Assembly: GCA_002748065.1 (NCBI GenBank)
Contig: PDRJ01000025.1
Coordinates: forward strand, 22,454-86,453
DNA length: 64,000 nt
DNA from: Bacteroidota bacterium
GTDB lineage: Bacteria > Bacteroidota > Bacteroidia > Bacteroidales > BM520
Direction of reading: 5' to 3'
Shown piece after piece: positions 1-64,000 of this stretch. Each line of letters opens with the position of its first letter. Positions within the stretch are counted from its first letter, which is position 1. Made by a program: the position numbers and the translations under genes. The notes under the pieces were generated by a model. It was not told where the DNA came from. It searched no databases and saw nothing but the letters and a program-made list of their open reading frames with translations.

Positions 1-15
1 AAAAAATAATAACTA

Positions 16-741
16 TTGAAAGTAACTGTTTATATAGAAGATAAAATAAAAAGATTGCCAAGGGGATATGTTTTTACCTATGAGTGGTTTGATATAGATG
101 TGAGAAAAAAACAAGCCTTAATTAAAGCACTTAACCGAATGGTTGATGCCAAGAAACTTTCCAAATTATCCAAAGGAAGATATTTTAAGCCTGAAACAAC
201 GCCTTTTGGTAATCTTCAGCCAAGCCAGGAACAAGTGGTTAAGGATTTGCTATATAATAATGGGAAAATTGTTGGTTATTTTACGGGATATAGTATCTAT
301 AATAAATTGGGACTTACAAGTCAGGTCAGTAATAGCATACAAATTGGTAAAAATGAAATTCGTCCGGAGTTCAAAAGGGAACGTTATACCATATCTTTCG
401 TAAAACAAAAAAATGTGATTACGAAGAAAAATATTCCGCTGTTACAAATTCTAGATGCTATTCGGTATATTAAAAAAATTCCTGATACAACCATAGAAAT
501 CTCTTGTTTGCGTTTGCTGGAAATTATCAAATCATTAAATGATGATAATAAAAAAGACTTAGTACGACTCTCTTTGAAATACCCACCTTCAACGCGAGCT
601 TTATTGGGTGCGTTATTAGAAGAACTGCAAGAGGGGTCGATAACTGAAATTTTGAGAAAATCGCTTAACTCAATTACGCAATACAAAATCCCAGAAGTAA
701 CCAAGGTTTTAACAAAAAGCAGTGGTTGGAACATTGTATGA
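16..741 (+). CDS. AbiEi-like antitoxin (DUF6088-like, putative transcriptional regulator of type IV TA system)
   Basis: 241-aa ORF directly upstream of, and overlapping, an AbiEii-family gene. The N-terminus IEDKIKRLPRGYVFTYEWF resembles AbiEi/DUF6088 N-terminal wHTH regions. TTG start at 16; in-frame stops at 7-12 exclude a longer N-terminus. Confidence 0.6.
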   Translation: MKVTVYIEDKIKRLPRGYVFTYEWFDIDVRKKQALIKALNRMVDAKKLSKLSKGRYFKPETTPFGNLQPSQEQVVKDLLYNNGKIVGYFTGYSIYNKLGLTSQVSNSIQIGKNEIRPEFKRERYTISFVKQKNVITKKNIPLLQILDAIRYIKKIPDTTIEISCLRLLEIIKSLNDDNKKDLVRLSLKYPPSTRALLGALLEELQEGSITEILRKSLNSITQYKIPEVTKVLTKSSGWNIV

Positions 742-1724
742 AACTTCATTTACATAAAAACTTATTTAGACAAGCAGTGCAATTTACTGCTGACCAAATG
801 CAAATTCCTGTTATTTATGTTGAAAAGGATTATTGGGTAGCTTATGTTCTTTATACTATTTTTCAGCACGAAATCGGAAAAGAAACTATCTTTAAAGGAG
901 GAACTTCATTGTCAAAATGTTACGATCTGATTGAACGATTTTCGGAAGATATAGATTTAGTGGTTCTGAAAAAGGAAACTGATACGAATAACCAACTTAC
1001 AAAAAAGATAAAAACAATTGGTAATGTTGTTAGCAAGGTATTGCCTGAAGTTGAAATAGTCGGTTTAACACATAAAAAGGGAATGAACCGAAAAACGGCA
1101 CATTCCTTCAATAAAGAGTTTCAAGGTGATTATGGACAGGTGAGAGATATAATCGTGATTGAGGCGACTTGGTTTGGACATTATGAGCCTTATACAACCC
1201 GAAAAATTTCTTCTTTGATTGGAGAAATGATGGTAAAAAATAATCAAGAAGAAACGGCAAAAGAATATGATTTACTTGCCTTTCCCGTTTTTGTTTTAGA
1301 GCCGATAAGAACGATGTGTGAAAAGATAATGAGTTTAGTTCGGTTTTCGTATAGTGAAAATCCGATGAGAGATTTAGCGAGTAAAATCAGGCATATATAC
1401 GACTTAAACCAACTGCTGTTAGATCAGGATTTTTTGGGATTTTTTAATTCTGCTGCGTTTGATCAAATGCTTTTGAAAGTGGCGCAAGATGATGTTGTAA
1501 GCTTTAAAAATAATCATGAGTGGTTGCGAAATCATCCGGCAAATTGTTTGCTCTTTGAACATATAGAAAAAGTGTGGGAAGACTTAAAAATAACCTATAA
1601 TTCAGCGTTTAGAAATTTGGTTTATGGTGCTTTCCCTGATGAAAGGGAAATACTAAATACATTATTCTTCTTAAGAAATCGGTTGGAGAAAATTGAGTGG
1701 AGCTTTCATGATATCTTAGGATAA
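738..1724 (+). CDS. AbiEii/AbiGii-family nucleotidyltransferase toxin
   Basis: The motif KGGTSLSKCYDLIERFSEDIDLVV is the GG(T/S)xL...(E/D)DIDL nucleotidyltransferase signature of the AbiEii (DUF1814) family. ATG at 738 overlaps the upstream stop as ATGA (738-741). The ORF track offers a TTG at 726. Confidence 0.8.
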   Translation: MKLHLHKNLFRQAVQFTADQMQIPVIYVEKDYWVAYVLYTIFQHEIGKETIFKGGTSLSKCYDLIERFSEDIDLVVLKKETDTNNQLTKKIKTIGNVVSKVLPEVEIVGLTHKKGMNRKTAHSFNKEFQGDYGQVRDIIVIEATWFGHYEPYTTRKISSLIGEMMVKNNQEETAKEYDLLAFPVFVLEPIRTMCEKIMSLVRFSYSENPMRDLASKIRHIYDLNQLLLDQDFLGFFNSAAFDQMLLKVAQDDVVSFKNNHEWLRNHPANCLLFEHIEKVWEDLKITYNSAFRNLVYGAFPDEREILNTLFFLRNRLEKIEWSFHDILG

Positions 1725-1794
1725 GTTTGTCTATCTTCACTATTTTGTAGTTCGTGATAATTAAGGATATTACAAAGGAGTGATAGAAATTACT

Positions 1795-1860
1795 TAGAGG
1801 CTGTTTGGAAAGTCCGACTTCTTCGTTATGCTTCTCTTCAAAATGGTTGTTTTAGCCCGA
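1795..1860 (+). repeat. Diverged copy (C) of the R1 MITE-like repeat, 5' part
   Basis: tagaggctgtttggaaagtccgacttcttcgttatgcttctcttcaaaatggtt aligns with the first ~65 nt of R1 (tagaggctgtctataaagtccgacttcttcgttacgcttctcttccaaatggtt). Weaker similarity (tcgaatacgttcg) continues to about 1950. Confidence 0.6.
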
Positions 1861-1961
1861 TAGTGTTCCCCCAAGTGTGTCTGGAGGGGCTTTCTTGATC
1901 GAATACGTTCGTCGGGGTTGGGGGTCCACAATAGCTGCTCTTAAGCAGATTGGGTAAGCAT

Positions 1962-1997
1962 AAAGATCCCGGTAATGTACACATTACCGGGATCTTT
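1962..1997. terminator. Bidirectional hairpin terminator between abiEii and dnaK (convergent)
   Basis: Perfect palindrome aaagatcccggtaatgt-ac-acattaccgggatcttt, with A/T tails on both sides, 29 nt past the dnaK stop. Confidence 0.7.
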
Positions 1998-2025
1998 ATA
2001 CATTTGTTAGAGAGGGGGTTAAACC

Positions 2026-3939
2026 CTACTTCACCTCTTCAAAGTCCACGTCAGTGACCTCATCGCCACCTCCCTGAGCTTTTGATTGTGAGGTATCCGG
2101 GTTGGGGTTAGGCTGCTGCCCTCCCTGTTGTGCCTCTTGTGTTGCCTTGTAGATCTCTTCACTGGCAGCCTGCCAAGCACTGTTTAGCTTCTCGCTGGCA
2201 GCGTCAATGGCCGTCAGGTCTTGTGCCTTATGAGCCTCTTTGAGCTCGGCTAAGGCTGCTTCAATGGGCGCCTTCTTCTCTGCCGGAACCTTGTCGCCAT
2301 ACTCTTTCAGCTGTTTCTCTGTTTGGAAAATCAGCGCATCGGCATTGTTGATCTTATCGATTTTTTCCTTCTCTTTCTTGTCCGCTTCGGCATTGGCTTC
2401 CGCTTCCGCTTTCATCTTGTTGATCTCCTCTTCGGAGAGGCCGGAGGAGGCTTCAATACGGATGTTTTGCGATTTACCGGTTCCTTTGTCTTTGGCGGTT
2501 ACATTGAGGATTCCGTTGGCATCAATGTCGAAGGTTACCTCAATTTGAGGGATCCCTCTTGGAGCGGGGGGGATGCCGTCAAGGTGGAAGCGGCCGATAC
2601 TTTTGTTTTGGTTAGCCATGGGGCGCTCCCCCTGGAGGATGTGAATCTCCACAGAGGGCTGGTTATCCGCTGCGGTAGAGAAGACCTCTGATTTTTTCGT
2701 AGGGATGGTTGTATTGGACTCAATGAGTTTGGTGAATACGCCTCCCAGGGTTTCAATACCCAGTGAGAGGGGCGTTACATCCAGCAGGAGAACATCTTTA
2801 ACCTCTCCGGTGAGGACTCCTCCCTGGATGGCAGCACCTACGGCCACAACTTCATCCGGGTTAACGCCTTTGGAGGGCTTCTTTCCGAAGAATTTCTCTA
2901 CCACTTCCTGGATAGCCGGGATACGGGTGGATCCTCCCACGAGAATCACTTCGTTGATATCCGATGCGGACATGCCGGCATCAGCCAGGGCTTTTTTACA
3001 GGGTTCGATGGTGGCACGGATCAATGAATCAGCCAGTTGTTCGAACTTCGCCTTGGAAAGTGTGCGGACGAGGTGTTTGGGAATCCCGTTTACCGGCATG
3101 ATATAGGGAAGGTTGATCTCTGTCGTATTGCTGCTGGAGAGTTCAATCTTGGCCTTTTCTGCCGCCTCTTTCAGGCGTTGCAATGCCATGGGATCCTTGC
3201 GCAGGTCGATGTTCTCGTCTGCCATAAACTCCTCTGCCAACCAGTCGATAATGACTTGGTCGAAGTCATCACCACCCAAGTGGGTATCTCCATTGGTGGA
3301 TTTTACTTCAAAAACGCCATCACCCAATTCCAGGATAGAGATATCGAAGGTTCCTCCTCCAAGGTCGAAAACAGCGATTTTGATGTCGCCCAGCTTTTTA
3401 TCCAGGCCGTATGCCAGGGAAGCAGCCGTGGGCTCGTTGATGATGCGGCGCACCTTAAGTCCTGCAATCTCGCCGGCCTCTTTGGTTGCTTGACGCTGGG
3501 AGTCGGAGAAATAGGCAGGAACGGTGATAACCGCCTCGGTAACCTCTTGTCCCAAGTAATCTTCGGCTGTTTTCTTCATCTTTTGAAGAACCATGGCGCT
3601 GATCTCCTGGGGGGTATATTTACGATCTTTGATCTCCACACGAGGCGTGTTGTTATCGCCTTTGACCACCTTGTAGGGAACTCGGTTAACCTCTTTGGAC
3701 ACTCTGTCAAAGGTCTCTCCCATAAACCGTTTTATGGAGAAGATGGTTTGTTGTGGATTGGTAATGGCTTGACGCTTTGCAGGATCTCCCACTTTACGTT
3801 CTCCATTTTCCGTGAATGCGACGATGGAAGGCGTGGTTCTACGTCCTTCCGAATTTGGAATTACCACCGGTTCGTTACCCTCCATTACAGAAACGCAAGA
3901 GTTGGTTGTTCCCAAATCAATGCCAATAATTTTTCCCAT
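2026..3939 (-). CDS. dnaK: Molecular chaperone DnaK (Hsp70)
   Basis: 637 aa. [24 protein letters not shown] and the full Hsp70 architecture are present. Confidence 0.98.
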
Positions 3940-4130
3940 TATACTATTTTTTTAGATTAAACGCTTTTTTTTATGCTTCCTGTTGGTCAAGGATTATGCC
4001 AAAGGATTTACCCCTCCCTTCTCCCGTTATAAAAGGGGGAGGTAGGTTGATCTAAATAGTTGATAAGTAATATTTTATGTGGTTTTTATGAGGGGTGGCA
4101 GCGGGGTGACAAATCGTCATTTTCCCCGCT

Positions 4131-5165
4131 CTATTTGTTGTCAGGGTTGACAAACTTTAACAAGAAGTAGTCTTTCCAAAGGGTATTGGAGGATGTTTCA
4201 CTGAGGTAGAAGGCCCGTTCTTTATCATATCGGGCGGAGAATATACCGATACCGTTCTCAATGTTTGTGTAGGTGGGGCGCTCCTGTACAATGGAGAGAG
4301 AGGGCTCATTAACTTCCATGTAGGTGTTGAACTGCTCTTCTGCAACTTGGAAGGTAAAGACGATCTGTCCGGCATAACGTTTTTCGACCCGTTCTTCCAT
4401 GGCCTCATCGGCATAGGGGATTTCCTTGTTAAGCCACCTCCAAAAGGATTGTGTTACAAAATCGAAGTTCAATTCCTCTCCACCATTGGCGTTGGCAGAT
4501 TTTCGCGTGGGGAAACTTCGCCATACAATGCTTTTCTTTACAGGTATGTCACTTCCTTTCATAACCTCCTCGTAGTTGAAGGTGAGGTAGACCTCATACC
4601 TACGCCCATTTTTGGAAGATAGGATGGAAACCGCCTTGGTGTACTCATTGTCCAATATGTTGATGGTAGGGTGTGTGATATTGTTGATACGGGGCTGTTG
4701 GATTATCATGTTTTCATCCACCAAAGGGGTTTCTGCGGTAATGAGTTTTCCCGTTTTCGGATTGCGGATAACTAACTTGTAGGTATTCTGATCAGAGAGC
4801 ATCTGGTGGGTTACCGCCCGATAGATTTGTTGGGCATCGGAATAGAAGATCCCCTCTTCCTTGTGGTATATGGTGGTGGTATCGAAATCAATTTTTTTGA
4901 TGAAATTTCCTTCGTGGTACTCCTCGATAGAGACCTCTAATTTATGTGGGTATTCCGATGAATCGGAGATACGGGCATAGCTCAGGGCATTACCTCCTCC
5001 TAAAAAGGCCTTGGTAATCTTGATGTAGGAGATGGAGTCGTTGGGGTTTAATAATCCGTAAACGACGGTAATCTCTTTCCATTCGCCAATGGTAGAAACT
5101 TCGTTATCACAGGCTAAGAAGCCCATGGATAGCAGTATGGATAGAAGGATGTAGATTCGTTTCAT
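4131..5165 (-). CDS. Hypothetical lipoprotein (possibly DUF4249-like)
   Basis: 344 aa with a lipoprotein signal MKRIYILLSILLSMGFLAC (lipobox Cys19). I recognise no catalytic motif. The family assignment comes from loose recollection only. Confidence 0.65.
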   Translation of the reverse strand: MKRIYILLSILLSMGFLACDNEVSTIGEWKEITVVYGLLNPNDSISYIKITKAFLGGGNALSYARISDSSEYPHKLEVSIEEYHEGNFIKKIDFDTTTIYHKEEGIFYSDAQQIYRAVTHQMLSDQNTYKLVIRNPKTGKLITAETPLVDENMIIQQPRINNITHPTINILDNEYTKAVSILSSKNGRRYEVYLTFNYEEVMKGSDIPVKKSIVWRSFPTRKSANANGGEELNFDFVTQSFWRWLNKEIPYADEAMEERVEKRYAGQIVFTFQVAEEQFNTYMEVNEPSLSIVQERPTYTNIENGIGIFSARYDKERAFYLSETSSNTLWKDYFLLKFVNPDNK

Positions 5166-5170
5166 GGGGG

Positions 5171-5178
5171 CAAAGTTA
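5171..5178 (-). promoter_or_regulatory. Candidate -7 promoter box (TAACTTTG) for the lipoprotein gene
   Basis: Matches the Bacteroidota TAnnTTTG consensus on the minus strand, only 5 nt from the ATG at 5165. Confidence 0.3.
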
Positions 5179-5243
5179 TAACAAATAGTATCAAAATCTT
5201 GTATATATGAAGAATATACCTAATTTTTGTCCCACAAAAATAG

Positions 5244-6068
5244 ATGATGATGGGTTCTTTATTTGCAGATATTACGAAGGTGACCACCCATGTGCTTCAG
5301 GAGATGAAGTTAAAGGGGGAGAAGATTAGTATGTTGACGGCCTACGATTATAGTATGGCTAAGATTCTGGATCAGGGGGGGATTGATATTATCCTGGTGG
5401 GAGACTCGGCTTCCAATGTGATGGCTGGCTATCATACTACGTTGCCCATTACGTTGGACCAGATGATTTACCATGGGGCTTCGGTGGCACGTGCCGTGCA
5501 AAGGGCGCTGATTACGGTGGATCTTCCCTTTGGAACGTATCAAGGAAACTCTAAGGAGGCTTTAAATTCCGCCATTCGTATTATGAAAGAGTCGGAGGTG
5601 GATGCGGTGAAGATGGAGGGAGGCCGAGAGATTGTAGAGAGTATCGAGCGAATCCTCTCAGCAGGGATTCCCGTGATGGGACACCTGGGCCTAACGCCCC
5701 AATCCATTCATAAATTTGGAACCTATGTGGTTCGAGCTACAGAGGAGGATGAGGCGAACCGTCTCATTGAGGATGCCTTTTTGTTAGAGGAGACCGGTTG
5801 TTTTGCTATTGTGTTGGAGAAGATTCCTGCGGTGTTGGCTGAGAAGGTTGCTAAGGCGGTTAAGATTCCGGTGATAGGCATTGGTGCAGGGCATCAGGTG
5901 GATGGCCAGGTATTGGTACTGCATGATATGTTGGGAATTACACAGGACTTTAGCCCGCGATTTTTACGGCGTTATCACAACTTGAAAGAGGAGATCCTGG
6001 GCTCCGTACGTGCCTATATTGACGATGTGAAGTCGGTTTCATTCCCCAATGACAGGGAGCAGTATTAG
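5244..6068 (+). CDS. panB: 3-methyl-2-oxobutanoate hydroxymethyltransferase
   Basis: 274 aa. [34 protein letters not shown] and the rest of the sequence are typical PanB. Three consecutive ATGs at 5244-5252 leave the exact start ambiguous. Confidence 0.95.
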
Positions 6069-6077
6069 CGGGAGAGG

Positions 6078-6758
6078 ATGGTGCAAGAGCGTATTCTTTA
6101 TGAGGATAACCATCTATTGGTGGTGAATAAGAGGCCTTCGGAGATTGTTCAGGGGGACAAGACGGGAGATAGGCCCTTGAGTGAGATGCTGAAGGGCTAT
6201 CTCAAGGAGAAGTATGGAAAGCCCGGCAATGTCTTTATGGGGGTGGTGCATCGCCTCGACCGTCCGGTGAGCGGTTTGCTGGTCTTTGCCAAGACGGGGA
6301 AGGCGTTGTCACGCTTGAATGAGGCCGTTCGGAACAGGGAAATGGAGAAGGTTTATTGGGCGGTGGTAAAGGATCCTCCACCCCGGGAGTCGGGCCGATT
6401 GGTGCATTACCTGAGGAAGAATGAGAAGCAGAACAAATCCTACGTGCGCAACCATCCGGCGGAGGGGTATAAGCGCGCAGAGCTAACGTACCGACTGTTA
6501 AACCGCTCTGATAACTACTCCTTGTTGGAGGTGGTGTTGCTGACGGGGCGCCATCATCAGATTCGGGCGCAGCTTAGTGCCATGGGATGCCCCATCAAAG
6601 GGGATCTCAAATACGGTTTTCCCCGCTCTAATAAGGATGGGTCTATCCATCTTCACTCCCGAAAACTCAGTTTTATTCATCCGGTAAAGCGCTGTAGGCT
6701 CTCTTTTGAGGCGCCTCCTCCTTCTGAAGTTGTTTGGGATCTCTTCCCTCTTTCCTGA
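6078..6758 (+). CDS. RluA-family RNA pseudouridine synthase
   Basis: 226 aa with HRLDRPVSGLLVFAKT and GRHHQIRAQL motifs. Confidence 0.9.
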   Translation: MVQERILYEDNHLLVVNKRPSEIVQGDKTGDRPLSEMLKGYLKEKYGKPGNVFMGVVHRLDRPVSGLLVFAKTGKALSRLNEAVRNREMEKVYWAVVKDPPPRESGRLVHYLRKNEKQNKSYVRNHPAEGYKRAELTYRLLNRSDNYSLLEVVLLTGRHHQIRAQLSAMGCPIKGDLKYGFPRSNKDGSIHLHSRKLSFIHPVKRCRLSFEAPPPSEVVWDLFPLS

Positions 6759-6810
6759 GGCTTATGTTGTCTGTCTTTTGAAGAGATATGGGCTTTGTCC
6801 CCATAAAAAA

Positions 6811-6835
6811 AGGCCGGGAAAAAACTTCCCGGCCT
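6811..6835. terminator. Bidirectional hairpin terminator
   Basis: aggccgggaa-aaaac-ttcccggcct, a 10-bp perfect stem preceded by an A-run and followed by tttat, between convergent genes. Confidence 0.7.
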
Positions 6836-6858
6836 TTATGTGATAAGGGCTTCCCCTC

Positions 6859-9800
6859 TTAGCGATTGATAATTACTTTTTTCATGGCACTATTTCCACC
6901 CTCTGTTTGGATAGAAATAAAATAGATGCCATTGCTTAGAGTACTTATATCCAAGGTCGTGGTAACTCCTTTTACTACATTCACGTTCATGACCTTTGTG
7001 CCCGTGGTATTGTAAAGGAGAATAGCAGTTGCTTCCTCTATATTAGCGGTCTCGACGTAGAGCCTGTTTTGTGCGGGATTGGGATAGATCTCCCAGTTTG
7101 CAGTCTCACGTTCATTAATTCCTACACTGCTGTAAACGATTACTTGTTTGGATTCGGAGTAGTGTCCTTCGCCACACTCGTTGATTCCGCATGCACTAAG
7201 CAGGGCAGTCCCTTTAAATGCGGTATTCCACTGTACGGTTGCCGTGGTACTCTCCCAGGAGACCTCTCCTGCTTCGGAAGGAGTCAGGGTGAAGTTGTAT
7301 TCGGTGACCCCTGCGATTTCCTGGATTGTAAATGGAGAGGAACTCTCTACATAGGTATCTACGGAGTCAGCACCCATGGGGGCTGCAGGTGCCAGTGTCA
7401 GGGCTTTTACATTGATAAATAGCATCTCAGATTGCGTATCACCACAGTCGTTGGTGGCGATAATTCGCAATACGGCCTCTCCGCTGAATGCTGCATTCCA
7501 ACTTACGGAAGCCGTGAGGTTATCCGCTTCTACGGTTCCTGCCTCACTGGGTTTAATGCTCCAACGGTAAGAGGAGGCGTTGGGGCTTCCTTCAGAGGTA
7601 TATTGCTCCTGACTGTTGGCACACACTTCACTATTTCCTTCTACCGGAGCCGGCATCTCCGGCCCATCATGGAGGTAAAGGGTGGTGAAGTCGTTTACGT
7701 TACCACAGCCTGAGAAGGCCATTAGAGAGAGTGTTACAGAGCCATTATTAATGTCATTTTCTCCCGGCACATAGGTGGTCTCCAGGGCTGTAGCGTTGGT
7801 GAAGGTTCCGTCTCCGGAGCTTGTCCACTTAACGCTTTCATAATCTGTTCCTGTGGCGAGAAGCTCGAAACTCTCTTCTTCACAGATATGTCCATCTTCT
7901 CCTGCCTCAATGGTCGGTGTTCTCCCGAAAGAGAGGGTCATCTCATCCGTATATTGTTGGGTGTCGTTGCCTGTAACCTCCAGTGTGATAATAACACTTC
8001 CATTTTCCAGATCCTCTTGGCTGGGGGTGTAGGAGGCATTTTCCTGTGTAGCATCGTCAAATGTTCCTGTGCCGGAGGTACTCCACTGTAGTGTGGCGTA
8101 GTTGGCCACTTCCGGTTGTAGGGTATAAGGCTCATTGTCGCAGGCATAATCATCTTCTCCGGCATAAGCGATGGTACGCATCTCCGGAGGAAGGATGATA
8201 AAGTCAAGCCATAGGCAGTCGGAACCTGCCGTGGCCATATAGTCTTTTGAATAATCCCACTTGAAGGTGTGTGCGCCTTGAGAGACGGGTGCCTTAAATT
8301 GAGTCCACTCTTTTTCTCCACTCCACTCTGCTATGACATTATTATCAATATAGAAACGTACGATATCATAGTTGGCTTCCGTGGAAATTTTGTAGTAGAA
8401 AGAGATGGTATCATCTCGTATCACTTCATAGTCGATGGCCATGGAGGTATTTTGATTATCTCCAATGTTGGCGCTTTGGGCAGAGAAACTACCTTCATAG
8501 ACCTCTCCTTCCGTAATGGTCCAGTTGCCTGAGCCTTCAAAATACCAAGGGAAAGAGGAGAAGTCGCCTGTTTCGAAATCTTCAACGGTTATCCCAATGG
8601 TGGAGGCGAAGGTTTTTTCAAACGGATATTCTCCGGTAGATCCATTAAATACGAAATTGGCCAACGTACCGATGGGAGTACTTGCATCGACATGCACGGT
8701 GAAGGTGAGTGTTGTGGACTCTTCCATTTCGATGGGACCATGAGTAGCGGTTGTGTTGTCAAAGGAGATATAGGGCGATGAAGAGGAGAGTTCTGCCATA
8801 ATATCCTGGGAGATGGCATGTCCTATGTTGGTTACGGAGACCATAAGATTTACGGTCTCTCCCGCATCCAGACGGCCATTGCCATTACCTGATGCATCGT
8901 CGATGGCCATTCCATTTACTTGTATGGTGGGTGCATAGGCTGTAATGGAGAATTTGCTTGGCCAGGTATCTGTGCCGTCAGTAGAGAGAAGGTCGAAATG
9001 GATCTTCTCTCCATCAGGAATGTGGGCGGCTACCTCAAAGCTAAAGGCCTCTTCTTCCGTTTGTGAACCCCCTTCGGGAATCGTCTCGAAGGTGGCTTGC
9101 TCATCGGTAATGGTGACGTATTCATTTTCTGATGTGAGCGTTACCACAACATTATTTGCTGCTTCGATTCCCACATTCTTCATGGAGAGATCCATGGTGG
9201 CGCTCTCCCCATACTCTAGGGTTCCATTTCCATTTTCATCATTGAGTACGCTACTTTCGTAGATGACATAGGGGCCTTCCGGCGGAATGCAAGAGATGGT
9301 TTCGTAGATGGTTTGGGTATTGAAGGCAGTGACTACCAGTTTGACATCGCCTGCTTCCAGTTCATTTTCGATGGTAACTTCTCCATTCTCATTGGTATAT
9401 CCTGAATAGACGTGCTCTTCTTGTGAGATTGATACCAGTGCATTTGCAACCGGAACACCATCGGATGTTACCGTGGTTGCGTATGAAGAGCCCAGTAATA
9501 TCACATTATTGCTTACGGTTATGGGAGCTGGAGGTGCGGTACGAATTTGTACAGAGGCATCGCCAAAGAGTACCCATGTTTGGATGGTCTCAAGGTCTTC
9601 GCTTCCTTGTGATTCACTGTACATTAAGACCATTCCATTGGCCGTAATGGATCCAAAGGTGGTTCGTTGTTCATTATTGTTGATTCCACTTCCGGGGTTA
9701 TTGTCATAATCGTATCCACCGATGAGGACATCATTCATATAATCCTGTCCGCGCATGGGGGGTTGCCAGGGCTGTGGGATTGTGGCCATCAGTGTGGCAA

Positions 9801-11244
9801 TGGCGCCACCATCGGGCTTGCGAAGCCAGGCTTCGGCAAAACACTCCTCCCCATTTTGATAAGTGCCGTTCAGACAGGCTACGGAGATAATGGCGGGAAG
9901 TCTATTTTCATTGGTTAAGTTTGCGATATTTCCATTGTTAAAACCGGAGGTTCCCCAGGAGGTGCTTGAGCCGTGTCCACAGTAGTTGATCAGGGAGACT
10001 CCAGAGTTGATACCGTTAGCTACCTCATTGGGATTAGCTCCCGGGTCATAGTTGGGGAAGTATCCATTGTATGTGAAGGGATCCAGGCGGTTGTCATAGA
10101 TGATCTGGACATGATCCTTGTCCACTTCATTGTCATCTCCTTTGCCGGCGCCTTCGGCACTGGCAATACCCATGGCTGTCTCATACCATTGTCCCCCCTC
10201 TTGTGGGTTCTTTTCATACTGGATCGTTTTGTTTACCTGATTGCTCACCTCTTGAGGATTGGAGGCGGAGAAACGTCCTACGCAGATATCCGGAAAGACA
10301 TCTGTTCCCACAACACAGCCGGCCATGGGATCCATGGGCGCGTTACCTATTGCATCAACCTTGATGTCAGGCCAGTCTCCCACCAACTGTACATAGAGAA
10401 TGTCGGGGTTTTCGTTATATTTCTCCTGAATGAGATTGACAACGTTTGTCCCGGTAGCAACAACCTCTACATGAACGTTGTATCCCTTCTCTTTTTTCCA
10501 CTCCACGTAGGGTTGAATAGCTTGTTCATCCCGACTGGTGGTGATGACCAGGATATCTCCGGCTTCGTTGATGGTGAGATCTTGCCGCTCCATGTTGTAG
10601 TTAATAAACAGGCTCTGGTAGATTCCATTCATTTCATGGAAGTATTTGGTGCGAGACGATGTTAAGGGGTTGGTGGGCGTTTCATCGTTTTCGGTTATCT
10701 CTACGGTTACCGAAGAATAAACACGAAGTGTTTGTGTAACAGCATTATATTGGAAAGGATAGACGAAGATAGATGTTCCGCGAATATCCCGGATGATAAA
10801 GGGCTCTTTCTGTTCTACAAGAGCGTTGGGATACCACTCATCTTTTATGGATGCCGGATCGATGGTATAGGGAATTTCATCCCGATTTTGAGATCGGTAG
10901 ATAACCCCCCTGGAAGGTTTGAGGGGCGCATCAAGCACAATATCCGTGTATTGTGTATCTACAATTTTGACATCTACATTTTTATTGTTGGCAATTTGGA
11001 TGTTAGTGCTGAGGAAAGGGAGTTCGGCATATCCCTTCTTTCGGGTGGTAACCCCTTTTTCGAAATGAATGGATGTGTAGTCTTTTCCCGATAAGGAGAT
11101 GGGCGTCAGATGATACTCTTCAACGGTGAAGGTTATTGATGCTTTGGAAGAAGTTTGTTGTGTATACGTTGTCTTCTGAGCCTGTTGGGCCAGTAATCCC
11201 ACACTCATTAGAACACATAACAAACCAAATAGGATCTTTTTCAT
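6859..11244 (-). CDS. Peptidase C25 (gingipain-family) multidomain protein with T9SS C-terminal sorting domain
   Basis: Start taken at MKKILFGLLCVLMSVGLLAQQ (signal peptide). C25 His and Cys motifs NYCGHGSSTSWG and ISVACLNGTY. CARDB-like repeats, a jelly-roll-like domain (FETGDFSSFPW...), extra repeat modules, and a T9SS tail YPNPAQNRLYV...GIYFISIQTEGGNSAMKKVIINR. Confidence 0.85.
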   Translation of the reverse strand: MKKILFGLLCVLMSVGLLAQQAQKTTYTQQTSSKASITFTVEEYHLTPISLSGKDYTSIHFEKGVTTRKKGYAELPFLSTNIQIANNKNVDVKIVDTQYTDIVLDAPLKPSRGVIYRSQNRDEIPYTIDPASIKDEWYPNALVEQKEPFIIRDIRGTSIFVYPFQYNAVTQTLRVYSSVTVEITENDETPTNPLTSSRTKYFHEMNGIYQSLFINYNMERQDLTINEAGDILVITTSRDEQAIQPYVEWKKEKGYNVHVEVVATGTNVVNLIQEKYNENPDILYVQLVGDWPDIKVDAIGNAPMDPMAGCVVGTDVFPDICVGRFSASNPQEVSNQVNKTIQYEKNPQEGGQWYETAMGIASAEGAGKGDDNEVDKDHVQIIYDNRLDPFTYNGYFPNYDPGANPNEVANGINSGVSLINYCGHGSSTSWGTSGFNNGNIANLTNENRLPAIISVACLNGTYQNGEECFAEAWLRKPDGGAIATLMATIPQPWQPPMRGQDYMNDVLIGGYDYDNNPGSGINNNEQRTTFGSITANGMVLMYSESQGSEDLETIQTWVLFGDASVQIRTAPPAPITVSNNVILLGSSYATTVTSDGVPVANALVSISQEEHVYSGYTNENGEVTIENELEAGDVKLVVTAFNTQTIYETISCIPPEGPYVIYESSVLNDENGNGTLEYGESATMDLSMKNVGIEAANNVVVTLTSENEYVTITDEQATFETIPEGGSQTEEEAFSFEVAAHIPDGEKIHFDLLSTDGTDTWPSKFSITAYAPTIQVNGMAIDDASGNGNGRLDAGETVNLMVSVTNIGHAISQDIMAELSSSSPYISFDNTTATHGPIEMEESTTLTFTVHVDASTPIGTLANFVFNGSTGEYPFEKTFASTIGITVEDFETGDFSSFPWYFEGSGNWTITEGEVYEGSFSAQSANIGDNQNTSMAIDYEVIRDDTISFYYKISTEANYDIVRFYIDNNVIAEWSGEKEWTQFKAPVSQGAHTFKWDYSKDYMATAGSDCLWLDFIILPPEMRTIAYAGEDDYACDNEPYTLQPEVANYATLQWSTSGTGTFDDATQENASYTPSQEDLENGSVIITLEVTGNDTQQYTDEMTLSFGRTPTIEAGEDGHICEEESFELLATGTDYESVKWTSSGDGTFTNATALETTYVPGENDINNGSVTLSLMAFSGCGNVNDFTTLYLHDGPEMPAPVEGNSEVCANSQEQYTSEGSPNASSYRWSIKPSEAGTVEADNLTASVSWNAAFSGEAVLRIIATNDCGDTQSEMLFINVKALTLAPAAPMGADSVDTYVESSSPFTIQEIAGVTEYNFTLTPSEAGEVSWESTTATVQWNTAFKGTALLSACGINECGEGHYSESKQVIVYSSVGINERETANWEIYPNPAQNRLYVETANIEEATAILLYNTTGTKVMNVNVVKGVTTTLDISTLSNGIYFISIQTEGGNSAMKKVIINR

Positions 11245-11312
11245 GGTTTCTGGGTTTATGATTTTAAGGAAGCAGCCGGTAAAGGAAAATTTTATCGGCT
11301 GCTTCATGTTGT

Positions 11313-14300
11313 TTATTTTGAAATAATAAGTCGTTGTGTAATTGTTTGTTTATTTGTTTTTAAGATGCAGAAATAGATTCCTTGTTGGAGTCCTGTACCT
11401 CTAAACTCTTTGGTGTGGGTACCTGCCTGAACACTGGCGTTGTGTTCAATTACTTCGATAAGGTTCCCCATTACGTCGTATATGGAAAGTGAGACTCCGC
11501 TCTCTTCTGTCAAGTTGTAGGTGATATGAGTGGAGTGCTGCAATGGGTTCGGGAAGATGGACATGGATGCGGCCTCCTCTTTGCGTGAGATCTCCTTTGT
11601 ACCTACCTCTATCCGCATGGCGGGGAAGGTGATATTGTCAATCCATGCGCAATCGAGACCATTGGACACACTAAAATCTTTCTCATAGCTCCACCTTAAG
11701 GTATGTTCTCCGATAAGTATGGGATAGCTTACAAGAGCCCAGTCCTCTTCTCCTGACCAATTTTCTATTTCTACATCATCGATATAAAATTTTAGAAGGT
11801 CGTAGGTCTCTTCCGAGGAGACTTTTCGGTAGAATTTGATGGAATCATTTTCAGAAAGTACCTCTATTGAGATACTCAACTCGGAGGATTGACTATCCGA
11901 GATGAGGCCTGATTTTGCAGAGAAGAGGCCTTCTTGTACCTCTGTCTCATCAATGACCCAGGGGTATGTGCTGTGCGTCCAGTTATAAGCGGAGAAATCG
12001 CCCGACTCAAAATCCTCTGTTATGATCCCTATTTTGGTGATGAACTCGTCGGTATCGGAATAGCCATTGGATGCTGCCAACAGTTCCATCTCAACGATGG
12101 TGCCTGATTGAACCTCGTCTTCCACTGTCACATTAAAAGTCAATGTGGCGGTTCCCTCTGCGGGGAGTTCTTCAATGGTTGCAGTGGCATTGTTGATGGT
12201 GAGTTCCGTGTTTGTGGTTGATAACTCTCCTAGTATATCCATTATATCGGCACTTCCTTCATTGGATAGGGTAAACACAATGTTGGCATTTTCTCCCTCA
12301 TCGAGGGTGTTGTTGCTGTTCCCTGTGGTCGTATCATCAATGTTCACCTTTTGGATGCTGAGGACAGGTGCATGGAGTTTGAGGATAATCTTGGAGTGCC
12401 ATGTCTCATTTCCATCGGTGATGTCCATAAGAAACTCTACCTGTTTTCTATCTTCAATGGTTTGGGCAACTTCAAAGGTAAAAGCGGAGAGTTGAGACGC
12501 GGTATTCTGCGAAGCGATACTTCCAAAGTTATGGGTATTTTGGGTAACGGTAATGTCCGGGTCGTTACAAGTGATGGTGGCTGATACGTTTGAGGCATCG
12601 TCGTTCCCGAAGTTTTTCAGGGTGATGTCGAAATTGACGGTTTCGTTATAGTCCACAAGGCCATTATTGTTGCCATTGCTATCATCAATATTAAACGCGT
12701 TAAGGATGACATAAGGGCCTTCCGGCGAAGCTACATTGACCTCTCCGAAGAAGGGCTCTCCCCACTGTTTAGTGACCACGACGTCACAGGGGCCGGGGAT
12801 AGTGATGGGGGGATCTATTGTTACTTCCGCATTTCCGGATTCGTCAGCAATGGTCGCGCCAAAAAGCTCTCCTTCACGTGAGATAGCTACATAGGCATAA
12901 GGGTCTGTTGTTACTGTGATGGTGTTCGTCCCCAGGGGGATAAGTCCGTTATAGCTAGCGGTAATGGGTTCGGGAACGGTGATATACATGGCCAAAGAGG
13001 GGTCTCCCATGATGGAGTAGATTTCCCAATAATAGGTCTCCCTGACGGAGCCGCTTTCGGAGACGGCACGGTTACCGGCAAAGATGATCTGGCCAGAGGT
13101 GAAACACCAGTCAGCCCAAGCCTCGTCATGTTCGTGGAAAAGACAATCATAGACTCCCAGGGTTGTCTCTTCGTAGGCAGGTGGGTCTTCCGAGATGGTT
13201 CCTACACCTACTCCCCAGTAGTAATCTTCATCCCAGTAGGTGCTATTGGTTCCTCCAATATGTCCAATAGAGGCTTTATTCTCAGCACGAATCATGGCTT
13301 CGCCAAAACACTCCTGTGTATCAAAGGCGTTGGAGAGGCAGCAGTTTCCGATGGAGAGGAAATACTCGTCGGTATTGGTGAGGTTGTGAACCTCTTGTAC
13401 GGTGAAGGAGGGGTCTTGCCATCCATTTTGGCTGCAGTGTGCCGAGTAATTCACGTAAGCAACGCCGGCATTGATCCTTTGCTTAATCTCTGGTCCACTG
13501 CTACCTGATTGGGGATAGAGGTATACGTGTGAGGTGATCCCGTGTTCCTCATTGAAATAGTTTTCGGTACCATAGTTGATTTGTCCATTGCCCCACTTTT
13601 GTCCATGACCACTATCCATTCCTGCTACCAGAACGACTTCGTCCAGGTAGGAGGGATCGGGCATGGTATATTGTTCGATCATTAGGGTCTTGTCGATCTG
13701 CGGTTGGAGTTGAGCCGTGTTTTGTGCAGAAAAACGTCCGTAATAGATTTCGGGAAAGTGATCATTGGTGTATTCACAATAGTAGAGATCGGTGATATGA
13801 CTTCCTGTGGAACCTGCAAAAGAGGGAACCTCTCCAACATCTCCCACAAAGAGGACGTAAGTGGGAGCTGTGTAGCCGGGTTGGGGGTTATCATAGAGTC
13901 CTTTGATGAACGCTTTGATGGAGGTTGTTGTATTTCCTACCTCCGGATCATCTGTGTATCCGGTGATGACGCGGTACCCCTTTTTCTGTTTCCAGGCGAT
14001 AAACTCTTGGAGTTGATCTTCAAACATGGGGTGTGAAATAATCACATAGGTGATGGGATTATTGCTGAGGGGATCTTTGCGAAGATTGAAAGAGGCTGCA
14101 TTGATGACCTGTGTGTAGTCACTTTGGAAGTGGGGTGACCAAGTCCGCTCTTTAAGTTCCATGGTTGCTGCCATATCGGCATTCTCAAAGGTGAGGTCAA
14201 ATTGTACATCACTGTATACCTTCATGCGGTTTTTGGCCGGGTTGTAGGCATAGGGTGCAATGGTGACCAAGGCGAGGCGCTGTCCCCTGAGAATACCTTT

Positions 14301-14795
14301 AACCTCCACGCTGACTAGCTTCTCTCCGAAGTAGCGATCCATCTGGTAAGCGTCGGCATCGTATTGAAAGGGGGGAGGGGTTCCACCGCCCTTTTCTGCC
14401 GGAAGCTGTACTGGAATAGCCGGGTATAAAACCCCCATCTCTCCCAGGTCAATGGTCTCCTCGGTGTAGGTTACATTGTTTATCTTTACGGTTGCACCCA
14501 AGGGAATCTCAATAAGTTTTCGGATTACCGGAATCCTTGGTGTCCCTACTTTTCCTGAGAAGGCATTTACGTGGGTGTGGAACGTTGTGAACAGGCCTTC
14601 CGGGGTGTTGAGGGTACTGTAGTCAAATTCGGAGATGGTGTTTCTCATCTCCAAATGAAGTTGGTCTTGTGATACGATGCTTAATGCCGTACCGTTAGAT
14701 TCATTCAGTAAAACGCGTTGTGCTTTTACATTTGTCAAAGAGGCTCCTATGACAATCATTACGAGTAGTAGCCTGGATAGAGTAGGTGTTTTCAT
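11313..14795 (-). CDS. Peptidase C25 (gingipain-family) protein with T9SS C-terminal sorting domain (paralog)
   Basis: Start at MKTPTLSRLLLVMIVIGASLTNVKAQ. His and Cys motifs VNYSAHCSQNGW and LSIGNCCLSNAF. CARDB-like repeats, FESGDFSAYNW jelly-roll-like domain, and T9SS tail FPNPLQHSTHITY...GIYFCILKTNKQTITQRLIISK. Confidence 0.85.
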   Translation of the reverse strand: MKTPTLSRLLLVMIVIGASLTNVKAQRVLLNESNGTALSIVSQDQLHLEMRNTISEFDYSTLNTPEGLFTTFHTHVNAFSGKVGTPRIPVIRKLIEIPLGATVKINNVTYTEETIDLGEMGVLYPAIPVQLPAEKGGGTPPPFQYDADAYQMDRYFGEKLVSVEVKGILRGQRLALVTIAPYAYNPAKNRMKVYSDVQFDLTFENADMAATMELKERTWSPHFQSDYTQVINAASFNLRKDPLSNNPITYVIISHPMFEDQLQEFIAWKQKKGYRVITGYTDDPEVGNTTTSIKAFIKGLYDNPQPGYTAPTYVLFVGDVGEVPSFAGSTGSHITDLYYCEYTNDHFPEIYYGRFSAQNTAQLQPQIDKTLMIEQYTMPDPSYLDEVVLVAGMDSGHGQKWGNGQINYGTENYFNEEHGITSHVYLYPQSGSSGPEIKQRINAGVAYVNYSAHCSQNGWQDPSFTVQEVHNLTNTDEYFLSIGNCCLSNAFDTQECFGEAMIRAENKASIGHIGGTNSTYWDEDYYWGVGVGTISEDPPAYEETTLGVYDCLFHEHDEAWADWCFTSGQIIFAGNRAVSESGSVRETYYWEIYSIMGDPSLAMYITVPEPITASYNGLIPLGTNTITVTTDPYAYVAISREGELFGATIADESGNAEVTIDPPITIPGPCDVVVTKQWGEPFFGEVNVASPEGPYVILNAFNIDDSNGNNNGLVDYNETVNFDITLKNFGNDDASNVSATITCNDPDITVTQNTHNFGSIASQNTASQLSAFTFEVAQTIEDRKQVEFLMDITDGNETWHSKIILKLHAPVLSIQKVNIDDTTTGNSNNTLDEGENANIVFTLSNEGSADIMDILGELSTTNTELTINNATATIEELPAEGTATLTFNVTVEDEVQSGTIVEMELLAASNGYSDTDEFITKIGIITEDFESGDFSAYNWTHSTYPWVIDETEVQEGLFSAKSGLISDSQSSELSISIEVLSENDSIKFYRKVSSEETYDLLKFYIDDVEIENWSGEEDWALVSYPILIGEHTLRWSYEKDFSVSNGLDCAWIDNITFPAMRIEVGTKEISRKEEAASMSIFPNPLQHSTHITYNLTEESGVSLSIYDVMGNLIEVIEHNASVQAGTHTKEFRGTGLQQGIYFCILKTNKQTITQRLIISK

Positions 14796-14831
14796 TATAT
14801 TGTGCTTGTTATTAATTCGATAATGGGGGGG

Positions 14832-14839
14832 CAAAGGTA
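14832..14839 (-). promoter_or_regulatory. Candidate -7 promoter box (TACCTTTG) for the C25 tandem
   Basis: TAnnTTTG match on the minus strand, 36 nt upstream of the ATG at 14795. Confidence 0.35.
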
Positions 14840-14991
14840 TGCCTTTTTAGTCTATTTCTCTATGTATATGTAGACACTGTTGTGGATTAAAAGTTGCCTT
14901 TCCCCGGTTTCCCTCTTTTTTTTCATGGGAAATTATCTGTTTTAACCGCTCTCTTTGGATGTTAGCACAGAGGATAGGGATCCTTTAAGGA

Positions 14992-16233
14992 TTAGCCGTT
15001 TGTCGCTCCTCCCTGATGCTCTAAGGAGAGATATCCTTTCTTGATTCGACTGGCGGGAAAGATTGCAGAGAAAAGGCTGATTAGGGTTACGGTAATAAAG
15101 GTTAGTAAAAAGTCGATCGGGCGCATCTCTACAGGATAGACATTAATGACAAAGGAGGCCTCCGCATCAAATTTGATAAGACCAAAACGGAGTTGGAGAA
15201 AACAGATGATAGCTCCCAGGAGGAGTCCAGTTAATGCCCCTGACATAGAGGTAATCAGGCCTTGTGCGATGAAGATTCTTCGAATGGTAAGGCGGTTTGC
15301 TCCCATGCTGTTTAAGATAGTGGCATTTTTTTGTTTGTCGAGCATTACCATGGTTTGAGAACCGATGATGTTGAAAGCTGCAATAATTAGCATAAATGTT
15401 AGGATCAGAAAGATGGCCAACTTTTCTCCTTTCATTACTTTGTAGAGCGATTCTTGTTGTTCAAAACGGTTACTTACTTTGAAGTTGTCTCCAGTAATTG
15501 TGGCAATTTGTTTTTGGATGCGCTTCATATCCGTATCCTCCTCAAGACGAATCTCTACGGAGGTGATCTCCTTTTCATAGCCGATCAACTTTTTCATGAA
15601 GGGAAGGGGAACGAGTACGTATTTTGTATCAAAATCCTGCTGGATGGAGAATACACTTGTTATTTTGATCTGATCCTCTCGGAAGGCGTTGTTTAACATG
15701 CTGAAGTTGCGCGCCTCTCTTTTGGGCACATAAACAGCTACATCGGTGGGGAGTTGGTGGGGGTTGATGTTTAGGTAGTAACATATTCCGTATCCTGCGA
15801 TAGCACTGTTTCTCCCGGACATACGTAGGGTGCCGGCTATGAGCATGGAGTCCAGAGGATTGTTGGAAAGAAAGTCATCACTCACCCCCTTCATCATGAC
15901 AATATACTGTTGCTTTTCATAACGAAGGAGTACCTTTTCTTCGATCACTTCGGTGTAGCTGATTACGCCGGGAATAGCTTCGATAGCTTCCCGTTGGAGT
16001 GCCGTTTCGGAAAAGGTCTTTCCTGCTACCGCTTCGATTTTAAGGTGGGGGTCGAAGGTGTTGAAAAGCGAGGAGATAAGAGATTCAAAACCGTTGAAGA
16101 CGGATAAGATGGTGATTAATGAAGCGGTACCCACGGCAATAGCCACCATGGAGATCCGCGAGATCAAGTTGATGATATGGTGTGATTTTCCCGACCGAAA
16201 ATACCGCCAGGCTATGAATAGCGGGAGTTTCAT
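14992..16233 (-). CDS. FtsX-like ABC transporter permease (LolC/E family)
   Basis: 413 aa. N-terminus MKLPLFIAWRYFRSGKSHHIINLISRISMVAIAVGTASL, large periplasmic loop and C-terminal FtsX helices. Confidence 0.85.
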   Translation of the reverse strand: MKLPLFIAWRYFRSGKSHHIINLISRISMVAIAVGTASLITILSVFNGFESLISSLFNTFDPHLKIEAVAGKTFSETALQREAIEAIPGVISYTEVIEEKVLLRYEKQQYIVMMKGVSDDFLSNNPLDSMLIAGTLRMSGRNSAIAGYGICYYLNINPHQLPTDVAVYVPKREARNFSMLNNAFREDQIKITSVFSIQQDFDTKYVLVPLPFMKKLIGYEKEITSVEIRLEEDTDMKRIQKQIATITGDNFKVSNRFEQQESLYKVMKGEKLAIFLILTFMLIIAAFNIIGSQTMVMLDKQKNATILNSMGANRLTIRRIFIAQGLITSMSGALTGLLLGAIICFLQLRFGLIKFDAEASFVINVYPVEMRPIDFLLTFITVTLISLFSAIFPASRIKKGYLSLEHQGGATNG

Positions 16234-16238
16234 CAGGG

Positions 16239-17060
16239 TTATTTTTTGGCAATCACAATTAACCCACTGCCGGTTTCATGATCCCTTTTTACATCCAGGT
16301 AATTCAAGAGGAGCGACCAGGGGAATGTGATAAGATAGTAGAAAGGAAGAAGGATAAAGAATAGTTTCGAAGCATTCAGCATAAGGATGGGGTATTTCAT
16401 GGAGAGTTTCCAGGAAATTTTTCCCGGTGTTCCATACTGGAACCTGGCCTGTGTATGAGAGAAGCCGGCCTCCTTCAGCTTTTCTTGAATTTCCCGGATG
16501 TTATATCCGTCGCGTACGTGCTCGTCGATGAAGGAGTTTGCTCCGTCGTGGCTATGCTCATGTTCGTGTACATCAGAGCCACCTTGGTCGGAGGGGGTGC
16601 TTATTAAGAGCATGCCCCCCTCTTTGAGGGAGGCGTGGAAATTTTTAAAAACGGCCACATCATCTTCAATATGTTCCATCACATCTACGGATAGAATGAG
16701 ATCGTAGTTCTCCGGTGTGACATATTGGGTGAGGTCGGCGTAGGTGAAGGTGGCATTGGTGAGCCGAGCCTTGCAAAAGAAGTCAAGGCAGTCGTCGATC
16801 TGCTCTTGCTTCACATCTACGCCTGTAACCAGCTTGTTTTTGAAGTGAGATGCCATATAATAGCTATATTGGCCAAAGCCTGAACCCGCATCGAGGATCA
16901 TTTTGGGGCCAGGATTCTGTCGAGCCCACTCTTTGAGCTCTCCTCGTACATGCCATGTCCGTAACAACAGGGCGTCCAACAGACGGTAAAAAAGTTTCCT
17001 TAGAAAGGGGGTGCGATTAAAAAAAAGTCCCAGTGAGCGTTTAATAGGGTCGTATTGCAT
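16239..17060 (-). CDS. Class I SAM-dependent methyltransferase with C-terminal membrane segment
   Basis: 273 aa with SAM-binding motif ILDAGSGFGQYS and a hydrophobic C-terminus. It overlaps the rbfA stop by 1 nt. Confidence 0.8.
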   Translation of the reverse strand: MQYDPIKRSLGLFFNRTPFLRKLFYRLLDALLLRTWHVRGELKEWARQNPGPKMILDAGSGFGQYSYYMASHFKNKLVTGVDVKQEQIDDCLDFFCKARLTNATFTYADLTQYVTPENYDLILSVDVMEHIEDDVAVFKNFHASLKEGGMLLISTPSDQGGSDVHEHEHSHDGANSFIDEHVRDGYNIREIQEKLKEAGFSHTQARFQYGTPGKISWKLSMKYPILMLNASKLFFILLPFYYLITFPWSLLLNYLDVKRDHETGSGLIVIAKK

Positions 17061-17404
17061 TATTCTTTGGGGTTAAGAAGGCGGTTAATATTATCGACAT
17101 AATCCAGCGAGTCGTCTTCAAAAAAGAGAATTTCCGGTACGGCTCTTAGCTGGCGTTTTACCCGTTGACCTAATGCGTAACGAATTTCTCGCTTATGCTT
17201 GTTGAGGTTCTTGATGACTTCCTCCTTTTCAAGGGTGGCGAAGATACTAAGGTATATTTTTGCCGATGAGAAATCTCTGCTGACGGCCACTTTGGTAACG
17301 GTAACCATGCTGTCTATCGTGTATCCCTTCGCATCTTCCCTGAGGATATTTGCCATCTCCTTCTGTATGAGCCTTGCAATTTTTTGTTGACGTGTATTCT
17401 CCAT
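17060..17404 (-). CDS. rbfA: 30S ribosome-binding factor RbfA
   Basis: 114 aa. MENTRQQKIARLIQKEMANIL... is typical RbfA. Confidence 0.93.
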   Translation of the reverse strand: MENTRQQKIARLIQKEMANILREDAKGYTIDSMVTVTKVAVSRDFSSAKIYLSIFATLEKEEVIKNLNKHKREIRYALGQRVKRQLRAVPEILFFEDDSLDYVDNINRLLNPKE

Positions 17405-17408
17405 GCCA

Positions 17409-17416
17409 CAAAGATA
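17409..17416 (-). promoter_or_regulatory. Candidate -7 promoter box (TATCTTTG) for rbfA
   Basis: TAnnTTTG match on the minus strand, 4 nt from the rbfA ATG. Confidence 0.35.
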
Positions 17417-17480
17417 AACTTTTGAGCGACTGGTGGGGCAACTAAGGGTGAGATTCGTGAAGATGAAGAGACTATTTTAT

Positions 17481-17488
17481 TACATTTG
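17481..17488 (+). promoter_or_regulatory. Candidate -7 promoter box (TACATTTG) for the ABC exporter gene
   Basis: TAnnTTTG match 17 nt upstream of the ATG at 17506. Confidence 0.4.
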
Positions 17489-17505
17489 CGGTGAATTTGT
17501 GACCC

Positions 17506-19341
17506 ATGAAAAAACTTCTCCGTATTCTTCCCTATTTGAAGCCCTTTTGGTTTTTCGTGGTGTTGAGTATGCTGTTTAACTTCTTCTCTATCCTCTTCTC
17601 ATTAGTCTCTTTTGCTTTTTTTATCCCGGTGTTGGAGATTCTTTTTAAGATTCGTAAGCCCTTGACAACCGTTCCGGAACCATTGACATGGTCCAATATT
17701 ACGGATTCTCAGCTGATTTCGCAGAATTTCTACTATTGGGTGGAGCAGCTAATTGGAAGGGTGAGCGATACAGATGCATTGCTTTACATTGCCTTGATGA
17801 TTGTGGTGCTGTTCTTTTTAAAGAATCTTTTTCGGTATTTTGCCAATTTCTTTTTAGCTCCTATCCGTAACGGGGTTGTTCAGAATATTCGTAATGACAT
17901 TTATCATAAGATCCTGATTCTCCCCCTTTCTTACTATTCTGAACAGCGAAAAGGGGATTTAATGGCTCGAATGACCACTGATGTTCAGGATGTAGAGTGG
18001 TCAGTCATCAGTAGCCTGGAGATTATTTTCCGGGATCCCGTAACCATCTTGAGTTACTTAGTGACCCTATTTGTGCTTAGCCCTTCACTCTCTGTGTTCA
18101 TTCTTATTCTTTTGCCTGTGACAGCTCTGGTGATTGGTCATATCGGTAAAACCTTGAAGCGGAGTTCGGTTAAAGGCCAAGCCAAGATGGGGTTGCTGCA
18201 ATCGTTGATGGAAGAGACGATGGATGGATTGCGTATTATCAAAGCCTTCAATGCTATAGATCCTAGTAATAAGAATTTTCAGAAAGAGAATGATCGCTAT
18301 ACGCGGTTGATGGTGCGGGTGTTTCGTAAGCGTGATTTGGCCTCACCGTTGAGTGAGGTGTTGGGGGTTACGGTGATTGCCATCGTCCTGTGGTATGGGG
18401 GAAAGATTATCTTAAGTCCGGCTGGGGGGCTGAATGCTTCGGTCTTTTTGGTCTATTTAGCGATCTTTAGCCAGGTACTGAATCCGGCCAAATCCATAGC
18501 CAAAGCTTCCTACAATATTCAGAAGGGTGCCGCTTCCGTGGAGCGTATTGAGAAGGTGTTGAATGCAGAGGAGGTAATTGTGGAGAAAAAGAGTGCCCTC
18601 CCCATAAAAACCTTTCGAGAGGCGATTGTTCTTGAAAAAGTTTGTTTCCAATATGAGGATAAGCCCGTGCTTGTGGATATCGATTTGAGGATTGAGAAGG
18701 GGAAAACCATTGCTCTAGTGGGGCCTTCCGGAGGAGGGAAATCGACGTTGGTAAATCTTTTGCCGCGTTTTTATGATATTGAGTCCGGCCGGTTGACCAT
18801 TGATGGAATTCCCATTGAAGAGTTGCGCATTGATGATGTGAGAGGTCTGATGGGATTTGTCTCCCAGGATATGGTGCTGTTTAATGATAGTGTGATTCGA
18901 AATATCGCCTTGGGAGAAGAAGAGATTGATGTGGAACGGGTAGTGGAAGCTGCAAAGATTGCGAATGCCCATGATTTTATTCTTCAAATGCCCGATGGGT
19001 ATGATACCAATATTGGTGATAGGGGGGTTAAGCTTAGTGGTGGCCAGAAACAGCGCCTGAGTATTGCCCGGGCAGTGTATAAAAATCCACCTATCATGCT
19101 TCTTGATGAGGCTACTTCTTCGTTGGATACAGAGTCGGAACGTCTTGTGCAGGAGGCTCTTGATAATTTGATGAACTTTCGAACTTCTGTGGTGATAGCC
19201 CACCGTTTGAGTACCATCCGCAACGCCGATGAGATTGTGGTGCTTGATGCTGGGCGTATTGTGGAGCGTGGTACTCATGAAACGCTCTATGCTTTTGACG
19301 GGCTTTATAAGCGGCTCTGTAAGATGCAATCATTTAGTTAG
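17506..19341 (+). CDS. ABC transporter ATP-binding/permease protein (MsbA-like exporter)
   Basis: 611 aa: six-helix transmembrane domain followed by a nucleotide-binding domain with Walker A GPSGGGKST, signature LSGGQKQR and Walker B MLLDEATS. Confidence 0.9.
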   Translation: MKKLLRILPYLKPFWFFVVLSMLFNFFSILFSLVSFAFFIPVLEILFKIRKPLTTVPEPLTWSNITDSQLISQNFYYWVEQLIGRVSDTDALLYIALMIVVLFFLKNLFRYFANFFLAPIRNGVVQNIRNDIYHKILILPLSYYSEQRKGDLMARMTTDVQDVEWSVISSLEIIFRDPVTILSYLVTLFVLSPSLSVFILILLPVTALVIGHIGKTLKRSSVKGQAKMGLLQSLMEETMDGLRIIKAFNAIDPSNKNFQKENDRYTRLMVRVFRKRDLASPLSEVLGVTVIAIVLWYGGKIILSPAGGLNASVFLVYLAIFSQVLNPAKSIAKASYNIQKGAASVERIEKVLNAEEVIVEKKSALPIKTFREAIVLEKVCFQYEDKPVLVDIDLRIEKGKTIALVGPSGGGKSTLVNLLPRFYDIESGRLTIDGIPIEELRIDDVRGLMGFVSQDMVLFNDSVIRNIALGEEEIDVERVVEAAKIANAHDFILQMPDGYDTNIGDRGVKLSGGQKQRLSIARAVYKNPPIMLLDEATSSLDTESERLVQEALDNLMNFRTSVVIAHRLSTIRNADEIVVLDAGRIVERGTHETLYAFDGLYKRLCKMQSFS

Positions 19342-19490
19342 CGGCTGTAAGTGTAAGTGGACTCCTTCGATTCGGGAAGGGCGTTGGCAGGGTATGAGGA
19401 AGAGGAGCATCGAAGTGCCAATGAAAGGGAGGAGCAATGGTGGGTTTTGGAGGTGTTGAGTGGTTTATTGTGTCAGAGCCTCTTAGCGGT
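19336..19490 (+). repeat. Degenerate R1-related repeat (copy D)
   Basis: agttagcggctgtaagtgtaagtggactccttcgatt resembles cagttagcggcta...ataaagtccgacttcttcgtt of R1 copy B with its flank. The far end gagcctcttagcggttaacag resembles cagcctct...tagcggctaaac. The middle is too diverged to align by eye. Confidence 0.3.
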
Positions 19491-19567
19491 TAACAGCTGA
19501 TGTGGGGCAATGCTGTAGGAGTGGCATGATGGTATAGGTATGCCTCCACCTCTGTTGGCGATTGCTC

Positions 19568-20545
19568 CTACAGAAGGAGGTTGAAAAGGTAGCCGGAGAG
19601 GATGATGCAGAGGGTGACCACGCCAAAGAAGATAGCAATAAGTTTGAGTGTCATTACCTTTTTTAGCAGGATGGCTTCGGGGAGAGAGAGACCAACTACG
19701 CCCATCATAAAGGCGATGGCCGTGCCCAAAGGGATGCCCTTAGATACCAGCACCTGTACGATGGGGAGTACGCCGGAAGCGTTGATATACATAGGGACCG
19801 CCATGAGGGTGGCTATGGGGACTGCCAGGGGGTTGCTTTTCCGAATATAGGGTTCGAAAAAGTTTTCCGGGACGAATCCGTGCATGGCACTACCGATGGC
19901 GATGCCTGCCAAGAGGTAGGGAAGGATCTTTTTGAGGATGTTGAACGCCTCATTGCCTATGTGTGGTAAGCGTTTCAGGAGCGGGGGGTGCTCTTGGTGG
20001 TACCCCCCCTCTTCCTCGCTCTCATTGCGTAAAAAATCCTTGACCCAAGGGGTGAGAAGATGCTCTAATTGAAGCTTTTGTAGGATAAACCCCGAGATGG
20101 TACCCAACAGAACGCCACTAACCACATAGATAAGGGTGGCTTTGAGTCCAAAGAATCCCACAAAGAGTCCGATGGCCACTTCATTAACCAATGGAGAGGT
20201 TACTAAGAAGGCCAAGGTGACACCGAGTGGAATCCCGCCCCTTACAAAACCAATGAAGAGGGGTACCGAAGAGCAGGAGCAGAAGGGAGTGACCACTCCA
20301 AAGAGGCTGGCCATAAGGTATTGTAGGCCGTATAGTTTTCTTGTTAAAAGGAAGTTGCGTACCCGCTCTACGGGGAAATAACTGTTGATTATCCCCATGA
20401 TAAAGATAATAACAACCAGAAGCAGGAGGATTTTTATACTATCGTAGAGGAAGAAGTGAAGTGCCTTGCCCCAAGGGGATGTCTCTCCAAATCCTAACCA
20501 GAGGTACACTAATTGGTCGATGAGGTGTCGTAGCCAGTTAAACAT
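19568..20545 (-). CDS. Permease (COG0701/ArsP-like family)
   Basis: 325 aa, polytopic, with the family motif FCSCSSVPLF. Confidence 0.8.
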   Translation of the reverse strand: MFNWLRHLIDQLVYLWLGFGETSPWGKALHFFLYDSIKILLLLVVIIFIMGIINSYFPVERVRNFLLTRKLYGLQYLMASLFGVVTPFCSCSSVPLFIGFVRGGIPLGVTLAFLVTSPLVNEVAIGLFVGFFGLKATLIYVVSGVLLGTISGFILQKLQLEHLLTPWVKDFLRNESEEEGGYHQEHPPLLKRLPHIGNEAFNILKKILPYLLAGIAIGSAMHGFVPENFFEPYIRKSNPLAVPIATLMAVPMYINASGVLPIVQVLVSKGIPLGTAIAFMMGVVGLSLPEAILLKKVMTLKLIAIFFGVVTLCIILSGYLFNLLL

Positions 20546-20700
20546 GGTTCATTGTATCAGCAACTTGGTAAACGAATATCTTTTTTCCGGGTACCCTTGG
20601 ATGCCCACGAGAAAAGCCCCGATTTCTCAACTCTTACCATCTCCATTTGCAATTGGGGGAAGCGTTAATCCCTTTGGATATGGGGTGGGAGAGAGCCTCT

Positions 20701-20943
20701 CTAAGCACTCTGCAGCAATTGAAGAAGCTCTTCCCTGGAGGGAACGCGGCCTTTCACTTTTACCTCCCCATTGAGGACGAGAGCCGGTGTGATCATGATG
20801 TGGTATTTCATGATCTCATCAATCTGTTCCACCTTCTCTATCGTTGCCGGAATATGATTCTCTTCCACCACCTCTTTGGTAAGGTTAAACAGGGTTGTGC
20901 ATTTGGTGCATCCAGATCCTAATATCTTGATTATATGTGTCAT
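20701..20943 (-). CDS. Small thioredoxin-fold protein (redox-active disulfide protein 2-like)
   Basis: 80 aa with IKILGSGCTKCTTL (CxxC). The size and sequence are typical of the glutaredoxin-like family that pairs with COG0701 permeases. Confidence 0.8.
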   Translation of the reverse strand: MTHIIKILGSGCTKCTTLFNLTKEVVEENHIPATIEKVEQIDEIMKYHIMITPALVLNGEVKVKGRVPSREELLQLLQSA

Positions 20944-21192
20944 TCTTCTTCTTTGTTTTGCGGTTCAGTGATCTTATGGTATAAACGGTTTCCCGTCTTT
21001 TTTGTTCTCTTCGCTCTTTTTTTATTCCTTTAGGATGGTCGGAGAAGGGGCCTCTTAGAGGGGCGATGACGTGCATCATTTAACTTTTTAACAACCCCTT
21101 TTGCGTTCCAATGCCACGAGAATAAAAGGTTTTGGGATTTGGGGTTCTCTTTTTGTTAATAACTCGATTTTTAAGTGGGGAGAATAATTGTT

Positions 21193-21200
21193 TAAATTTG
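21193..21200 (+). promoter_or_regulatory. Candidate -7 promoter box (TAAATTTG) for nrdDG
   Basis: The only TAnnTTTG match I found upstream of nrdD, 138 nt before the ATG. This implies a long leader. Confidence 0.3.
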
Positions 21201-21338
21201 TTCTGTATCCATCCGTTTTCCTCTCACGCGTGGAAAGATTATGGGGGAGGGTGTGGGGAATAGGTTGTGGTATTCAAGAGTATATTGTTGATGTATCGGC
21301 ACTGAAATTAGTTCCAAATTTATAAAAAGTAGCACAAT

Positions 21339-23465
21339 ATGAGTCATAAAAGCATCTCTATCGTGAAGAGGAATGGCAAAAGGGTTCCCTTCTCCATTGA
21401 CAAAATCAAGAATGCAATTCGTAAGGCTTTTTTATCGGTGGGATCCTATGCTTCCGAGGAGGATCTAATTCCTATTCTTGCTCGTTTGAATATTGTGGAT
21501 GGGATGTCGGTGGAAGAGATTCAGAACCAAGTGGAGATTGCCTTAATGGCTGAAAAGTATTTTATCGTAGCAAAATCGTATATTCTCTATCGTCAGAAAC
21601 ATATGGAGACTCGAGAGACTAGTGATAAAATGAAGTTTCTGATGAACTATTGTGAGGCGAAGAATGCTGCAACAGGGAGTAAGTTTGATGCGAATGCCAA
21701 TGTGGAGAAGAAGAATATTGCCACCCTTATAGGGGAGTTGCCCAAGAAGAATTTTATTGCCCTCAACCGGCGGATGCTTACAGATCGCATTAAGGAGTTG
21801 TATGGGAAGGAACTTTCGGATAAATATCTCCAAATGCTTTCGGATCATTTTATCTATAAAAATGATGAGACCAGCCTTGCCAACTACTGTGCAAGTATCA
21901 CCATGTATCCTTGGCTGTTAAATGGAACCATGGATATTGGGGGAAACTCAACGCCTCCTACCAACCTGAAATCTTTCGCCGGTGGATTTATCAATATGGT
22001 TTTTATGGTATCCAGCATGTTGAGTGGTGCCTGTGCAACTCCGGAGTTTCTGATGTATATGAACTATTTCATCGAGTTGGAGTATGGAGAAGATTATCAT
22101 AAAGATGTGCAGAGGGTAGTGGATCTTTCCAAGCGTGAGCGTACGCTTGACAAGGTGATCTGTGATTTCTTTGAGCAGATTGTGTACTCCATCAACCAAC
22201 CTACGGGGGCTCGTAACTTCCAAGCGGTATTCTGGAATATAGCCTATTATGATAAGCCCTATTTTGAGAGCCTCTTCAGTGAGTTTGTCTTTCCCGATGG
22301 CTCAAAACCCCATTGGGACTCGTTGAATTGGCTCCAGAAGCGTTTTATGAAGTGGTTTAATAAAGAGCGAACCAAGACGGTTCTTACTTTTCCCGTGGAG
22401 ACGATGGCGCTACTCAGTAAAGATGGAGAGATGATTGATGCAGAATATGCCGACTTTACGGCAGAGATGTATTCGGAAGGTCACTCCTTTTTTACCTATA
22501 TGAGTGACAATGCTGACTCCTTATCAAGCTGTTGCCGCCTTCGTAACGAGATACAAGATAATGGCTTTAGCTATACCCTCGGAGCAGGGGGGGTATCCAC
22601 CGGATCCAAGAGTGTATTGACCATCAATGTGAATCGTTGTGTGCAGTTTGCGCAACAGGCAGGCCTCTCCTATGTGAATTTCCTGGAGGAGGTGGTAGAC
22701 CTGGTGCATAAGGTACAGACGGCCTATAACGAGAACCTGATCATGTTCCAGCAGAAAGGGATGTTGCCCCTGTTTGATGCGGGATTTATCAACATTGACC
22801 GGCAGTATTTGACCATTGGGGTCAATGGGATTGTGGAGGCTGCCGAGTTTCTGGGGCTTGAAATAAACGATAATCCGCGTTATCTCGCTTTTGTGCAAGA
22901 AGTACTCAGCCTCATAGAGCAATACAATAAGAAGTATCGCACCGCGAAAACCATGTTCAATTGTGAGATGATTCCAGCGGAGAACGTGGGGGTAAAACAT
23001 GCTAAGTGGGATCGGGAAGATGGCTACTTCGTGCCTCGCAACTGTTACAATAGCTACTTTTATCGTGTGGAGGATAAAACACTTAATGTGTTGGATAAGT
23101 TTAGGTTACATGGGTGGGAATATATCCAACACCTTACGGGAGGTTCCGCTCTCCATCTGAACCTGGAAGAGCATCTTTCACAAGCGCAGTATCGTCAACT
23201 GTTGAGGGTTGCCGCATCTGAAGGGTGCAACTATTTTACCTTTAATATCCCCAATACCGTATGCAATAGTTGTGGATTTATCGATAAACGCTACCTGAAG
23301 CAGTGTCCTAAGTGTGCCTCTGAAAATGTGGACTACCTAACACGTATTATCGGTTACATGAAACGGATTAGCAACTTCTCTGTTCCTCGTCAGGAGGAGG
23401 CTGCCAAGAGGCATTACAACGTGGTAAAGGAGCAGAATAAGCCTGTTGAGGAGCCTGTATGTTGA
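21339..23465 (+). CDS. nrdD: Anaerobic ribonucleoside-triphosphate reductase (class III)
   Basis: 708 aa: N-terminal ATP-cone (ISIVKRNGKRVPFSIDKIKNAIRKAF), C-terminal Zn site CNSCGF...CPKCAS, and glycyl-radical motif TRIIGYM. Confidence 0.95.
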   Translation: MSHKSISIVKRNGKRVPFSIDKIKNAIRKAFLSVGSYASEEDLIPILARLNIVDGMSVEEIQNQVEIALMAEKYFIVAKSYILYRQKHMETRETSDKMKFLMNYCEAKNAATGSKFDANANVEKKNIATLIGELPKKNFIALNRRMLTDRIKELYGKELSDKYLQMLSDHFIYKNDETSLANYCASITMYPWLLNGTMDIGGNSTPPTNLKSFAGGFINMVFMVSSMLSGACATPEFLMYMNYFIELEYGEDYHKDVQRVVDLSKRERTLDKVICDFFEQIVYSINQPTGARNFQAVFWNIAYYDKPYFESLFSEFVFPDGSKPHWDSLNWLQKRFMKWFNKERTKTVLTFPVETMALLSKDGEMIDAEYADFTAEMYSEGHSFFTYMSDNADSLSSCCRLRNEIQDNGFSYTLGAGGVSTGSKSVLTINVNRCVQFAQQAGLSYVNFLEEVVDLVHKVQTAYNENLIMFQQKGMLPLFDAGFINIDRQYLTIGVNGIVEAAEFLGLEINDNPRYLAFVQEVLSLIEQYNKKYRTAKTMFNCEMIPAENVGVKHAKWDREDGYFVPRNCYNSYFYRVEDKTLNVLDKFRLHGWEYIQHLTGGSALHLNLEEHLSQAQYRQLLRVAASEGCNYFTFNIPNTVCNSCGFIDKRYLKQCPKCASENVDYLTRIIGYMKRISNFSVPRQEEAAKRHYNVVKEQNKPVEEPVC

Positions 23466-23926
23466 AGTATGTAGATTATGATATCGTTTTTAGGGAGATC
23501 CCGGATGAGGTGACGTTGGCTATTAACCTCTCCAACTGTCCCAATCGGTGTAAAGGCTGTCACAGCCCCTGGTTGATGGATGATGTGGGAGACCCTCTTA
23601 CAGAGGAGGTGTTGGCCGGGATGTTGAAAAAGTATGGTCGCTTGGTGACGTGTATCTGTTTTATGGGGGGCGATATTGCCCCTTCGACGGTGACGCGTTT
23701 GGCAGCCTTTGTTCGCCAGGAGTCGCAGGGGCGTATAAAAACCGGTTGGTATTCGGGGCGTGATCAGCTGGCTGCACAGTGTGACCTCTCCTGTTTCAAT
23801 TTTGTGAAAATAGGCTCCTACCGCGAACAGCTGGGAGGATTGGATGTGAAAACGACCAATCAACGCCTCTACAAGGTCTCCCCGGAGATGCAACTTACGG
23901 ATATTACCTTTCGCATGCAAAACTAA
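23459..23926 (+). CDS. nrdG: Anaerobic RNR activating protein (radical SAM)
   Basis: 155 aa with CPNRCKGCHSPW (CxxxCxxC). It overlaps nrdD by 7 nt. Confidence 0.9.
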   Translation: MLKYVDYDIVFREIPDEVTLAINLSNCPNRCKGCHSPWLMDDVGDPLTEEVLAGMLKKYGRLVTCICFMGGDIAPSTVTRLAAFVRQESQGRIKTGWYSGRDQLAAQCDLSCFNFVKIGSYREQLGGLDVKTTNQRLYKVSPEMQLTDITFRMQN

Positions 23927-23932
23927 AGGATT

Positions 23933-24421
23933 ATGGAGGAGCGTACATTTCGTCCTAGCTGGGATCACTATTTTATGCAGATTGCCGATACGGTGGCTAC
24001 CCGTGCAACCTGTGATAGGGGGCGTTCGGGGTGTGTGATCGTCCGGGATCGACAAATTTTAGTGACCGGGTATGTGGGATCCCCCATGGGATTGCCTCAT
24101 TGTGATGATGTGGGGCACTTGATGAAGCAGGTTGTGCATGAAGATGGCCACCGTAGTCATCACTGTGTTCGTACCGTCCATGCCGAGCAGAATGCCATCT
24201 GTCAGGCGGCAAGGCGTGGCATTGCCCTTGAAGGGGCTACCCTCTACTGTCGGATGACTCCTTGTCGTACCTGTGCCATGTTGATTATTAATTGTGGAAT
24301 TGTTCGCGTTGTCTGCGAGAAAAAGTACCATGCTGGGGCAGAGAGTGAGGCCATGTTTAAGGAGGCTGGCATTGCCCTATGCTATTTCGAGGATGAGGTG
24401 CTCACCTATGACAACCAGTAG
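23933..24421 (+). CDS. Deoxycytidylate (dCMP) deaminase
   Basis: 162 aa with zinc motifs HAEQNAI and PCRTCAMLII. Confidence 0.9.
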   Translation: MEERTFRPSWDHYFMQIADTVATRATCDRGRSGCVIVRDRQILVTGYVGSPMGLPHCDDVGHLMKQVVHEDGHRSHHCVRTVHAEQNAICQAARRGIALEGATLYCRMTPCRTCAMLIINCGIVRVVCEKKYHAGAESEAMFKEAGIALCYFEDEVLTYDNQ

Positions 24422-24427
24422 TTGTTG

Positions 24428-24443
24428 CCTCCCGGCAGGGAGG
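24428..24443 (+). terminator. Possible hairpin terminator after the dCMP deaminase gene
   Basis: cctccc-ggca-gggagg lies 7 nt after the stop. No U-tract follows. Confidence 0.35.
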
Positions 24444-24594
24444 TGATGCCGGGTAAAATGAACCATAGCGCTTTGCTTAACAGTATTGTGTATCTTAGGT
24501 GTTATTTTCTTAGATACCGTATCTCCTGTAGCTGCACATCTTGAGCTAAGAACCAATGTTAGAAGAAATAAGGTGAAGACGTTTATATTACCGC

Positions 24595-25380
24595 TCATTG
24601 CGCAAGACCCAAAAGTTGAATAAGATCCACAAGTCCGAAGGATTGGAGGGCCGTAAAGAGAATGGTGATGATTAGCACCCATCGGATGAACCCCGCCCCC
24701 TGTTTAAGGGCCAACCTGGAGGAGAGAAAGCCCCCCATCATATTCCCCGCACCGAGCACAAGGCCATAATGCCAATCGATCTGCTTGCCACTCTGAAAGA
24801 TAAAAATGGCCACCGGCGTGTAACAGAGCATGATAAAGACTTTTAACCCATTTGCCTTGACCAGGTCATGTCCCGCCAGCAATACCAAGCCCATTAGGAG
24901 AAAGTAGCCTGTTCCCACCTGAATATACCCTCCGTAAAGCCCCATAAGGAAGAAACTAACGCCTTGCAGGATGTATCTGCCGATGGTGCGCTCTTTGGGG
25001 GGCGTCCCGTTGAGCCACTGTTGAGGTTTTAGAAGGATAAAGAGAGCCATGAGCAACATCACCACCCCGATGGAAAACTCCAGGTGCTTGAGGCTAATGT
25101 TCCTGGCGATGGATGCACCCACTGCTGCACCCATGATCGTCGGAAGGGCCAACCCTATTCCTTCCCGATACTTCAATACACCCTTTCGGGAGAAGTTCCT
25201 CACCGCAGCCATATTTTGCAAGAGAATTCCCAGGCGGTTGGTGGCATTGGCCACATTGGGCGGAAGCCCCAAAAAGAGAAGCAGTGAAAGGCTTATGATG
25301 CTTCCTCCTCCCGCCAGGGTATTGATAAATCCTGTGACAAATCCGGCTATGAGAATAAGGAAAAAGGTAAAACTGCTCAT
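24595..25380 (-). CDS. TauE/SafE-family anion exporter
   Basis: 261 aa, polytopic, with the glycine-rich helices typical of TauE/SafE. Confidence 0.85.
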   Translation of the reverse strand: MSSFTFFLILIAGFVTGFINTLAGGGSIISLSLLLFLGLPPNVANATNRLGILLQNMAAVRNFSRKGVLKYREGIGLALPTIMGAAVGASIARNISLKHLEFSIGVVMLLMALFILLKPQQWLNGTPPKERTIGRYILQGVSFFLMGLYGGYIQVGTGYFLLMGLVLLAGHDLVKANGLKVFIMLCYTPVAIFIFQSGKQIDWHYGLVLGAGNMMGGFLSSRLALKQGAGFIRWVLIITILFTALQSFGLVDLIQLLGLAQ

Positions 25381-25389
25381 TTGGGGGGA

Positions 25390-27399
25390 TTAATGAAGGG
25401 GTTTATGCTTTTTCCCCATGATCCGGATAAGGAGGAAAAGGGTGGAGATGGAGAGGATAAAGAGTATCCAGACGGGAATGCCGTAAGCGGCGGGAATAAT
25501 GCCCATGAAGAGGGCGATACTGCCGGCGGTAACGGCATAGGGCATCTGGGTGCGTACATGCTGAATATGGTCGCAAGAGCTGGCCAATGAACTGAGGATG
25601 GTGGTGTCGCTGATGGGAGAGCAGTGGTCCCCTAAAACCGACCCCGTAAGCACCGTGGAGACCACGATATAGAAGATCATGAGGGCCTGTTCGTAATCCA
25701 TGCCCGTCTCCTGAGTGATAAACCAGCTTGCCGGAAGCACCAGGGGATAGAGGATGGCCATGGTTCCCCAAGAGGTACCGGTACTAAAAGAGACTAAGGC
25801 CGCAAGCACAAAGGTAAGCCCGGGAATGAGCTCCGCCGGAATGCGAGCCGCCAAAGCTATCCGGCTGATAAAGTCGGCCGTATGCATCTCTTTGGTGAGA
25901 AGAGCAATGGACCAGGCCATAATAAGGATGATAATGGCCGTTAACATGGTGCGGAAACCATTGATCAAGCTGTCAACCGCTTTGCGCATGGGAAGGATCC
26001 GTCCCCCCACCGTAAGAAGCACGGTAACCAGCACACTGCCCAACGAGGCCCATAGCAATGCCTTGTAGGAATCGCTCGCCCCAATAACATTAGATAGGTT
26101 ATGGGCAATCCCCAACTGAGGTTCCCATGGGTTGTTCTCCAACCCTGTTATAAAAAGTCCTGTAATGGTGCCAACGATGACGGTAACGACGGGGATAACG
26201 GCATTGTAGGCATGCGCTTTGACCCCCTGCTCCGGCGTAAGGTCGTTCAGGTTATTGCTAAACCCCTTCTCCTCTTCCCCATGGGAGGGCGTAGCCATTC
26301 CTTGGCGTGCACGCTTTTCCGCCTTGTACATGGGCCCAAAATCCCTGTTACTTTGGATCAACAAAAGAATGAAGATCAGTGTTAAAATCGGATAAAAGGC
26401 GTATTGCAGTGAGTGAAAGAAGATGTTGTAAGGGGTCTCTTCAAGCCCGATGGTGGTGATTCCATCCTGGATGTAGCTAATCTCAGCACCAATCCATGTG
26501 GTGATGAAGGCGATAGAGGCGATGGGAGCGGCTGTAGAGTCCACCAGGTAGGCCAGTTTCTCGCGGGAGATGCGCAGTTGATCCGTGACCGGGCGCATGG
26601 TGTTACCCACCACAAGGGTGTTGGCATAGTCGTCAAAGAAGATGGCAATACCTAAAAGCCATGTGATGAATTGGCCCGAACGGGGTGACCGGGCGTAGCG
26701 TGATAAAAAACGAATCACCCCCTGCATCCCCCCATTGCGGGTGATGAGGTTGACCATCCCCCCAATGAGCATACTAAAGAGGATGATGGAGAGATGTCCT
26801 TTGTCATATAGTGATTGTAGAATGTAGGTGTCAATGATGCGTTGGATGGCATGTGGAATGCTGGACCACAAGGAGCTCCCCCCATAAAGGCTAACCACAA
26901 AAGCCCCGGAGAAAATTCCCAGGAAAAGTGCCGTGAATACCTCCTTAAAGAGGAGGGCAATGGCGATGGCGATGAGTGGCGGAAGAATGGACATCCATTG
27001 GGGAATTGCCTTGAAGGTGAGCAAGGCGGTATCGGGGTGGTCGAGGGTGATCACATTGTGCTTTTGCGGCGTAAAAGAGATGGCACGCCTCTCCCCGGGA
27101 GCCAGCACCATGGTTTCGTCGTGCATCCCGGCGTGGATGACAAAGGATATGGGGTGCGCCACATCCTTATCCAATTGGAGGTAAAAGGAGGTGGGAATGC
27201 CCTCCACGGCAACATCAGGCTTTTGGAGGTGTATCGCCGTGGCCTCTATGGTGGGGTCCGTAGCGTGAATAGCAATGCGTATCTCCTTCGAGAGTGCCGG
27301 GCGTATGCTGAACAGCAAGAGGAGCAGTAGAAAAAGACCATGGCTCCCCTTTCCGGGGATCAGGGCACGCATTGTCATGGATCGATGAGGGACGCGCAT
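25390..27399 (-). CDS. NhaC-family Na+/H+ antiporter with N-terminal extracytoplasmic extension
   Basis: 669 aa with the NhaC core (FITWLLGIAIFFDDYANTLVVGNTMRPVTD). About 140 aa, including a signal-like segment, precede the first core helix. The start codon is uncertain. Confidence 0.8.
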   Translation of the reverse strand: MRVPHRSMTMRALIPGKGSHGLFLLLLLLFSIRPALSKEIRIAIHATDPTIEATAIHLQKPDVAVEGIPTSFYLQLDKDVAHPISFVIHAGMHDETMVLAPGERRAISFTPQKHNVITLDHPDTALLTFKAIPQWMSILPPLIAIAIALLFKEVFTALFLGIFSGAFVVSLYGGSSLWSSIPHAIQRIIDTYILQSLYDKGHLSIILFSMLIGGMVNLITRNGGMQGVIRFLSRYARSPRSGQFITWLLGIAIFFDDYANTLVVGNTMRPVTDQLRISREKLAYLVDSTAAPIASIAFITTWIGAEISYIQDGITTIGLEETPYNIFFHSLQYAFYPILTLIFILLLIQSNRDFGPMYKAEKRARQGMATPSHGEEEKGFSNNLNDLTPEQGVKAHAYNAVIPVVTVIVGTITGLFITGLENNPWEPQLGIAHNLSNVIGASDSYKALLWASLGSVLVTVLLTVGGRILPMRKAVDSLINGFRTMLTAIIILIMAWSIALLTKEMHTADFISRIALAARIPAELIPGLTFVLAALVSFSTGTSWGTMAILYPLVLPASWFITQETGMDYEQALMIFYIVVSTVLTGSVLGDHCSPISDTTILSSLASSCDHIQHVRTQMPYAVTAGSIALFMGIIPAAYGIPVWILFILSISTLFLLIRIMGKKHKPLH

Positions 27400-27414
27400 C
27401 GCTTGTATGAAGGG

Positions 27415-28560
27415 TTATTGTGAAATCATCTGTAAGGCCGCATCGATGTAGAGATATACATCGGAAGGATGGTGTCCAATATACTTTTTACTGCGATGAT
27501 GGCCCATTCGTACAACCACCATGTTCAGGTCAGGAAAGATAAGGACATATTGGCCAAGGATTCCCCGGGCATACGTTATGGCATGGCCACGGTGTTGTAG
27601 CATCCACCACTGGTAGCCATAAAAGTCCACCTGTTTTCCCTTCTCATCGTGCAGATGGGATGCCGGCTTGAGCGACTCCTCCAACCATGCTTCCGAGACG
27701 ACCCGATGGTTGTTCCACGCTCCGCGATTGAGTACCAACTGTCCCAGACGCGCCATATCGGTAGCGTTGGTGTTGAAGCAGCAGTAGGCCTTTTCCATCC
27801 CCTCTTCATCATCCAGGCACCATAAAGCGTCGCGTTCGGCTTGTACCGGGGTCCAAAAGTAGGTGGAGGCGAAATCACTTAAGGTCATGCCGCTGGCTTG
27901 GGTGATAATCATGGCAAGAAGCTGGGTGTTTCCACTCTGATAGCGGTATTTCTCACCGGGTTTTGTCTCGGAACCTTGCTTTAGCATCAACTGCTCCAGA
28001 TCTTTGCCGTAGTAGGCGGCTGTAGTGGGAGTAAAAAGCCCTGAATACTCTTCGTTCCATTCGGAACCACTGGCCATCTGAAGGAGATCTTTGATCGTCA
28101 TGGCATCGTTCCCATCGTGATTAAACGCTTCAGGGAGGTATTTGATTACTTTATCGTTGACACTCTCCACAAACCCTTTGTCAATGGCGATACCCATTAG
28201 TATGCTTACAATACTTTTACTAGCCGAAAAGGGATTGGTGAGGCTCTTTTCACTATAGCCATCCCAATACTCTTCGTGCAGCAGCATGGAGTCTTTTATA
28301 ATGATGTAGGCGATGGGTTCATACTGTAACATGGAGTCCAGCAACGCTTCCGGTAGTTGATATTGGTTGTATGCGGGGTGGTGTTTCCATGGAGAAGGAT
28401 CTCCCGCCTCAACGATCCTGTTGTGAAAAATGGGATGGTCATCAATCCCCACATGCCAGTATATAAGTGCAGTACGTGCATATTGAGGGAGACACAGATA
28501 GATTATTGCTAACCCGGCAAGGATTAGCAGCATGATTTTTAGGGTTTTTCTCTTTTTCAT
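27415..28560 (-). CDS. Serine hydrolase, beta-lactamase/PBP-like family
   Basis: 381 aa with an N-terminal membrane anchor and an SxxK motif (FSASKSIVS). Confidence 0.8.
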   Translation of the reverse strand: MKKRKTLKIMLLILAGLAIIYLCLPQYARTALIYWHVGIDDHPIFHNRIVEAGDPSPWKHHPAYNQYQLPEALLDSMLQYEPIAYIIIKDSMLLHEEYWDGYSEKSLTNPFSASKSIVSILMGIAIDKGFVESVNDKVIKYLPEAFNHDGNDAMTIKDLLQMASGSEWNEEYSGLFTPTTAAYYGKDLEQLMLKQGSETKPGEKYRYQSGNTQLLAMIITQASGMTLSDFASTYFWTPVQAERDALWCLDDEEGMEKAYCCFNTNATDMARLGQLVLNRGAWNNHRVVSEAWLEESLKPASHLHDEKGKQVDFYGYQWWMLQHRGHAITYARGILGQYVLIFPDLNMVVVRMGHHRSKKYIGHHPSDVYLYIDAALQMISQ

Positions 28561-28788
28561 GGGTTTCTCTAATTATCAAGATCACGGTGTGTGCCTGTAA
28601 AGGTATAAAATTACCGGGGAAATTCCCTCCTCTGTGGAGGAAAATGGAGCCTCACAGATGGAAATACCCTATGTGGAACATGCCGGTTCGACCTATCTGT
28701 CCCTGCCCCTCATTGTTCCCTGATCGTCGGTAACCATGTTGGGGCTTTGGAGCAAATCGTTTCCATGGTGCTCAACGCTTGATGAGCA

Positions 28789-30696
28789 TTATGAACCCTC
28801 TTTTAGTAACGTTATTACTGTTTGGTATATGGTTTCCTGGTTGATGCCACACTGGGCGTAAAGTTCTTCCGGAGAGCCCTGTTCGATAAATTGATCAGGA
28901 ATCCCCAACTTAACAACTTGCGTGGGGTATTGGTGGTCATTCACAAACTCTTGTACTGCTGACCCCAATCCTCCGATGAGGGTGCCATCTTCAATGGTAA
29001 TGATGTGGTGATGCTCTTTAAGGGCCTGGTGCAGTAGTTCCGTATCCAGGGGTTTGAGGAATCGTACATCGTAGTGCGAGATGTGGATCTGTTGTTCTTT
29101 TAACCGTTGTACTGCGGTGGCCGCAAAATTGCCGGGATGTCCCAGCGAAAGGATGGCAATATCCTTCCCTTCGGTTAGTTTTCGGCCCTTTCCGATGGGG
29201 ATTTCCATGAATGGTCGTTCCCAGTTGGTGTTGACCCCTCTTCCCCGGGGATAACGGATGGAGAAGGGGCCATGATTTTTCTGTTGTGCCGTAAACATCA
29301 AGTTGCGGAGTTCGATTTCATCCATGGGGGCTGTTACAATCATGTTGGGAATGGCCCGGAAGTAGGTGAGATCGAAAATACCGTGATGAGTGGGGCCATC
29401 TTCCCCCACCAGCCCTCCGCGGTCCATGCAAAAGATCACGGGCAGGTTTTGCAGCGCCACGTCATGGATAACCTCATCGTAGGCACGCTGCATAAAGGTA
29501 GAGTAGATATTGCAAAAGGGTATATATCCTTGTGTGGCCAGCCCGGCAGAGAAGGTTACCGCATGCTCCTCGGCAATTCCCACATCAAAACTTCGTTGAG
29601 GAAACCGTTTCATCATGATATTCATGGAGCAGCCTGTGGGCATGGCAGGAGTAATTCCGATGATCTTCTCGTTCTTCTCTGCCAGTTCCACCAGGGTTTT
29701 TCCAAATACATCCTGGTATTTGGGGGGGACTCTTTTTGCCACATTGTTCTTTTGCTGACCGGTTTTTTTATCAAACATACCGGGAGCGTGGAAAATGGTT
29801 TGATTCCTCTCTGCGGCATGGAATCCCTTCCCTTTGACGGTGTGGGTATGGAGGATCTTGGGGCCGGGGATGGATTTCAGGTCATTAAGCAGCTTGATAA
29901 GGTTGGTGATATCGTGGCCATCCACTGAGCCAAAGTATCTTATTTTAAAGGCCTCAAAAAGATTTCCCCGGTCGAAGATAGAGTTCCGAAATGCATTTTT
30001 TATCTGTCGAATGATACGGCGGCTTCCCTCTCCATACCGTCTATTTCCTCCCATAAGGCGCCAAATGCCATCCCGTAGTTTGTTATAAGCCTTGGAAGTA
30101 CGGATGTTGGTGAAATACTCCTTGATAGCTCCCACACTTTGGTCGATGGCAATGTCGTTATCGTTGAGGATAATGAGGATGTTTGTTCCTGAGACACCTG
30201 CGTTATTCAATCCCTCTAAGGAGAGTCCGTTTACGATGGAAGCGTCACCCACTACTGCAATATGTTGTTTGTCCCTCTCTCCGGAGAGTTTGCTGGCGGT
30301 AGCCATGCCCAGGGCTGCGGAGATGGCTGTGGAGGAGTGTCCCGTCCCAAAGGTATCGTATTCACTCTCTGCTCGCTTGGGAAAACCGCTAAGCCCCTTG
30401 TATGCTCTGTTGGTATGGAAACGCTCTCTTCGTCCGGTGAGAATCTTGTGTGCATAGGCCTGATGCCCCACATCCCATACCAGTTGGTCGTAAGGAGTGT
30501 TAAAGACATAGTGCAGCGCCACCGTGAGTTCGATAACGCCCAGGTTGGCACCCAGATGGCCCGGATTCTCCGAGATCACATCAATGATAAATTCACGCAG
30601 CTCGCGGCATAACTGCGGCAACTGTTCGGGAGAGAGTTTCCGTAACTCTTCCGGAGACTGGATGCTATGGAGTAAGGTCTCTTGTGGTGGGGTCAT
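28789..30696 (-). CDS. dxs: 1-deoxy-D-xylulose-5-phosphate synthase
   Basis: 635 aa with GHLGANLGVIELTVALHYVF, DVGHQAYAHKILTGRR and a TPP-binding GDASI motif. Confidence 0.97.
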   Translation of the reverse strand: MTPPQETLLHSIQSPEELRKLSPEQLPQLCRELREFIIDVISENPGHLGANLGVIELTVALHYVFNTPYDQLVWDVGHQAYAHKILTGRRERFHTNRAYKGLSGFPKRAESEYDTFGTGHSSTAISAALGMATASKLSGERDKQHIAVVGDASIVNGLSLEGLNNAGVSGTNILIILNDNDIAIDQSVGAIKEYFTNIRTSKAYNKLRDGIWRLMGGNRRYGEGSRRIIRQIKNAFRNSIFDRGNLFEAFKIRYFGSVDGHDITNLIKLLNDLKSIPGPKILHTHTVKGKGFHAAERNQTIFHAPGMFDKKTGQQKNNVAKRVPPKYQDVFGKTLVELAEKNEKIIGITPAMPTGCSMNIMMKRFPQRSFDVGIAEEHAVTFSAGLATQGYIPFCNIYSTFMQRAYDEVIHDVALQNLPVIFCMDRGGLVGEDGPTHHGIFDLTYFRAIPNMIVTAPMDEIELRNLMFTAQQKNHGPFSIRYPRGRGVNTNWERPFMEIPIGKGRKLTEGKDIAILSLGHPGNFAATAVQRLKEQQIHISHYDVRFLKPLDTELLHQALKEHHHIITIEDGTLIGGLGSAVQEFVNDHQYPTQVVKLGIPDQFIEQGSPEELYAQCGINQETIYQTVITLLKEGS

Positions 30697-30701
30697 AGCT
30701 G

Positions 30702-31016
30702 TTATAACATTCCTAAAGCCAGTTTTACTTCGTCAGAGAGGTTCTCCGGATCCCAGGCCGGCTCAAAGGTGAGTTGAATATCCACTTTTGTCACCCCTTC
30801 GATGGGGGTTAGCATCTCGTAAACCTCCTGGGGGAGCGATTCAGCCACCGGACAGTTGGGCGAGGTGAGCGTCATCACGATCCTTACAGCTCCCTGATCA
30901 TCAATATCAATGGAATAGATAAGGCCAAGATCATAAATATTTACAGGGATCTCAGGGTCGTAAATAACTTTTAGGTTTTTTATAACCTCTTTTTCTAAGT
31001 GCGCTTTATGGATCAT
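30702..31016 (-). CDS. SUF-associated DUF59 (MIP18/SufT-like) Fe-S assembly protein
   Basis: KVIYDPEIPVNIYDLGLIY...TLTSPNCPVAE. Start taken at MIHKAHLEK (31016), 4 nt after the sufE stop. The ORF-track start at 31043 would overlap sufE by 23 nt. Confidence 0.85.
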   Translation of the reverse strand: MIHKAHLEKEVIKNLKVIYDPEIPVNIYDLGLIYSIDIDDQGAVRIVMTLTSPNCPVAESLPQEVYEMLTPIEGVTKVDIQLTFEPAWDPENLSDEVKLALGML

Positions 31017-31020
31017 CTCT

Positions 31021-31437
31021 TTATGATTTAGCTTGGAACGCAAGTGCGTAAATACGAATTTGTTTGATCATCGACAAAAGGCCGTTGGAGCGGGTGGGGG
31101 AGAGGTGTTGGTGAAGACCCAACTCCTCGATGAATCCCATGTCGGCCGCCAGGATCTCCTCGGTGGTCTCATGGTTGAAAACCCTCAACAGCAATGCGGC
31201 GATTCCTTTTGTAATGATGGCATCACTATCCACGGAAAATGAAACGGTCTCCCCATCGTAAGAGGCATGTAACCACACCTTGGATTGGCACCCTTTAATG
31301 AGGTTTTCACTCACCTTATACTTCGCGTCGATGGGAGGGAGCTCCTGTCCCATCTCAATAAGATAGTTGTATTTTTCCATCCAGTCTTCGAACATCTTGA
31401 ACTCTTCAATGAGTTGTGCCGTCTTTTCTTGTATCAT
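31021..31437 (-). CDS. sufE: Cysteine desulfuration protein SufE
   Basis: 138 aa with IKGCQSKVWL, which contains the persulfide-acceptor cysteine. Confidence 0.9.
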   Translation of the reverse strand: MIQEKTAQLIEEFKMFEDWMEKYNYLIEMGQELPPIDAKYKVSENLIKGCQSKVWLHASYDGETVSFSVDSDAIITKGIAALLLRVFNHETTEEILAADMGFIEELGLHQHLSPTRSNGLLSMIKQIRIYALAFQAKS

Positions 31438-31463
31438 TATTCTTTCGTTATATCCCCAAGGGG

Positions 31464-32687
31464 TTAGAGAAACATTTCTTTTACTTTTTGCACCGCTTTC
31501 AGCAGAGCATCCACTTCACTTTTCGTATTATAAACGGAGAAAGAGGCTCGTATGGTACCGGGGATCTTAAAAAAATCCATCACCGGCTGTGCACAATGGT
31601 GTCCGGTTCTTACGGCCACGCCCAGTTGATCCATGATCGTCCCTGCATCGTAGGGGTGTACATGGTCTATGAGGAAGGATACAACACCGGTTTTTTGGGC
31701 TGCCGTTCCAATAAGGGTGATCCCCCCCTCTTCCAGAAGTCTCTCTTCACAATAGGCTACCAGTGCTTTATCGGTCTCTTCCAAGCGCTCTATGCCCACT
31801 TCCCGGATAAAGTCGATGGCCTCGCCCAACCCAATGGCACCACAGATGTTGGGGGTCCCCGCTTCAAACTTAAAGGGAAGTTGATTATAGGTCGTCCGGC
31901 TGAAAGATACCTCACTGATCATTTCACCTCCCCCCTGATAAGGGGGCATCTCTTTGAGATACTCCTCTTTCCCATATAAAACACCAATTCCTGTGGGGCC
32001 GTACATCTTATGTCCGGAGAAGCAGTAGAAGTCACAATCCAACTGCGTCACATCCACCTCCAGGTGTCCTACGGCCTGTGCGCCATCAATTAACACGGGA
32101 ATGCCCCTCTTGTGGGCCTGCATAATGAGATCCTCTAGGGGGTTTATGGTGCCTAATGCATTGGATACATGAGTGATGGCTACTAGTTTTACCTTTTCGG
32201 TTAATAATTGAGGGAGAAGTTCGGTCATTAACGCTCCATGGAGATTCATGGGAATCACTTTAAGGTGTGCGCCCCGTTCTTCACAGGCGATCTGCCAAGG
32301 CACAATATTACTGTGGTGTTCCATGGCAGAGATTAGAATCTCATCCCCTTTGGATAGATACTTCTTGCTGAAGCTACTGGCCACAAGATTGATAGATTCT
32401 GTGGTGCCTCGCGTAAAAATCACCTCGTGAGCATGTGCTGCGTGGATGAATGCCTGTACTTTCTCCCTGGCCGTTTCGTGGGCTGCTGTAGCTTGTTGAC
32501 TGAGATGGTGCACTCCCCGGTGGATGTTGCTGTTCTGGGAGGTGTAATAGGCCGTTATGGCATCAATAACCCGTTGAGGCTTTTGATTTGTGGCGGCATT
32601 ATCCAGGTAGACGATAGGTTTATGGTGTATCGTCTCGTTAAGAAGAGGAAAGAGCGAACGTATCTTTTGCGTATCCAAAACAGTCAA
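31464..32687 (-). CDS. sufS: Cysteine desulfurase SufS (group II)
   Basis: 407 aa with YLDNAATNQKP, the PLP-lysine region FSGHKMYGPTGIG, and the active-site loop RTGHHCAQP. Confidence 0.95.
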   Translation of the reverse strand: MTVLDTQKIRSLFPLLNETIHHKPIVYLDNAATNQKPQRVIDAITAYYTSQNSNIHRGVHHLSQQATAAHETAREKVQAFIHAAHAHEVIFTRGTTESINLVASSFSKKYLSKGDEILISAMEHHSNIVPWQIACEERGAHLKVIPMNLHGALMTELLPQLLTEKVKLVAITHVSNALGTINPLEDLIMQAHKRGIPVLIDGAQAVGHLEVDVTQLDCDFYCFSGHKMYGPTGIGVLYGKEEYLKEMPPYQGGGEMISEVSFSRTTYNQLPFKFEAGTPNICGAIGLGEAIDFIREVGIERLEETDKALVAYCEERLLEEGGITLIGTAAQKTGVVSFLIDHVHPYDAGTIMDQLGVAVRTGHHCAQPVMDFFKIPGTIRASFSVYNTKSEVDALLKAVQKVKEMFL

Positions 32688-32689
32688 GG

Positions 32690-34096
32690 TTAAATTTTAC
32701 TTAAATCAATGGGAAAGGTGACTTCATGATCTTTGGTATTGCAATGAAGGACACATGTTTCGCAAATATCCAACTCTCCGTTGAGTCGTTTTTTCATCAT
32801 ATCATCAATTTGATCTTTAAGGTTCTCTATGGTGATTTCATTGATGATTTCTGCGGCAAAAGCGTAGCGTAAGAGTATCTTGGCATTGGCTTCGCTGATC
32901 CCCCTGGAGCGGAGATAAAAGAGTGCCTCTCTATCCAGTTGGCCTACGGTGGCACCGTGGCTACACTTCACATCATCAGCATAAATCTCCAAAAAGGGCT
33001 TGGCAATGGCATTCGCTTTTTCCGAGAGCAGTAGATTTTTGCTGTTCTGATAAGCGATGGTTTTTTGTGCATCTTTTTTTACCCTGATATGCCCATTAAA
33101 GACCGCTGTGGCTCGGTCGTCCACAAGCCCTTTGAAAAGTTCGTTGCTATAGCAGTTGGGCGCATCATGATTTATTAAGACCTGGTTATCAATATGCTGC
33201 GTTTTGTCTACGAGGTATAGCCCCATAATGTTGCAGCGGCTCTCCGGTTCAGAAAGCGTGGTGTGAGTGTAGTTGCGTACCAATCCGCCATTGAAGGTGA
33301 TGCTGTTACTCACCACCTCACTGCCGCCCCGCTGCAAAACAAACACCTGGTTGTTCAGCGAGGTGACATTATTCAAATTCTGGAGTTTATAATGATCTAC
33401 GGAGCCCCCCTTTTCCACAATGACCTCTGTCAAGGTGTTGCAGAAAGCGGCCTGCCTGGAATAGGAGTCGTCGCAATGCACAATGCGTACGCGGCTGTTC
33501 TCTCCAACGATGATTAGGTTTCGGATGTTGGAAAAGAGCTTCTCGTTGCTGTTGTGAAGGTTAACAATCTGTATGGACTCCTCCATTATCACATTATCAG
33601 GAATATAGACAAAGACACCATCACCGGCCATGGCCGTATTGAGGGCAACTAGCCCGTCGGAAGGTTCCCCTGTCGCAGTGCCGAAGTACTCCGTAAAGAG
33701 TTGGGGGTAATGTTTTTTTGCTTCTGCAAAACTTCCCACCACAACGCCATTATCCAACTGCTTGAGAGGGCTCTGATGGTAGACGTGGTATCCGTTGAGT
33801 GTAGTCACCATAAGGGTGTCGAAGTTGGGCATCTTGCATTTAAAAAATGCCTCCACATCCATCTGTCTATTTTCCGGTTCAGGACTACAACGAAAATCCT
33901 GCTCTAGTGTAGAACGAATATCGGTGTTCTTCCAGGACTCCAACTCTTTGTCGGGAAGGCCTTGTTGCACAAAGGCTTCAAAGGCTCTCTGTCGAACTCT
34001 CTTTATTTGAGGTGTATCGTTTTGAAAAAGCACCTGTTTGTGTGCTTCAAAGTAGGAGGTGATACGCTCCGTTATCGTATTATTTTTCGAGTACAT
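32690..34096 (-). CDS. sufD: Fe-S cluster assembly protein SufD
   Basis: 468 aa. Beta-helix SufB/D family C-terminus (AKPFLEIYADDVKCSHGATVGQLD) in the canonical operon position. Confidence 0.9.
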   Translation of the reverse strand: MYSKNNTITERITSYFEAHKQVLFQNDTPQIKRVRQRAFEAFVQQGLPDKELESWKNTDIRSTLEQDFRCSPEPENRQMDVEAFFKCKMPNFDTLMVTTLNGYHVYHQSPLKQLDNGVVVGSFAEAKKHYPQLFTEYFGTATGEPSDGLVALNTAMAGDGVFVYIPDNVIMEESIQIVNLHNSNEKLFSNIRNLIIVGENSRVRIVHCDDSYSRQAAFCNTLTEVIVEKGGSVDHYKLQNLNNVTSLNNQVFVLQRGGSEVVSNSITFNGGLVRNYTHTTLSEPESRCNIMGLYLVDKTQHIDNQVLINHDAPNCYSNELFKGLVDDRATAVFNGHIRVKKDAQKTIAYQNSKNLLLSEKANAIAKPFLEIYADDVKCSHGATVGQLDREALFYLRSRGISEANAKILLRYAFAAEIINEITIENLKDQIDDMMKKRLNGELDICETCVLHCNTKDHEVTFPIDLSKI

Positions 34097-34106
34097 GGGT
34101 GACGTC

Positions 34107-34853
34107 TTATAGGGTTTCTTTCAACCATTCATAGCCCTTCTGTTCCAGTTCCAATGCCAGTTCCTTCCCTCCCGATCGTACAATATGGCCTTCATAGAGA
34201 ACGTGCACCACATCCGGCACAATGTAATCCAAAAGTCGTTGATAGTGGGTGATGACGATAAAGGCATTGTCGTTACTACGTAACTTATTGACTCCACTGG
34301 CCACAACCCGCAGGGCATCAATATCCAATCCGGAATCGGTTTCATCGAGAATGGCCAGAGAGGGTTCCAACATTGCCATTTGGAAGATCTCGTTCTTTTT
34401 CTTCTCTCCTCCGGAGAACCCTTCGTTCACGGAACGATTGGTGAGTTTGCTGTGGATCTCCACCAGCTTCTTCTTCTCCTCCATCTTCTTTAGAAAGGCG
34501 GCTCCCGGTAGGGGATCCAGACCGTGATAGGCCTGTCTCTCGTTGAGGGCCGTCCGCATGAAGTTGACCATGCTCACGCCCGGAATCTCCACGGGGTATT
34601 GAAAGCTGAGAAAAATCCCCTCGTTAGCCCGTTCGTCGGCCTCCATCTTAAGCAAGTCTTTTTTCTTGTAGGTGATGCTGCCCTTCTCTATGACGTAACC
34701 ACTCTTTCCGGCAATAATGTTGGCAAGGGTACTTTTCCCGGTACCGTTGGGGCCCATGATGGCATGAACTTCGCCCTTATTTACTTGTAAGTTTAATCCG
34801 TTAAGGATCCGTTTGTTATCTATTGAAACCGTTAGGTCTTTAATATTGAGCAT
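34107..34853 (-). CDS. sufC: Fe-S cluster assembly ATPase SufC
   Basis: Start at MLNIKDLTVSI (34853), giving 248 aa. Walker A GPNGTGKST, FSGGEKKKNEI and ILDETDSGLD. The longer track ORF (to 35075) is an open-frame extension overlapping sufB. Confidence 0.95.
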   Translation of the reverse strand: MLNIKDLTVSIDNKRILNGLNLQVNKGEVHAIMGPNGTGKSTLANIIAGKSGYVIEKGSITYKKKDLLKMEADERANEGIFLSFQYPVEIPGVSMVNFMRTALNERQAYHGLDPLPGAAFLKKMEEKKKLVEIHSKLTNRSVNEGFSGGEKKKNEIFQMAMLEPSLAILDETDSGLDIDALRVVASGVNKLRSNDNAFIVITHYQRLLDYIVPDVVHVLYEGHIVRSGGKELALELEQKGYEWLKETL

Positions 34854-34884
34854 ATGATAATTTATTAAGGTATTTAACTTTTTT

Positions 34885-36339
34885 CTAACCCACACTCCCT
34901 TCGATGCTGATGGCCAGTAGCTTTTGAGCCTCCACCGCAAATTCCATGGGTAATTTATTGAGCACCTCTTTGGCGTAGCCATTGACAATAAGTCCGATGG
35001 CACTCTCCGTAGAGATTCCACGTTGATTGCAGTAGAAGAGCTGATCTTCAGAGATTTTAGAGGTTGTTGCTTCATGTTCTATGATAGAAGAGGGGTTCTC
35101 TGCAAGAATGTAGGGATAGGTATGTGCACCACATTGATCCCCCAGGAGGAGAGAGTCACATTGGCTATAGTTGCGTGAATTGGTCGCTTTTTTTATCATC
35201 TTGACCAGCCCCCGGTAGCTGTTATCGCTGTGGCCGGCGGAGATTCCTTTGGAGATGATGGTACTTTTGGTGTTGCGCCCCAGGTGAATCATCTTGGTGC
35301 CGGTGTCTGCCTGTTGATAGTTGTTGGTGACAGCCACCGAGTAAAATTCTCCGATAGAGTTGTCTCCCAGGAGAATACAACTGGGGTATTTCCAGGTTTT
35401 TGCAGAACCGGTTTCCACCTGTGTCCAAGAGAGTTTGGCATTATTGCCTTTGCAGATACCCCGTTTTGTGACAAAATTGTAGATTCCTCCCTTTCCCTCT
35501 TTGTCTCCGGGATACCAGTTTTGCACGGTGCTGTATTTCACTTCAGCATCTTTCATGACGACGATCTCCACAATGGCTGCATGAAGTTGATTCTCGTCGC
35601 GTTGGGGAGCAGTGCACCCCTCCATGTAAGAGACATACGACTCCTCCTCCGCCACAATCAAGGTGCGCTCAAATTGCCCTGTTCCGGCCGTATTGATCCG
35701 GAAATAGGTAGAGAGGTCCATGGGGCAGCGTACCCCTTTGGGAATATAACAGAAGGAGCCGTCGCTAAAAACGGCTGAGTTTAGCGCTGCAAAATAGTTA
35801 TCGTTAGCTGGAACCACCGAACCCATATAGCGTTTTACCAACTCGGGGTGGTTTTGTACCGCTTCGGAAAATGAGCAGAAGATGATCCCATACTTTTCAA
35901 GAGTATCCTGGAAGGTGGTTTTGACCGATACCGAATCAAATACGGCATCGACTGCCACTCCGGCAAGACGCTTCTGCTCTTCCAGGGAGATACCCAGCTT
36001 ATTAAAGGTTTTGAGAAGCTCCGGATCCACCTCGTCCAAACTATCGTATTTAGGCATCTCTTTGGGCGCTGCATAGTAGCTGATCGATTGGAAGTCAATG
36101 GGGGGGATGTGAAGGTGTGCCCACTCCGGTATTTTCATGGATTGCCATTTTTGGAAGGCATTTAATCGGAAGGTTAAGAGCCATTCCGGCTCATTCTTTT
36201 TTTGAGAGATATATCTTATGGTCTCCTCCGTAAGCCCCGCTGGGGCAATCTCCATCTCCACGTCTGTTACAAAGCCATATTTGTAGTCACTTTGCGTGAC
36301 ATCCTTCAGAATCTTGTCCTGTTGTGTCTCTTTGACCAT
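34885..36339 (-). CDS. sufB: Fe-S cluster assembly scaffold SufB
   Basis: 484 aa. Highly conserved SufB sequence throughout, for example YSTVQNWY and [10 protein letters not shown]. Confidence 0.97.
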
Positions 36340-36468
36340 TACATTACGTTTTAGAATCGTTTTCAGATGAGGCTGCGAATTTACAAAATTCCCCGCTTTT
36401 CATCGCTACGATTGCATTAGTAACACGTTATAACAACGTAAAAGCCAAAATGATTGCTGTTGTTTTCG

Positions 36469-36476
36469 TACTTTTG
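36469..36476 (+). promoter_or_regulatory. Candidate -7 promoter box (TACTTTTG) for thiL-uvrC
   Basis: TAnnTTTG match 16 nt upstream of the ATG at 36493. Confidence 0.4.
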
Positions 36477-36492
36477 TATAAAAATTGAAAAA

Positions 36493-37533
36493 ATGTTTGA
36501 AAAAAGGGAGGATAAAACCCCGCTTTCAGCGTTGGGTGAGTTTGGATTGATAGACCATCTAACCAAGGGGATTACGCGAGTTAATGATACGACGGAGGTG
36601 GGCGTGGGTGATGATTGCGCCGTGCTTAATCCCTCCGGAAAAAAAATGTTGATCACCACAGACCTATTGCTCGAAAATGTACATTTCGATTTGAGTTATA
36701 CCCCGCTGAAGCACTTAGGCTATAAGGCGGTGGCTGTAAATCTCTCGGATATCGTTGCGATGATGGGAAAGCCGGAGCAGGTTGTCGTGAGTATTGCCGT
36801 GAGCTCGAAGTTTACCGTGGAAGCTGTTGATGAGATTTATAAAGGAATTAACCTTTGTTGCAAGCGCTATGGCGTAGATCTGGTGGGAGGAGATACCACC
36901 ACCAGCACCTCCGGATTGATGATTTCCATCAGTGCGGTGGGGGTGGCTCGTGATGACGCGTATGTGCTGCGCTCCGGGGCACAACAGGGCGACCTGGTCT
37001 GTTTGAGTGGGGATGTGGGTGCCTCCTACATGGGGCTTTTGTTGCTGCAACGCGAAAAAGAGGTTTGGAAAGCGAACCCCCGGATGCAACCGGACCTGGC
37101 CGGGTATGACTATATCCTGGAGCGTCATTTGAAGCCCGAACCTCGTACCGACATCGTGAAGTTGTTGCAAGAGCATGAGGTCCAACCCACCTCAATGATT
37201 GATGTCTCGGATGGGGTTGCTTCCGAGATTTTGCACCTCTGTAAACAGTCAAAGAAAGGGTGTACACTCTATGAGGAGAAACTACCCATAGACCCTCAGA
37301 CGATTTCCCTGTGCGAATCATTTAAGATGAATCCGGTGACAGCTGCAATGAATGGGGGAGAGGATTATGAGTTGCTCTTTACCATCGCCCAGAAAGATTA
37401 CCCCAAGATTGAGGCAATGAAGGAGATTGCGGTTATTGGTCATATGACGGAAGAGGCTTCCGGTGCCATTCTCGTTTCCCATGATAATGTGGTAGTGCCT
37501 ATTGAAGCCCAGGGCTGGAATCATCTGAAATAG
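36493..37533 (+). CDS. thiL: Thiamine-monophosphate kinase
   Basis: Start at MFEKREDKTPLSALGEFGLIDHL. AIR-synthase-like fold motifs GDDCAVL and GGDTT. Confidence 0.9.
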   Translation: MFEKREDKTPLSALGEFGLIDHLTKGITRVNDTTEVGVGDDCAVLNPSGKKMLITTDLLLENVHFDLSYTPLKHLGYKAVAVNLSDIVAMMGKPEQVVVSIAVSSKFTVEAVDEIYKGINLCCKRYGVDLVGGDTTTSTSGLMISISAVGVARDDAYVLRSGAQQGDLVCLSGDVGASYMGLLLLQREKEVWKANPRMQPDLAGYDYILERHLKPEPRTDIVKLLQEHEVQPTSMIDVSDGVASEILHLCKQSKKGCTLYEEKLPIDPQTISLCESFKMNPVTAAMNGGEDYELLFTIAQKDYPKIEAMKEIAVIGHMTEEASGAILVSHDNVVVPIEAQGWNHLK

Positions 37534-37541
37534 CAGAAAAT

Positions 37542-39353
37542 ATGGTGGTGAGTCCCCGGTTGGAAAGGCTAAATGTTATCGTTCGGGCGTTACCCGATAG
37601 GCCGGGAGTATACCGTTTTTATAACAGTAGTGAGGAGATTATCTATGTGGGAAAGGCCAAAAGCCTCAAAAAGCGCGTCTCCTCCTATTTTAATAAAGAG
37701 TCTTCCCACTCGGGGAAGGTGCGTGTATTGGTCTCCCATATTCACGATATCCGCACAACCGTCGTAGATACGGAGATGGATGCGCTCCTTTTGGAAAATA
37801 ACCTCATCAAAAAATATCAGCCCCGTTATAATATCCAGCTGAAGGATGATAAGACCTTCCCGTGGATCTGTATTCGTAAGGAACCTTTTCCGCGGGTCTT
37901 TGCCACTCGGAATCCGGTGAAAGACGGATCGGAATATTTTGGTCCCTTTGCTTCGGTCAAGATGATGAATATGTTGTTGGATTTGATGCGTCAGCTTTAT
38001 CCTCTTCGTACCTGTCGTCATCACCTTTCGCCACAGCATATTGAAAGAGGAAAGTTTTCTGTCTGTCTGCAATACCATATTAAAAACTGCTTGGGCCCCT
38101 GTGAAGGGCTTCAAAGTGAGGAGGATTACAACCAGTCTATTGCGCATATCCGTTCCGTGATTAAGGGGAATATTGGTGAGGTGATACGAAAGATGAAGCA
38201 GATGATGAAAGCCTATGCGGCAAAGATGGAGTTTGAGAATGCCCAGGCCGTTAAGGAAAAATTGGAGCTGTTGGAGTCCTATAAGAGTAAATCCACCATC
38301 GTAAGTACCACGATTCATAATGTGGATGTCCTCTCCATACAGACTGATGACAAGTTGGGATATGTGAATTTTTTAAAGGTGGTTGACGGAGCCATTGTAC
38401 AGACACACACGATCGAGATGAAAAAGCGCCTTGAGGAGAGTAAAGAGGAGTTGCTGGCTTTTGCCATCGCCGCTTTACGCTCGCGCTTCAACAGCAATGC
38501 CACGGAGTTGGTCGTTCCTTTTGTACCAGAAACGGTGATCCCCGGGGTAAAATATACCGTTCCCAAGCGTGGGGATAAGAAGTCGTTACTGGAATTGTCA
38601 GACCGGAATGTGCGTTTTTATCGGCTGGAGAAACAGAAACGCCACGATTTGGTGGATCCGGAGAGGCACACGCGCCGGGTGATGGAGACTATGAAACGTG
38701 ACCTGCGTTTGAAGGAAGAGCCTCGCCATATTGAGTGCTTTGACAACAGCAACTTTCAGGGGGATTATCCCGTAGCGGCCATGGTTTGTTTTAAGCATGG
38801 AAAGCCCTCTAAAAGCGATTATCGCCACTATAACGTGAAGACGGTGGAGGGACCCGATGACTTTGCTTCCATGGAAGAGATTATTTTTCGCCGCTACGAC
38901 TATTTGCAACGGGAGGGGTTGCCTATGCCTCAACTGATCCTGGTGGATGGCGGGAAGGGACAGCTTAGTGCGGCCCTAAAAAGTCTTGAAAAGCTGGGGC
39001 TTCGCGGAAAGATTGCCATCCTTGGCATTGCTAAACGTCTTGAGGAACTCTATTTTCCCGGCGATTCTCTACCCCTCTATTTGGATAAAAAGTCAGAGAC
39101 GTTGAAGGTGTTACAACGCCTCCGTGATGAGGCACACCGTTTTGGTATTACGCACCACCGTAAGCGACGAGATAAGGGAACCTTGAAGAGTGCACTTACG
39201 GATATCCCCTCCATCGGAGTAGCTTCGGCAACCTTGCTGCTCAAGGAATTTCACTCGTTGAAGCGGATAAAAGAGGCTTCGGAGCCGGAGCTCGCCGCTG
39301 TGGTGGGTAAGGTCAGAGCCCGTGCCATTGTAACCTATTTTTCGGAATCATAA
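37542..39353 (+). CDS. uvrC: Excinuclease ABC subunit C
   Basis: 603 aa: GIY-YIG (PGVYRFYNSSEEIIYVGKA), UVR domain, endonuclease V-like domain and C-terminal HhH. Confidence 0.95.
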   Translation: MVVSPRLERLNVIVRALPDRPGVYRFYNSSEEIIYVGKAKSLKKRVSSYFNKESSHSGKVRVLVSHIHDIRTTVVDTEMDALLLENNLIKKYQPRYNIQLKDDKTFPWICIRKEPFPRVFATRNPVKDGSEYFGPFASVKMMNMLLDLMRQLYPLRTCRHHLSPQHIERGKFSVCLQYHIKNCLGPCEGLQSEEDYNQSIAHIRSVIKGNIGEVIRKMKQMMKAYAAKMEFENAQAVKEKLELLESYKSKSTIVSTTIHNVDVLSIQTDDKLGYVNFLKVVDGAIVQTHTIEMKKRLEESKEELLAFAIAALRSRFNSNATELVVPFVPETVIPGVKYTVPKRGDKKSLLELSDRNVRFYRLEKQKRHDLVDPERHTRRVMETMKRDLRLKEEPRHIECFDNSNFQGDYPVAAMVCFKHGKPSKSDYRHYNVKTVEGPDDFASMEEIIFRRYDYLQREGLPMPQLILVDGGKGQLSAALKSLEKLGLRGKIAILGIAKRLEELYFPGDSLPLYLDKKSETLKVLQRLRDEAHRFGITHHRKRRDKGTLKSALTDIPSIGVASATLLLKEFHSLKRIKEASEPELAAVVGKVRARAIVTYFSES

Positions 39354-39358
39354 AAAAA

Positions 39359-39380
39359 GGCCGTCCACGATGGAACGGCC
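39359..39380. terminator. Bidirectional hairpin terminator between uvrC and the tonB-like gene
   Basis: ggccgtcca-cga-tggaacggcc (one bulged A), preceded by an A-run and followed by a T-rich tract. Confidence 0.65.
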
Positions 39381-39401
39381 TTCTCTTTATTGGTAAATCA
39401 A

Positions 39402-40079
39402 TTACTGTAGGATAAATTTGATGGGCATGTTAAAGCGAACCCTAACAGGACGGCCACGCTGTTTTCCTGGAACCCAATTGGGCATAGATTGCACAACCCG
39501 AACGGCCTCCTCATCACATCCACCTCCAATACCACGGAGGATAGACACGTTGGAGATTTTTCCATCGGGCTCCACCACGAAGGTGACGAACACCTGCCCC
39601 TGAATGTTGCTTTCACGAGCCATTTGAGGATACTTGGTGTTCTTAGCGAGGTAAGTGAGACGAGCCTTCTCCCCTCCGGGGAATTCGGGCTGCTGCTCCA
39701 CAATAAGGAAGATCTCCTCCTCTACAACCTCCTCTTCTTCCTCCTCCAGCGGAACATACTCTTCGATTTCCATCTCTTCGTCGGCCTCCACATCAATGAT
39801 GAGTTCATCTTCAATCTCCACGTCATCCTCTACGATATTCAATACCGTAGTCGTTGGTGGAGGTTTTGGAGGTGGCGGTTTCACCTCTTGTTTCGTATTA
39901 ATAATAATTTCTTCCATCTGTTCTACGGCTTCCCGTGCACCCATTTCGACAACGGCAACATCATATTTCCGCCACTCGAAAGCCAATAGCACAAGAGCCA
40001 GCGTCACAATGAGCCCAATTTCAATGAAAAGGATCCGCTTGTTTTCCAGATTTGCTTTGGGAGACTTCTTCGCTTCCAT
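39402..40079 (-). CDS. TonB-family energy transducer
   Basis: 225 aa: N-terminal anchor, Pro-rich and Glu-rich linker, and TonB C-terminal domain (PEFPGGEKARLTYLAKNTKYPQMARESNIQGQVFVTFVV). Confidence 0.85.
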   Translation of the reverse strand: MEAKKSPKANLENKRILFIEIGLIVTLALVLLAFEWRKYDVAVVEMGAREAVEQMEEIIINTKQEVKPPPPKPPPTTTVLNIVEDDVEIEDELIIDVEADEEMEIEEYVPLEEEEEEVVEEEIFLIVEQQPEFPGGEKARLTYLAKNTKYPQMARESNIQGQVFVTFVVEPDGKISNVSILRGIGGGCDEEAVRVVQSMPNWVPGKQRGRPVRVRFNMPIKFILQ

Positions 40080-40402
40080 AATTATTCCTTGTTAAGATTT
40101 TTTCAAAACCAACAGCGTCGATGCTAAATTACTATTTTTTTCGGAGAGAACAATGACTTTTGGAAAAAAATAGGAGAATCAATCTGTTCTTACGCTGCCA
40201 ATCCTCTCTCTGAGGGTTACGTTAACAACACAACAAGAAACATGCCAAAAGCATGGTTCAAGGTCACAAGCTTACACCTCATCGGCGGCTAGTCGATGAT
40301 ACGCTCCCTGTAAAGCCACGACCGATACCAACCGATCGTACATCACATACCGATGGTTTGAGGCCTTAATGGGGAGAGATTCGCAGAGATCCAGACGGTT
40401 TG

Positions 40403-40783
40403 TTAGTGTGCAATCAGGTTTTTGTAATCCTCAGGAGAGAGGAGCTCATCCAGTTCCGATGCATTCACCACCTTCATTTTTACAATCCATCCTTCACCGT
40501 AAGGATCTGAATTGATAATTTCAGCGTTGTCCTGTAGGGCCTCATTAAACTCAAGAATCTCTCCGGTAATGGGCATAAAGATATCAGAGACAGTTTTTAC
40601 CGCTTCTATGGTTCCAAGAGTCTCTCCTTTTTCAAGGTTTTCTCCCTCTGTGTCCACATCCACAAAAACCACATCACCCAGCTGGCTTTGTGCATGATCC
40701 GTTATGCCGAGATAGGCTTCTTCTCCTTCAACTCTCACCCATTCGTGCGACTTGGTGAATTTTAAATTATCAGGTACGTTCAT
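40403..40783 (-). CDS. gcvH: Glycine cleavage system protein H
   Basis: 126 aa with the lipoyl-lysine motif TIEAVKTVSD. Confidence 0.95.
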   Translation of the reverse strand: MNVPDNLKFTKSHEWVRVEGEEAYLGITDHAQSQLGDVVFVDVDTEGENLEKGETLGTIEAVKTVSDIFMPITGEILEFNEALQDNAEIINSDPYGEGWIVKMKVVNASELDELLSPEDYKNLIAH

Positions 40784-40812
40784 AGTTATTAAGATTGTGT
40801 GTTATTTGAGGT

Positions 40813-40820
40813 CAAATGTA
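40813..40820 (-). promoter_or_regulatory. Candidate -7 promoter box (TACATTTG) for gcvH
   Basis: TAnnTTTG match on the minus strand, 29 nt upstream of the ATG at 40783. Confidence 0.35.
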
Positions 40821-40857
40821 CGTCTTTTTTTTATTAATTCGACTATTTGTTGTTATC

Positions 40858-43800
40858 CTATTGTGCTAATGTGAATCGTATACTAATCCCTGAGTTAATG
40901 GTTGAATTGGGATATTGTCCTCCCACATACGGTTTCGTCAGCATCTGTTGATCATAGAAGAGACGCAGCGTAAGATTTCTATTCATTTGATAGTCTGCCG
41001 AAGTGTTGATACTGAAGATTCGTTGTCCGGCGGAGGCTTGGTTGACCTCTTCGTCCAGTCGTCGTAGCATGGTCTTGTTATCACGCATGGAGAAATCAAT
41101 CTTCACGTTAAGGTCACTCTTTACACGGCTTTTCTTTCCGCTGCCACCAATGGTTCGAATGGTAAACTGGACATCCTGAAAGCGGTATCCTAAGCCAATG
41201 GTGTATTCACTGCTCTTCATCTCTGTAAGCTGGTTGTTGACAAAACTCAGGGAGAGATTGCGGGATTTCTTGATCTCAAAACGTGCTAATAAGCTGTTTA
41301 CCATTGTGATGTCAAAGTTAATCAGTGGAGCAAACTGCTCTGAGATGGTCACCACATTCATGAGGTTTTCCGAGATATAGTTTCCGGCATCATCAATGGC
41401 TGACGGGTAGCCGAAGAGCTCCTCATACAACAGGTTGGTTTGGTACGAACCGATGTTAAAGGTGGATTTATAGCTATGTGTGATGTTGATGTTTCTAAAA
41501 TATTTCTTGATCCATGGGATTTGTGTGAGCCCATTCCAGGTGAGCCTCCAGTTAGGCATGGGAATAACGGGGAATGAGTTTAATCCTACACTGCCGGGAT
41601 CTTTTCCTGTGTAGGCACTGATAAATGCAGGGATGAGTACATCTTGCTGTGTGGGGCCGTAACCCAGGGGGAAACTTCTTCCTGAGATGGAGTCAGTCTG
41701 CATCGGTTTACCGGCATCCACCCAGTTTCTATTATTCTCTGCAATCCTCATGGCAATCTGCTGACGGCTTTTCTTCATCTGTTCGAAGTTGAGGGATTTC
41801 TTATGGTCTAACTCATCTTTTCCAAATGCTGTTCCCCAGGAGATGATGGAGACGGAGTAAGAGCCGGAGTGCCCTGCGGCATAGGATTGGAACTGGCCGG
41901 TGGGGTCAGCCTTAAAGATCTCTCGATGGTTCTCCATGGTTCTCTTGGTTCCCGTGATTTCAAACCTGAAGTTCTTAAAGGGTTCGTAGTTCAGGCGGTA
42001 ATTTATGTTCTCTGAGAAGTTATTGAAGAACTGCGCGTTGTTAAGGGTATCCCGGGAAAGCCAGTCATTTTCCACAGAACGTTGACGAATATCTTGCGTC
42101 AGGGCAAAGACATAATCAAAACCCGGTGCCTGGGATCTTCTGTTTACCCCGAGAATGTCCGGCTCCGGCATAAATCCGGGCATGAGGTTCCCGCTATTTC
42201 GGGTATAGGAGAGGGAGACACTTTTTAAGCCAAAAATGATCCTCAGAAGCCCGTCAAAGCCCTCTTTCACAAAGTTGATTTTCGGCCTCTCCCTCCTTAA
42301 GGAGTCTTGGGTTTGTCCCGGATCATCGGGATTGATGCGCTCCGCTCTTTTCCGTTGTCGGCTTTTATTCTTGCCTCGCTTGCTCTTTCCCAAATCCTTG
42401 ACATAGGGAATGTTTTTGAAGAGAGTACCCACCTGGAGGTTCGCATTAGCTGTCACATTCCGGGAGTTCTCCACCGTGTTGCCCAGGGTGGATTGGATAG
42501 ATTGGGGAGAAGCTTGCCAACGATAGGTCGCATCATATCGAAGCGTAAGACCTACCCATCGCATCAAAGGAAGTTTATTGATGGGCACATTCCACGTTGC
42601 CTTGACATTTTGGTTGTAACTATTCATGGAACCAAAGCTTTGGAGTTGCCTGAGGATACTGTCTCTTTGGGGGCGTCCAGGTGGTTCATTAATGTAAGAG
42701 AGGGCACTGGCCGAGAAATCAAGCTTGATGGATTGTGCCAAATCGTACTTCAAATTGTAAAGGCGTTGCCAGTCAAACTTCTTCATGTAGGTCGGATCAA
42801 TAAGGATGCTTCCCCGACTCTTATTTCTCAGCTTCTTCTCGATGAATTGCCGATCAAGATCTGTTCGGAAGGAGAACATCTTGGGCAGCAGGTAGAAGTT
42901 AAAGTCGCCAATAAGGGCAAAGGCTCTTTTTTTGAGAAACTTAACCTTTCCAAAGGGCTTAATTTGTTTGGGTTGTGTGCTAAAGTTATAGCCCAGGCCG
43001 CCCCGATACTGCTTCCGAACATCGTATTCAATATCAATATTTCGGTGGAATATTTCGGAGTAGGAGTAGGAGACGTCAAAGTTAGAGATATCCCAAGGCA
43101 TAGGGGGGCGGGAAGATCCATCTTCTCGTACTTTGCTGGTTCGATCTTTTCGTACATTCACCAGGTTGATATTCTTCCTTAAGGTGTAGTCCTGGGTTTT
43201 TTCTCGCAGGGAATCCCGTCCCTTGGCATCTAACATGGCCAGGTCATCCTTTAGGAAGATATCCGGATCCAAGGGGTTATACTCTGGCGAGAGCCGTGAC
43301 TCTGAGATATCGAAGTGCAGGGGAATCTTGAGCCCCGATTTTTCGCCAAAAAATTTGCCCACTTCAAGGTTCGTGGCGATATCCCAGTTCGTGGTGGTCT
43401 CTTTAGCGCGTTCGTTGACCTTTTTTTCGATGGAACCAAACCCCGGTGTACTATATAATCCGGAAATGGAGAGGTTCCCAATATCTGCGAGGTTGGTGTT
43501 TAAACGGGCTGTAGCTGCCCAGCCTCCCGACTCGTCAAAATCGGTCATGCGGAGCTCGTTGATCCAAATATCGGCACTCATGGGGAGGCCATCGTCAGGA
43601 TCGGAGAGAAGCTGTTTCTTGGGGTTTCGAACCCCCACCATGATCACCCGGATATCACTGAGGCTGGGGGTCCCAATGACCGTGATTTTATTCTTCCCAT
43701 CATTCTCCCAGTAGGGGGTGTGGTATGAGACGTTGGAGCCGGGATCCGCGATGAGTGCATTTCGGTTCTGTTTTACGTTTACCAACTCTTCCATATGGAT

Positions 43801-46800
43801 GATCATCTCATTCACGCTTGGCCAGATGGCCTCTTCATCAACAGAAGAGGTTCCCCAAGGGGTGAAGGTGATGGGCACTTCGTACTCATAGTAGTTCTCT
43901 GTAAAGTCGGTTCCCAAACGGAGGAAGACTGTCAGGGGGCCGGTTTCTCCCGCATATCGGATGTTATCCTCCTGGTTGAGAGCTTCGGCATGGATGAACA
44001 TTTTTAGGGTTTTGAACTGCCTGAAATCAAAATCCGTATTTTTATAAGCAGCCCTGGCATCTCCATCAATGAGGTTGTAGATGGTCATGGACATGGATTG
44101 CTCATTCTCCTGCTGGAGATTGGTGGTGTTGGTATTTACTTCCCTCTCAATGCCCGGGGGGAGTACGTAAGGAACACGGTCGGTTGCTCCTCCATTCTCC
44201 TCAAAACTTACTGTACTGAGGTCAAGTCGGGTGTCGTTGGTGAGATCGTTGGGAATGTACTCTCCCGGAGAGAGAAGATCGTAGTTGTATCTTCTCCACT
44301 CTCCACGAACCAACTCCAGGGTACCAAAGCGGAGCACACTCATTTCCGAGAAGTCGGTCATGTAGAGCCTGATAAAACGGATGGAGGTGAAATCGCGAAT
44401 GGAACCAATAACACGACTGGGGTTGTTCACAGGAACCTTGAATTGGTACCACTTTACGTTGCCCCGGGTTCCGTTATCCAGTGCTACGCCCTTGGCTTCG
44501 TAGATATCGGAGATGAAGTTTTTACCAATCTCCATCTGGTCAGGGCGTAGGTTAATCTCATATTCGTAATAGTTGTTGGATTCATTGAGGGTGTTGTCCA
44601 TGTTGATATCCTCCATATTGGGGATGGTGGTTGCCAACGTGGGGTAGGTCTCCTCTACCGATTCGGGAGGCACAGAGTTGCCATCTGTTCCGTTAAATCG
44701 CTTGTAACGCTCAAGAATGGAGCTGTATTTTTCATCGGCATCGTAGTCATTTCCCCGGAAGTAGTGGTAATCATCCCCTGAGGGATCTTCGTAGGCATTT
44801 TGTACGGCAGGGACGCCCACGGTGCCAAAGCGTTCAATAAGTTTTTTGATATAGGTCTCTTCAAAAAAGGAGAGCTCATCTTCATTTCTTAAGCCGTCAT
44901 AACCCACATCCTGGAAGGGTCTGGCTGCTTCATCGCCAAATGAGTTTACCAGGTTCTGAAGGGTGGGAACCCGTCCCCAAATGGTGGTATCCACCTCATT
45001 AATCTCTGTCGCATTAATGGGAAGCCCACTCTCAAACGATTTTCTGGAGTCTCGGAGAATATCTTCCGAGATATCCCCCAGGTTGATCATCAACTTTCCG
45101 CCTGTGGTGTTGATCGGTTCCAGCGGACCATCCTCTCCATCGGGGTCGGCAAAGGGGTCCATGAGCCAGAACTCAACATATTCCACATTGGTGGCTTCGA
45201 AGTCGGTGGTCTCTATCTTTCGCATGATTCCTCCCCAGTTTTCCAGGGGATTTGCCAGTGAACCATCTGCATTCATCCCCTCAACGGTATAGTTGTAAGG
45301 CCCGCGCTCATAGGGGTAGTAAGCCAGGTTAAACACGGCAAGATTCATTTGCTGATTGTTAGGAGCCTGTGCATTGGGAAAGATCTCCTTCTCCCTAACC
45401 ATCCGTACAAAGTGGTTGGAGAGCTCCTCTGTGCCGATGTTAGGTGGCTTGAGGTTTCCTGTTTTTTGGTAGAATAGCGGATCCACGATATACCATGCCA
45501 ATTTTGCCCTCTTATAGCCATATTCTCTTGTTCCGGAAAGGTACTCTGCCCTGTTTGCCGGGGTACTGGCGAGGAACCACGATCCAATACTCTTTAGGTC
45601 AATAGCCGATTTACTCCCTTCAAAATCGTCAATGTAGGAGGTTCCATTTTTTCCGATGGAGCGACTATGTCCCGGGATAAAATGGGCAAACTCGGCATCC
45701 ACACTTACAATGGAGGGGGTTTTGGTGTTGTAAAATGGCAACAGATCCACAAGGCGGGTAATAAAAGGAGCCTCCTTTTGATACTGGAAGTCCATTCCCC
45801 AGATTGTATTGGAGATGGGTTCATCGCCATAATTGGTCTTCTGGGTGATCGGACGCTCATGAAGATTGAGCAGGGTGGCTCCCACGTTGGCGTTATCATT
45901 CACCTTGTAATCCACGTGAATCCCTGTGAGCGATTGGGACTGGATGGCGTATTGATTGTTGTTTTCCAGTGAGATATTAATGGGGGTTCCTGAGTTGAGG
46001 ATCCCCTCGTCAATGATGGTTACCCTTCCCAACGTGTAGTCTACGGTATATTGTTCATTCTCCCTGAGTGGCGTTCCTCCTGCCGTAACTTTTACCGATC
46101 CTTGCGGTATGTTAAAGGCATTGAGGTTAATCTCCGACCCGCTGGAAGATTTGTACATTCCCTCAATATAGAACTTGTTTTTGTCGGGATATTGCCGAGC
46201 CCCCGTTTTGGTGAGGGTGTAGAGTGAGTCATAACAATACTTGTTGGCTAAATTCGCCGGAAGCTGTTTCCTTAAGTGCGAGCCAAAAGGCTCCAGGACG
46301 GGAAAGAAGATTCGTCCATTGGAGGAGTTGACCGTACCTCCATTGGTGGCTGCATTGTCGATGAAGTCGAAGATTCCGTCATGGGGTGGGTTTAGCTGTG
46401 GATCCAGGTTGTCAAGATTCATAAGCCGGATGAGGGGAATCCCTTTGACGCCCTCCTGTCCTTCCGTGAGGTAGCCGGTGGGGACACCATTGTTGTTCCC
46501 CGCATACAGGATGTTGAGAATAAAGTCTTCCCGGTTAATCTGATAGGCTCCAATGGCATAGACGTTTTTCATCATCAGATCCCACATGGGAATCTTGGTG
46601 TTGATGGTGGTGCTTCGCAGCAATTTTACCATTAGGGTATTGGGGCTGATAATTCCCTGGTCAGAGAACTCTCCCACCTGATAGATCTCATTGTTTACGG
46701 TGTATTGGTAGGCTACGGCCAACACCTGATCTGAGTTTAGAGAGGTGTTGAGCGAGATGAAACCCAGCTTGGAGTTGAAGGTGTATTCGGAAGGGGAGAG

Positions 46801-48114
46801 CTTTCGTGCATTTTCTACCTTCTCAAAATCAATTCCCTGAGTAAAACCAAGGGGATTGTTCAGTAGGTAGTTGTAGGCTGTGTTGATGTTGCGTATCTGG
46901 GTGGAGTCCAAGTCGAAAAGTAACGAGTTGGATTGATTATCGGGGAAACGGTTATTGCCATTGGGGTAGAGATTGCTGTTATGTGGATTGTACTCTCCCA
47001 TATCGGCAAAGGCAATAATATTTCGGTTTTCGGTATTTGCCGCCCCGATATTGGTGATCCAAACCTCTATTTTGGTTACGTTTACGTTGGAGGTGATGAT
47101 GGGGAGCGTAGAGAGTGCTCTTTCGTAGTTATCCCGGAAGTACTGTGAAAGGAAGAAGTGTTTATTATCTTCATAGTCATCAGCTTTTAGGCTGTACTCC
47201 GTAGTTTGGGCTCCTCCCTGGACACTGATACTTTGGGTTTGGCTCTCCTGTTTGGAGAAGACGGTAGTTACCGTGGTGCGACCAAAGCGCAACCGGGTCT
47301 TTATGCCGAAGAGACTTTGACTCCCTGTGATGAGGGTACTGTTGAGGGGCAAGGTTACATGACCGGCTTCGATGAGTTCAATAATCTCATCTTCTTTTCC
47401 TTCATAGGCTAGTTTGAGCTTGTTGTCAAAGGTGAAGGTTCCTTCTGTATTGTAGTTGGTATTAAATTGAATTTTATCACCAATTTTAGCCATTACCGAC
47501 ATCTGGATCTTCATTTGAAAGTCGAAGTTGGTAGTACGACGTTGCCGTACATCCAGTGCCGGATCTTCACGGTTGTTGGAGAGTACGCCAAAGATAAGCT
47601 CAGCGGAACCTTGTGGGCGCACTTCGATGGTGTTACTTCCAAAGATGCGGTCAAAGGTCTCGCCCCCAATTCTAAACTCTGGAATGAGGCCGCTTCGTAT
47701 GTCTTGTCCACTTTGAGCAGTACGCTCTTTCCAGTAGTTGTTAACCGCTTCTTTTTCGTGGTACTTTAGGTAGTCGTTAAAATCCAATGTGACCGGATTT
47801 CGATATTCCAGATTCCCTATCTTCCGGTGGATTCGGTATTGGTTTGTTTCCGGATCGTACACAACCTCCGTTTTGAGGTTTGAGGGATCCTTAAAGTAGA
47901 GTCCACTCTCTTTGTTCGGCATTGTTGGATATCCCCACTCGTCGGTGAAGGGATATGTAAGCGTAGAATCCGGAAGGTACGTGGTGTCCCTGGAAGCCTG
48001 GGGGAGAGAGGAGACGCTTGTAGGTGTTGCACTTATCTCTTTGGTAAAGCCTGTACCTAATAGGATCGATACCAGTATGCCAAACAGTAAAAAATATTTT
48101 CTTTGACCCTTCAA
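40858..48114 (-). CDS. sprA: T9SS translocon / gliding-motility outer-membrane protein SprA (Sov)
   Basis: 2418 aa with a signal peptide. The size and beta-rich sequence are characteristic of SprA/Sov, and the gene lies directly downstream of ruvA. Identification is by recollection of the family, not by a search. Confidence 0.85.
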   Translation of the reverse strand: MKGQRKYFLLFGILVSILLGTGFTKEISATPTSVSSLPQASRDTTYLPDSTLTYPFTDEWGYPTMPNKESGLYFKDPSNLKTEVVYDPETNQYRIHRKIGNLEYRNPVTLDFNDYLKYHEKEAVNNYWKERTAQSGQDIRSGLIPEFRIGGETFDRIFGSNTIEVRPQGSAELIFGVLSNNREDPALDVRQRRTTNFDFQMKIQMSVMAKIGDKIQFNTNYNTEGTFTFDNKLKLAYEGKEDEIIELIEAGHVTLPLNSTLITGSQSLFGIKTRLRFGRTTVTTVFSKQESQTQSISVQGGAQTTEYSLKADDYEDNKHFFLSQYFRDNYERALSTLPIITSNVNVTKIEVWITNIGAANTENRNIIAFADMGEYNPHNSNLYPNGNNRFPDNQSNSLLFDLDSTQIRNINTAYNYLLNNPLGFTQGIDFEKVENARKLSPSEYTFNSKLGFISLNTSLNSDQVLAVAYQYTVNNEIYQVGEFSDQGIISPNTLMVKLLRSTTINTKIPMWDLMMKNVYAIGAYQINREDFILNILYAGNNNGVPTGYLTEGQEGVKGIPLIRLMNLDNLDPQLNPPHDGIFDFIDNAATNGGTVNSSNGRIFFPVLEPFGSHLRKQLPANLANKYCYDSLYTLTKTGARQYPDKNKFYIEGMYKSSSGSEINLNAFNIPQGSVKVTAGGTPLRENEQYTVDYTLGRVTIIDEGILNSGTPINISLENNNQYAIQSQSLTGIHVDYKVNDNANVGATLLNLHERPITQKTNYGDEPISNTIWGMDFQYQKEAPFITRLVDLLPFYNTKTPSIVSVDAEFAHFIPGHSRSIGKNGTSYIDDFEGSKSAIDLKSIGSWFLASTPANRAEYLSGTREYGYKRAKLAWYIVDPLFYQKTGNLKPPNIGTEELSNHFVRMVREKEIFPNAQAPNNQQMNLAVFNLAYYPYERGPYNYTVEGMNADGSLANPLENWGGIMRKIETTDFEATNVEYVEFWLMDPFADPDGEDGPLEPINTTGGKLMINLGDISEDILRDSRKSFESGLPINATEINEVDTTIWGRVPTLQNLVNSFGDEAARPFQDVGYDGLRNEDELSFFEETYIKKLIERFGTVGVPAVQNAYEDPSGDDYHYFRGNDYDADEKYSSILERYKRFNGTDGNSVPPESVEETYPTLATTIPNMEDINMDNTLNESNNYYEYEINLRPDQMEIGKNFISDIYEAKGVALDNGTRGNVKWYQFKVPVNNPSRVIGSIRDFTSIRFIRLYMTDFSEMSVLRFGTLELVRGEWRRYNYDLLSPGEYIPNDLTNDTRLDLSTVSFEENGGATDRVPYVLPPGIEREVNTNTTNLQQENEQSMSMTIYNLIDGDARAAYKNTDFDFRQFKTLKMFIHAEALNQEDNIRYAGETGPLTVFLRLGTDFTENYYEYEVPITFTPWGTSSVDEEAIWPSVNEMIIHMEELVNVKQNRNALIADPGSNVSYHTPYWENDGKNKITVIGTPSLSDIRVIMVGVRNPKKQLLSDPDDGLPMSADIWINELRMTDFDESGGWAATARLNTNLADIGNLSISGLYSTPGFGSIEKKVNERAKETTTNWDIATNLEVGKFFGEKSGLKIPLHFDISESRLSPEYNPLDPDIFLKDDLAMLDAKGRDSLREKTQDYTLRKNINLVNVRKDRTSKVREDGSSRPPMPWDISNFDVSYSYSEIFHRNIDIEYDVRKQYRGGLGYNFSTQPKQIKPFGKVKFLKKRAFALIGDFNFYLLPKMFSFRTDLDRQFIEKKLRNKSRGSILIDPTYMKKFDWQRLYNLKYDLAQSIKLDFSASALSYINEPPGRPQRDSILRQLQSFGSMNSYNQNVKATWNVPINKLPLMRWVGLTLRYDATYRWQASPQSIQSTLGNTVENSRNVTANANLQVGTLFKNIPYVKDLGKSKRGKNKSRQRKRAERINPDDPGQTQDSLRRERPKINFVKEGFDGLLRIIFGLKSVSLSYTRNSGNLMPGFMPEPDILGVNRRSQAPGFDYVFALTQDIRQRSVENDWLSRDTLNNAQFFNNFSENINYRLNYEPFKNFRFEITGTKRTMENHREIFKADPTGQFQSYAAGHSGSYSVSIISWGTAFGKDELDHKKSLNFEQMKKSRQQIAMRIAENNRNWVDAGKPMQTDSISGRSFPLGYGPTQQDVLIPAFISAYTGKDPGSVGLNSFPVIPMPNWRLTWNGLTQIPWIKKYFRNINITHSYKSTFNIGSYQTNLLYEELFGYPSAIDDAGNYISENLMNVVTISEQFAPLINFDITMVNSLLARFEIKKSRNLSLSFVNNQLTEMKSSEYTIGLGYRFQDVQFTIRTIGGSGKKSRVKSDLNVKIDFSMRDNKTMLRRLDEEVNQASAGQRIFSINTSADYQMNRNLTLRLFYDQQMLTKPYVGGQYPNSTINSGISIRFTLAQ

Positions 48115-48199
48115 AATTATCCTTCAATATTATGATTATTCAATGACTTGATCTCGTCCATTTGCCACTCCTTACCCCTCAAAAAACAAATTTTGCGAG

Positions 48200-48207
48200 C
48201 AAAGATA
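48200..48207 (-). promoter_or_regulatory. Candidate -7 promoter box (TATCTTTG) for sprA
   Basis: TAnnTTTG match on the minus strand, 85 nt upstream of the sprA ATG. Confidence 0.3.
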
Positions 48208-48251
48208 ACGCAATTCTTAACATATCGTCACCATAAGTTTTTTATCTTTTG

Positions 48252-48836
48252 TTACAGTATCTTAAGTGCCTCTTTAACGATCCTTTCAACCGTTGCATCG
48301 TTGCCCATTGTTTTCAATACCCGTTGGACAGCTTTTTCTGCTACTGTTTTACTGAAGCCTAGTGCTGCCAATGCTGATAACGATTCAATTTGGTTCGTAT
48401 TGTGTGTGAGGGCAATATTTCCGTGGTTGAGGGTTAATTTGGAAACTTTATCCTTTAGTTCAACGATCATGCGTTGAGCCGATTTGGCTCCAATCCCTTT
48501 AATTTTTTTCAGGGCGTTCACATCTTCTGTGGAGATGGCCATCACAAACTCCTGAGGCGACATGCTGCTGAGTATCAGACGTGCCGTATTGGCACCGATG
48601 CCACTCACCGAAATAAGCGCACGGAAGATCAAACGCTCTTCCTCCGAATCAAATCCGTAGAGCATCTCCGCATCTTCTCTGACGATGTGATGGATGAAGA
48701 GCTTGCCGTGGGCAAGGCCCTTCAATACGCTGTAGGTGTTTAAGGAGATGTTGACAAAATAACCGATGCCACCGGTGGCGATCACCGCATGGTCAGGGTT
48801 GATGACTTCCAGTTTTCCTTCGATATATTCGTACAT
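48252..48836 (-). CDS. ruvA: Holliday junction branch migration protein RuvA
   Basis: 194 aa with MYEYIEGKL... and HhH motifs GIGANTA and GIGAKSA. Confidence 0.95.
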   Translation of the reverse strand: MYEYIEGKLEVINPDHAVIATGGIGYFVNISLNTYSVLKGLAHGKLFIHHIVREDAEMLYGFDSEEERLIFRALISVSGIGANTARLILSSMSPQEFVMAISTEDVNALKKIKGIGAKSAQRMIVELKDKVSKLTLNHGNIALTHNTNQIESLSALAALGFSKTVAEKAVQRVLKTMGNDATVERIVKEALKIL

Positions 48837-48853
48837 GGTGGGGGTAAGTTAGG

Positions 48854-49949
48854 TTAGATTAATTCGCCGCCAAATTCCATAAGGTAGCTTTTTAGGAAGT
48901 CGTCGATGTCACCATCGATGACTGCTTGTACATTGCTTGTTTCGTGAGAGGTTCTGAGATCTTTTACCATTTTGTAGGGGTGCATGACGTAGGAGCGTAT
49001 TTGTGATCCCCACTCAATTTTTTTCTTTTTCCCCTCTATCTCTGCTTGCGCCTCCTGCTTCTTTCGCAGTTCGATTTCATACAATTGCGACCGAAGCATG
49101 CGAAGAGCCTTTTCCCTGTTCTGCTGTTGAGAGCGGGTCTCTTGACACTCCACCACAATGTTTGTGGGTTCATGGTGTAGGCGGACGGCGGTCTCTACCT
49201 TGTTTACATTTTGTCCCCCCGGTCCACTGGAGCGGAACGTATTCCACGTGATGTCTGCCGGGTTGACCTCAATTTCGATATCGTCGTCGGCCATGGGATA
49301 GACGTATACAGAGGCGAAGGAGGTGTGTCGGCGCGCAGCACTGTCGAAGGGGGAGAGCCGTACCAGTCGGTGCACCCCATTTTCCCCTTTAAGGTAGCCG
49401 AAAGCATAGGATCCATCAAACTCAATGGAGGCACTCTTGATGCCGGCCACCTCCCCTTCCTGTTCATCCAGCACCTTGACCTGAATGTGGTTGCGTTCTC
49501 CCCAACGAATATACATCCGCATGAGCATCATCGCCCAATCCTGGCTCTCGGTACCTCCCGCCCCGGAGTTGATGGTTAAAATGGCCGGGAGTTTGTCCTC
49601 ATCACGGTTGAGCATATTGCGGAACTCCAAGGCCTCTACCTGTTTAAGTACGGTATAAAATTGTTTGTCAAGCTCTTCCTCCGTAGCCTCTCCCTCCTGG
49701 TAAAACTCCTGTAATACCTGATAGTCTTCCCATGCACTTTCCGCCTTTTGGTGGTCGTCGATCCACTTTTTGAGTGTGGTGATCCCCTTTAGAATGGATT
49801 GAGCCTTTTTCTGATCCTCCCAAAATCCGGGATCCTGTGTCTTTAACTCCTCCTCTTTTAATGCTGATTTCTTTCCATCAATGTCAAAGATACCTCCTCA
49901 AGGCTTCAAGCCTCTCACGCAGATCCTTATGTTGTTCGTAACTGATCAT
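48854..49949 (-). CDS. prfB: Peptide chain release factor 2, programmed +1 frameshift
   Basis: Frame 0 reads ATG(49949) [21 protein letters not shown] then TGA. After a +1 shift at CTT TGA C it continues [13 protein letters not shown]... into the track ORF 48854..49630, which carries SPF and GGQ ([10 protein letters not shown]). Effective CDS is complement(join(48854..49885,49887..49949)). Confidence 0.95.
49883..49897 (-). promoter_or_regulatory. prfB +1 frameshift site with SD-like stimulator
   Basis: The minus strand reads GGAGG TAT CTT TGA C, the canonical RF2 autoregulatory recoding cassette. Confidence 0.9.
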
Positions 49950-49953
49950 CCTT

Positions 49954-50403
49954 TTAAGTTAAGTTTAACATACACTGTTTGATAAGTTCAGGTTCGTACC
50001 CCTTGGTTATAAGGGAACGGATTATCTTATGATTTATTTCATCACGATTTCTCCCCGTGGTACTTTGGGATTTTTTCTCCCACAACGTTTCAAGTTGAGC
50101 CAAGTATTGATCCTGGGGGATGGTATGCAATGCCTCGTCAATGAGCGAGGCTGCAATTTTCTTATGAACTAAGTGGTAACGGATCTTTATGCGTCCCCAC
50201 TTGTTGGTATGGAATTTACCCCGGACAAAGGCAAAGGCATAACGTTTGTCATCCACATAGGCATTCTCCTTTAACCATTGAACAACCTTCTCACACTCCT
50301 CCCGGGAGGCCTTGTACGACTTAAGTTTGACCCACACTTCATGGGTACATCGCTCTTGGTAAGCGCAGTACTTTGCCAGTTTTGAGGCTAACGATGGGTT
50401 CAT
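49954..50403 (-). CDS. recX: Regulatory protein RecX
   Basis: 149 aa with KYCAYQERCTHEVWVKL...DDKRYAFAFVRGKFHTNKWGRIKI, a typical RecX repeat fold. Confidence 0.85.
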   Translation of the reverse strand: MNPSLASKLAKYCAYQERCTHEVWVKLKSYKASREECEKVVQWLKENAYVDDKRYAFAFVRGKFHTNKWGRIKIRYHLVHKKIAASLIDEALHTIPQDQYLAQLETLWEKKSQSTTGRNRDEINHKIIRSLITKGYEPELIKQCMLNLT

Positions 50404-51095
50404 AGGGTAGCCTTTGTGAGGAGTTCTTCTACCAGTGGGACGACGCCTTGTACCGCTGTTTTCGTGATGAGGGTTAAGTGTTCCACACCCTTTGCCGGTA
50501 GGGCTTTGGGGTCGATGAGGTATTTGGGGATCTCCGGTTTTGCATAGTAGAGCAATCCCGCTGCCGGGTATACCTGCAGCGAGGTGCCGATGACCATAAG
50601 CAGATCTGCTTCGGCCACCATAGGGACGGCCTCTTCGATGGCCGGTACCGCTTCCCCAAACCAGACAATGTGAGGCCTCAGCTGATACCCCCGGGGACAG
50701 TGATCGCCCCAGTTCAATGCCTCGTATCCAATGTCAATGAGGTAACCCGGTGTATGGGTGCTTCGTGCCTTAGTGAGCTCTCCGTGGAGGTGAAGGATGT
50801 GGGTAGACCCGGCTCGCTCATGGAGGTTATCCACATTTTGGGTGATGATATCCACATGGTATCTCTCTTCCAGACGCGCCAACGCCCGGTGAGCATCGTT
50901 GGGCTCCACCTCTCCCAACTGTTTTCGACGTTGGTTGTAAAAGGTTAAGACCCGCTGGGGGTCCTCTTCCCACCCCTGGGGGGAGGCGACCTCTTCAATC
51001 CGATGATTTTCCCATAAACCGTTGGAGTCGCGAAAGGTAGAGATGCCACTCTCTGCACTCATTCCGGCTCCTGTTAAGATGACAATACGTTTCAT
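50400..51095 (-). CDS. cobB: NAD-dependent protein deacylase (Sir2/CobB family)
   Basis: Start at MKRIVILTGAGMSAESGISTFRD. Also QNVDNLHERAG and HLHG motifs. It overlaps recX by 4 nt. Confidence 0.9.
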   Translation of the reverse strand: MKRIVILTGAGMSAESGISTFRDSNGLWENHRIEEVASPQGWEEDPQRVLTFYNQRRKQLGEVEPNDAHRALARLEERYHVDIITQNVDNLHERAGSTHILHLHGELTKARSTHTPGYLIDIGYEALNWGDHCPRGYQLRPHIVWFGEAVPAIEEAVPMVAEADLLMVIGTSLQVYPAAGLLYYAKPEIPKYLIDPKALPAKGVEHLTLITKTAVQGVVPLVEELLTKATL

Positions 51096-51311
51096 TCGAT
51101 CCCTTTGGGACAAAGATAGTATTTCCATTGTATAATCCCTTTACCATGCGATGGAATAATGCGAGAAAAGAGTGAAACCTCAGAACTCCAGAGAAGTAAA
51201 AGATCTTTTGTTTCGGTGAGAGGTAACGTGTTTGGTAAGCTTCCCCCCTAATACTAAAAAAACCTTGGCTATTGCCAGGTGCTAACCATTTCATTTTTGA
51301 GTTGAAAGTAG

Positions 51312-51319
51312 TAGCTTTG
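51312..51319 (+). promoter_or_regulatory. Candidate -7 promoter box (TAGCTTTG) for the porin-permease pair
   Basis: TAnnTTTG match 22 nt upstream of the ATG at 51342. Confidence 0.4.
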
Positions 51320-51341
51320 ACGACTCATAAAAAACACGAGT

Positions 51342-52028
51342 ATGAAAAAAATGTTCCTTTTCGTCGGTTTGCTTGTTTTGACGACGGTAATTAGTGCACA
51401 AAACATTCAATTACATTATGATTTTGGTGAGGGAAGAAAGCTTTTTACCTCTACCGTTGAGATGTTTAAACCGGATAGTTACGGTGCTACTTTTTTCTTT
51501 ATAGATATGGATTACAGCGCTTCTGATCGGAATGTGGATAACGGCATCTCGTTGGCCTATTGGGAGATCGCCAGGGCGTTCAAATGGCGTGAAAAACAGA
51601 CCTTGATGCCTCGTGTGGAGTACAATGGAGGTACCTTCAAACTTGATGGGGTGGAGACAGGCTTTATTCCCATTGAAAATAGTTGGCTGGTCGGGGTTGA
51701 AAATACCTGGGCCTCCAGTGATTATTCCAAAATAGTTACCTTGATTGCCAACTATAAATACATTCAAGGCAAAGAGAACCTCTCTTTCCAGCTTACGGCC
51801 GTATGGACCCTTAAGATGCTGGCTGGAAAACTTACCTTCAACGGCTTTGCCGACTTTTGGAAAGAGGAGATGTTTTGGGGAACCGATTTTCGTTTCTTGA
51901 GTGAACCACAACTTTGGTACAACTTCAATGACCATTTTTCTCTCGGGGGAGAGGTGGAGTTAAGCAATAACTTCATTGGTGATAAATTTGCCGTCAATCC
52001 CACCGTGGGGGTGAAGTACGTTTTCTAA
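51342..52028 (+). CDS. Small outer-membrane beta-barrel, Tsx-like / DUF5020-type (putative nucleoside channel)
   Basis: 228 aa with a signal peptide. NIQLHYDFGEGRK...FFFIDMDYS, alternating beta-strand pattern and a C-terminal aromatic residue (KYVF). Family assigned from memory. Confidence 0.55.
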   Translation: MKKMFLFVGLLVLTTVISAQNIQLHYDFGEGRKLFTSTVEMFKPDSYGATFFFIDMDYSASDRNVDNGISLAYWEIARAFKWREKQTLMPRVEYNGGTFKLDGVETGFIPIENSWLVGVENTWASSDYSKIVTLIANYKYIQGKENLSFQLTAVWTLKMLAGKLTFNGFADFWKEEMFWGTDFRFLSEPQLWYNFNDHFSLGGEVELSNNFIGDKFAVNPTVGVKYVF

Positions 52029-52044
52029 CCTTAAATGCATAGCA

Positions 52045-53337
52045 ATGTTTGAAAAATTCTTTAAACTCAAAGAGAGTGGTACTACCGTAAGAACCGAGAT
52101 TCTTGCCGGTATCACCACATTTATGACCATGGCCTATATCCTGGCGGTAAACCCGGATATTTTGAGCAGTACCGGTATGGATAAGAATGCGCTGTTTACC
52201 GCTACTGCGCTCTCTGCTTTTATTGCAACGATGGTGATGGCCTTTGTGGCTCGACTTCCTTTTGCGTTAGCACCGGGTATGGGACTGAATGCCTTCTTTG
52301 CCTTTACCGTGGTGTTGGGCATGGGATACAGTTGGCAGTTTGCCCTGACGGCGGTGTTCTTAGAAGGAATTATTTTTCTTATTCTTACCCTGTTTAATAT
52401 CAGGGAGTTGATTGTAAATGCCATTCCGCTCTCCCTGAAGCATGCGGTATCGGCAGGTATTGGCCTGTTTATTGCCTTTATCGGCATGCAGAATGCCGGT
52501 ATTATTGTTAATAATGATGCCACATTGGTATCGTTGGGCGATATGGGATCCGCCCCGGTGTTAATCGCCATTGGAGGCGTGATCCTCATGGCAGTACTCC
52601 TTATCCTCAAGGTGAAAGGGGCTTTGTTGATCGGTATTTTTGCGGCCACCGTTGTGGGCATCCCCTTGCATGTGACCCATCTTCCTGAGGGAAGCCTGAT
52701 TACCTTACCACCCTCTTTGGAACCCACCTTCTTCAAATTTACGTTTGAGCATATCTTCTCTTTGGATATGCTGGTGGTGTTCTTCACCTTCCTGTTTGTG
52801 GATATGTTTGATACCGTGGGAACCCTGGTGGGGGTCTCTTCAAAAGCGGGAATGTTGGATAAAAAGGGGCGTGTGCCACGGGTGAAGCAGGCTTTCCTGG
52901 CTGACTCCATCGGAACCTTTGTTGGCGCTATTTTGGGAACAAGTACGGTGACCACCTATGTGGAGAGTGCTTCCGGCGTTTCGGAGGGCGGACGGACCGG
53001 CCTTACCTCTTTCGTTACAGGGCTTTTCTTCCTGTTAGCGCTGTTTTTTGCGCCACTGTTTATCATGGTACCCCCATCTGCTACGGCTCCGGCACTGATA
53101 CTGGTGGGTTTCTTTATGATGTCACCCATTCTTAAGATTGATTTTAATAACTATACGGAAGCGATTCCCGCTTTTATCACCATTCTTGTTATGCCGTTGA
53201 CTTATAGTATTGCGGAAGGAATTGTTTTTGGGATGCTCTCTTATGTGTTGTTAAAGCTGCTTACCGGGAAGTTTAAGGATCTCTCTTTGGTGATGATTAT
53301 TTTGGCCATCCTTTTCCTTTTGAAGTTCCTGATTTAG
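52045..53337 (+). CDS. NCS2-family purine permease (AzgA/PbuG-like adenine/guanine/hypoxanthine transporter)
   Basis: 430 aa with TTVRTEILAGITTFMTMAYILAVNP and ALAPGMGLNAFFAFTVV, both typical of the family. Confidence 0.9.
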   Translation: MFEKFFKLKESGTTVRTEILAGITTFMTMAYILAVNPDILSSTGMDKNALFTATALSAFIATMVMAFVARLPFALAPGMGLNAFFAFTVVLGMGYSWQFALTAVFLEGIIFLILTLFNIRELIVNAIPLSLKHAVSAGIGLFIAFIGMQNAGIIVNNDATLVSLGDMGSAPVLIAIGGVILMAVLLILKVKGALLIGIFAATVVGIPLHVTHLPEGSLITLPPSLEPTFFKFTFEHIFSLDMLVVFFTFLFVDMFDTVGTLVGVSSKAGMLDKKGRVPRVKQAFLADSIGTFVGAILGTSTVTTYVESASGVSEGGRTGLTSFVTGLFFLLALFFAPLFIMVPPSATAPALILVGFFMMSPILKIDFNNYTEAIPAFITILVMPLTYSIAEGIVFGMLSYVLLKLLTGKFKDLSLVMIILAILFLLKFLI

Positions 53338-53390
53338 GAGAAGTAAGGAGATGATGAAGACCGCTGGTTTTTTTACCAGCATAAATGCAT

Positions 53391-53456
53391 AAAAGCGAGA
53401 AGGCTTACTGCCGGTACCCTATCGGGGAAACTCTGGCAGCAAGCCTTCTCGCTTTT
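53391..53456. terminator. Long bidirectional hairpin between permease and osmC (convergent)
   Basis: aaaagcgagaaggcttactgcc ... ggcagcaagccttctcgctttt: a 22-bp stem with one G-U position, a 22-nt loop, and A/T tails within the stem ends. Confidence 0.7.
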
Positions 53457-53477
53457 ATTAAACAATATCCTAATGGA

Positions 53478-53906
53478 TTAAGCTAATAGCGTTTTGATGA
53501 CACTTTGGCCGACGATATTATCGGCAACGGGACATCTTTTTCCGATTTTTTCAATGAACTGTTGCTTCTCTTCGGTTGTCATGTCTGCATCCACATTTAC
53601 GTGAAGTCTGATCTCTTGAAAACCGGCTCTTCCCTCTTCTGTTTTTCCCAGTAGAAACTCTTTATCGATATCACCCTCTACAACTACGTCGATCATCTTT
53701 ACGTTGAGACGCTCTTGTCTGGCGATAATCCTTCCAATGGCACAGATACATCCGCCCAGGGAGGAGAGAAAAAATTCAAGAGGGTTGGGACCCATATCGG
53801 ATCCTCCCATGGGTTGGGGTTGGTCAATGACAAAGGGGTGTGAGCAAGTAACATCCGTTTTGAACCCTTCGTTCACTTTGGTTTCGACCTTCATTGTTGT
53901 TGTCAT
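53478..53906 (-). CDS. OsmC-family peroxiredoxin-like protein
   Basis: 142 aa. GPNPLEFFLSSLGGCI, plus a second Cys in KRCPVADN. Confidence 0.85.
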   Translation of the reverse strand: MTTTMKVETKVNEGFKTDVTCSHPFVIDQPQPMGGSDMGPNPLEFFLSSLGGCICAIGRIIARQERLNVKMIDVVVEGDIDKEFLLGKTEEGRAGFQEIRLHVNVDADMTTEEKQQFIEKIGKRCPVADNIVGQSVIKTLLA

Positions 53907-54214
53907 ATTCGTATGTTTTATAAGGTTTATTGTGCAATATTACGATATAATATGTGATTTCAGCGGCTTTTTTATGGATATTTTTAGGGTTTGTTATATC
54001 CTCTTTTTTGCATATTTAATTGCCTCTCCTTTTGAGGGTTACGGTGTGGGTAAGGGGTGGCTGTTTTTTTTAGGAAGCAGAAGGGTAGAGAGGGTGGTGT
54101 AGGGTATGGCATCGTCGCTCTCGTTGCACCCCTGAAGAAAAGAAAAAGAATGGGGGAGGGAGAGGGTTGCTGTATCCGAAAAAGTTCTTATCTTGGGAAA
54201 AAATAAGATTGATT

Positions 54215-55597
54215 ATGAGTTATCGTGAAGTACAAGATACCATGGGGGTGATGCATGTTCCTGAGGCGTGTTATTGGGGAGCACAGACCCAACGTTCGTT
54301 GGAGAATTTTAAGATTGGCCAGGAGAAGATGCCGCTGGAGCTGCTCTATGCGCTGGTGTTGGTGAAAAAAGCCTCAGCCATGGCGAACCATGAGCTTGGA
54401 AAGTTGGAGCTGGAAAAGCGTGAGCTGATTGTGGAGGTGTGTGATGAGATTCTTGCCGGTCGCCATGATGCCCACTTTCCCCTGCGGGTATGGCAGTCGG
54501 GTTCCGGCACACAAACCAACATGAATGTCAATGAGGTGATTGCCTTTAGGGGTAATGTGTTGGCCAACGAGAGGGGGATCTCGGTACGGCTTCATCCCAA
54601 TGATGATGTAAACAGTTCTCAGAGTACCAATGATACCTTTCCCTCGGCCATGCGAATTGCTGTGTACACCCTTATCACCGGGAAATTAATCCCTGCGCTC
54701 TCTCTCCTGGAGGAGGAGCTTCACCGGAAGGCCCTTGCCTTTGCTGCCATTGTGAAGACGGGACGAACTCACTTAATGGATGCTACTCCCCTGACCCTGG
54801 GGCAGGAGGTTGACACCTGGGCATCGCAACTTTCGCACGGGCTCTCCCGTCTACGGAAGATCATGGCATCTCTCCTGGAGCTTCCGCTGGGTGGTACCGC
54901 CGTAGGCAATGGTCTCAATACTCCGGAGGGTTATGATGGGGTGGTGGTTCGCTATGTGGCGGCCCTGTCGGGTGTGCCGTTTCTCCCTGCCCCGTCTAAG
55001 TTTGAGGCCATGGCCTCCCACGACGCCCTGGTGGCATGTCATGGTGCCTTGAAAGGCCTTGCCGTGAGCCTTATGAAGATCGCCCATGATGTCCGCTTGT
55101 TGGGCTCTGGCCCGCGTTGCGGCATTGGAGAACTTCGTTTCCCTGCCAATGAACCGGGCTCCAGCATCATGCCGGGGAAAGTGAACCCCACCCAAGCCGA
55201 AGCACTCTCCATGGTGTGTGTACAGGTGATCGGCAATGATACAGCCGTCTCTTTGGCCGGAGCAAATGGCCATTTACAGCTGAATGCTAATGCTCCGGTG
55301 ATCATCCTCAATATGATCCACTCCATCAACCTGCTCTCCGATGCGGCCGACTCCTTTGCGCGAAAGGTGGTGGTAGGACTGGAGGCTTCCCAGGAGAAAA
55401 TCACCGAACATCTTAATAATTCATTGATGCTTGTGACCGCTCTCAACCTCCATATCGGGTATGAAAAGGCGGCGCAGGTTGCCAAACTAGCCTTCGAGAA
55501 ACAACTCACCTTAAAGCAAGCGGCCATGCAGCTGGGGTATCTCTCAGAGGAAGCCTTTGACCGGATTGTGGACCCCAGGAAAATGGCAGGCTTGTAA
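54215..55597 (+). CDS. fumC: Class II fumarate hydratase
   Basis: Start at MSYREVQDTMG. WQSGSGTQTNMNVNEV and GSSIMPGKVNPTQAEAL are FumC-type rather than AspA-type. Confidence 0.92.
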   Translation: MSYREVQDTMGVMHVPEACYWGAQTQRSLENFKIGQEKMPLELLYALVLVKKASAMANHELGKLELEKRELIVEVCDEILAGRHDAHFPLRVWQSGSGTQTNMNVNEVIAFRGNVLANERGISVRLHPNDDVNSSQSTNDTFPSAMRIAVYTLITGKLIPALSLLEEELHRKALAFAAIVKTGRTHLMDATPLTLGQEVDTWASQLSHGLSRLRKIMASLLELPLGGTAVGNGLNTPEGYDGVVVRYVAALSGVPFLPAPSKFEAMASHDALVACHGALKGLAVSLMKIAHDVRLLGSGPRCGIGELRFPANEPGSSIMPGKVNPTQAEALSMVCVQVIGNDTAVSLAGANGHLQLNANAPVIILNMIHSINLLSDAADSFARKVVVGLEASQEKITEHLNNSLMLVTALNLHIGYEKAAQVAKLAFEKQLTLKQAAMQLGYLSEEAFDRIVDPRKMAGL

Positions 55598-55598
55598 A

Positions 55599-55772
55599 TA
55601 GAGTCCGTCTATAACGTCCGACTTCTTCGTTACGCTTCTCTTCCAAATGGTTCTTTCGGCTTTGCTCAACACATCGCATTTACCCTAGTAAACTCCCCTA
55701 TTTCAGCCTTCGCAAGCCTCGAATTCGAACGTTCTATACAGCCTCTTCTCAAAACGCTGACTTTATGGACAG
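55599..55772 (+). mobile_element. R1 MITE-like repeat, copy A (174 bp)
   Basis: Aligns without gaps to the reverse complement of 58842-59015, with 9 mismatches in 174 and the last 86 nt identical. 14-bp terminal inverted repeats (c)CGTCTATAACGTC / GACTTTATGGACAG. No ORF. Confidence 0.7.
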
Positions 55773-57379
55773 TCTTGTGGGGTAGAGGAAGAGACGGGGA
55801 TCGTCCGCACGGGGAGATAGACCATTCCTTTACAGAGGTAAACATACTTTTTTTTGGCAATCTTTCGGCCTCGCCTGATGCAGATGGAGTCATAACAGGT
55901 GATCTCTTTAAAAAGTCCCTTGTACTGAGTATCTGGTTTGAAGTAATCCTGAGGGTCGTGGATGGCCCAGCCATTCATCCCCCTTTGGAAGGGGCCTCGC
56001 TCTTCGTTGATCCAGGCGTATTTGTGGAGTCTTGGCAGGAGGTTTATTCCCATTACCTCGATGCCTGCGTCGTGCGCAAAATAGTATTCGTAGTTGGCGG
56101 CGGGAAACCAACGGTGTGAAAAGATGGGCGCCTCTGCTTCCATCACTCCCTCTGCAAGAGCTCTTTGTCGAATTGCGCGAAACTGTCGTCCCTCTTCATC
56201 CCAGCCGTAAAGGTCGAGTGTGGGATCCGGAAGGTGGTAGGTGGTTAAGGGGATAAAACCGGTTTTGATCTGAATCCAGGAGACGGTTAAAAACAGACAT
56301 AGTGAGAGGAGAGCGGTGCGAATCCCCCGGGGAATAAGGTTGTGGTTTTGCTGTTTCCAATGATCAAAACGGCAGGCTGTGAGGATCATCAGGGGGAAGA
56401 ATGCCGGACCCGTCCAATGGGGAAGGGTTCGCCTTGAGAGGGCTATGCCCCAAAAGAGCAGTATCATGGGGATACTCAGCAGCAGAAGGAGCCGCTGCGT
56501 GTTTTTGGGACAAAAGGATTTTCCTCTTACGAGATGGATCAGGGTGATCACCATCAGCACCACCACCACCGGATTGTTGTAGAAGAATTCGCCCACGATC
56601 TCCAGCAGAAAAAAGTCCAACCGGATACCCTCAAAGGTGGCCCTGCTGCCCTGAAAGGTGAAGCTGACAAAATGATACTGCCTATTCCAGAGGATCACCG
56701 GGGAGAAGAGAAGGAGGGAGAGAAGTCCTGAGAGGTAGAGGGCAATCTTCTTTAACCAGGGCCTGTTGTAAAGTAGCACGTACAATCCGACCCCCGCCCA
56801 CAGGTAGGTGGCTGTATACTTTGAGAGCATCCCCAGGCCGGTGAAAAGGCCAGCCAATAGCATCTTCTTTCCCGCTCCTCGCTCTTCCGGGTTCCCGGTA
56901 AGCGGATCGTGAAAGAAATAGAGCGCCGCAAGCCAGAAAAGCATCTGGGGCGCATCAGGAAGGATGAAGAGCCCCGCAATGATGGAGGCATAACCCGAGG
57001 CCGAGAAGAGCAATGCCGCATAAAAGCCGGCTCTGGGGGAACGGATTTTTTCCGTTAAGAGGTAGAGGAACCAGGTGGCTCCAGCAGCTGATAAAATGGC
57101 GCTGAGACGGATGAAAATCTCGTGGCGTAGAAGCAAATTCAGGGAGGAAAGTTGAATAAATAGCCCCGTCATCGGGGGATGGTCGAAGTGGCTCCAGTCG
57201 GGAAACATGGCGTAAAGGATGTAATAGACCTCGTCATTGCCAAGATCCGTAGTCGCCGCTGGAAAGAGCTTAAGAAGGAGAGCCAGCCCTATCACCACCA
57301 GGGTTAACCGACGAAATCGTTTCCGTTGCTGATCTTTTTTTATCGCCATGTGATCCATGTTCAATTCTCCATTCGTCAT
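55763..57379 (-). CDS. GT-C fold glycosyltransferase, family 39 / ArnT-PMT-like
   Basis: 538 aa, polytopic. The first loop carries LGNDEVYY (DE motif) followed by FDHPPM, typical of ArnT/PMT_2 enzymes. The start (57379 or a downstream ATG) is uncertain. The last three codons (TGT CCA TAA) lie inside R1 copy A. Confidence 0.85.
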   Translation of the reverse strand: MTNGELNMDHMAIKKDQQRKRFRRLTLVVIGLALLLKLFPAATTDLGNDEVYYILYAMFPDWSHFDHPPMTGLFIQLSSLNLLLRHEIFIRLSAILSAAGATWFLYLLTEKIRSPRAGFYAALLFSASGYASIIAGLFILPDAPQMLFWLAALYFFHDPLTGNPEERGAGKKMLLAGLFTGLGMLSKYTATYLWAGVGLYVLLYNRPWLKKIALYLSGLLSLLLFSPVILWNRQYHFVSFTFQGSRATFEGIRLDFFLLEIVGEFFYNNPVVVVLMVITLIHLVRGKSFCPKNTQRLLLLLSIPMILLFWGIALSRRTLPHWTGPAFFPLMILTACRFDHWKQQNHNLIPRGIRTALLSLCLFLTVSWIQIKTGFIPLTTYHLPDPTLDLYGWDEEGRQFRAIRQRALAEGVMEAEAPIFSHRWFPAANYEYYFAHDAGIEVMGINLLPRLHKYAWINEERGPFQRGMNGWAIHDPQDYFKPDTQYKGLFKEITCYDSICIRRGRKIAKKKYVYLCKGMVYLPVRTIPVSSSTPQDCP

Positions 57380-57441
57380 TGCCAGTTGCTTCGCAAACTT
57401 TGAGTTTCATCCGTCTGTATCTTAATAGCCGTTGGCTATTG

Positions 57442-57591
57442 GCCTTTAGTTTGGGTTAATGGCAACGTTCACAAAAAGTTATCACTCAACTTCCGTCTTC
57501 CGACTTCTGTCTTCTGTCTTCGGACTTCGGTCTCCCGACTTCCGACTTCCGACTTCATTACCATATCGCCGCATTATCACATTACCACATT
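57442..57591 (-). repeat. R2 composite repeat, copy 1
   Basis: Read on the minus strand: TGGTAATGTGATAATGCGG, then 10 heptads, then TTTTTGTGAACGTTGCCATTAACCCAAACTAAAGGC. The last block matches 61190-61225 at 33 of 36 positions. Confidence 0.65.
57490..57559. repeat. Imperfect 7-bp tandem array, 10 units (CTTCCGA consensus)
   Basis: cttccgt cttccga cttctgt cttctgt cttcgga cttcggt ctcccga cttccga cttccga cttcatt. Confidence 0.85.
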
Positions 57592-57616
57592 AAAAAAATT
57601 ACTAATTGCTAATTCC

Positions 57617-58747
57617 CTATCGGTAGAAGTCGAAAATTGCCTGGATCACATAATCGATCTCCTGTTCCGTTAAGGCGTAGAAAAGGGGCAATCGGATAAG
57701 GGCCTGAGAGAATCGCTCCGCATGGGGTAGCGAGGAGGTGCCGTATGTTCGGCGGTAGTACGGACTGTGATGCAATGCCTGGTAGTGGAAAACTGCCTGG
57801 ATCCCCCTGCTATGCAGATGGTGAAGAAGCCGATCTCGCTCTTCTCTTGATTTGGCTACCATATAAAAGAGGTGTCCGTTAAGGCTGGCAAAAGCGGGAA
57901 GTTGGGGCAATAGAAGGTTTTCGCGTTCTTGCAGCGGCCTGAGCCCGCTGGCATAGCGTTCCCAATGGCGAATCCTTCGTGCCTGAATGGGGTCAACCTC
58001 CTCCATTTGAGCACAAAGGCACGCTCCGGTGAGGTCGGAGGGAAGGAAGGAGGAACCCACATCAACCCACTCATACTTTTGCACCTCTTTGCGCTGAAAG
58101 GCTGCTCTGTTAGTGCCCTTCTCCCAGATGATCTCTGCCCGTTCACACAGGCGCTCGTCGTTAACGAGCAGCATGCCTCCCTCTCCGGTGATGATGTTTT
58201 TTGTTTCGTGGAATGAGAGCGCTCCGAGCTGCCCAATACTTCCCAGGGGTTTGCCCTTGTACGTTGCTTCAATGCTGTGGGCAGCATCTTCCACCACCTT
58301 CAGGCCGTGGGCTTCAGCAATGGCAAGGATGGCCTCCATATCGTTGGCTACACCGCCGTAGTGCATAACCAGGATCGCTTTGGTTTGGGGGGTGATCAGG
58401 CGCTCCAATGTGCCAATATCCATGTTGGGATGCTCTGGCATACTGTCAACGAAGACCACCCTGGCACCCCGCAGCACAAAGGCGTTGGCCGAGGAGACAA
58501 AGGTGTAGGACGGCATGATGACCTCGTCACCCGGCCCGATCTCAAAAAGGAGAGCCGCCATTTCCAGGGCATCGGTGCAACTGGTGGTGAGCAGGCTCCT
58601 GGTCACGCCATACCGGTTACAGAATAGCGCTTGGGCGCGCCGTGTGTAGGGACCATTGCCCGAGAGTTGCCCCTGCATGGCCGCCTGTACAAGGTATTGT
58701 TGTTCCTTTCCGGTGAAATGAGGCTTGTTGAACGGTATCTGCATCAT
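57617..58747 (-). CDS. DegT/DnrJ/EryC1-family PLP aminotransferase, WecE-like (dTDP-4-amino-4,6-dideoxyhexose synthesis)
   Basis: 376 aa. MMQIPFNKPHFTGKE, SCTDALEMAALL, IMPSYTFVSSANAFVLRGARVVFVD and SFHETKN (PLP lysine) closely recall E. coli WecE/RffA. Confidence 0.88.
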   Translation of the reverse strand: MMQIPFNKPHFTGKEQQYLVQAAMQGQLSGNGPYTRRAQALFCNRYGVTRSLLTTSCTDALEMAALLFEIGPGDEVIMPSYTFVSSANAFVLRGARVVFVDSMPEHPNMDIGTLERLITPQTKAILVMHYGGVANDMEAILAIAEAHGLKVVEDAAHSIEATYKGKPLGSIGQLGALSFHETKNIITGEGGMLLVNDERLCERAEIIWEKGTNRAAFQRKEVQKYEWVDVGSSFLPSDLTGACLCAQMEEVDPIQARRIRHWERYASGLRPLQERENLLLPQLPAFASLNGHLFYMVAKSREERDRLLHHLHSRGIQAVFHYQALHHSPYYRRTYGTSSLPHAERFSQALIRLPLFYALTEQEIDYVIQAIFDFYR

Positions 58748-58765
58748 CCCCTATCCTTTTTTAGA

Positions 58766-58773
58766 CAAAGGTA
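58766..58773 (-). promoter_or_regulatory. Candidate -7 promoter box (TACCTTTG) for the aminotransferase gene
   Basis: TAnnTTTG match on the minus strand, 18 nt upstream of the ATG at 58747, between R1 copy B and the gene. Confidence 0.4.
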
Positions 58774-58841
58774 ACGCTTTTCCCCCTCTCGTTTCATGAT
58801 TGCATGAAAAAAACCTACGGCGTTTAGCCGCTATACTAGTG

Positions 58842-59015
58842 TCTGTCCATAAAGTCAGCGTTTTGAGAAGAGGCTGTATAGAACGTTCGAATTCGAGGCT
58901 TGCGAAGGCTGAAATAGGGGAGTTTACTGAGGCAAATGCGATGTATTGAGCAACGCCGAAATAACCATTTGGAAGAGAAGCGTAACGAAGAAGTCGGACT
59001 TTATAGACAGCCTCT
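58842..59015 (-). mobile_element. R1 MITE-like repeat, copy B (174 bp, inverted relative to copy A)
   Basis: Reverse complement equals copy A at 165 of 174 positions. TIRs CTGTCTATAAAGTC / GACTTTATGGACAG pair over 14 bp (one G-T position). No ORF. Confidence 0.75.
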
Positions 59016-59069
59016 ATGCTAGCCGCTAACTGTGAGGGGTTGGTCTCTACAGCACAACCGATTTCGTGG

Positions 59070-59109
59070 CCGCATTATCACATTACCATATTATCCCCAT
59101 TATCACATT
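59070..59109 (-). repeat. GTGATAATG-motif block (19-nt identity with 57569-57587)
   Basis: CCGCATTATCACATTACCA is identical at 59070-59088 and 57569-57587. A second cattatcacatt follows at 59098-59109, directly after the era stop. Confidence 0.6.
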
Positions 59110-59113
59110 GTCT

Positions 59114-59989
59114 TTAAATCTCATACCCAAACCGTTTCAAATACTGCTCGTTGTCACGCCAGTTTTTAAGCACCTTTACCGTGACCTCCAGAAAGGCCTT
59201 TTTCCCGGTAAACTGTTCGATCTCTTTCCGCGCCCTGCTGGCCACCCGCTTCATGGCTTGCCCCTCTTTGCCCAGCAGAATCATCTTTTGAGACTCCCTC
59301 ACCACGTAGATGATGGCCGTGATTCTGTCGATGGTTGCTTCTTCCTTATATTCCGTAATGGCCACTTCGCAGGAGTAGGGGATCTCCTTTTTGTAATAGG
59401 TGAGGAGTTCACCTCGGATAATCTCCGACACAAAGAAGCGCAACGGCTTATCGGTAAGCTCCTCTTTGCCGTAATAGGGCGGGGATTCCGGTAGGTTCTC
59501 CAGCAGAAATTGAGAGATGGACTCCACGTTGAATTTGTGTTGTGCTGATATGGGGATAAGATGGCTCTGGGGCAGTAACTCCTGCCAGTACCGCATCTCC
59601 TCCATCACCCTCTCCTGTTTATGCAGGTCAATCTTGTTTAATGCAATGACGAGGGGTACCTCGGTTTTCTTGAGCCTCTCCAACACTTGCTCCTCCAGCG
59701 TGCGGTCGCCGGTTTCCACCACCAACAGGAAGAGATCCGCATCGGTGAAGGCTCCCTCCACATAGTTCATCATTGATTGTTGTAAGGAGTAGGCCGGTTT
59801 CAACATGCCCGGCGTGTCCGAGTATACAATTTGGTAATCCTCCCCATTTACGATGCCCATGATGCGATGGCGGGTGGTTTGTGCCTTTGCATTAGTGATG
59901 GAGAGGGTCTCCCCAATCAAGACATTCATCAGGGTTGACTTTCCCACGTTGGGTTTTCCTATGATATTGACAAATCCGGCTTTGTGCAT
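59114..59989 (-). CDS. era: GTPase Era
   Basis: 291 aa with G1 GKPNVGKST, G3 DTPG, G4 NKID and a C-terminal KH domain. Confidence 0.95.
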   Translation of the reverse strand: MHKAGFVNIIGKPNVGKSTLMNVLIGETLSITNAKAQTTRHRIMGIVNGEDYQIVYSDTPGMLKPAYSLQQSMMNYVEGAFTDADLFLLVVETGDRTLEEQVLERLKKTEVPLVIALNKIDLHKQERVMEEMRYWQELLPQSHLIPISAQHKFNVESISQFLLENLPESPPYYGKEELTDKPLRFFVSEIIRGELLTYYKKEIPYSCEVAITEYKEEATIDRITAIIYVVRESQKMILLGKEGQAMKRVASRARKEIEQFTGKKAFLEVTVKVLKNWRDNEQYLKRFGYEI

Positions 59990-60128
59990 GATGCTGTTTT
60001 TTACTGAAATTTTCCCTGCAAAGGAACAAAAAATGAGAGAATCCCTGTTTCTTGCTGCTTTTTTTGGAGAAATGGGGGGAAAAAGGATTTTTTTTCGGCT
60101 ATTTCATACGTTTGTAACGAAAAAGAGC

Positions 60129-60136
60129 TATCTTTG
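60129..60136 (+). promoter_or_regulatory. Candidate -7 promoter box (TATCTTTG) for tRNA-fMet
   Basis: TAnnTTTG match 40 nt upstream of the tRNA 5' end. A TTTG at 60111-60114 could be a -33 element, although the spacing is short. Confidence 0.4.
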
Positions 60137-60176
60137 CACTCCTGTCTCGAGAGATTGAGACTGTGATTACACAGAT

Positions 60177-60248
60177 TGCGGGGTGGAGCAGTGGTAGCTC
60201 GTTGGGCTCATAACCCAAAGGCCGGTGGTTCGAATCCATCCCCCGCTA
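60177..60248 (+). tRNA. Initiator tRNA-Met (anticodon CAT)
   Basis: 72-nt cloverleaf. Acceptor TGCGGGG/CCCCGCT, D arm GAGC-AGTGGTA-GCTC, anticodon arm TTGGG-CTCATAA-CCCAA, T arm GGTGG-TTCGAAT-CCATC. Three G:C pairs abut the anticodon loop and position 1:72 is unpaired, both initiator hallmarks. Near-colinear with E. coli tRNA-fMet. CCA is not encoded. Confidence 0.9.
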
Positions 60249-60257
60249 CGACAGAGA

Positions 60258-60290
60258 AGAAGGGTCAGAAGGTACCCTTCTTTTTTTTTT
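60258..60290 (+). terminator. Rho-independent terminator after the tRNA
   Basis: agaagggt-cagaaggt-acccttct followed by a run of at least 10 T. Confidence 0.8.
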
Positions 60291-60332
60291 CTCTCTTTTT
60301 GAACTTGTCCGGTGTGGGAGTGTTGTAATGTT

Positions 60333-61109
60333 ATGCGCATGAAAAAAATTCTCTGGTTGTTTTGCCTTACAATGATGGCTCTGGTAGGAAGGAATCAAAC
60401 CCTGTTGGAGGAGGCGGTTAATATTCAGGTGAAGGATGTGGATGGAAATACCTATGCTCTGTTTGATATATTGGATGCGGGAAAGCATGTCGTTATCGAT
60501 TTTTACATGACTGGCTGTACCTATTGTCAGCTGTATGCTCCCCATATCCAGGCCTCTTATGAGCATTTCGGAGAGAATGGCGGTGATGTTTTCTTTATGA
60601 CCATTGACAAAGGCTCCACCAACTCCGATGTGAGAGCTTTTGATCTTGAATATGGCATCACGATGCCCTCCATTAGTGGCCTGGAAGGTGGTGGCAACAA
60701 ATCGCACAGCATCTTTGAGATTCAATCTACTCCTACGGTTATTCTTATCGCCCCGGATTATACCATCCTTGAGCAGGTGGTTTGGCCCCCTTCTACGGAA
60801 AATATCGATTCGGTGTTGATTGAGGCGGGGGTGATGCCCATGGGAAGCCTCTCCCTTGCCCCTCCCCCACAAAGCCGCGTCTGGCCCAATCCCTCTTCAG
60901 GCTCCCTCTCCCTCTTTCTGGTGGATGAAGAGCCGGAGGTATCGGTGCATCTCTTCGATGCGATGGGGCGTAAACGATTTTCTACCACCGTGGAGACTCA
61001 TCGTGTCGTCTCCCTCAACGGACTCTCCGGACTCTCCAGGGGCATATATTGGCTTCAAGCCGAGAACCATCAAGCTATCTTCTGCACAAAAAAAATAGTG
61101 CTGCAATAG
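60333..61109 (+). CDS. Thioredoxin-fold (TlpA/redoxin-like) protein with T9SS C-terminal sorting domain
   Basis: Signal peptide MRMKKILWLFCLTMMALVG, CxxC in FYMTGCTYCQ, and T9SS tail VWPNPSSGSLSLFL...GIYWLQAENHQAIFCTKKIVLQ. The start is 60333 or 60339. Confidence 0.8.
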   Translation: MRMKKILWLFCLTMMALVGRNQTLLEEAVNIQVKDVDGNTYALFDILDAGKHVVIDFYMTGCTYCQLYAPHIQASYEHFGENGGDVFFMTIDKGSTNSDVRAFDLEYGITMPSISGLEGGGNKSHSIFEIQSTPTVILIAPDYTILEQVVWPPSTENIDSVLIEAGVMPMGSLSLAPPPQSRVWPNPSSGSLSLFLVDEEPEVSVHLFDAMGRKRFSTTVETHRVVSLNGLSGLSRGIYWLQAENHQAIFCTKKIVLQ

Positions 61110-61115
61110 AGGCGT

Positions 61116-61225
61116 AGTGTGATTATGCATGAAGAAATGGAGTTGGAAGTCGGAAGTCGGAAGACGGAAGACGGGAGTTGGAAGACAATTTTTTGTGAAC
61201 ATTGCCATTAACCCAAGCCAAAGGC
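61116..61225 (+). repeat. R2 composite repeat, copy 2
   Basis: GTGTGATTATGC, then 7 heptads, then TTTTTGTGAACATTGCCATTAACCCAAGCCAAAGGC. It has the same module order and the same orientation relative to the downstream gene as copy 1. Confidence 0.65.
61137..61185. repeat. Imperfect 7-bp tandem array, 7 units (CGGAAGT consensus)
   Basis: atggagt tggaagt cggaagt cggaaga cggaaga cgggagt tggaaga. This is the reverse-complement register of the 57490-57559 array. Confidence 0.8.
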
Positions 61226-61241
61226 TACAAAATAGAAACAG

Positions 61242-61649
61242 ATGAAAAATTATGGAATTGCGTTATTGTTGGGGTTTATCGCTCTTTTTTTAACAGTTGC
61301 TTGTGAACCGGTAGAGGATGAAACGCCTGATAGGGAAAAGTTTATTGGAGAGTGGACCTGTACCGAGGCCAACAGGAAACTGCCCGCTTACCGGGTAGCT
61401 ATCTTAGAGGATGGCCAAGTGGAGGAAAATGTGTTGCTCCAGAATTTCGGACAACTGGGAAACCAAGCCAAACCTTCAGGACAGGCTTCCGGCAATCACC
61501 TCACCGTCTCGCCCCAGTCTTGTCTTGATGACTCGTGGCAGGTGGAAGGTACCGGCGTATTGGTTACCAACAAACGCATGGACTGGAATTACAAACTCAA
61601 CGATGGTTCTACGCTGTACGATATTACAGCTGTTTACGACCGGAATTGA
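61242..61649 (+). CDS. Small hypothetical lipoprotein
   Basis: 135 aa with lipoprotein signal MKNYGIALLLGFIALFLTVAC. Beta-rich, and no family recognised. Confidence 0.6.
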   Translation: MKNYGIALLLGFIALFLTVACEPVEDETPDREKFIGEWTCTEANRKLPAYRVAILEDGQVEENVLLQNFGQLGNQAKPSGQASGNHLTVSPQSCLDDSWQVEGTGVLVTNKRMDWNYKLNDGSTLYDITAVYDRN

Positions 61650-62058
61650 TGGTGTCGGTATCTCCCCGCTTCGTATGAAGGGTTGACGCCATCTTGTTAA
61701 GATTTTCAATTACCTTATCGTACATCCCGGTAATGGTTTTGGGATCTTTATGGTAGTAAGATAGGCTTTTTTGAAATGTTTCCCGGGTGATTGCATATTT
61801 CTCGAACAGCAGATAGTAGAAGGCGTTGGTGTGTTCCAGCGTGTTTTTATGTTGCTTTTGTACCCATTTGATGCTACTCTCGGTCAGAAAACCTTCGGTC
61901 ATAATCAGGATCATACTGTCCTTTGAGATGACGCCTGTTGGCGGTGTTGTGGCGTGTGTGGAGGGTTTGGGTTTACAACCGATAAGAGTGGCAAGAAACC
62001 ATAAGGTGATCCCCATGAAGGCTGTGATTCGGCGTATTTTTGTTTTAGAGAAGGTCAT
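61624..62058 (-). CDS. DUF4296-domain lipoprotein
   Basis: Start taken at MTFSKTKIRRITAFMGITLWFLATLIGC (lipobox). ISKDSMILIMTEGFLTES...FEKYAITRETFQKSLSYYHKDPKTITGMYDKVIENL follows the DUF4296 pattern. Confidence 0.75.
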   Translation of the reverse strand: MTFSKTKIRRITAFMGITLWFLATLIGCKPKPSTHATTPPTGVISKDSMILIMTEGFLTESSIKWVQKQHKNTLEHTNAFYYLLFEKYAITRETFQKSLSYYHKDPKTITGMYDKVIENLNKMASTLHTKRGDTDTINSGRKQL

Positions 62059-62119
62059 AACAGCATATGCATAAAGCTGATTGAACAGAGAGGGACTCTT
62101 ACGAGGATGCGTTTCCCTT

Positions 62120-64000
62120 TTAATTTCCCACATCCGATAGGTACTTGATGCGCATGAGACGAATCTCCATTTCCGGGTAGTCCTCCTCTCCCAACTCTCT
62201 CAAAGCCTCTTCGATAGAGTCACTCTCTGCTTCGCGGAAGTAGTCCAGAATATCCTCCTGATTGTAAGGATCGACCAGTTCATCCACATAGTAGGAGAGG
62301 TCTAACCTTGTTCCACTCTCTACAATTCGTTCAATTTCACCCAGTAACTCCTCCCTGGTGAGGTTTTTGGCCACAGCAATATCGTCCAGGGAGAGCTTTC
62401 TGTCGATGCTTTTGATGATATAGACCTTGAGTCCCGATTTATTCACCACCGATTTCACCACCATGTCGTGGGCACGGACAATCTCATTCTCTTCCACGTA
62501 GGTCTTGATAAGGTTGAGAAAAGGTTCGCCATATTTTTGCGCTTTTCCGGCGCCTACTCCCGTGATGTTGGTGAGTTCCTCCATGGTGATAGGGTATTGG
62601 ATGGCCATATCTTCTAACGAGGGATCCTGGAAGATGACAAAGGGGGGCAGGTTCTCCTTTTTCGAAATGGCCCTCCGCAGGTCTTTGAGCATTTTGATAA
62701 GGTTTTTGTCGCTGGCACCTCCCTTTATTGATCCCTCTTGAGAGGTGTCATCCTCTTCGTAATCATGATCTTCTGTAAGCATTACCCGGTGAGGTGATTT
62801 AAGGAATGCTCGCCCCTTTTCCGGTACGAGTAGGGTCCCATACATCTCAATATCCTTCTCCAATAAGCCCAGGATCAGGCATTGGCGAATTACGGCATTC
62901 CAGAACTTATCCGAGTGTTCACGCCCCAGTCCAAAGGATTGTAATTGATCATGCTTATACGATTTCAGGCTTGCCGTATTTTTTCCGATAAGGATGTTGA
63001 TGATGTGTTGAGGTTTAAAGAGCTCTTTGGCTTCAATCACCGTCTGTAAAACGATTTTAGCCGCCTCCTGGCCATCGAACTGTTTTTTGGGATGGAGGCA
63101 GTTGTCGCAACTTTCGCAGTTCTCCGTATGGTAGGCCTCTCCGAAGTAGTGAAGGAGCTGTTTTCTTCTGCAGATGGCACTTTCAGCATACGCTACGGTT
63201 TCCTGAAGGAGTTGTTTGGCGATCTCCTGCTCTGCAACGCCCTTGTTTTTGATGAATTTTTCCAGCTTTACGATGTCGTCGTAGCTGTAGAAAGCGATAC
63301 ATTTTCCCTCTCCGTCGTCGCGTCCGGCACGGCCGGTCTCCTGGTAATAACCCTCCAAACTCTTGGGGATGTCATGGTGGATGACAAAACGTACGTCCGG
63401 TTTATCAATGCCCATTCCAAAGGCGATGGTGGCCACAATGACATCAATCTCCTCCATCAGGAACATATCCTGATTTTTCTTGCGCGAAGCAGAGTCAAGC
63501 CCGGCATGATAGGGGAGAGCCTTGACCCCATTAACGACCAGGGTCTCGGAGAGCTCCTCCACCTTTTTCCGACTGAGACAGTAGATGATTCCCGATTTGT
63601 TGGGATGCTGTTTGATGAAGCGGATAATCTCTTTGATCACATCCTTGTTTTTAGGACGAACCTCATAGTAGAGATTCTTTCGGTTAAAGGAGGATTTGTA
63701 GAGTGTCGCATCATTCATCTCTAAGTTTTTGATGATGTCTTGACGCACCTTAGGCGTTGCCGTGGCCGTAAGTGCAATTACCGGCACCTTCTGTCCAATG
63801 GTCTCAATGATGGGGCGGATTCTGCGGTACTCCGGCCGAAAGTCATGACCCCACTCGGAAATACAGTGTGCCTCATCAATGGCATAAAAGGAGATGGTGA
63901 TCTGTTTCAGAAACTCAATGTTGTCCTCCTTCGTGAGCGATTCCGGAGCCACATAGAGCAGTTTGGTCTTCTTTTGCAAGAGATCCTCTTTTACTTCTGT
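62120..64000 (-). CDS. recQ: ATP-dependent DNA helicase RecQ (5' end outside window)
   Basis: The frame stays open to position 64000 (TEVKEDLLQKKTKLLYVAPESL). DEAHCISEWGHDFRPEY, helicase C domain, RQC Zn cysteines CRRK...CESCDNC, HRDC (FVIFQDPSLEDMA) and a C-terminal extension. Confidence 0.93.
   Translation of the reverse strand, partial: TEVKEDLLQKKTKLLYVAPESLTKEDNIEFLKQITISFYAIDEAHCISEWGHDFRPEYRRIRPIIETIGQKVPVIALTATATPKVRQDIIKNLEMNDATLYKSSFNRKNLYYEVRPKNKDVIKEIIRFIKQHPNKSGIIYCLSRKKVEELSETLVVNGVKALPYHAGLDSASRKKNQDMFLMEEIDVIVATIAFGMGIDKPDVRFVIHHDIPKSLEGYYQETGRAGRDDGEGKCIAFYSYDDIVKLEKFIKNKGVAEQEIAKQLLQETVAYAESAICRRKQLLHYFGEAYHTENCESCDNCLHPKKQFDGQEAAKIVLQTVIEAKELFKPQHIINILIGKNTASLKSYKHDQLQSFGLGREHSDKFWNAVIRQCLILGLLEKDIEMYGTLLVPEKGRAFLKSPHRVMLTEDHDYEEDDTSQEGSIKGGASDKNLIKMLKDLRRAISKKENLPPFVIFQDPSLEDMAIQYPITMEELTNITGVGAGKAQKYGEPFLNLIKTYVEENEIVRAHDMVVKSVVNKSGLKVYIIKSIDRKLSLDDIAVAKNLTREELLGEIERIVESGTRLDLSYYVDELVDPYNQEDILDYFREAESDSIEEALRELGEEDYPEMEIRLMRIKYLSDVGN

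Follow-up and report, generated by a model that had tools for sequence, protein, structure and literature searches.

The 64,000-nt Bacteroidota sequence analysed here (the window; all positions are counted from its first letter) carries an inverted pair of short repeats belonging to a genuine, previously undescribed MITE family that is present at high copy number in an uncultured Bacteroidota lineage. The pair brackets two genes, wecE and a GT39 glycosyltransferase gene. We consider it highly probable that it consists of two separately inserted MITE copies that lie next to each other by chance, around a wecE-GT39 arrangement that was already at the site before the repeats arrived. As it stands, the overall result is routine. 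The features of the locus, together with one further copy elsewhere in the window, are as follows.

1795–1862, + strand: third family copy, partial, head only (model positions 1–68)
54167–55597, + strand: fumC, class II fumarate hydratase; outside the pair, convergent with GT39
55595–55600, + strand: target-site hexamer TAAATA on the left flank of copy A; begins with the TAA stop codon of fumC
55601–55772, + strand: MITE copy A, 174-nt variant; head GAGTCCGTCTATAACGTC on the fumC side
55763–57379, − strand: GT39/PMT_2 (ArnT-like) glycosyltransferase; enclosed; its C-terminal tail differs from those of relatives and ends inside copy A
57617–58747, − strand: WecE-type dTDP-4-amino-4,6-dideoxy-sugar transaminase (DegT family); enclosed
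58807–58831, − strand: terminator-like hairpin and T-run between copy B and wecE (consensus match only)
58832–58838, − strand: TAGTATA, tail-side target-site duplication of copy B; 6/7 identical to the head-side TAGCATA
58839–59014, − strand: MITE copy B, complete, 176 nt; head GAGGCTGTCTATAAAGTC at 59014, tail GACTTTATGGACAGACAC at 58839
59015–59021, − strand: TAGCATA, head-side target-site duplication of copy B
59114–59989, − strand: era GTPase; outside the pair, upstream, on the same strand as wecE-GT39

An inverted-repeat search places the two arms at 55598–55772 (+) and 58843–59017 (−), each 175 nt long, 95% complementary and separated by 3070 nt. Compared directly, the arms differ at nine positions, which all fall in the outer 89 nt, and agree throughout the inner 86 nt, as the original prediction had described them apart from an arm length that we measure as 175 nt. 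A 35-nt core has exactly two occurrences in the window, whereas none are expected from shuffles. The only Pfam matches between the arms are GT39 and DegT, and the WecE assignment passes its NCBIfam equivalog cut-off (515.6 bits versus 375). Pfam and NCBIfam thus agree with the earlier description of two enclosed genes, GT39/ArnT-like and WecE-like, lying between fumC and era; the repeats themselves (units of 147–219 nt, which leaves no room for a transposase gene) have, as was also claimed, no coding capacity. Copy A is truncated at its inner end, where the terminal ACAC (the last 4 nt) and the second copy of the target duplication are absent. It carries the final three codons of GT39 plus the stop codon (55763–55765), and its insertion has thus rewritten the end of this gene. 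The partial third copy at 1795–1862 sits in the spacer between convergent ORFs at 726–1724 (+) and 2026–3939 (−).

The element is far from unique to this locus. An nhmmer search of 292 kb, on ∼20 metagenome contigs that we assume to belong to the organism from which the window comes, identified 56 distinct copies or fragments (36 full-length), a minimum for the family. Likewise, a 24-mer from the outer arm yields 30 matching stretches on ∼20 metagenome contigs. Units range from 147 to 219 nt, with a canonical form of ∼150 nt and variants of 174 nt and ∼218 nt that contain internal insertions; tandem dimers also occur. Copies are 90–97% identical to one another and are not AT-rich relative to their own genome. 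Nearly all of the scored copies (48/49) lie between long ORFs, and they favor gene ends unequally: 24 are within 50 nt of a 3′ end and five within 50 nt of a 5′ end. Relative to adjacent genes, 10 copies are on the same strand and 14 on the opposite strand, i.e., without orientation bias (p = 0.54). Being multi-copy, non-coding and intergenic, with terminal inverted repeats and a target-site duplication, the element deserves the label ‘MITE-like’ that it had been given.

The family was also said not to be recognizable as any described Bacteroidota repeat, and we find no sequence similarity to any record searched. Its most conserved 24-mers, one from the outer arm and one from the core, both have zero exact matches among 185,579 species representatives, so that at the exact 24-mer level the family is absent from this set, in which the host genome is apparently not included. 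Viral contigs, plasmids and phages likewise contain no match to the element, and the accession numbers lead to no paper in the literature.

The ends and target site of the element are well defined. The window copies have terminal inverted repeats of ∼18–20 nt (GAGTCTGTCTATAAAGTC versus the reverse complement GTGTCTGTCCATAAAGTC); terminal repeats had been predicted correctly, with a length of 14 bp that falls short of their real extent. Family-wide, the ends GAGTCYGTCTATAAMGTC ... GACTTTATGGACAGACAC span ∼18 nt, of which 16–17 pair, and are conserved over 35 distinct copies. The flanks of 35 distinct full copies follow the profile TA-nn-TA, G.GTC...ACAC, TA-nn-TA. The two variable bases on one side agree with those on the other at 39 of 70 positions, compared to 24.6 expected (p = 0.0002, permutation), and perfect hexamer pairs are many (TATGTA, TATTTA, TAAATA, TAACTA, TAATTA and TACTTA). 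In tandem dimers, exactly one hexamer separates the two copies. The insertion target is TAnnTA, and six bases are duplicated. A 2-bp TA duplication of the IS630/Tc1 type was considered and rejected, because the flanking dinucleotides on the two sides co-vary and the dimer spacing is six bases.

Comparison with related loci indicates the gene order that preceded the repeats. In five relatives with GT39 proteins 54–65% identical to that of the window, a gene of 405–409 aa is followed by GT39 and fumC, with GT39 convergent with fumC. The spacer between the latter two is 0–48 nt in the relatives with clean gene calls (L034, L035 and L037), and the called genes overlap in L033; in the window a 172-nt element occupies this position, an indirect sign of mobility. 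The genes within 17 kb around the locus encode RecQ, a DUF4296 protein, a thioredoxin-like protein, Era, WecE, GT39, FumC, OsmC, a permease, a DUF5020 protein, SIR2, RecX, RF, RuvA and SprA. The SIR2-RecX-RF-RuvA-SprA series continues the locus in L034, L035 and L037 just as in the window. An orthologous wecE (67% identical) lies upstream in one relative, L033. The 405-aa gene that separates wecE from GT39 in relatives has left no remnant detectable by tblastn in the window. None of the five loci contains the element at nhmmer E ≤ 10. Presence or absence of the two genes as a unit, which had been suggested as a check on the fumC-era interval, is not what these loci display: GT39-fumC is kept in all five element-free relatives, and wecE is upstream in L033.

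The relationships among copies also argue for separate insertions. Copy A is 97.3% identical to a copy in L013 and 96.0% to L024:672–845, compared to 94.8% to copy B; it shares an identical 25-nt insert with L024:672–845, while the insert of copy B resembles that of L029:12558. The 25-nt inserts of A and B belong to different sub-lineages. The flanks on the outer sides of the pair differ (TAAATA versus TATGCT), and copy B has a target duplication of its own. For copy A, in which the inner terminus and the second copy of the duplication are missing, it is solely this relatedness that leads us to infer an independent insertion as well. Bracketing of genes by the family is not peculiar to this locus. 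Among neighboring copies 0.3–6 kb apart, 12 pairs are direct, five tails-out and five heads-out, the window pair included. Of the four other heads-out pairs, we examined three, all of which enclose unrelated cargo: a Crp regulator and a T9SS-sorted protein, an SDR and a Big_5 protein, and an ABC-F and a Fic protein. With four recurrences, and unrelated genes inside the three examined, brackets of this kind are expected from element density alone.

The following sequence of events best accounts for the locus. The element enters TAnnTA sites and doubles those six bases. As such sites are frequent at or just past stop codons, copies accumulate in short spacers 3′ of genes. Copy A probably inserted into the very short spacer between the convergent fumC and GT39 genes, right at the fumC stop codon (TAA-ATA), and copy B into the spacer between era and wecE. 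The resulting ‘bracket’ is then most likely a by-product of element density and not a functional unit.

We weighed three other readings, all of which had been raised in the original prediction. The first holds that the family is selected for a role at the RNA or regulatory level, by acting in termination or processing, by yielding a small RNA, or by forming a long 5′/3′ duplex within an era-wecE-GT39 read-through transcript. Conservation across copies is high in the internal core CCTTCGCAAGCCTCGAATTCGAAC and over the first ∼45 nt, and a read-through transcript of the minus strand would contain copy B in sense and copy A in antisense. However, recent amplification explains this conservation equally well, because the copies are still 90–97% identical. 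The preference for sites just 3′ of genes could similarly speak for such a role, but it follows from the overlap of TAnnTA with stop codons and from selection against promoter disruption. The structural evidence is also unfavorable. The consensus folds at −4.4 kcal/mol, with pairing limited to the terminal repeats and one compensatory pair among 23 copies, and single-copy folds score z = +1.3 and −0.02 against shuffles. A stable stem-loop transcript, which is typical of MITEs but not strictly defining, is not predicted here. Rfam has no match to the element at the gathering threshold or at E ≤ 1; the only gathering-threshold match in the window is one tRNA. With neither conserved structure nor strand bias relative to adjacent genes, we regard a selected RNA-level role as very unlikely.

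Even less likely, in our judgment, is an invertible segment, in which the 175-bp arms recombine by a homologous or site-specific route and thereby invert the 3.07 kb between them. Such a flip would move wecE-GT39 from downstream of era to downstream of fumC and so allow phase variation of surface glycan modification. The arms are long enough for RecA-dependent recombination (175 bp, 95% identical, including 86 identical bases). Once flipped, the operon would, as it does now, read in the same direction as a gene upstream of it, and the stop codon of GT39, being located in the identical part of the arms, would survive. Nonetheless, both available assemblies, which are near-identical (their sole difference is one heptamer unit elsewhere), have the segment in a single orientation, the ancestral arrangement in which GT39 and fumC converge. 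Searches for exact matches to the wecE and era proteins return the same two contigs only, and that for fumC finds nothing on record. Gene calls over 17 kb around the locus include no recombinase, integrase or invertase. The identical 86 nt, which might suggest gene conversion between the arms, are essentially the family consensus and hence are not evidence for it. Lastly, the region between copy B and wecE appears to provide this gene with a terminator-like and promoter-like context of its own, comprising the hairpin and a TACCTTTG box at 58773–58766 that resembles a promoter consensus. A specific form of this idea, in which the MITE pair has been co-opted as a RecA-mediated switch that places wecE-GT39 under either era- or fumC-driven expression with no dedicated invertase, seems more doubtful again. 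If true, it would mean population-level surface-glycan phase variation from two MITE insertions alone.

The least probable reading, a transposase-less composite in which the two copies form the ends of a 3.4-kb unit that a transposase supplied in trans would move with wecE-GT39 as cargo, along the lines proposed for MITE-flanked integrons in Acinetobacter, has in its favor the inverted heads-out copies around exactly two functionally related genes and a documented precedent for MITE-flanked gene mobilization (PMC10969869), but it is already largely refuted by the GT39-fumC adjacency in five relatives lacking the element and the upstream wecE in L033, by outer flanks without a common duplication and copy B's own TAGCATA/TAGTATA, by the closer relationship of A and B to copies elsewhere than to each other, and by heads-out pairs being as frequent as tails-out pairs, with unrelated genes inside three of the other four.

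Returning to independent insertion of MITE copies, the likely source of mobility lies outside the sampled sequence. An autonomous insertion sequence with matching ends was not found in 292 kb. A fuzzy search of the same 292 kb for the repeat ends gave no sites outside the MITE copies, and an all-against-all BLAST of the loci detected a MITE dimer, a 255-bp tandem repeat and assembly overlaps, the overlaps being the sole repeats longer than 300 bp. One candidate, a head and a tail fragment 4 kb apart in L003, was rejected as a transposon because the enclosed genes encode RNase Y and MnmA. Another, a head inside an ORF in L021, is a truncated 218-nt variant of the element. Because no matching autonomous element was found, mobilization in trans is inferred; we would attribute it to a DDE-type transposase whose gene lies in another part of the genome. 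The same genome also contains a second repeat family, which includes a tandem minisatellite-like array.

The family adds a new MITE, with a TAnnTA target, 18–20-bp terminal repeats, length variants and tandem dimers, to a phylum with few characterized MITEs. It illustrates how element density can mimic composite-transposon geometry, and it probably causes contigs of this organism to break or be mis-joined during assembly. The finding would gain weight if the pair turned out to invert, or if the partner transposase were found to represent a new type.

Several known systems resemble the element in part. Chunjie of Geobacter uraniireducens, with full copies of 178–235 bp and 57 partial copies, and QMITE1/2 of Coxiella burnetii (PMC10969869) are similarly small and non-coding, with terminal inverted repeats and flanking direct repeats, and they too have tens of intergenic copies, length variants and many truncated copies. 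Unlike these, the element here has no predicted stable hairpin, is not AT-rich relative to its genome, and has no parent insertion sequence that we could find. Within the same phylum, MITEPgRS/MITE464 and BrickBuilt of Porphyromonas gingivalis are derived from the IS5-family elements ISPg1/ISPg4 (PMC4596501). The terminal repeat begins with GAGTCTGT here and with GAGACTGT in ISPg4/MITEPgRS, a match at seven of the first eight bases that is a lead only: the ends diverge beyond these eight bases, the interiors are unrelated, and no IS5-family partner was found in our data. We could not assign the 6-bp TAnnTA duplication to the family of the P. gingivalis MITEs.

The MITE-flanked integrons and mobilization units of Acinetobacter, in which identical flanking MITEs enclose varied cargos in different hosts (PMC10969869), share the geometry of the window pair, i.e., a transposase-free group of few genes between two copies of one MITE. 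Here, however, the copies are 94.8% identical and each is nearer to other copies; copy B is flanked by a duplication of its own, and relatives without the element keep the ‘cargo’ in synteny.

Finally, the element can be compared with Correia in Neisseria, RUP in pneumococcus, and ERIC (see also PMC10969869), which are likewise high-copy, 100–200 nt long, intergenic, often abutting genes, and occasionally change gene ends or expression. These repeats form long hairpins, and Correia and RUP duplicate TA. The element described here, in contrast, combines only short terminal pairing with a 6-bp TAnnTA duplication.

A repeat search of the window recovers two inverted arms (55598–55772 and 58843–59017), each 175 nt long, 95% complementary and separated by 3070 nt. 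Compared directly, the arms differ at nine mismatches, all within the outer 89 nt; the inner 86 nt are identical, and similarity is lost abruptly at both arm ends. The window has exactly two occurrences of a 35-nt core, and 100 shuffles have none. Copy A lies on the plus strand at the fumC/GT39 boundary and copy B on the minus strand. ORF, domain and equivalog results place the following genes within and outside the pair.

55763–57379, minus strand: PMT_2/GT39 glycosyltransferase, between the arms
57617–58747, minus strand: DegT-family aminotransferase (wecE), above the NCBIfam WecE equivalog cut-off, between the arms
ends at 55597, plus strand: fumC, outside the pair
59114–59989, minus strand: era, outside the pair

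The original prediction of an inverted 174-bp pair with nine mismatches and 86 identical nucleotides, enclosing GT39 and WecE genes between fumC and era, is therefore accurate.

Low-stringency BLAST of the element finds a third, partial copy in the window (1795–1852, head only, ∼90% identical). Two scans of a 185,579-species genome collection return no match to the most conserved 24-mers, and the outer-arm 24-mer among them occurs in at least 30 stretches on ∼20 contigs of the metagenome assemblies PDWI01 and PDWJ01. Iterated nhmmer over the window and the metagenome loci from these 24-mer matches identifies 56 distinct copies or fragments, 36 of them full-length, in 292 kb. The copy-number check suggested in the original prediction thus reveals a dispersed family, and with the third window copy it rules out a local duplication or an element unique to this locus. 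The canonical unit is ∼150 nt, copies A and B are of a 174-nt form in which 25 nt are inserted internally, and a further variant of ∼218 nt carries a 69-nt internal insertion, AAAAATAGTGCAAACCGAATGCAAAAGTAAGCTTGCTTATATTTTGCTGAGGTGCAGCCTATTTTATGTA. These long forms occur on the following metagenome contigs.

L010:6446–6663, L011:4641–4859, L023:3899–4116 and L029:7559–7774: 216–219-nt variant
L021:911–954: truncated derivative of this variant

Viral, plasmid and phage collections likewise contain no match. Since the sequence is unmatched in all the collections searched, genomes included, the family itself is undescribed. The original prediction had not recognised it as any known Bacteroidota repeat.

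Alignment of 35 distinct full-length copies, flanks included, gives the conserved boundary profile TA-nn-TA / G.GTCYGTCTATAAMGTCCGACTTC ... GCTGACTTTATGGACAGACAC / TA-nn-TA, in which a TAnnTA hexamer flanks the MITE proper on both sides. The terminal inverted repeats are thus ∼18–20 nt long; their existence had been predicted correctly, and their length, given as 14 bp, had not. The variable nn bases agree between left and right at 39 of 70 positions (permutation expectation 24.6, p = 0.0002). Perfect hexamer pairs flank many of the copies (TATGTA, TATTTA, TAAATA, TAACTA, TAATTA, TACTTA), and one pair is GAATTA/GAATTC. Two tandem dimers place their copies exactly one hexamer apart.

L002:4227–4530: head-to-tail dimer, single TAnnTA hexamer between copies
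L003:3450–3748: head-to-tail dimer, single TAnnTA hexamer between copies

These sequences are most simply read as the product of an element that prefers TAnnTA targets and duplicates all 6 bp on insertion; duplication of TA alone (2 bp) leaves the co-varying dinucleotides unexplained. The dimers share 90.8% identity across 293 bp, so a dimer may have been copied whole, or pre-existing duplications may be preferred as targets.

Long ORFs flank 48 of the 49 scored copies, and every class of intergenic region is represented. Twenty-four are within 50 nt of a gene 3′ end, 17 of those within 10 nt of the stop codon, and only five are as close to a 5′ end. The copies show no strand preference with respect to the neighbouring gene (10 same, 14 opposite, p = 0.54). 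Overlap with TAA and TAG stop codons is a natural property of a TAnnTA target, and the hexamer to the left of copy A (TAAATA, 55595–55600) opens with the stop codon of fumC. Prokaryotic MITEs are defined by size, terminal repeats, direct repeats, copy number, intergenic location and the lack of a transposase (PMC10969869, PMC4596501). All of these features are seen here, which upholds the earlier ‘MITE-like’ label and indicates that the element is, in structure, a prokaryotic MITE.

Copy A, which lacks its last four bases and second hexamer, fills almost the whole fumC/GT39 spacer. The GT39 frame enters it and stops at a TAA inside the element (55763–55765). The resulting tail, ...LPVRTIPVSSSTPQDCP (stop), differs from that of all relatives, which end in IPDWxQTI-x(1-4) (stop). 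We infer, in part, that the C-terminus was remodelled by the insertion, or by a deletion that later occurred at the inner end of copy A, which altered the last ∼10–15 GT39 residues (55763–55800, minus strand). The flanks of copy A are also alike, with CTTGT-aaa-TAGAG on the left (55590–55604, MITE head included) and CTTGT-gggg-TAGAG on the right (55773–55789). This likeness may be coincidence or the trace of an event that removed the inner terminus.

The original prediction considered a cassette mobilised in trans. Five relatives among loci L032–L037 encode a GT39 54–65% identical to that of the window, and all five share the gene order 405–409-aa gene, GT39, convergent gene. Pfam identifies the convergent gene as fumC in L033, L034, L035 and L037. 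Clean gene calls in L034, L035 and L037 give a GT39/fumC spacer of 0–48 nt, and the called genes overlap by ∼120 nt in L033. SIR2-RecX-RF-RuvA-SprA follows in L034, L035 and L037, as in the window, and L033 has an upstream DegT gene 67% identical to the window wecE. The MITE is absent from L032–L037 even at nhmmer E ≤ 10. The synteny comparison suggested earlier thus finds GT39 beside convergent fumC without the MITE in four loci, and indicates that wecE-GT39 was already in place when the elements inserted. As a separate observation, the window lineage has extra OsmC, xanthine/uracil permease and DUF5020 genes in the fumC-SIR2 interval (∼52000–54100) that are not in L034, L035 or L037; in L035, an AbiEi/AbiEii pair separates SIR2 from RecX instead.

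Copy B is bounded by a duplication of its own (TAGCATA, 59021–59015; TAGTATA, 58838–58832), and the sequences on the outer sides of the pair (TAAATA at one end, TATGCT at the other) are mismatched. Copy A is 97.3% identical to the L013 copy, 96.0% to L024:672–845, which has an identical 25-nt insert, and 94.8% to copy B, whose insert resembles that at L029:12558. The identical inner 86 nt are essentially the family consensus. Neighbouring copies 0.3–6 kb apart form 22 pairs: 12 direct, 5 tails-out and 5 heads-out, including the window pair. Three of the other four heads-out pairs were inspected: one encloses genes for a Crp-type regulator and a T9SS-sorted protein, another those for an SDR and a Big_5 protein, and the third those for an ABC-F and a Fic protein. 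For three copies spread over 64 kb, a rough estimate puts at ∼0.3 the chance that some two of them lie no more than 3.4 kb apart. A composite or MITE-flanked mobilisation unit, and with it mobilisation of the cassette in trans, is contradicted by synteny, duplications, relatedness and geometry elsewhere; the bracketing of wecE-GT39 is coincidental.

An RNA-level role, also raised originally, finds no support. Folds of single copies are no more stable than those of shuffled sequence (z = +1.3 and −0.02), the 23-copy consensus fold (−4.4 kcal/mol) is essentially the terminal repeats with one compensatory pair, and in the proposed Rfam scan of the window only a tRNA passes the gathering threshold, with no relevant family at E ≤ 1. 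The MITE fails the tests for a structured RNA family. A further idea is a 5′/3′ duplex of the two copies in an era-wecE-GT39 read-through transcript. Copy B lies between era and wecE and is followed by a terminator-like hairpin (58831–58817) and a TACCTTTG box (58773–58766), 19 nt upstream of the wecE ATG. The Bacteroides −7 promoter consensus is TAnnTTTG, which the box fits, making it a candidate wecE promoter. If it is one, the wecE-GT39 transcript would exclude copy B, which weakens the duplex idea. Inversion of the segment between the arms is highly improbable: the window and L001, a second assembly of the locus, are both in the ancestral orientation, no recombinase gene lies nearby, and on these points the pair fails as an inverton.

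The same genome contains a second intergenic repeat family, with a unit CCTTTRGYTTGGGTTAATGGCAAYGTTCACAAAAARTT followed by tandem heptamers (CCGACTT/CCGTCTT).

57444–57556, plus strand: second repeat family, window
61141–61222, minus strand: second repeat family, window
L008:4570–4596: second repeat family
L024:120–556: second repeat family, four tandem copies (period ∼255 bp) adjoining a MITE copy

The window and L001 (16.4 kb) differ only in that the window has an additional CCGACTT heptamer (∼57536–57556) in the tandem array between GT39 and wecE, which reflects either polymorphism in copy number or a discrepancy between the assemblies. Octamer-like (CATTAYCA)n repeats occur at 57556–57592 and 59066–59110, and a 25-nt stretch, GCCGCATTATCACATTACCAYATTA, is common to the GT39-wecE and copy B-era spacers (96%). 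The relatives' 405–409-aa gene (L032–L037) has a weak CehA/McbA metallohydrolase-domain match and overlaps the GT39 start. It is missing from the window, where tblastn finds no remnant; a 237-bp spacer (57380–57616), largely second-family and simple repeats, takes its place.

No autonomous insertion sequence was found in the loci: apart from assembly overlaps they contain no long repeats, and sites resembling the repeat ends lie only within MITE copies. Compared with Acinetobacter MITE-flanked integrons, the window pair fails the tests for a mobilisation unit. The element is also atypical among prokaryotic MITEs in lacking a stable hairpin. Its first eight terminal-repeat bases, GAGTCTGT, resemble the terminal sequence GAGACTGT of ISPg4 (IS5 family) and MITEPgRS in Porphyromonas gingivalis (PMC4596501), a likeness that we regard only as a lead.

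Follow-up and report, generated by a model that had tools for sequence, protein, structure and literature searches.

A heptanucleotide array upstream of a GT39 gene is probably one copy of a dispersed, length-variable mosaic repeat family in a Bacteroidota genome

Between a DegT-family aminotransferase gene and a GT39 gene of an uncultured Bacteroidota bacterium lies a non-coding array of imperfect heptanucleotides, and its position upstream of a gene for surface modification raises the question of whether it is a device dedicated to that gene or an instance of something more general. The window analyzed here is a 64,000-nucleotide stretch of contig PDRJ01000025.1 (assembly GCA_002748065.1). 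An earlier interpretation of its letters (the sequence-only reading) had suggested that such an array might vary in length and change promoter geometry, or might serve as an array of protein-binding sites. We favor, at a probability of about two in three (0.68), the explanation that this module, R2, is one copy of a dispersed family of mosaic non-coding repeats, in which slippage or recombination lengthens and shortens the micro-arrays.

By sequence reading, the spacer between the aminotransferase stop codon and the start of the longest GT39 ORF measures 237 nt and has the three-part build previously ascribed to it: on the minus strand a 5′ part, TGGTAATGTGATAATGCGG, is followed by ten imperfect GGAAGWC heptads and by a 36-nt block, TTTTTGTGAACGTTGCCATTAACCCAAACTAAAGGC, beyond which there is a hairpin. 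Resolved further, the order is GGAATTAGCAATTAGTAATT, a T-run, AATGTGGTAATGTGATAATGCGGCGATATGGTAATG, the ten heptads, TTGAGTGATAAC, the 36-nt block and CCAATAGCCAACGGCTATT (the hairpin); coordinates are collected in Table 1. Tandem Repeats Finder delimits the array as 57489-57556 (period 7, 9.7 copies, 81% matches, score 73), and three perfect units occupy 57536-57556. A two-heptad pattern matches the window 16 times against 5.7 expected, with 14 of the 16 matches inside the arrays of R2 and of its sister copy, R1. The core block occurs twice in the 64 kb (57451-57477 on the minus strand and 61190-61216 on the plus strand), and no occurrence is expected in shuffled sequence. The distance of 62 nt that had been given from the block to the GT39 start is correct for the longest ORF, but GT39 homologues begin at the residue aligned with M11 (MAIKKD versus MEIKKA), 10 codons inside that ORF; the start is therefore probably at 57349, and the block would then end 92 nt upstream. 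The hairpin is likewise present, but its letters belong to a fourth short array (CTAAAGG CCAATAG CCAACGG), which varies among the other copies. The CAAC/TAAC of the R2 connector can pair with GTTG in the core.

Table 1. Positions of R2, its neighbors and related repeats (window coordinates unless a locus is named).
Feature	Position	Strand	Remark
GT39/PMT_2 gene, longest ORF	55763-57379	minus	locus tag CSA95_03530
Probable true GT39 start codon (M11 of longest ORF)	57347..57349	minus	homologue alignment
Leftover leader-type right end (GATACAGACGGATGAAAC; cf. ...TAGAAACAGATGAAA in start-codon-abutting copies)	57404..57421	minus	comparison of copies
Hairpin aatagcc-gtt-ggctatt	57424-57440	minus	sequence reading
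Trailing CYAAMRG heptads (CTAAAGG CCAATAG CCAACGG CTATT)	57424..57448	minus	here form 7-bp hairpin
Conserved 36-nt core block TTTTTGTGAACGTTGCCATTAACCCAAACTAAAGGC	57442..57477	minus	near-invariant in 36 copies
Connector TTGAGTGATAAC, one of three family types	57478..57489	minus	sequence comparison of copies
GGAAGWC heptad array, 10 imperfect units (plus strand cttccgt ... cttcatt)	57490..57559	minus	Tandem Repeats Finder and reading
AATGTGRT octamer tract and conserved junction GCGGCGATATGGTAATG	57556..57591	minus	25-nt stretch recurs at 59069-59093
Remnant of family promoter-like box (TAATTTTT)	57592..57604	minus	1 mismatch to Bacteroidota −7 motif TAnnTTTG
AATTAGN heptads (GGAATTAG CAATTAG TAATT), first module	57597..57616	minus	directly 3′ of aminotransferase stop
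Aminotransferase gene, DegT family	57617-58747	minus	stop codon 57617-57619
R1, leader type, whole sister copy	61116..61241	plus	abuts ATG (61242) of 135-aa lipoprotein gene
R1 heptads, 6 units	61145-61186	plus	after junction
R1 core	61190-61225	plus	then right end TACAAAATAGAAACAG to ATG
MITE-like element copies	58824-59029, 55598-55772, 1795-1852		also L006, L010, L012, L019, L021
~57-nt tandem repeat	L012 about 3900-4580	oriented (minus)	
~57-nt tandem repeat	L016 2340-2700; L020 1850-2200		

Aligned with each other, the modules R1 and R2 form an inverted repeat of 85 nt with 81% complementarity, and Tandem Repeats Finder places the R1 array at 61141-61184 (6.3 copies, 83% matches). The sequence-only reading had seen the same three-part architecture at 61116-61225; heptads and core do recur there, but the first part is only loosely shared (GTGTGATTATGCATG). 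Apart from R1 and R2, the only piece of the family in the window is an octamer-only fragment (59069-59093). This fragment forms a 25-nt direct repeat (96%) with 57568-57592 of R2, so that the aminotransferase gene and one MITE-like element are bracketed by direct repeats. Extended to 59109, the fragment reads AATGTGAT AATGGGGAT AATATGGT AATGTGAT AATGCGGCC and lies directly after the gene for the Era GTPase.

Other repeats are also found in the window. A second dispersed repeat is MITE-like and about 175-206 bp long, and its terminal inverted repeats measure 33 nt (TTAGCCGCTA...CTGTCCATAAAGTC). Two of its copies, 95% identical and in opposite orientations, flank the aminotransferase-GT39 pair, with a partial third copy 57 kb away, and its copies are indel-rich between two metagenomes. 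Two intergenic inverted repeats are probably terminators: a perfect 19-nt palindrome with a 2-nt loop at 1960-1999, and a repeat with 24-nt arms (96%) at 53389-53458.

A metagenome scan with the core pattern, in which 22 exact bases were required, returned 21 exact matches at 16 further loci, all of them in PDWI01/PDWJ01. When up to 5 mismatches were allowed, these 16 loci and the two of the window amounted to 36 copies, so that the family has at least 36 members. Conservation of the core far exceeds that expected of neutral repeat DNA. The ascertainment on 22 exact bases accounts for part of this excess, but the 15 extra copies, detected solely by adjacency, mostly show no more than 1-2 base differences in the core. 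A scan of a genome collection with GTGAACNTTGCCATTAACCC, in which the source species was not matched, gave a single match in Pseudoalteromonas where about 4 chance matches are expected. By exact look-up, at least 7 of 10 flanking proteins carry the CSA95_ tags of the window's MAG; for 2 more of the 10 the NCBI MAG protein accessions belong to that series, and CSA04_ counterparts of some exist in a sibling MAG.

None of the copies overlaps a long ORF in the table of ORFs for these loci. The module sits before or after unrelated genes and also in gene-free tandem arrays. By our own reading of that table, it points the same way as its upstream neighbor in about 12 of 18 cases and as its downstream neighbor in about 9 of 12; three elements face the 3′ end of a gene that converges on them.

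The order of the modules is identical in all 36 copies. An initial (AATTAGN)1-5 tract is followed by TTGTTTGAAAATCATATAATTA with a TAnnTTTG-like box and then TTTTAAATG; by (AATGTGRT)1-13 octamers; by a junction, GCGGCGATATGGTAATG and/or GGAATGATTATAGGGAC (also given as GGCGATATGGTAATG or GGAATGATTATAGGGAC); by ([G/C]GAAG[A/T]C)n heptads; by one of three connectors, GGGGAGCAACTT, GAGTGATAACTT or GACAATTT; by the near-invariant core, TTTGTGAACGTTGCCATTAACCCAAGC; and by a (CYAAMRG)1-5 tract. The heptad arrays of 34 distinct copies comprise 2-14 units (median 4), that of R2 being the third longest. Within 180 units GAAG is invariant, as the parsing rule partly enforces, and positions 1, 6 and 7 vary. 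This invariance would be compatible with an array of protein-binding sites, at the level of either DNA or RNA.

The copies end in different ways. Those of the terminator type close with CCGGTAAG-GCCCC-GTA-GGGGC-GACACC-TTTTTT and often stand head to tail after genes (2-5 units in L011, L012, L015, L016 and L020). Their 5-bp GC hairpin occurs as GCCCC/GGGGC, GCTCC/GGAGC and ACCCC/GGGGT, with few mismatched forms; these variants are compensatory, which argues that the stem is selected. A ~57-nt tandem hairpin repeat (ACCTTTGTAACAG-N-CCCCCTCCTCCCCCCAAAGCCCCGGAGGGGCGAC) is interleaved with some units, and each of its repeats ends in the same covarying hairpin. Copies of the leader type, on the other hand, start near ACATCCATGAC and adjoin the start codon of a gene, ending in TAGAAACAG (also given as GGCTACAAAATAGAAACAG) followed immediately by ATGAAA. 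In four independent cases (R1, L007, L010/L021 and L019) this ATG is the annotated gene start, and the distance from core to ATG is 50, 50, 50, 57 or 71 nt, in steps of 7. The products of the downstream genes (lipoprotein, methyltransferase-like, HicB-like and porin-like) are mutually unrelated, which rules out paralogy of those genes as the cause of the shared upstream sequence. R2 itself lacks both the hairpin and T-run of the terminator type and about 24 nt (GTTTGAAAATCATATAATTATCTT) of the promoter-like segment found in full copies. It is a hybrid, with a terminator-type left half, the GAGTGATAACTT connector, the core, three trailing heptads and a decayed leader-type end.

The family is present many times in one genome, at intergenic sites unrelated to each other; its modules keep a fixed order, an internal one differs in copy number, and partial and hybrid forms exist. 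These features place it among dispersed mosaic repeats. No terminal inverted repeats or target-site duplications were found in the family, and no linked transposase, so that it does not classify as a MITE: its left ends (CAATTAG... or ACATCCATGAC...) do not form inverted repeats with its right ends (...ACACCTTTTTT or ...AAACAGATGAAA), in contrast to the neighboring ~206-bp element with its 33-nt inverted termini. No description of the family was found in the literature searched.

Several known systems share parts of this design. The BOX elements of Streptococcus pneumoniae and the BIME/REP mosaics of Enterobacteria are modular dispersed intergenic repeats in which the number of middle modules differs from copy to copy; REPs are associated with RAYT (Y1) transposases. 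They include hairpins that act on transcripts and, like the present family, form clusters or tandem mosaics after genes, but their modules are palindromic and 35-60 nt long, whereas those described here are 7-8-nt microsatellites. Heptanucleotide STRR arrays of heterocystous cyanobacteria were reportedly described by Mazel and colleagues in 1990. Like the arrays found here, STRRs are tandem 7-nt units dispersed in non-coding DNA, including between co-transcribed genes; they differ in phylum and unit sequence and are not described inside a fixed multi-module element with a core. Between the co-transcribed hupS and hupL genes their function is unsettled, with transcript stability and translational coupling having been proposed (PMC2670836). 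A further parallel is BrickBuilt of Porphyromonas gingivalis, a MITE/minisatellite of leader-VNTR-tail design that occurs in 19 intergenic copies with 1-22.8 units and shows promoter activity (PMC4596501). It too resides in a Bacteroidota host, is always intergenic and present in tens of copies per genome, and joins a conserved leader, an imperfect variable tandem array and a conserved tail; partial forms are common, and transcription signals lie in it or are affected by it. BrickBuilt differs in having a single array of 23-nt units (versus four 7-8-nt arrays around a core here) and small terminal inverted repeats (none found here), and there is no sequence similarity between the two; neither abutment on start codons nor promoter-to-terminator tandem units have been reported for it.

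The expectation that the array can vary in length is borne out, both between two independent assemblies (10 versus 9 units) and across the paralogous arrays described above. An identical GT39 protein is encoded on an 87-kb contig and, in MAG GCA_002747205.1 ('Bacteroidetes bacterium', CSA95_), on a contig of 24,277 nt. When that MAG contig, PDTZ01000045.1, was compared with the window along its full ~24 kb, the two differed at only three places. One is a mismatch, 4 nt short of the contig end; another is an indel of 1 nt at 42355, by which SprA is frameshifted in the MAG; and the third is a clean 7-nt indel in the perfect CTTCCGA run of R2, which counts 3 perfect units in the window (10 in total) and 2 in the MAG (9 in total). 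The indel at 42355 is probably an error in the MAG; SprA has 2418 aa in the window and is split into 1938 + 492 aa in GCA_002747205.1. The shorter R1 array is the same in both assemblies. A 7-nt change within the longest perfect run would be the expected signature of slippage, although it is a comparison of two consensus sequences and not proof of polymorphism in a population, and it could be an assembly or consensus difference instead of a fixed strain difference.

Larger changes are seen elsewhere in the family. L009 and L011 represent one locus in two metagenomes; they are 99.94% identical up to a breakpoint inside a heptad tract, beyond which they are two whole units apart (2 versus 4 tandem units; L009 12700-13058 versus L011 1-800). 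This difference indicates either that recombination between tracts also occurs or that assemblers collapse the tracts. No Logan contigs carrying R2 were found. Logan contigs of SRR6011893 and SRR6011892 (L004 and L005; window 61205 and 61220) start inside the R1 core, which indicates that the element breaks short-read assemblies.

An exact TAnnTTTG box (TACCTTTG) is located on the minus strand at 58766..58773, 18 nt 5′ of the aminotransferase ATG, and is likely to be the promoter of a transcript comprising the aminotransferase gene, R2 and GT39. No Bacteroidota −33/−7 pair brackets the R2 array, around which there are only TAnnTTTG boxes with 1 mismatch and without a TTG partner, and no minus-strand terminator-like site was found within R2. 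Lacking a full promoter box and a terminator, R2 would most likely be transcribed from the aminotransferase promoter as an intercistronic leader of GT39. These observations speak against the suggestion that the array alters promoter geometry; with no −33/−7 pair around it, the array is likelier to be intercistronic or leader RNA. A near-consensus −7 box, AAAGTTTG, is present at 57394-57401, upstream of the longest GT39 ORF. Scans for sigma-70 promoters and for terminators gave no enrichment, and comparison of the core by eye with the Bacteroidota −33/−7, sigma-54 and CRP half-site consensus sequences gave no convincing match.

The tract also lies outside any reading frame, as no ORF of 60 aa or longer crosses the spacer. 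A small frame running through the heptads (ATGGTAATGAAG...TGA) was rejected as coding, since it cannot be conserved when unit numbers differ by non-multiples of 3. Folding of R2, on either strand, was no better than that of shuffled sequences (z about −0.7), and the same was true of the full unit. Pairing of the junction GGUAAUG with CCAUUAACC in the core, as seen in minimum free energy folds, was rejected because the variants (GGTGATG and GGTAACG; GCAACTAAC or GCAGTTAAC in the core) do not covary. Covariation for a 4-bp CAAC/GUUG stem with UUUUUGUGAAC as its loop was weak, its score being reached by 6 of 500 shuffles, and may be taken as a hint only of a stem-loop in the core. Searches against Rfam (gathering score, or E of at most 1) found no relevant family in the window, where a tRNA-Met was the only match, and a single chance-level match (E = 0.53) in L011, L012, L016 and L020.

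In the two nearest available relatives, whose GT39 proteins are 65% and 62% identical to that of the window, the R2 module is absent. Both have instead a 405-aa gene without Pfam domains that overlaps the GT39 start (L022 2793-4010 and L023 2793-4010); this gene is missing from the window, and R2 fills its position. The idea of a device specific to a surface-modification gene is thus not upheld: the same module stands at unrelated genes and in gene-free arrays, and the relatives do without it. One relative (L023, GCA_964474455.1) has different purine-rich heptads (GGTGGAA/GGTGAAA, five units) just after the orthologous aminotransferase gene. No alignment was found between R2 and that spacer; on the opposite strand there are short collinear words, TATTTTGTTTTAA and GGCGATATGGT, at E values of 0.2-0.8, which are a hint at most. 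The family words TATTTTGTTTTAA and TGGCGATATGGT occur on that strand, separated by a 10-nt repeat (CGCAAAGTTT); heptads and words together take up 1969-2003 and 2133-2192 of L023. This array region may be a distant relative of the element.

We believe the best account of R2 to be the dispersed mosaic repeat already named. Its unit number would change through replication slippage inside perfect runs, and unequal recombination between the tracts of neighboring units could alter it as well; together the two processes would generate copies with anything from 2 to 14 units, R2 having 10 or 9 in the population. R2 would be transcribed from the aminotransferase promoter as part of the GT39 leader, and its unit number would affect GT39, if it does so at all, via the length or content of that leader and not via promoter spacing.

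The absence of a mobility mechanism, the conservation of the core, the orientation bias and the ends lying exactly at start codons suggest a selected function (as promoter, leader or RNA) over mere selfish or neutral DNA. That the family is more than junk is argued by its near-invariant core and its orientation bias, by the promoter-to-terminator grammar and the covarying hairpin of its tandem units, and by the leader ends that fall on start codons; these features lead to two functional alternatives, in which the family would act either through titration between small RNAs and leaders or as a portable promoter and leader.

The first of these, which we hold to be doubtful, is a network at the RNA level, in which terminator-type units would be sRNA genes that titrate a putative factor for mRNA leaders of the R1/R2 type. 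CsrB/RsmZ-type sponge sRNAs, which bind CsrA/RsmA through closely spaced GGA motifs, provide the model: here as there, many close GGA motifs lie in a small non-coding unit ended by a terminator, and the motif is found in mRNA leaders too. The sRNA units and the leaders would share a binding partner, either a protein that recognizes single-stranded RNA or a molecule that pairs with the core, and the titrated factor would control translation or stability of GT39 and other leader-bearing genes. The layout of the units (promoter-like box, repeats with core, hairpin with T-run, head to tail after genes) and the compensatory hairpin variants are consistent with such genes, but conservation of the box and terminator may be due to descent only, and the spacing from TTG to TAnnTTTG is below consensus. 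R2 RNA has no excess structure, as would be expected of single-stranded binding tracts; in Csr sRNAs, by comparison, the GGA motifs lie in hairpin loops. The constancy of GAAG amid variable positions 1, 6 and 7 would suit a binding motif, with the reservation that the unit-parsing rule enforces part of it. The orientation bias, the position of the leader-type cores 50-71 nt before start codons and the weak CAAC/GUUG covariation also point this way. Against this, no relevant Rfam match was found in the window or in the four loci searched, no candidate binder emerged, and CsrA is not known in Bacteroidales.

Taken to its full extent, the RNA-level network would constitute a post-transcriptional titration system new to Bacteroidota, which we consider improbable. 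Tandem sRNAs would compete for a putative RNA-binding factor with the leaders of GT39, the lipoprotein, the porin-like protein, the HicB-like antitoxin and others; the (AAUGUGRU)n, (GGAAGWC)n and (CYAAMRG)n tracts would be unstructured around an invariant core, and tract slippage would tune binding copy by copy.

The second alternative, to which we also assign a low probability, treats core and right end as an outward promoter for an alternative sigma factor, joined to a translation-initiation region, both of which the element would donate to whichever gene follows; the heptads would form an activating or binding array upstream, and its length would set the output. That four unrelated genes start at the element's ATGAAA, with NCBI gene calls using that ATG and the core a short distance upstream, is what such a cassette would produce, and segments of BrickBuilt do have promoter activity (PMC4596501). 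The TTG..GAAC of the core recalls, in our own reading, the −35 elements of ECF sigma factors; however, on neither strand does the core resemble the Bacteroidota TTTG/TAnnTTTG or the sigma-54 TGGCAC-N5-TTGC consensus, and sigma-70-type matches are not enriched. Most copies, moreover, are of the terminator type, in which the core is followed by a terminator and no gene, three elements face a convergent 3′ end, and R2 has a decayed right end at a distance of 45-70 nt from the probable GT39 start.

A third explanation draws on the (ATCTTTC)n tracts of hmw1A and hmw2A in Haemophilus influenzae, which are phase-variable and transcribed in the leader (PMC12721329). These are likewise 7-nt simple sequence repeats upstream of a surface-related gene, with unit numbers that vary in the population, but they are perfect, have at least 11 units, form a long hairpin with a G-rich arm that is cleaved by RNase III and are locus-specific, while the tract described here consists of imperfect units, lacks a complementary arm and recurs at more than 30 loci. 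A contingency switch of this kind, in which fast heptad slippage would set GT39 activity (lipid A or surface glycosylation), is very unlikely and the least likely of the alternatives: the 9 versus 10 units in two assemblies of one population, the probably transcribed position upstream of a surface-modification gene and the precedent of a transcribed 7-nt repeat in the hmw 5′-UTR (PMC12721329) are outweighed by an array only 81% matched, without the long perfect tract of contingency loci (its maximum of 3 perfect units makes high-frequency switching unlikely), by the recurrence of the tract at unrelated sites, by the lack of a complement for an hmw-like hairpin and by the absence of the module from the orthologous site.

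The evidence thus gives no support to a phase switch tailored to a glycosyltransferase for lipid A or the surface; GT39 instead lies behind a single member of a family spread through the genome. This family is unusual in setting four different variable 7-8-nt tracts around one near-invariant core, in comprising both promoter-to-terminator tandem units and leaders that end at the start codons of unrelated genes, and in what appears as unit-number polymorphism in a natural population, accompanied by copy-number changes of whole units from one sample to another. In practical terms, it also causes MAG assemblies to break. If transcribed, it would be a candidate for titration between sRNAs and leaders in a phylum without Hfq/CsrA-type paradigms; if not, it would provide a clean natural case of microsatellite dynamics within a bacterial dispersed repeat.

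Follow-up and report, generated by a model that had tools for sequence, protein, structure and literature searches.

The window, by which we mean the whole stretch of 64,000 nucleotides that was analysed, contains two copies of a composite repeat referred to here as R2. Copy 2 (61117-61241, plus strand) lies between a gene for a thioredoxin-like protein and a small lipoprotein gene, and copy 1, on the minus strand, sits between a DegT-type aminotransferase gene and a GT39 (PMT_2) gene. R2 occurs in two forms, types A and B, described below, and is accompanied by a second repeat family, R1. The features are as follows.

1795-1852, partial copy of R1
55598-55772, minus strand, copy of R1
57421-57614, minus strand, R2 copy 1, a near-full unit beginning 3 nt after the DegT stop codon
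58830-59023, plus strand, copy of R1
59069-59109, minus strand, stub of the R2 family made of octads only (five TGATAATG/TGGTAATG units), which begins 5 nt past the Era GTPase stop codon
60340-61109, plus strand, thioredoxin-like gene with a T9SS C-terminal sorting domain (AhpC-TSA, Por_Secre_tail), co-directional with the lipoprotein gene and called here the Trx-T9SS gene
61117-61136, plus strand, 5' remnant of the type-B leader in R2 copy 2 (GTGTGATTATGC and ATGAAGAA), aligning with the ACGGAGTGATTATGGGGAC module of other type-B copies
61137-61185, plus strand, purine-rich heptad array of copy 2, seven (C/T)GGAAG(T/A) units, the same in the window and in a second assembly (L001)
61186-61225, plus strand, type-B junction CAAT and core block TTTTTGTGAACATTGCCATTAACCCAAGCCAAAGGC, the core of at least 36 family members
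61226-61247, plus strand, type-B tail TACAAAATAGAAACAG with ATGAAA, recurrent in the family; its ATG at 61242 is the lipoprotein start codon
61242-61649, plus strand, small predicted lipoprotein gene (135 aa, N-terminus MKNYGIALLLGFIALFLTVAC; orthologues of 84%, 61% and 60% identity)

The spacer from the Trx-T9SS gene to the lipoprotein gene (61110-61241) measures 132 nt and is nearly all R2, the nhmmer envelope of copy 2 being 61114-61248. The initial annotation had described copy 2 as seven heptads followed by a 36-nt block, with an ATG 16 nt further on, and this description holds with small corrections. GTGTGATTATGC occupies 61117-61128, where a start at 61116 had been given, and is immediately followed by 8 nt, ATGAAGAA (61129-61136), that had been omitted. 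The heptads (61137-61185) read atggagt, tggaagt, cggaagt, cggaaga, cggaaga, cgggagt and tggaaga, and are followed by CAAT, by the 36-nt block (61190-61225) and by the 16 nt TACAAAATAGAAACAG that lead to the ATG at 61242. Tandem Repeats Finder reports arrays of period 7 with 6.3 copies in copy 2 (61141-61184) and 9.7 copies in copy 1 (57489-57556).

The 36-nt block occurs exactly twice in the window, at 61190-61225 (plus) and 57442-57477 (minus), against an expectation of 0.00 from shuffles. The two blocks are identical at 33 of the 36 positions and differ at three, and each copy is oriented toward the next gene on its own strand, both as originally claimed. The heptad pattern GGAAGWCGGAAGW, with at most one mismatch, has nine matches in the window where 0.30 are expected, all of them within the two arrays. 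The window holds no R2 copies beyond these two.

A 28-codon upstream ORF (61125-61211, plus; MHEEMELEVGSRKTEDGSWKTIFCEHCH) starts in the leader remnant, crosses the heptads and stops in the block. It is judged to be incidental, the core block of copy 2 having stop codons in all three frames that end any frame; any change in heptad number would therefore still end upstream translation in the block. The product of the lipoprotein gene has no Pfam family match.

Copy 1 comprises AATTAG heptads (57614-57597), octads (57592-57556), about ten GGAAG-type heptads (57556-57489), the core block (57477-57442) and a hairpin, AATAGCC-AAC-GGCTATT (57442-57422), that is without a T-run. It is a hybrid with a type A 5' part and no T-run terminator, and the GT39 gene begins 62 nt past the block. 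The homologues of the GT39 protein are mostly 511-530 aa long and the longest ORF in the window 538 aa. As the homologues are shorter, the true start is probably an in-frame ATG downstream of 57379 (57349-57379, minus), for example the one giving MAIKKDQQRK, and the spacer after copy 1 would be longer to that extent. Another ORF, of 46 codons, begins with the ATG at 57410 in the R2 tail and is not in the GT39 frame.

Upstream of the Trx-T9SS gene is a tRNA-Met (CAT) gene (60177-60249, plus) with two canonical TAnnTTTG boxes before it, at 60107 and 60129, and a terminator after it (60253-60286) made of a strong 13-bp hairpin and a T-run. No canonical box precedes the Trx-T9SS gene itself, which comes next.

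The block was searched for with the pattern GTGAACNTTGCCATTAACCC in species-representative genomes and in metagenome contigs. In the species-representative genomes the only match is a chance one in Pseudoalteromonas (L004; the same sequence in L008 and L010), and the family is hence not traced outside this population. Among the metagenome contigs, GTGAACNTTGCCATTAACCC is found at 19 loci, of which 16 are real, all in two related assemblies (PDWI, PDWJ). The real loci match the window in tetranucleotide composition, with r of 0.70-0.96 as against 0.27-0.28 for the chance matches, and from composition alone all R2 loci would seem to derive from one genome. Allowing up to four mismatches, 36 blocks are counted at 17 loci including the window, and nhmmer with one full unit as query gives about 50 unit matches over the loci; as the loci were chosen by exact match to the block, block conservation is overstated and these copy numbers are lower bounds. 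Two short-read contigs begin upstream of the lipoprotein ATG, L002 by 37 nt and L003 by 22 nt, which in our reading places their ends inside the block, as expected of a multi-copy repeat.

The full R2 unit has a modular organisation. It opens with AATTAGS heptads and an AT-rich stretch ending in ...TTTGTTTTAAATG, followed by two to several dozen octads (TGGTAATG/TGATAATG) and GGAATGATTATAGGGAC. The next module is made of 2 to about 19 GGAAGWC heptads and leads through a junction into the core TTTTTGTGAACGTTGCCATTAACCCAAGC. The unit ends with TAAAGGC/TAACAGC heptads, a hairpin AGCYCC-GKA-GGRGC, GACACC and a T-run. The octad module is also seen alone or expanded, in runs of several hundred nt (L018 ~6800-7250, L011 3986-4400, L019 ~500-750); the reverse strand of the module is open in all frames, which gives rise to spurious ORF calls.

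Type A is represented by about 28 of the 36 blocks, in which the hairpin and T-run follow within 25-60 nt and no gene is reached. Type A units frequently form head-to-tail arrays of 2-6 units (L012, L013, L016, L017, L022), many of them downstream of genes. In L009/L012, L011, L017, L022 and window copy 1 the co-oriented gene upstream has its stop codon next to the array or inside it; in L022 the first AATTAG provides the TAG that stops the gene. By our count, 9 of the 13 arrays with a known upstream neighbour are downstream of a co-oriented gene and 4 are divergent, which, with few loci and a simple longest-ORF gene caller, is a trend and not proof. The hairpin of type A covaries. Its partners are paired in 98.4% of the cells, the central pair being CG in 19 copies, UA in 13 and UG in 2, and when the partner is slid by 1-3 columns as a control only 46-59% of the cells remain paired.

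Type B comprises eight copies, copy 2 included. They have the junction AATTTTTT, lack the hairpin and end in ...AAACAGATGAAA. Five precede functionally mixed genes, two are without a downstream gene and one is the hybrid copy 1 before GT39. The tail GGCTACAAAATAGAAACAGATGAAA recurs in L006, L011/L023, L014 and L021, and homology ends after ATGAAA. In four type-B copies the ATG of the tail opens an ORF of 131-409 aa, and the products are mutually unrelated: the lipoprotein in the window, a SAM methyltransferase in L006, an HTH/HicB-like protein in L011/L023 and a DUF1302 outer-membrane protein in L021. The gene behind the L015 copy begins 155 nt further on, and no plausible downstream gene follows the copies in L007 and L014.

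No inverted repeat of 9 nt or more is present in window positions 61100-61255, and none is found at the ends of the full unit at L022:1660-1935. The possibility that R2 is a MITE was dropped for want of terminal inverted repeats, which in the neighbouring R1 measure 27 nt. When the type-B flanks were inspected for target-site duplications, some copies had strings resembling ATGA(A/G) close to each end; a consistent duplication was not seen. Of 28 copies, 27 retain a 4-bp stem that closes a loop with TTTTTGTGAAC, despite CG, UG and UA variation; 11-13 of 500 shuffles reach the observed values, so that the stem is weakly supported. Too short and weakly above its controls, it was set aside as a basis for structure. 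The conserved core and this stem hint at some constraint, the apparent conservation being inflated by the choice of loci by exact match.

The second family, R1, is MITE-like: its elements measure about 175-195 nt and are bounded by terminal inverted repeats of 27 nt (CTGTCCATAAAGTC...GACTTTATAGACAG). It is present in at least 24 copies across the loci, which besides the window include L005, L006, L011, L013, L015, L019-L021, L023 and the R2-free relative L024. The two full copies of the window are 95% complementary and form an inverted pair 3070 nt apart that flanks the DegT-R2-GT39 cassette. One of them, R1a, takes up precisely the space between GT39 and the fumarase gene, which are convergent, and contains the TAA (55765-55763) with which GT39 ends. 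R1 adjoins R2 in L005 (163-387), L011 (5585-5684), L013 (1426-1580), L021 (1812-1961) and L023 (1238-1416), five adjacencies that amount to four independent places, L011 and L023 being two versions of one locus. Either both families occupy the same permissive spacers or R1 prefers to insert into R2.

The difference in heptad number between the two copies had been taken as a sign that the array expands and contracts, and the comparison of assemblies bears this out. Over 12.76 kb the window and L001 (GCA_002747205.1) have 0 mismatches and a single gap, a one-heptad indel by which one GGAAGTC unit of copy 1, at window position 57550, is missing in L001. Among the paralogous copies the number of heptads varies between 2 and about 19. 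L009 and L012 represent a single locus and show 4 mismatches over 6.46 kb; from our own reading of the unit maps L012 appears to have two more whole units than L009. Between L011 and L023 the main differences are found in the adjacent R1 element and a G-run. As at contingency loci, the repeats lie on the sense strand before a gene, the distance to its start codon being 57 nt for copy 2 and 110 nt for copy 1. Polymorphism of tract length is observed for copy 1, and the array of copy 2 has the same length in the two assemblies.

Three loci encode homologues of the lipoprotein (L024, L025 and L026), and none of them has R2 upstream. The L024 protein is 84% identical and its gene has the same ATGAAAAATTATG start, with TACCTTTG 21 nt upstream. 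The proteins of L025 and L026 are about 60% identical, and the spacer of 51-61 nt before their genes carries TATCTTTA, which is one mismatch from TAnnTTTG. The order of Trx-T9SS gene and lipoprotein gene is retained in L025; in L026 an unannotated gene is in the Trx position. Since these R2-free relatives have a box and the window spacer is nearly all R2 without one, a type-B element has replaced an ancestral spacer with a promoter-like box, up to a pre-existing start codon.

L024 (PDTZ01000131.1) belongs to the same MAG accession, GCA_002747205.1, and represents a second lipoprotein-DUF4296-RecQ region relative to window 61242-64000, with 84% protein identity and a different upstream gene. 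The GCA_002747205.1 bin appears to mix two related genomes. Two relatives of the GT39 locus, L027 and L028 (1793-3010), have an extra gene of 405 aa between DegT and GT39 that overlaps the GT39 start and has no Pfam match; it is absent from the window, where R2 copy 1 is found instead. L028 also has five GGTGRAA heptads (969-1003) just past the DegT stop codon, and purine-rich heptads at the DegT-GT39 position are accordingly not unique to the R2 sequence.

The initial annotation had proposed that the block could be a promoter or operator common to two envelope genes. The results do not support this, as the block forms the core of a repeat that is found 36 times or more across 17 loci. Listing the genes downstream of the block, as a check for a regulon, leads in about 28 of the 36 cases to a hairpin and T-run and not to a gene, and the genes behind type-B copies are functionally mixed. 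Those behind the gene-proximal copies encode a methyltransferase, an HTH/HicB-like protein, a nucleotidyltransferase-like protein, the DUF1302 outer-membrane protein, the lipoprotein and GT39, and no enrichment for surface functions is seen among them, as against the suggested bias toward envelope genes. The remark that no TAnnTTTG -7 box accompanies the TTTG of the block proved correct: none is present in 61110-61241, nor in copy 1. Canonical boxes occur nearby, upstream of DegT (58773, minus) and of tRNA-Met (60107 and 60129, plus), and the motif is thus present in this genome. The repeat nature of the block, the copies that end in hairpins, the mixed genes and the lack of a box together go largely against a shared control element, the matter of read-through aside.

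Copy 2 has no canonical promoter, no terminator and no stable RNA fold. There is no terminator-like site between 61109 and 61242. A scan for the sigma-70 consensus, which is unsuited to Bacteroidetes, detected nothing in the element, and by eye the block fits neither the sigma-54 -24/-12 spacing nor a CRP-type TGTGA-N6-TCACA palindrome; an AACGTT palindrome in the block is, again by eye, broken in copy 2 (AACATT). Rfam at the gathering threshold identifies only tRNA-Met in the window. At E-values up to 1 it gives no match in L022, L013 and L021, and in window 55400-61700 the tRNA together with two chance matches to eukaryotic lncRNAs. The z-scores of the predicted RNA folds against shuffles are +0.44 for copy 2, -0.61 for copy 1 and +1.02 and +0.48 for two full units. 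A structured cis-regulatory RNA was rejected, these folds being no better than shuffles.

We consider it reasonably probable that R2 is a mosaic repeat, specific to its lineage, and serves as a transcribed spacer or leader; a role as promoter is not supported. According to this proposal a conserved core of about 45 nt would be set amid tandem modules of 7 and 8 nt whose length changes by slipped-strand mispairing. Full type A units would lie at the 3' ends of genes, where the GC hairpin and T-run would most likely serve as an intrinsic terminator, and whole units would multiply into head-to-tail arrays by unequal recombination. Copy 2 would be a truncated type-B derivative that has lost the octads and the hairpin and has displaced the ancestral Trx-T9SS/lipoprotein spacer with its promoter-like box. 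Most likely it would be a passive stretch, transcribed, unstructured and rich in purines, that acts as spacer or 5' leader. The Trx-T9SS gene, the likely source of read-through into copy 2, and the lipoprotein gene would share one transcript, with no promoter or operator in R2.

An active role in expression might, alternatively, explain why the type-B tail is retained as far as ATGAAA and why the copies are so strictly co-oriented with the genes behind them. Type-B copies may be mobile promoter-leader cassettes for the gene that they abut, where the block would be a site for an alternative sigma factor or, with its TTTTTG, a degenerate -7 box. Such copies run in the direction of the next gene and stop precisely at its ATG, and the window element has displaced a spacer with a promoter-like box known from relatives and left the gene intact. 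A comparable element, BrickBuilt of Porphyromonas gingivalis, has promoter activity (PMC4596501). However, TAnnTTTG is absent from 61110-61241 and the TTTG of the block has no correctly spaced partner. Transcripts started in about three quarters of the blocks would be mere stubs, with a hairpin and T-run reached in 25-60 nt, and the type-B copies of L007 and L014 have no plausible gene to serve. Moreover, all the type-B copies that precede a gene have a co-directional upstream gene, from which read-through is sufficient. We regard such a promoter function as unlikely.

Equally doubtful is a role of the heptads in tuning, whereby their number in the 5' UTR would set the expression of the lipoprotein and GT39 in steps of 7 nt, by analogy with hmw1A. 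In its favour are the one-heptad allelic indel of copy 1, the spread of heptad counts among copies from 2 to about 19, the intergenic position of the arrays on the sense strand and the precedent of a heptamer repeat in a 5' UTR (PMC12721329). Against it, the copy 2 array is identical in both assemblies and the same arrays recur in type A units that precede no gene. The purine repeats have no predicted hairpin partner (z +0.44 and -0.61), as opposed to the long hairpin of hmw, and the downstream genes are not enriched for surface functions.

Type A units may also be viewed as independent small-RNA genes that have a -7-like box ahead of the octads and are closed by a terminator past the core. 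Their GGA-rich heptads and core would titrate a putative RNA-binding factor in the manner of Csr/Rsm, with the type-B leaders as its targets. By our count 6 of about 25 units have a match to TAnnTTTG immediately ahead of the octads, and the majority of the remainder come within one mismatch or a 1-nt shift of it. Each unit ends in the covarying hairpin and T-run, the RNA is predicted to be unstructured and so to expose repeated GGA motifs, and the core is common to type A and type B copies. On the other hand, the -7-like box is degenerate in most units and, again by our count, only 13 nt separate it from the nearest TTTG, which is shorter than the roughly 19 nt usual between TTTG and the box in Bacteroidetes. 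No Rfam family is matched, and repeat numbers are so variable that selection on a defined RNA seems weak. We take this view to be quite improbable. An extension of it to a complete titration circuit of hypermutable repeats, in which type A sRNAs would decoy the putative factor from type-B mRNA leaders, including those of the lipoprotein and GT39, has a still smaller chance of being correct; if true, slippage of heptads would retune both decoy capacity and target affinity, and would represent a Csr/Rsm-like circuit in Bacteroidales.

The mosaic repeat that we favour can be compared with several known systems. Among described elements the nearest is BrickBuilt, a minisatellite-containing MITE from Porphyromonas gingivalis (Klein et al. 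2015, PMC4596501), which is present in 19 copies per genome with a tandem-repeat body of 1 to 22.8 copies. Judged by the names of the closest homologues of GT39, R2 belongs to the same bacterial order. Like BrickBuilt, which is strictly intergenic, R2 is intergenic, lineage-restricted and multi-copy and has a conserved leader and tail flanking a variable tandem body, a likeness of architecture only, with no sequence similarity. Partial forms without leader or tail are common in BrickBuilt as in R2. BrickBuilt has a single 23-nt repeat and small terminal inverted repeats and lies 49-591 nt from coding sequences (PMC4596501), whereas R2 has four separate modules of 7 or 8 nt and no terminal inverted repeats, and abuts stop and start codons. 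The covarying terminator-like hairpin and the head-to-tail arrays of whole units also distinguish R2.

Intergenic heptanucleotide repeats are of more than one kind, the STRR sequences of Cyanobacteria being an example. Intergenic TAACTGA heptamers have been described in Beggiatoaceae, Cyanobacteria and some Bacteroidetes (MacGregor 2015, PMC4679880), and long simple sequence repeats by Mrazek et al. 2007, as cited in PMC4679880. R2 shares with the TAACTGA-type repeats its intergenic tandem heptamers of variable copy number, often forward and a few nt from a start codon, and the absence of a common function among the downstream genes. It differs in its unit, GGAAGWC, in that the heptads are one module of a larger composite with a unique core, and in that most copies are at the 3' ends of genes.

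The BIME/REP elements of enterobacteria and the BOX elements of pneumococci are modular extragenic mosaics with a palindromic hairpin module and variable internal modules, often located in the 3' untranslated regions of co-transcribed genes. R2 resembles them in these general terms and has no sequence relationship to them; its modules are microsatellites, in contrast to the alternating palindromes of BIME.

The best-studied functional case of a heptamer leader is the (ATCTTTC)n repeat in the 5' UTR of hmw1A/hmw2A of Haemophilus influenzae, whose length slips (PMC12721329). R2 is similar in having a 7-nt repeat subject to slippage before the start codon of a surface protein. The hmw repeat is a single locus and pairs with a G-rich arm to form a hairpin processed by RNase III (PMC12721329); the heptads of R2, unlike it, are dispersed and no such hairpin is predicted for them. 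On the whole R2 fits the description of a mosaic extragenic repeat bearing simple sequence repeats, outside any named family.

What appeared to be a common control element is a dispersed repeat, and the lipoprotein and GT39 genes should therefore not be linked as a regulon. As a composite repeat R2 is a clear-cut case: this element of an uncultured Bacteroidales-like lineage has four separate microsatellite modules, all of them hypermutable. It takes up intergenic spacers precisely, from one gene's stop codon to the start codon of the next; before an intact gene it has supplanted a promoter-like spacer, and short-read assemblies break at it. Should the length of the heptad arrays affect expression, this organism would have a mutational dial, moving in steps of 7 nt, built into dozens of its genes.
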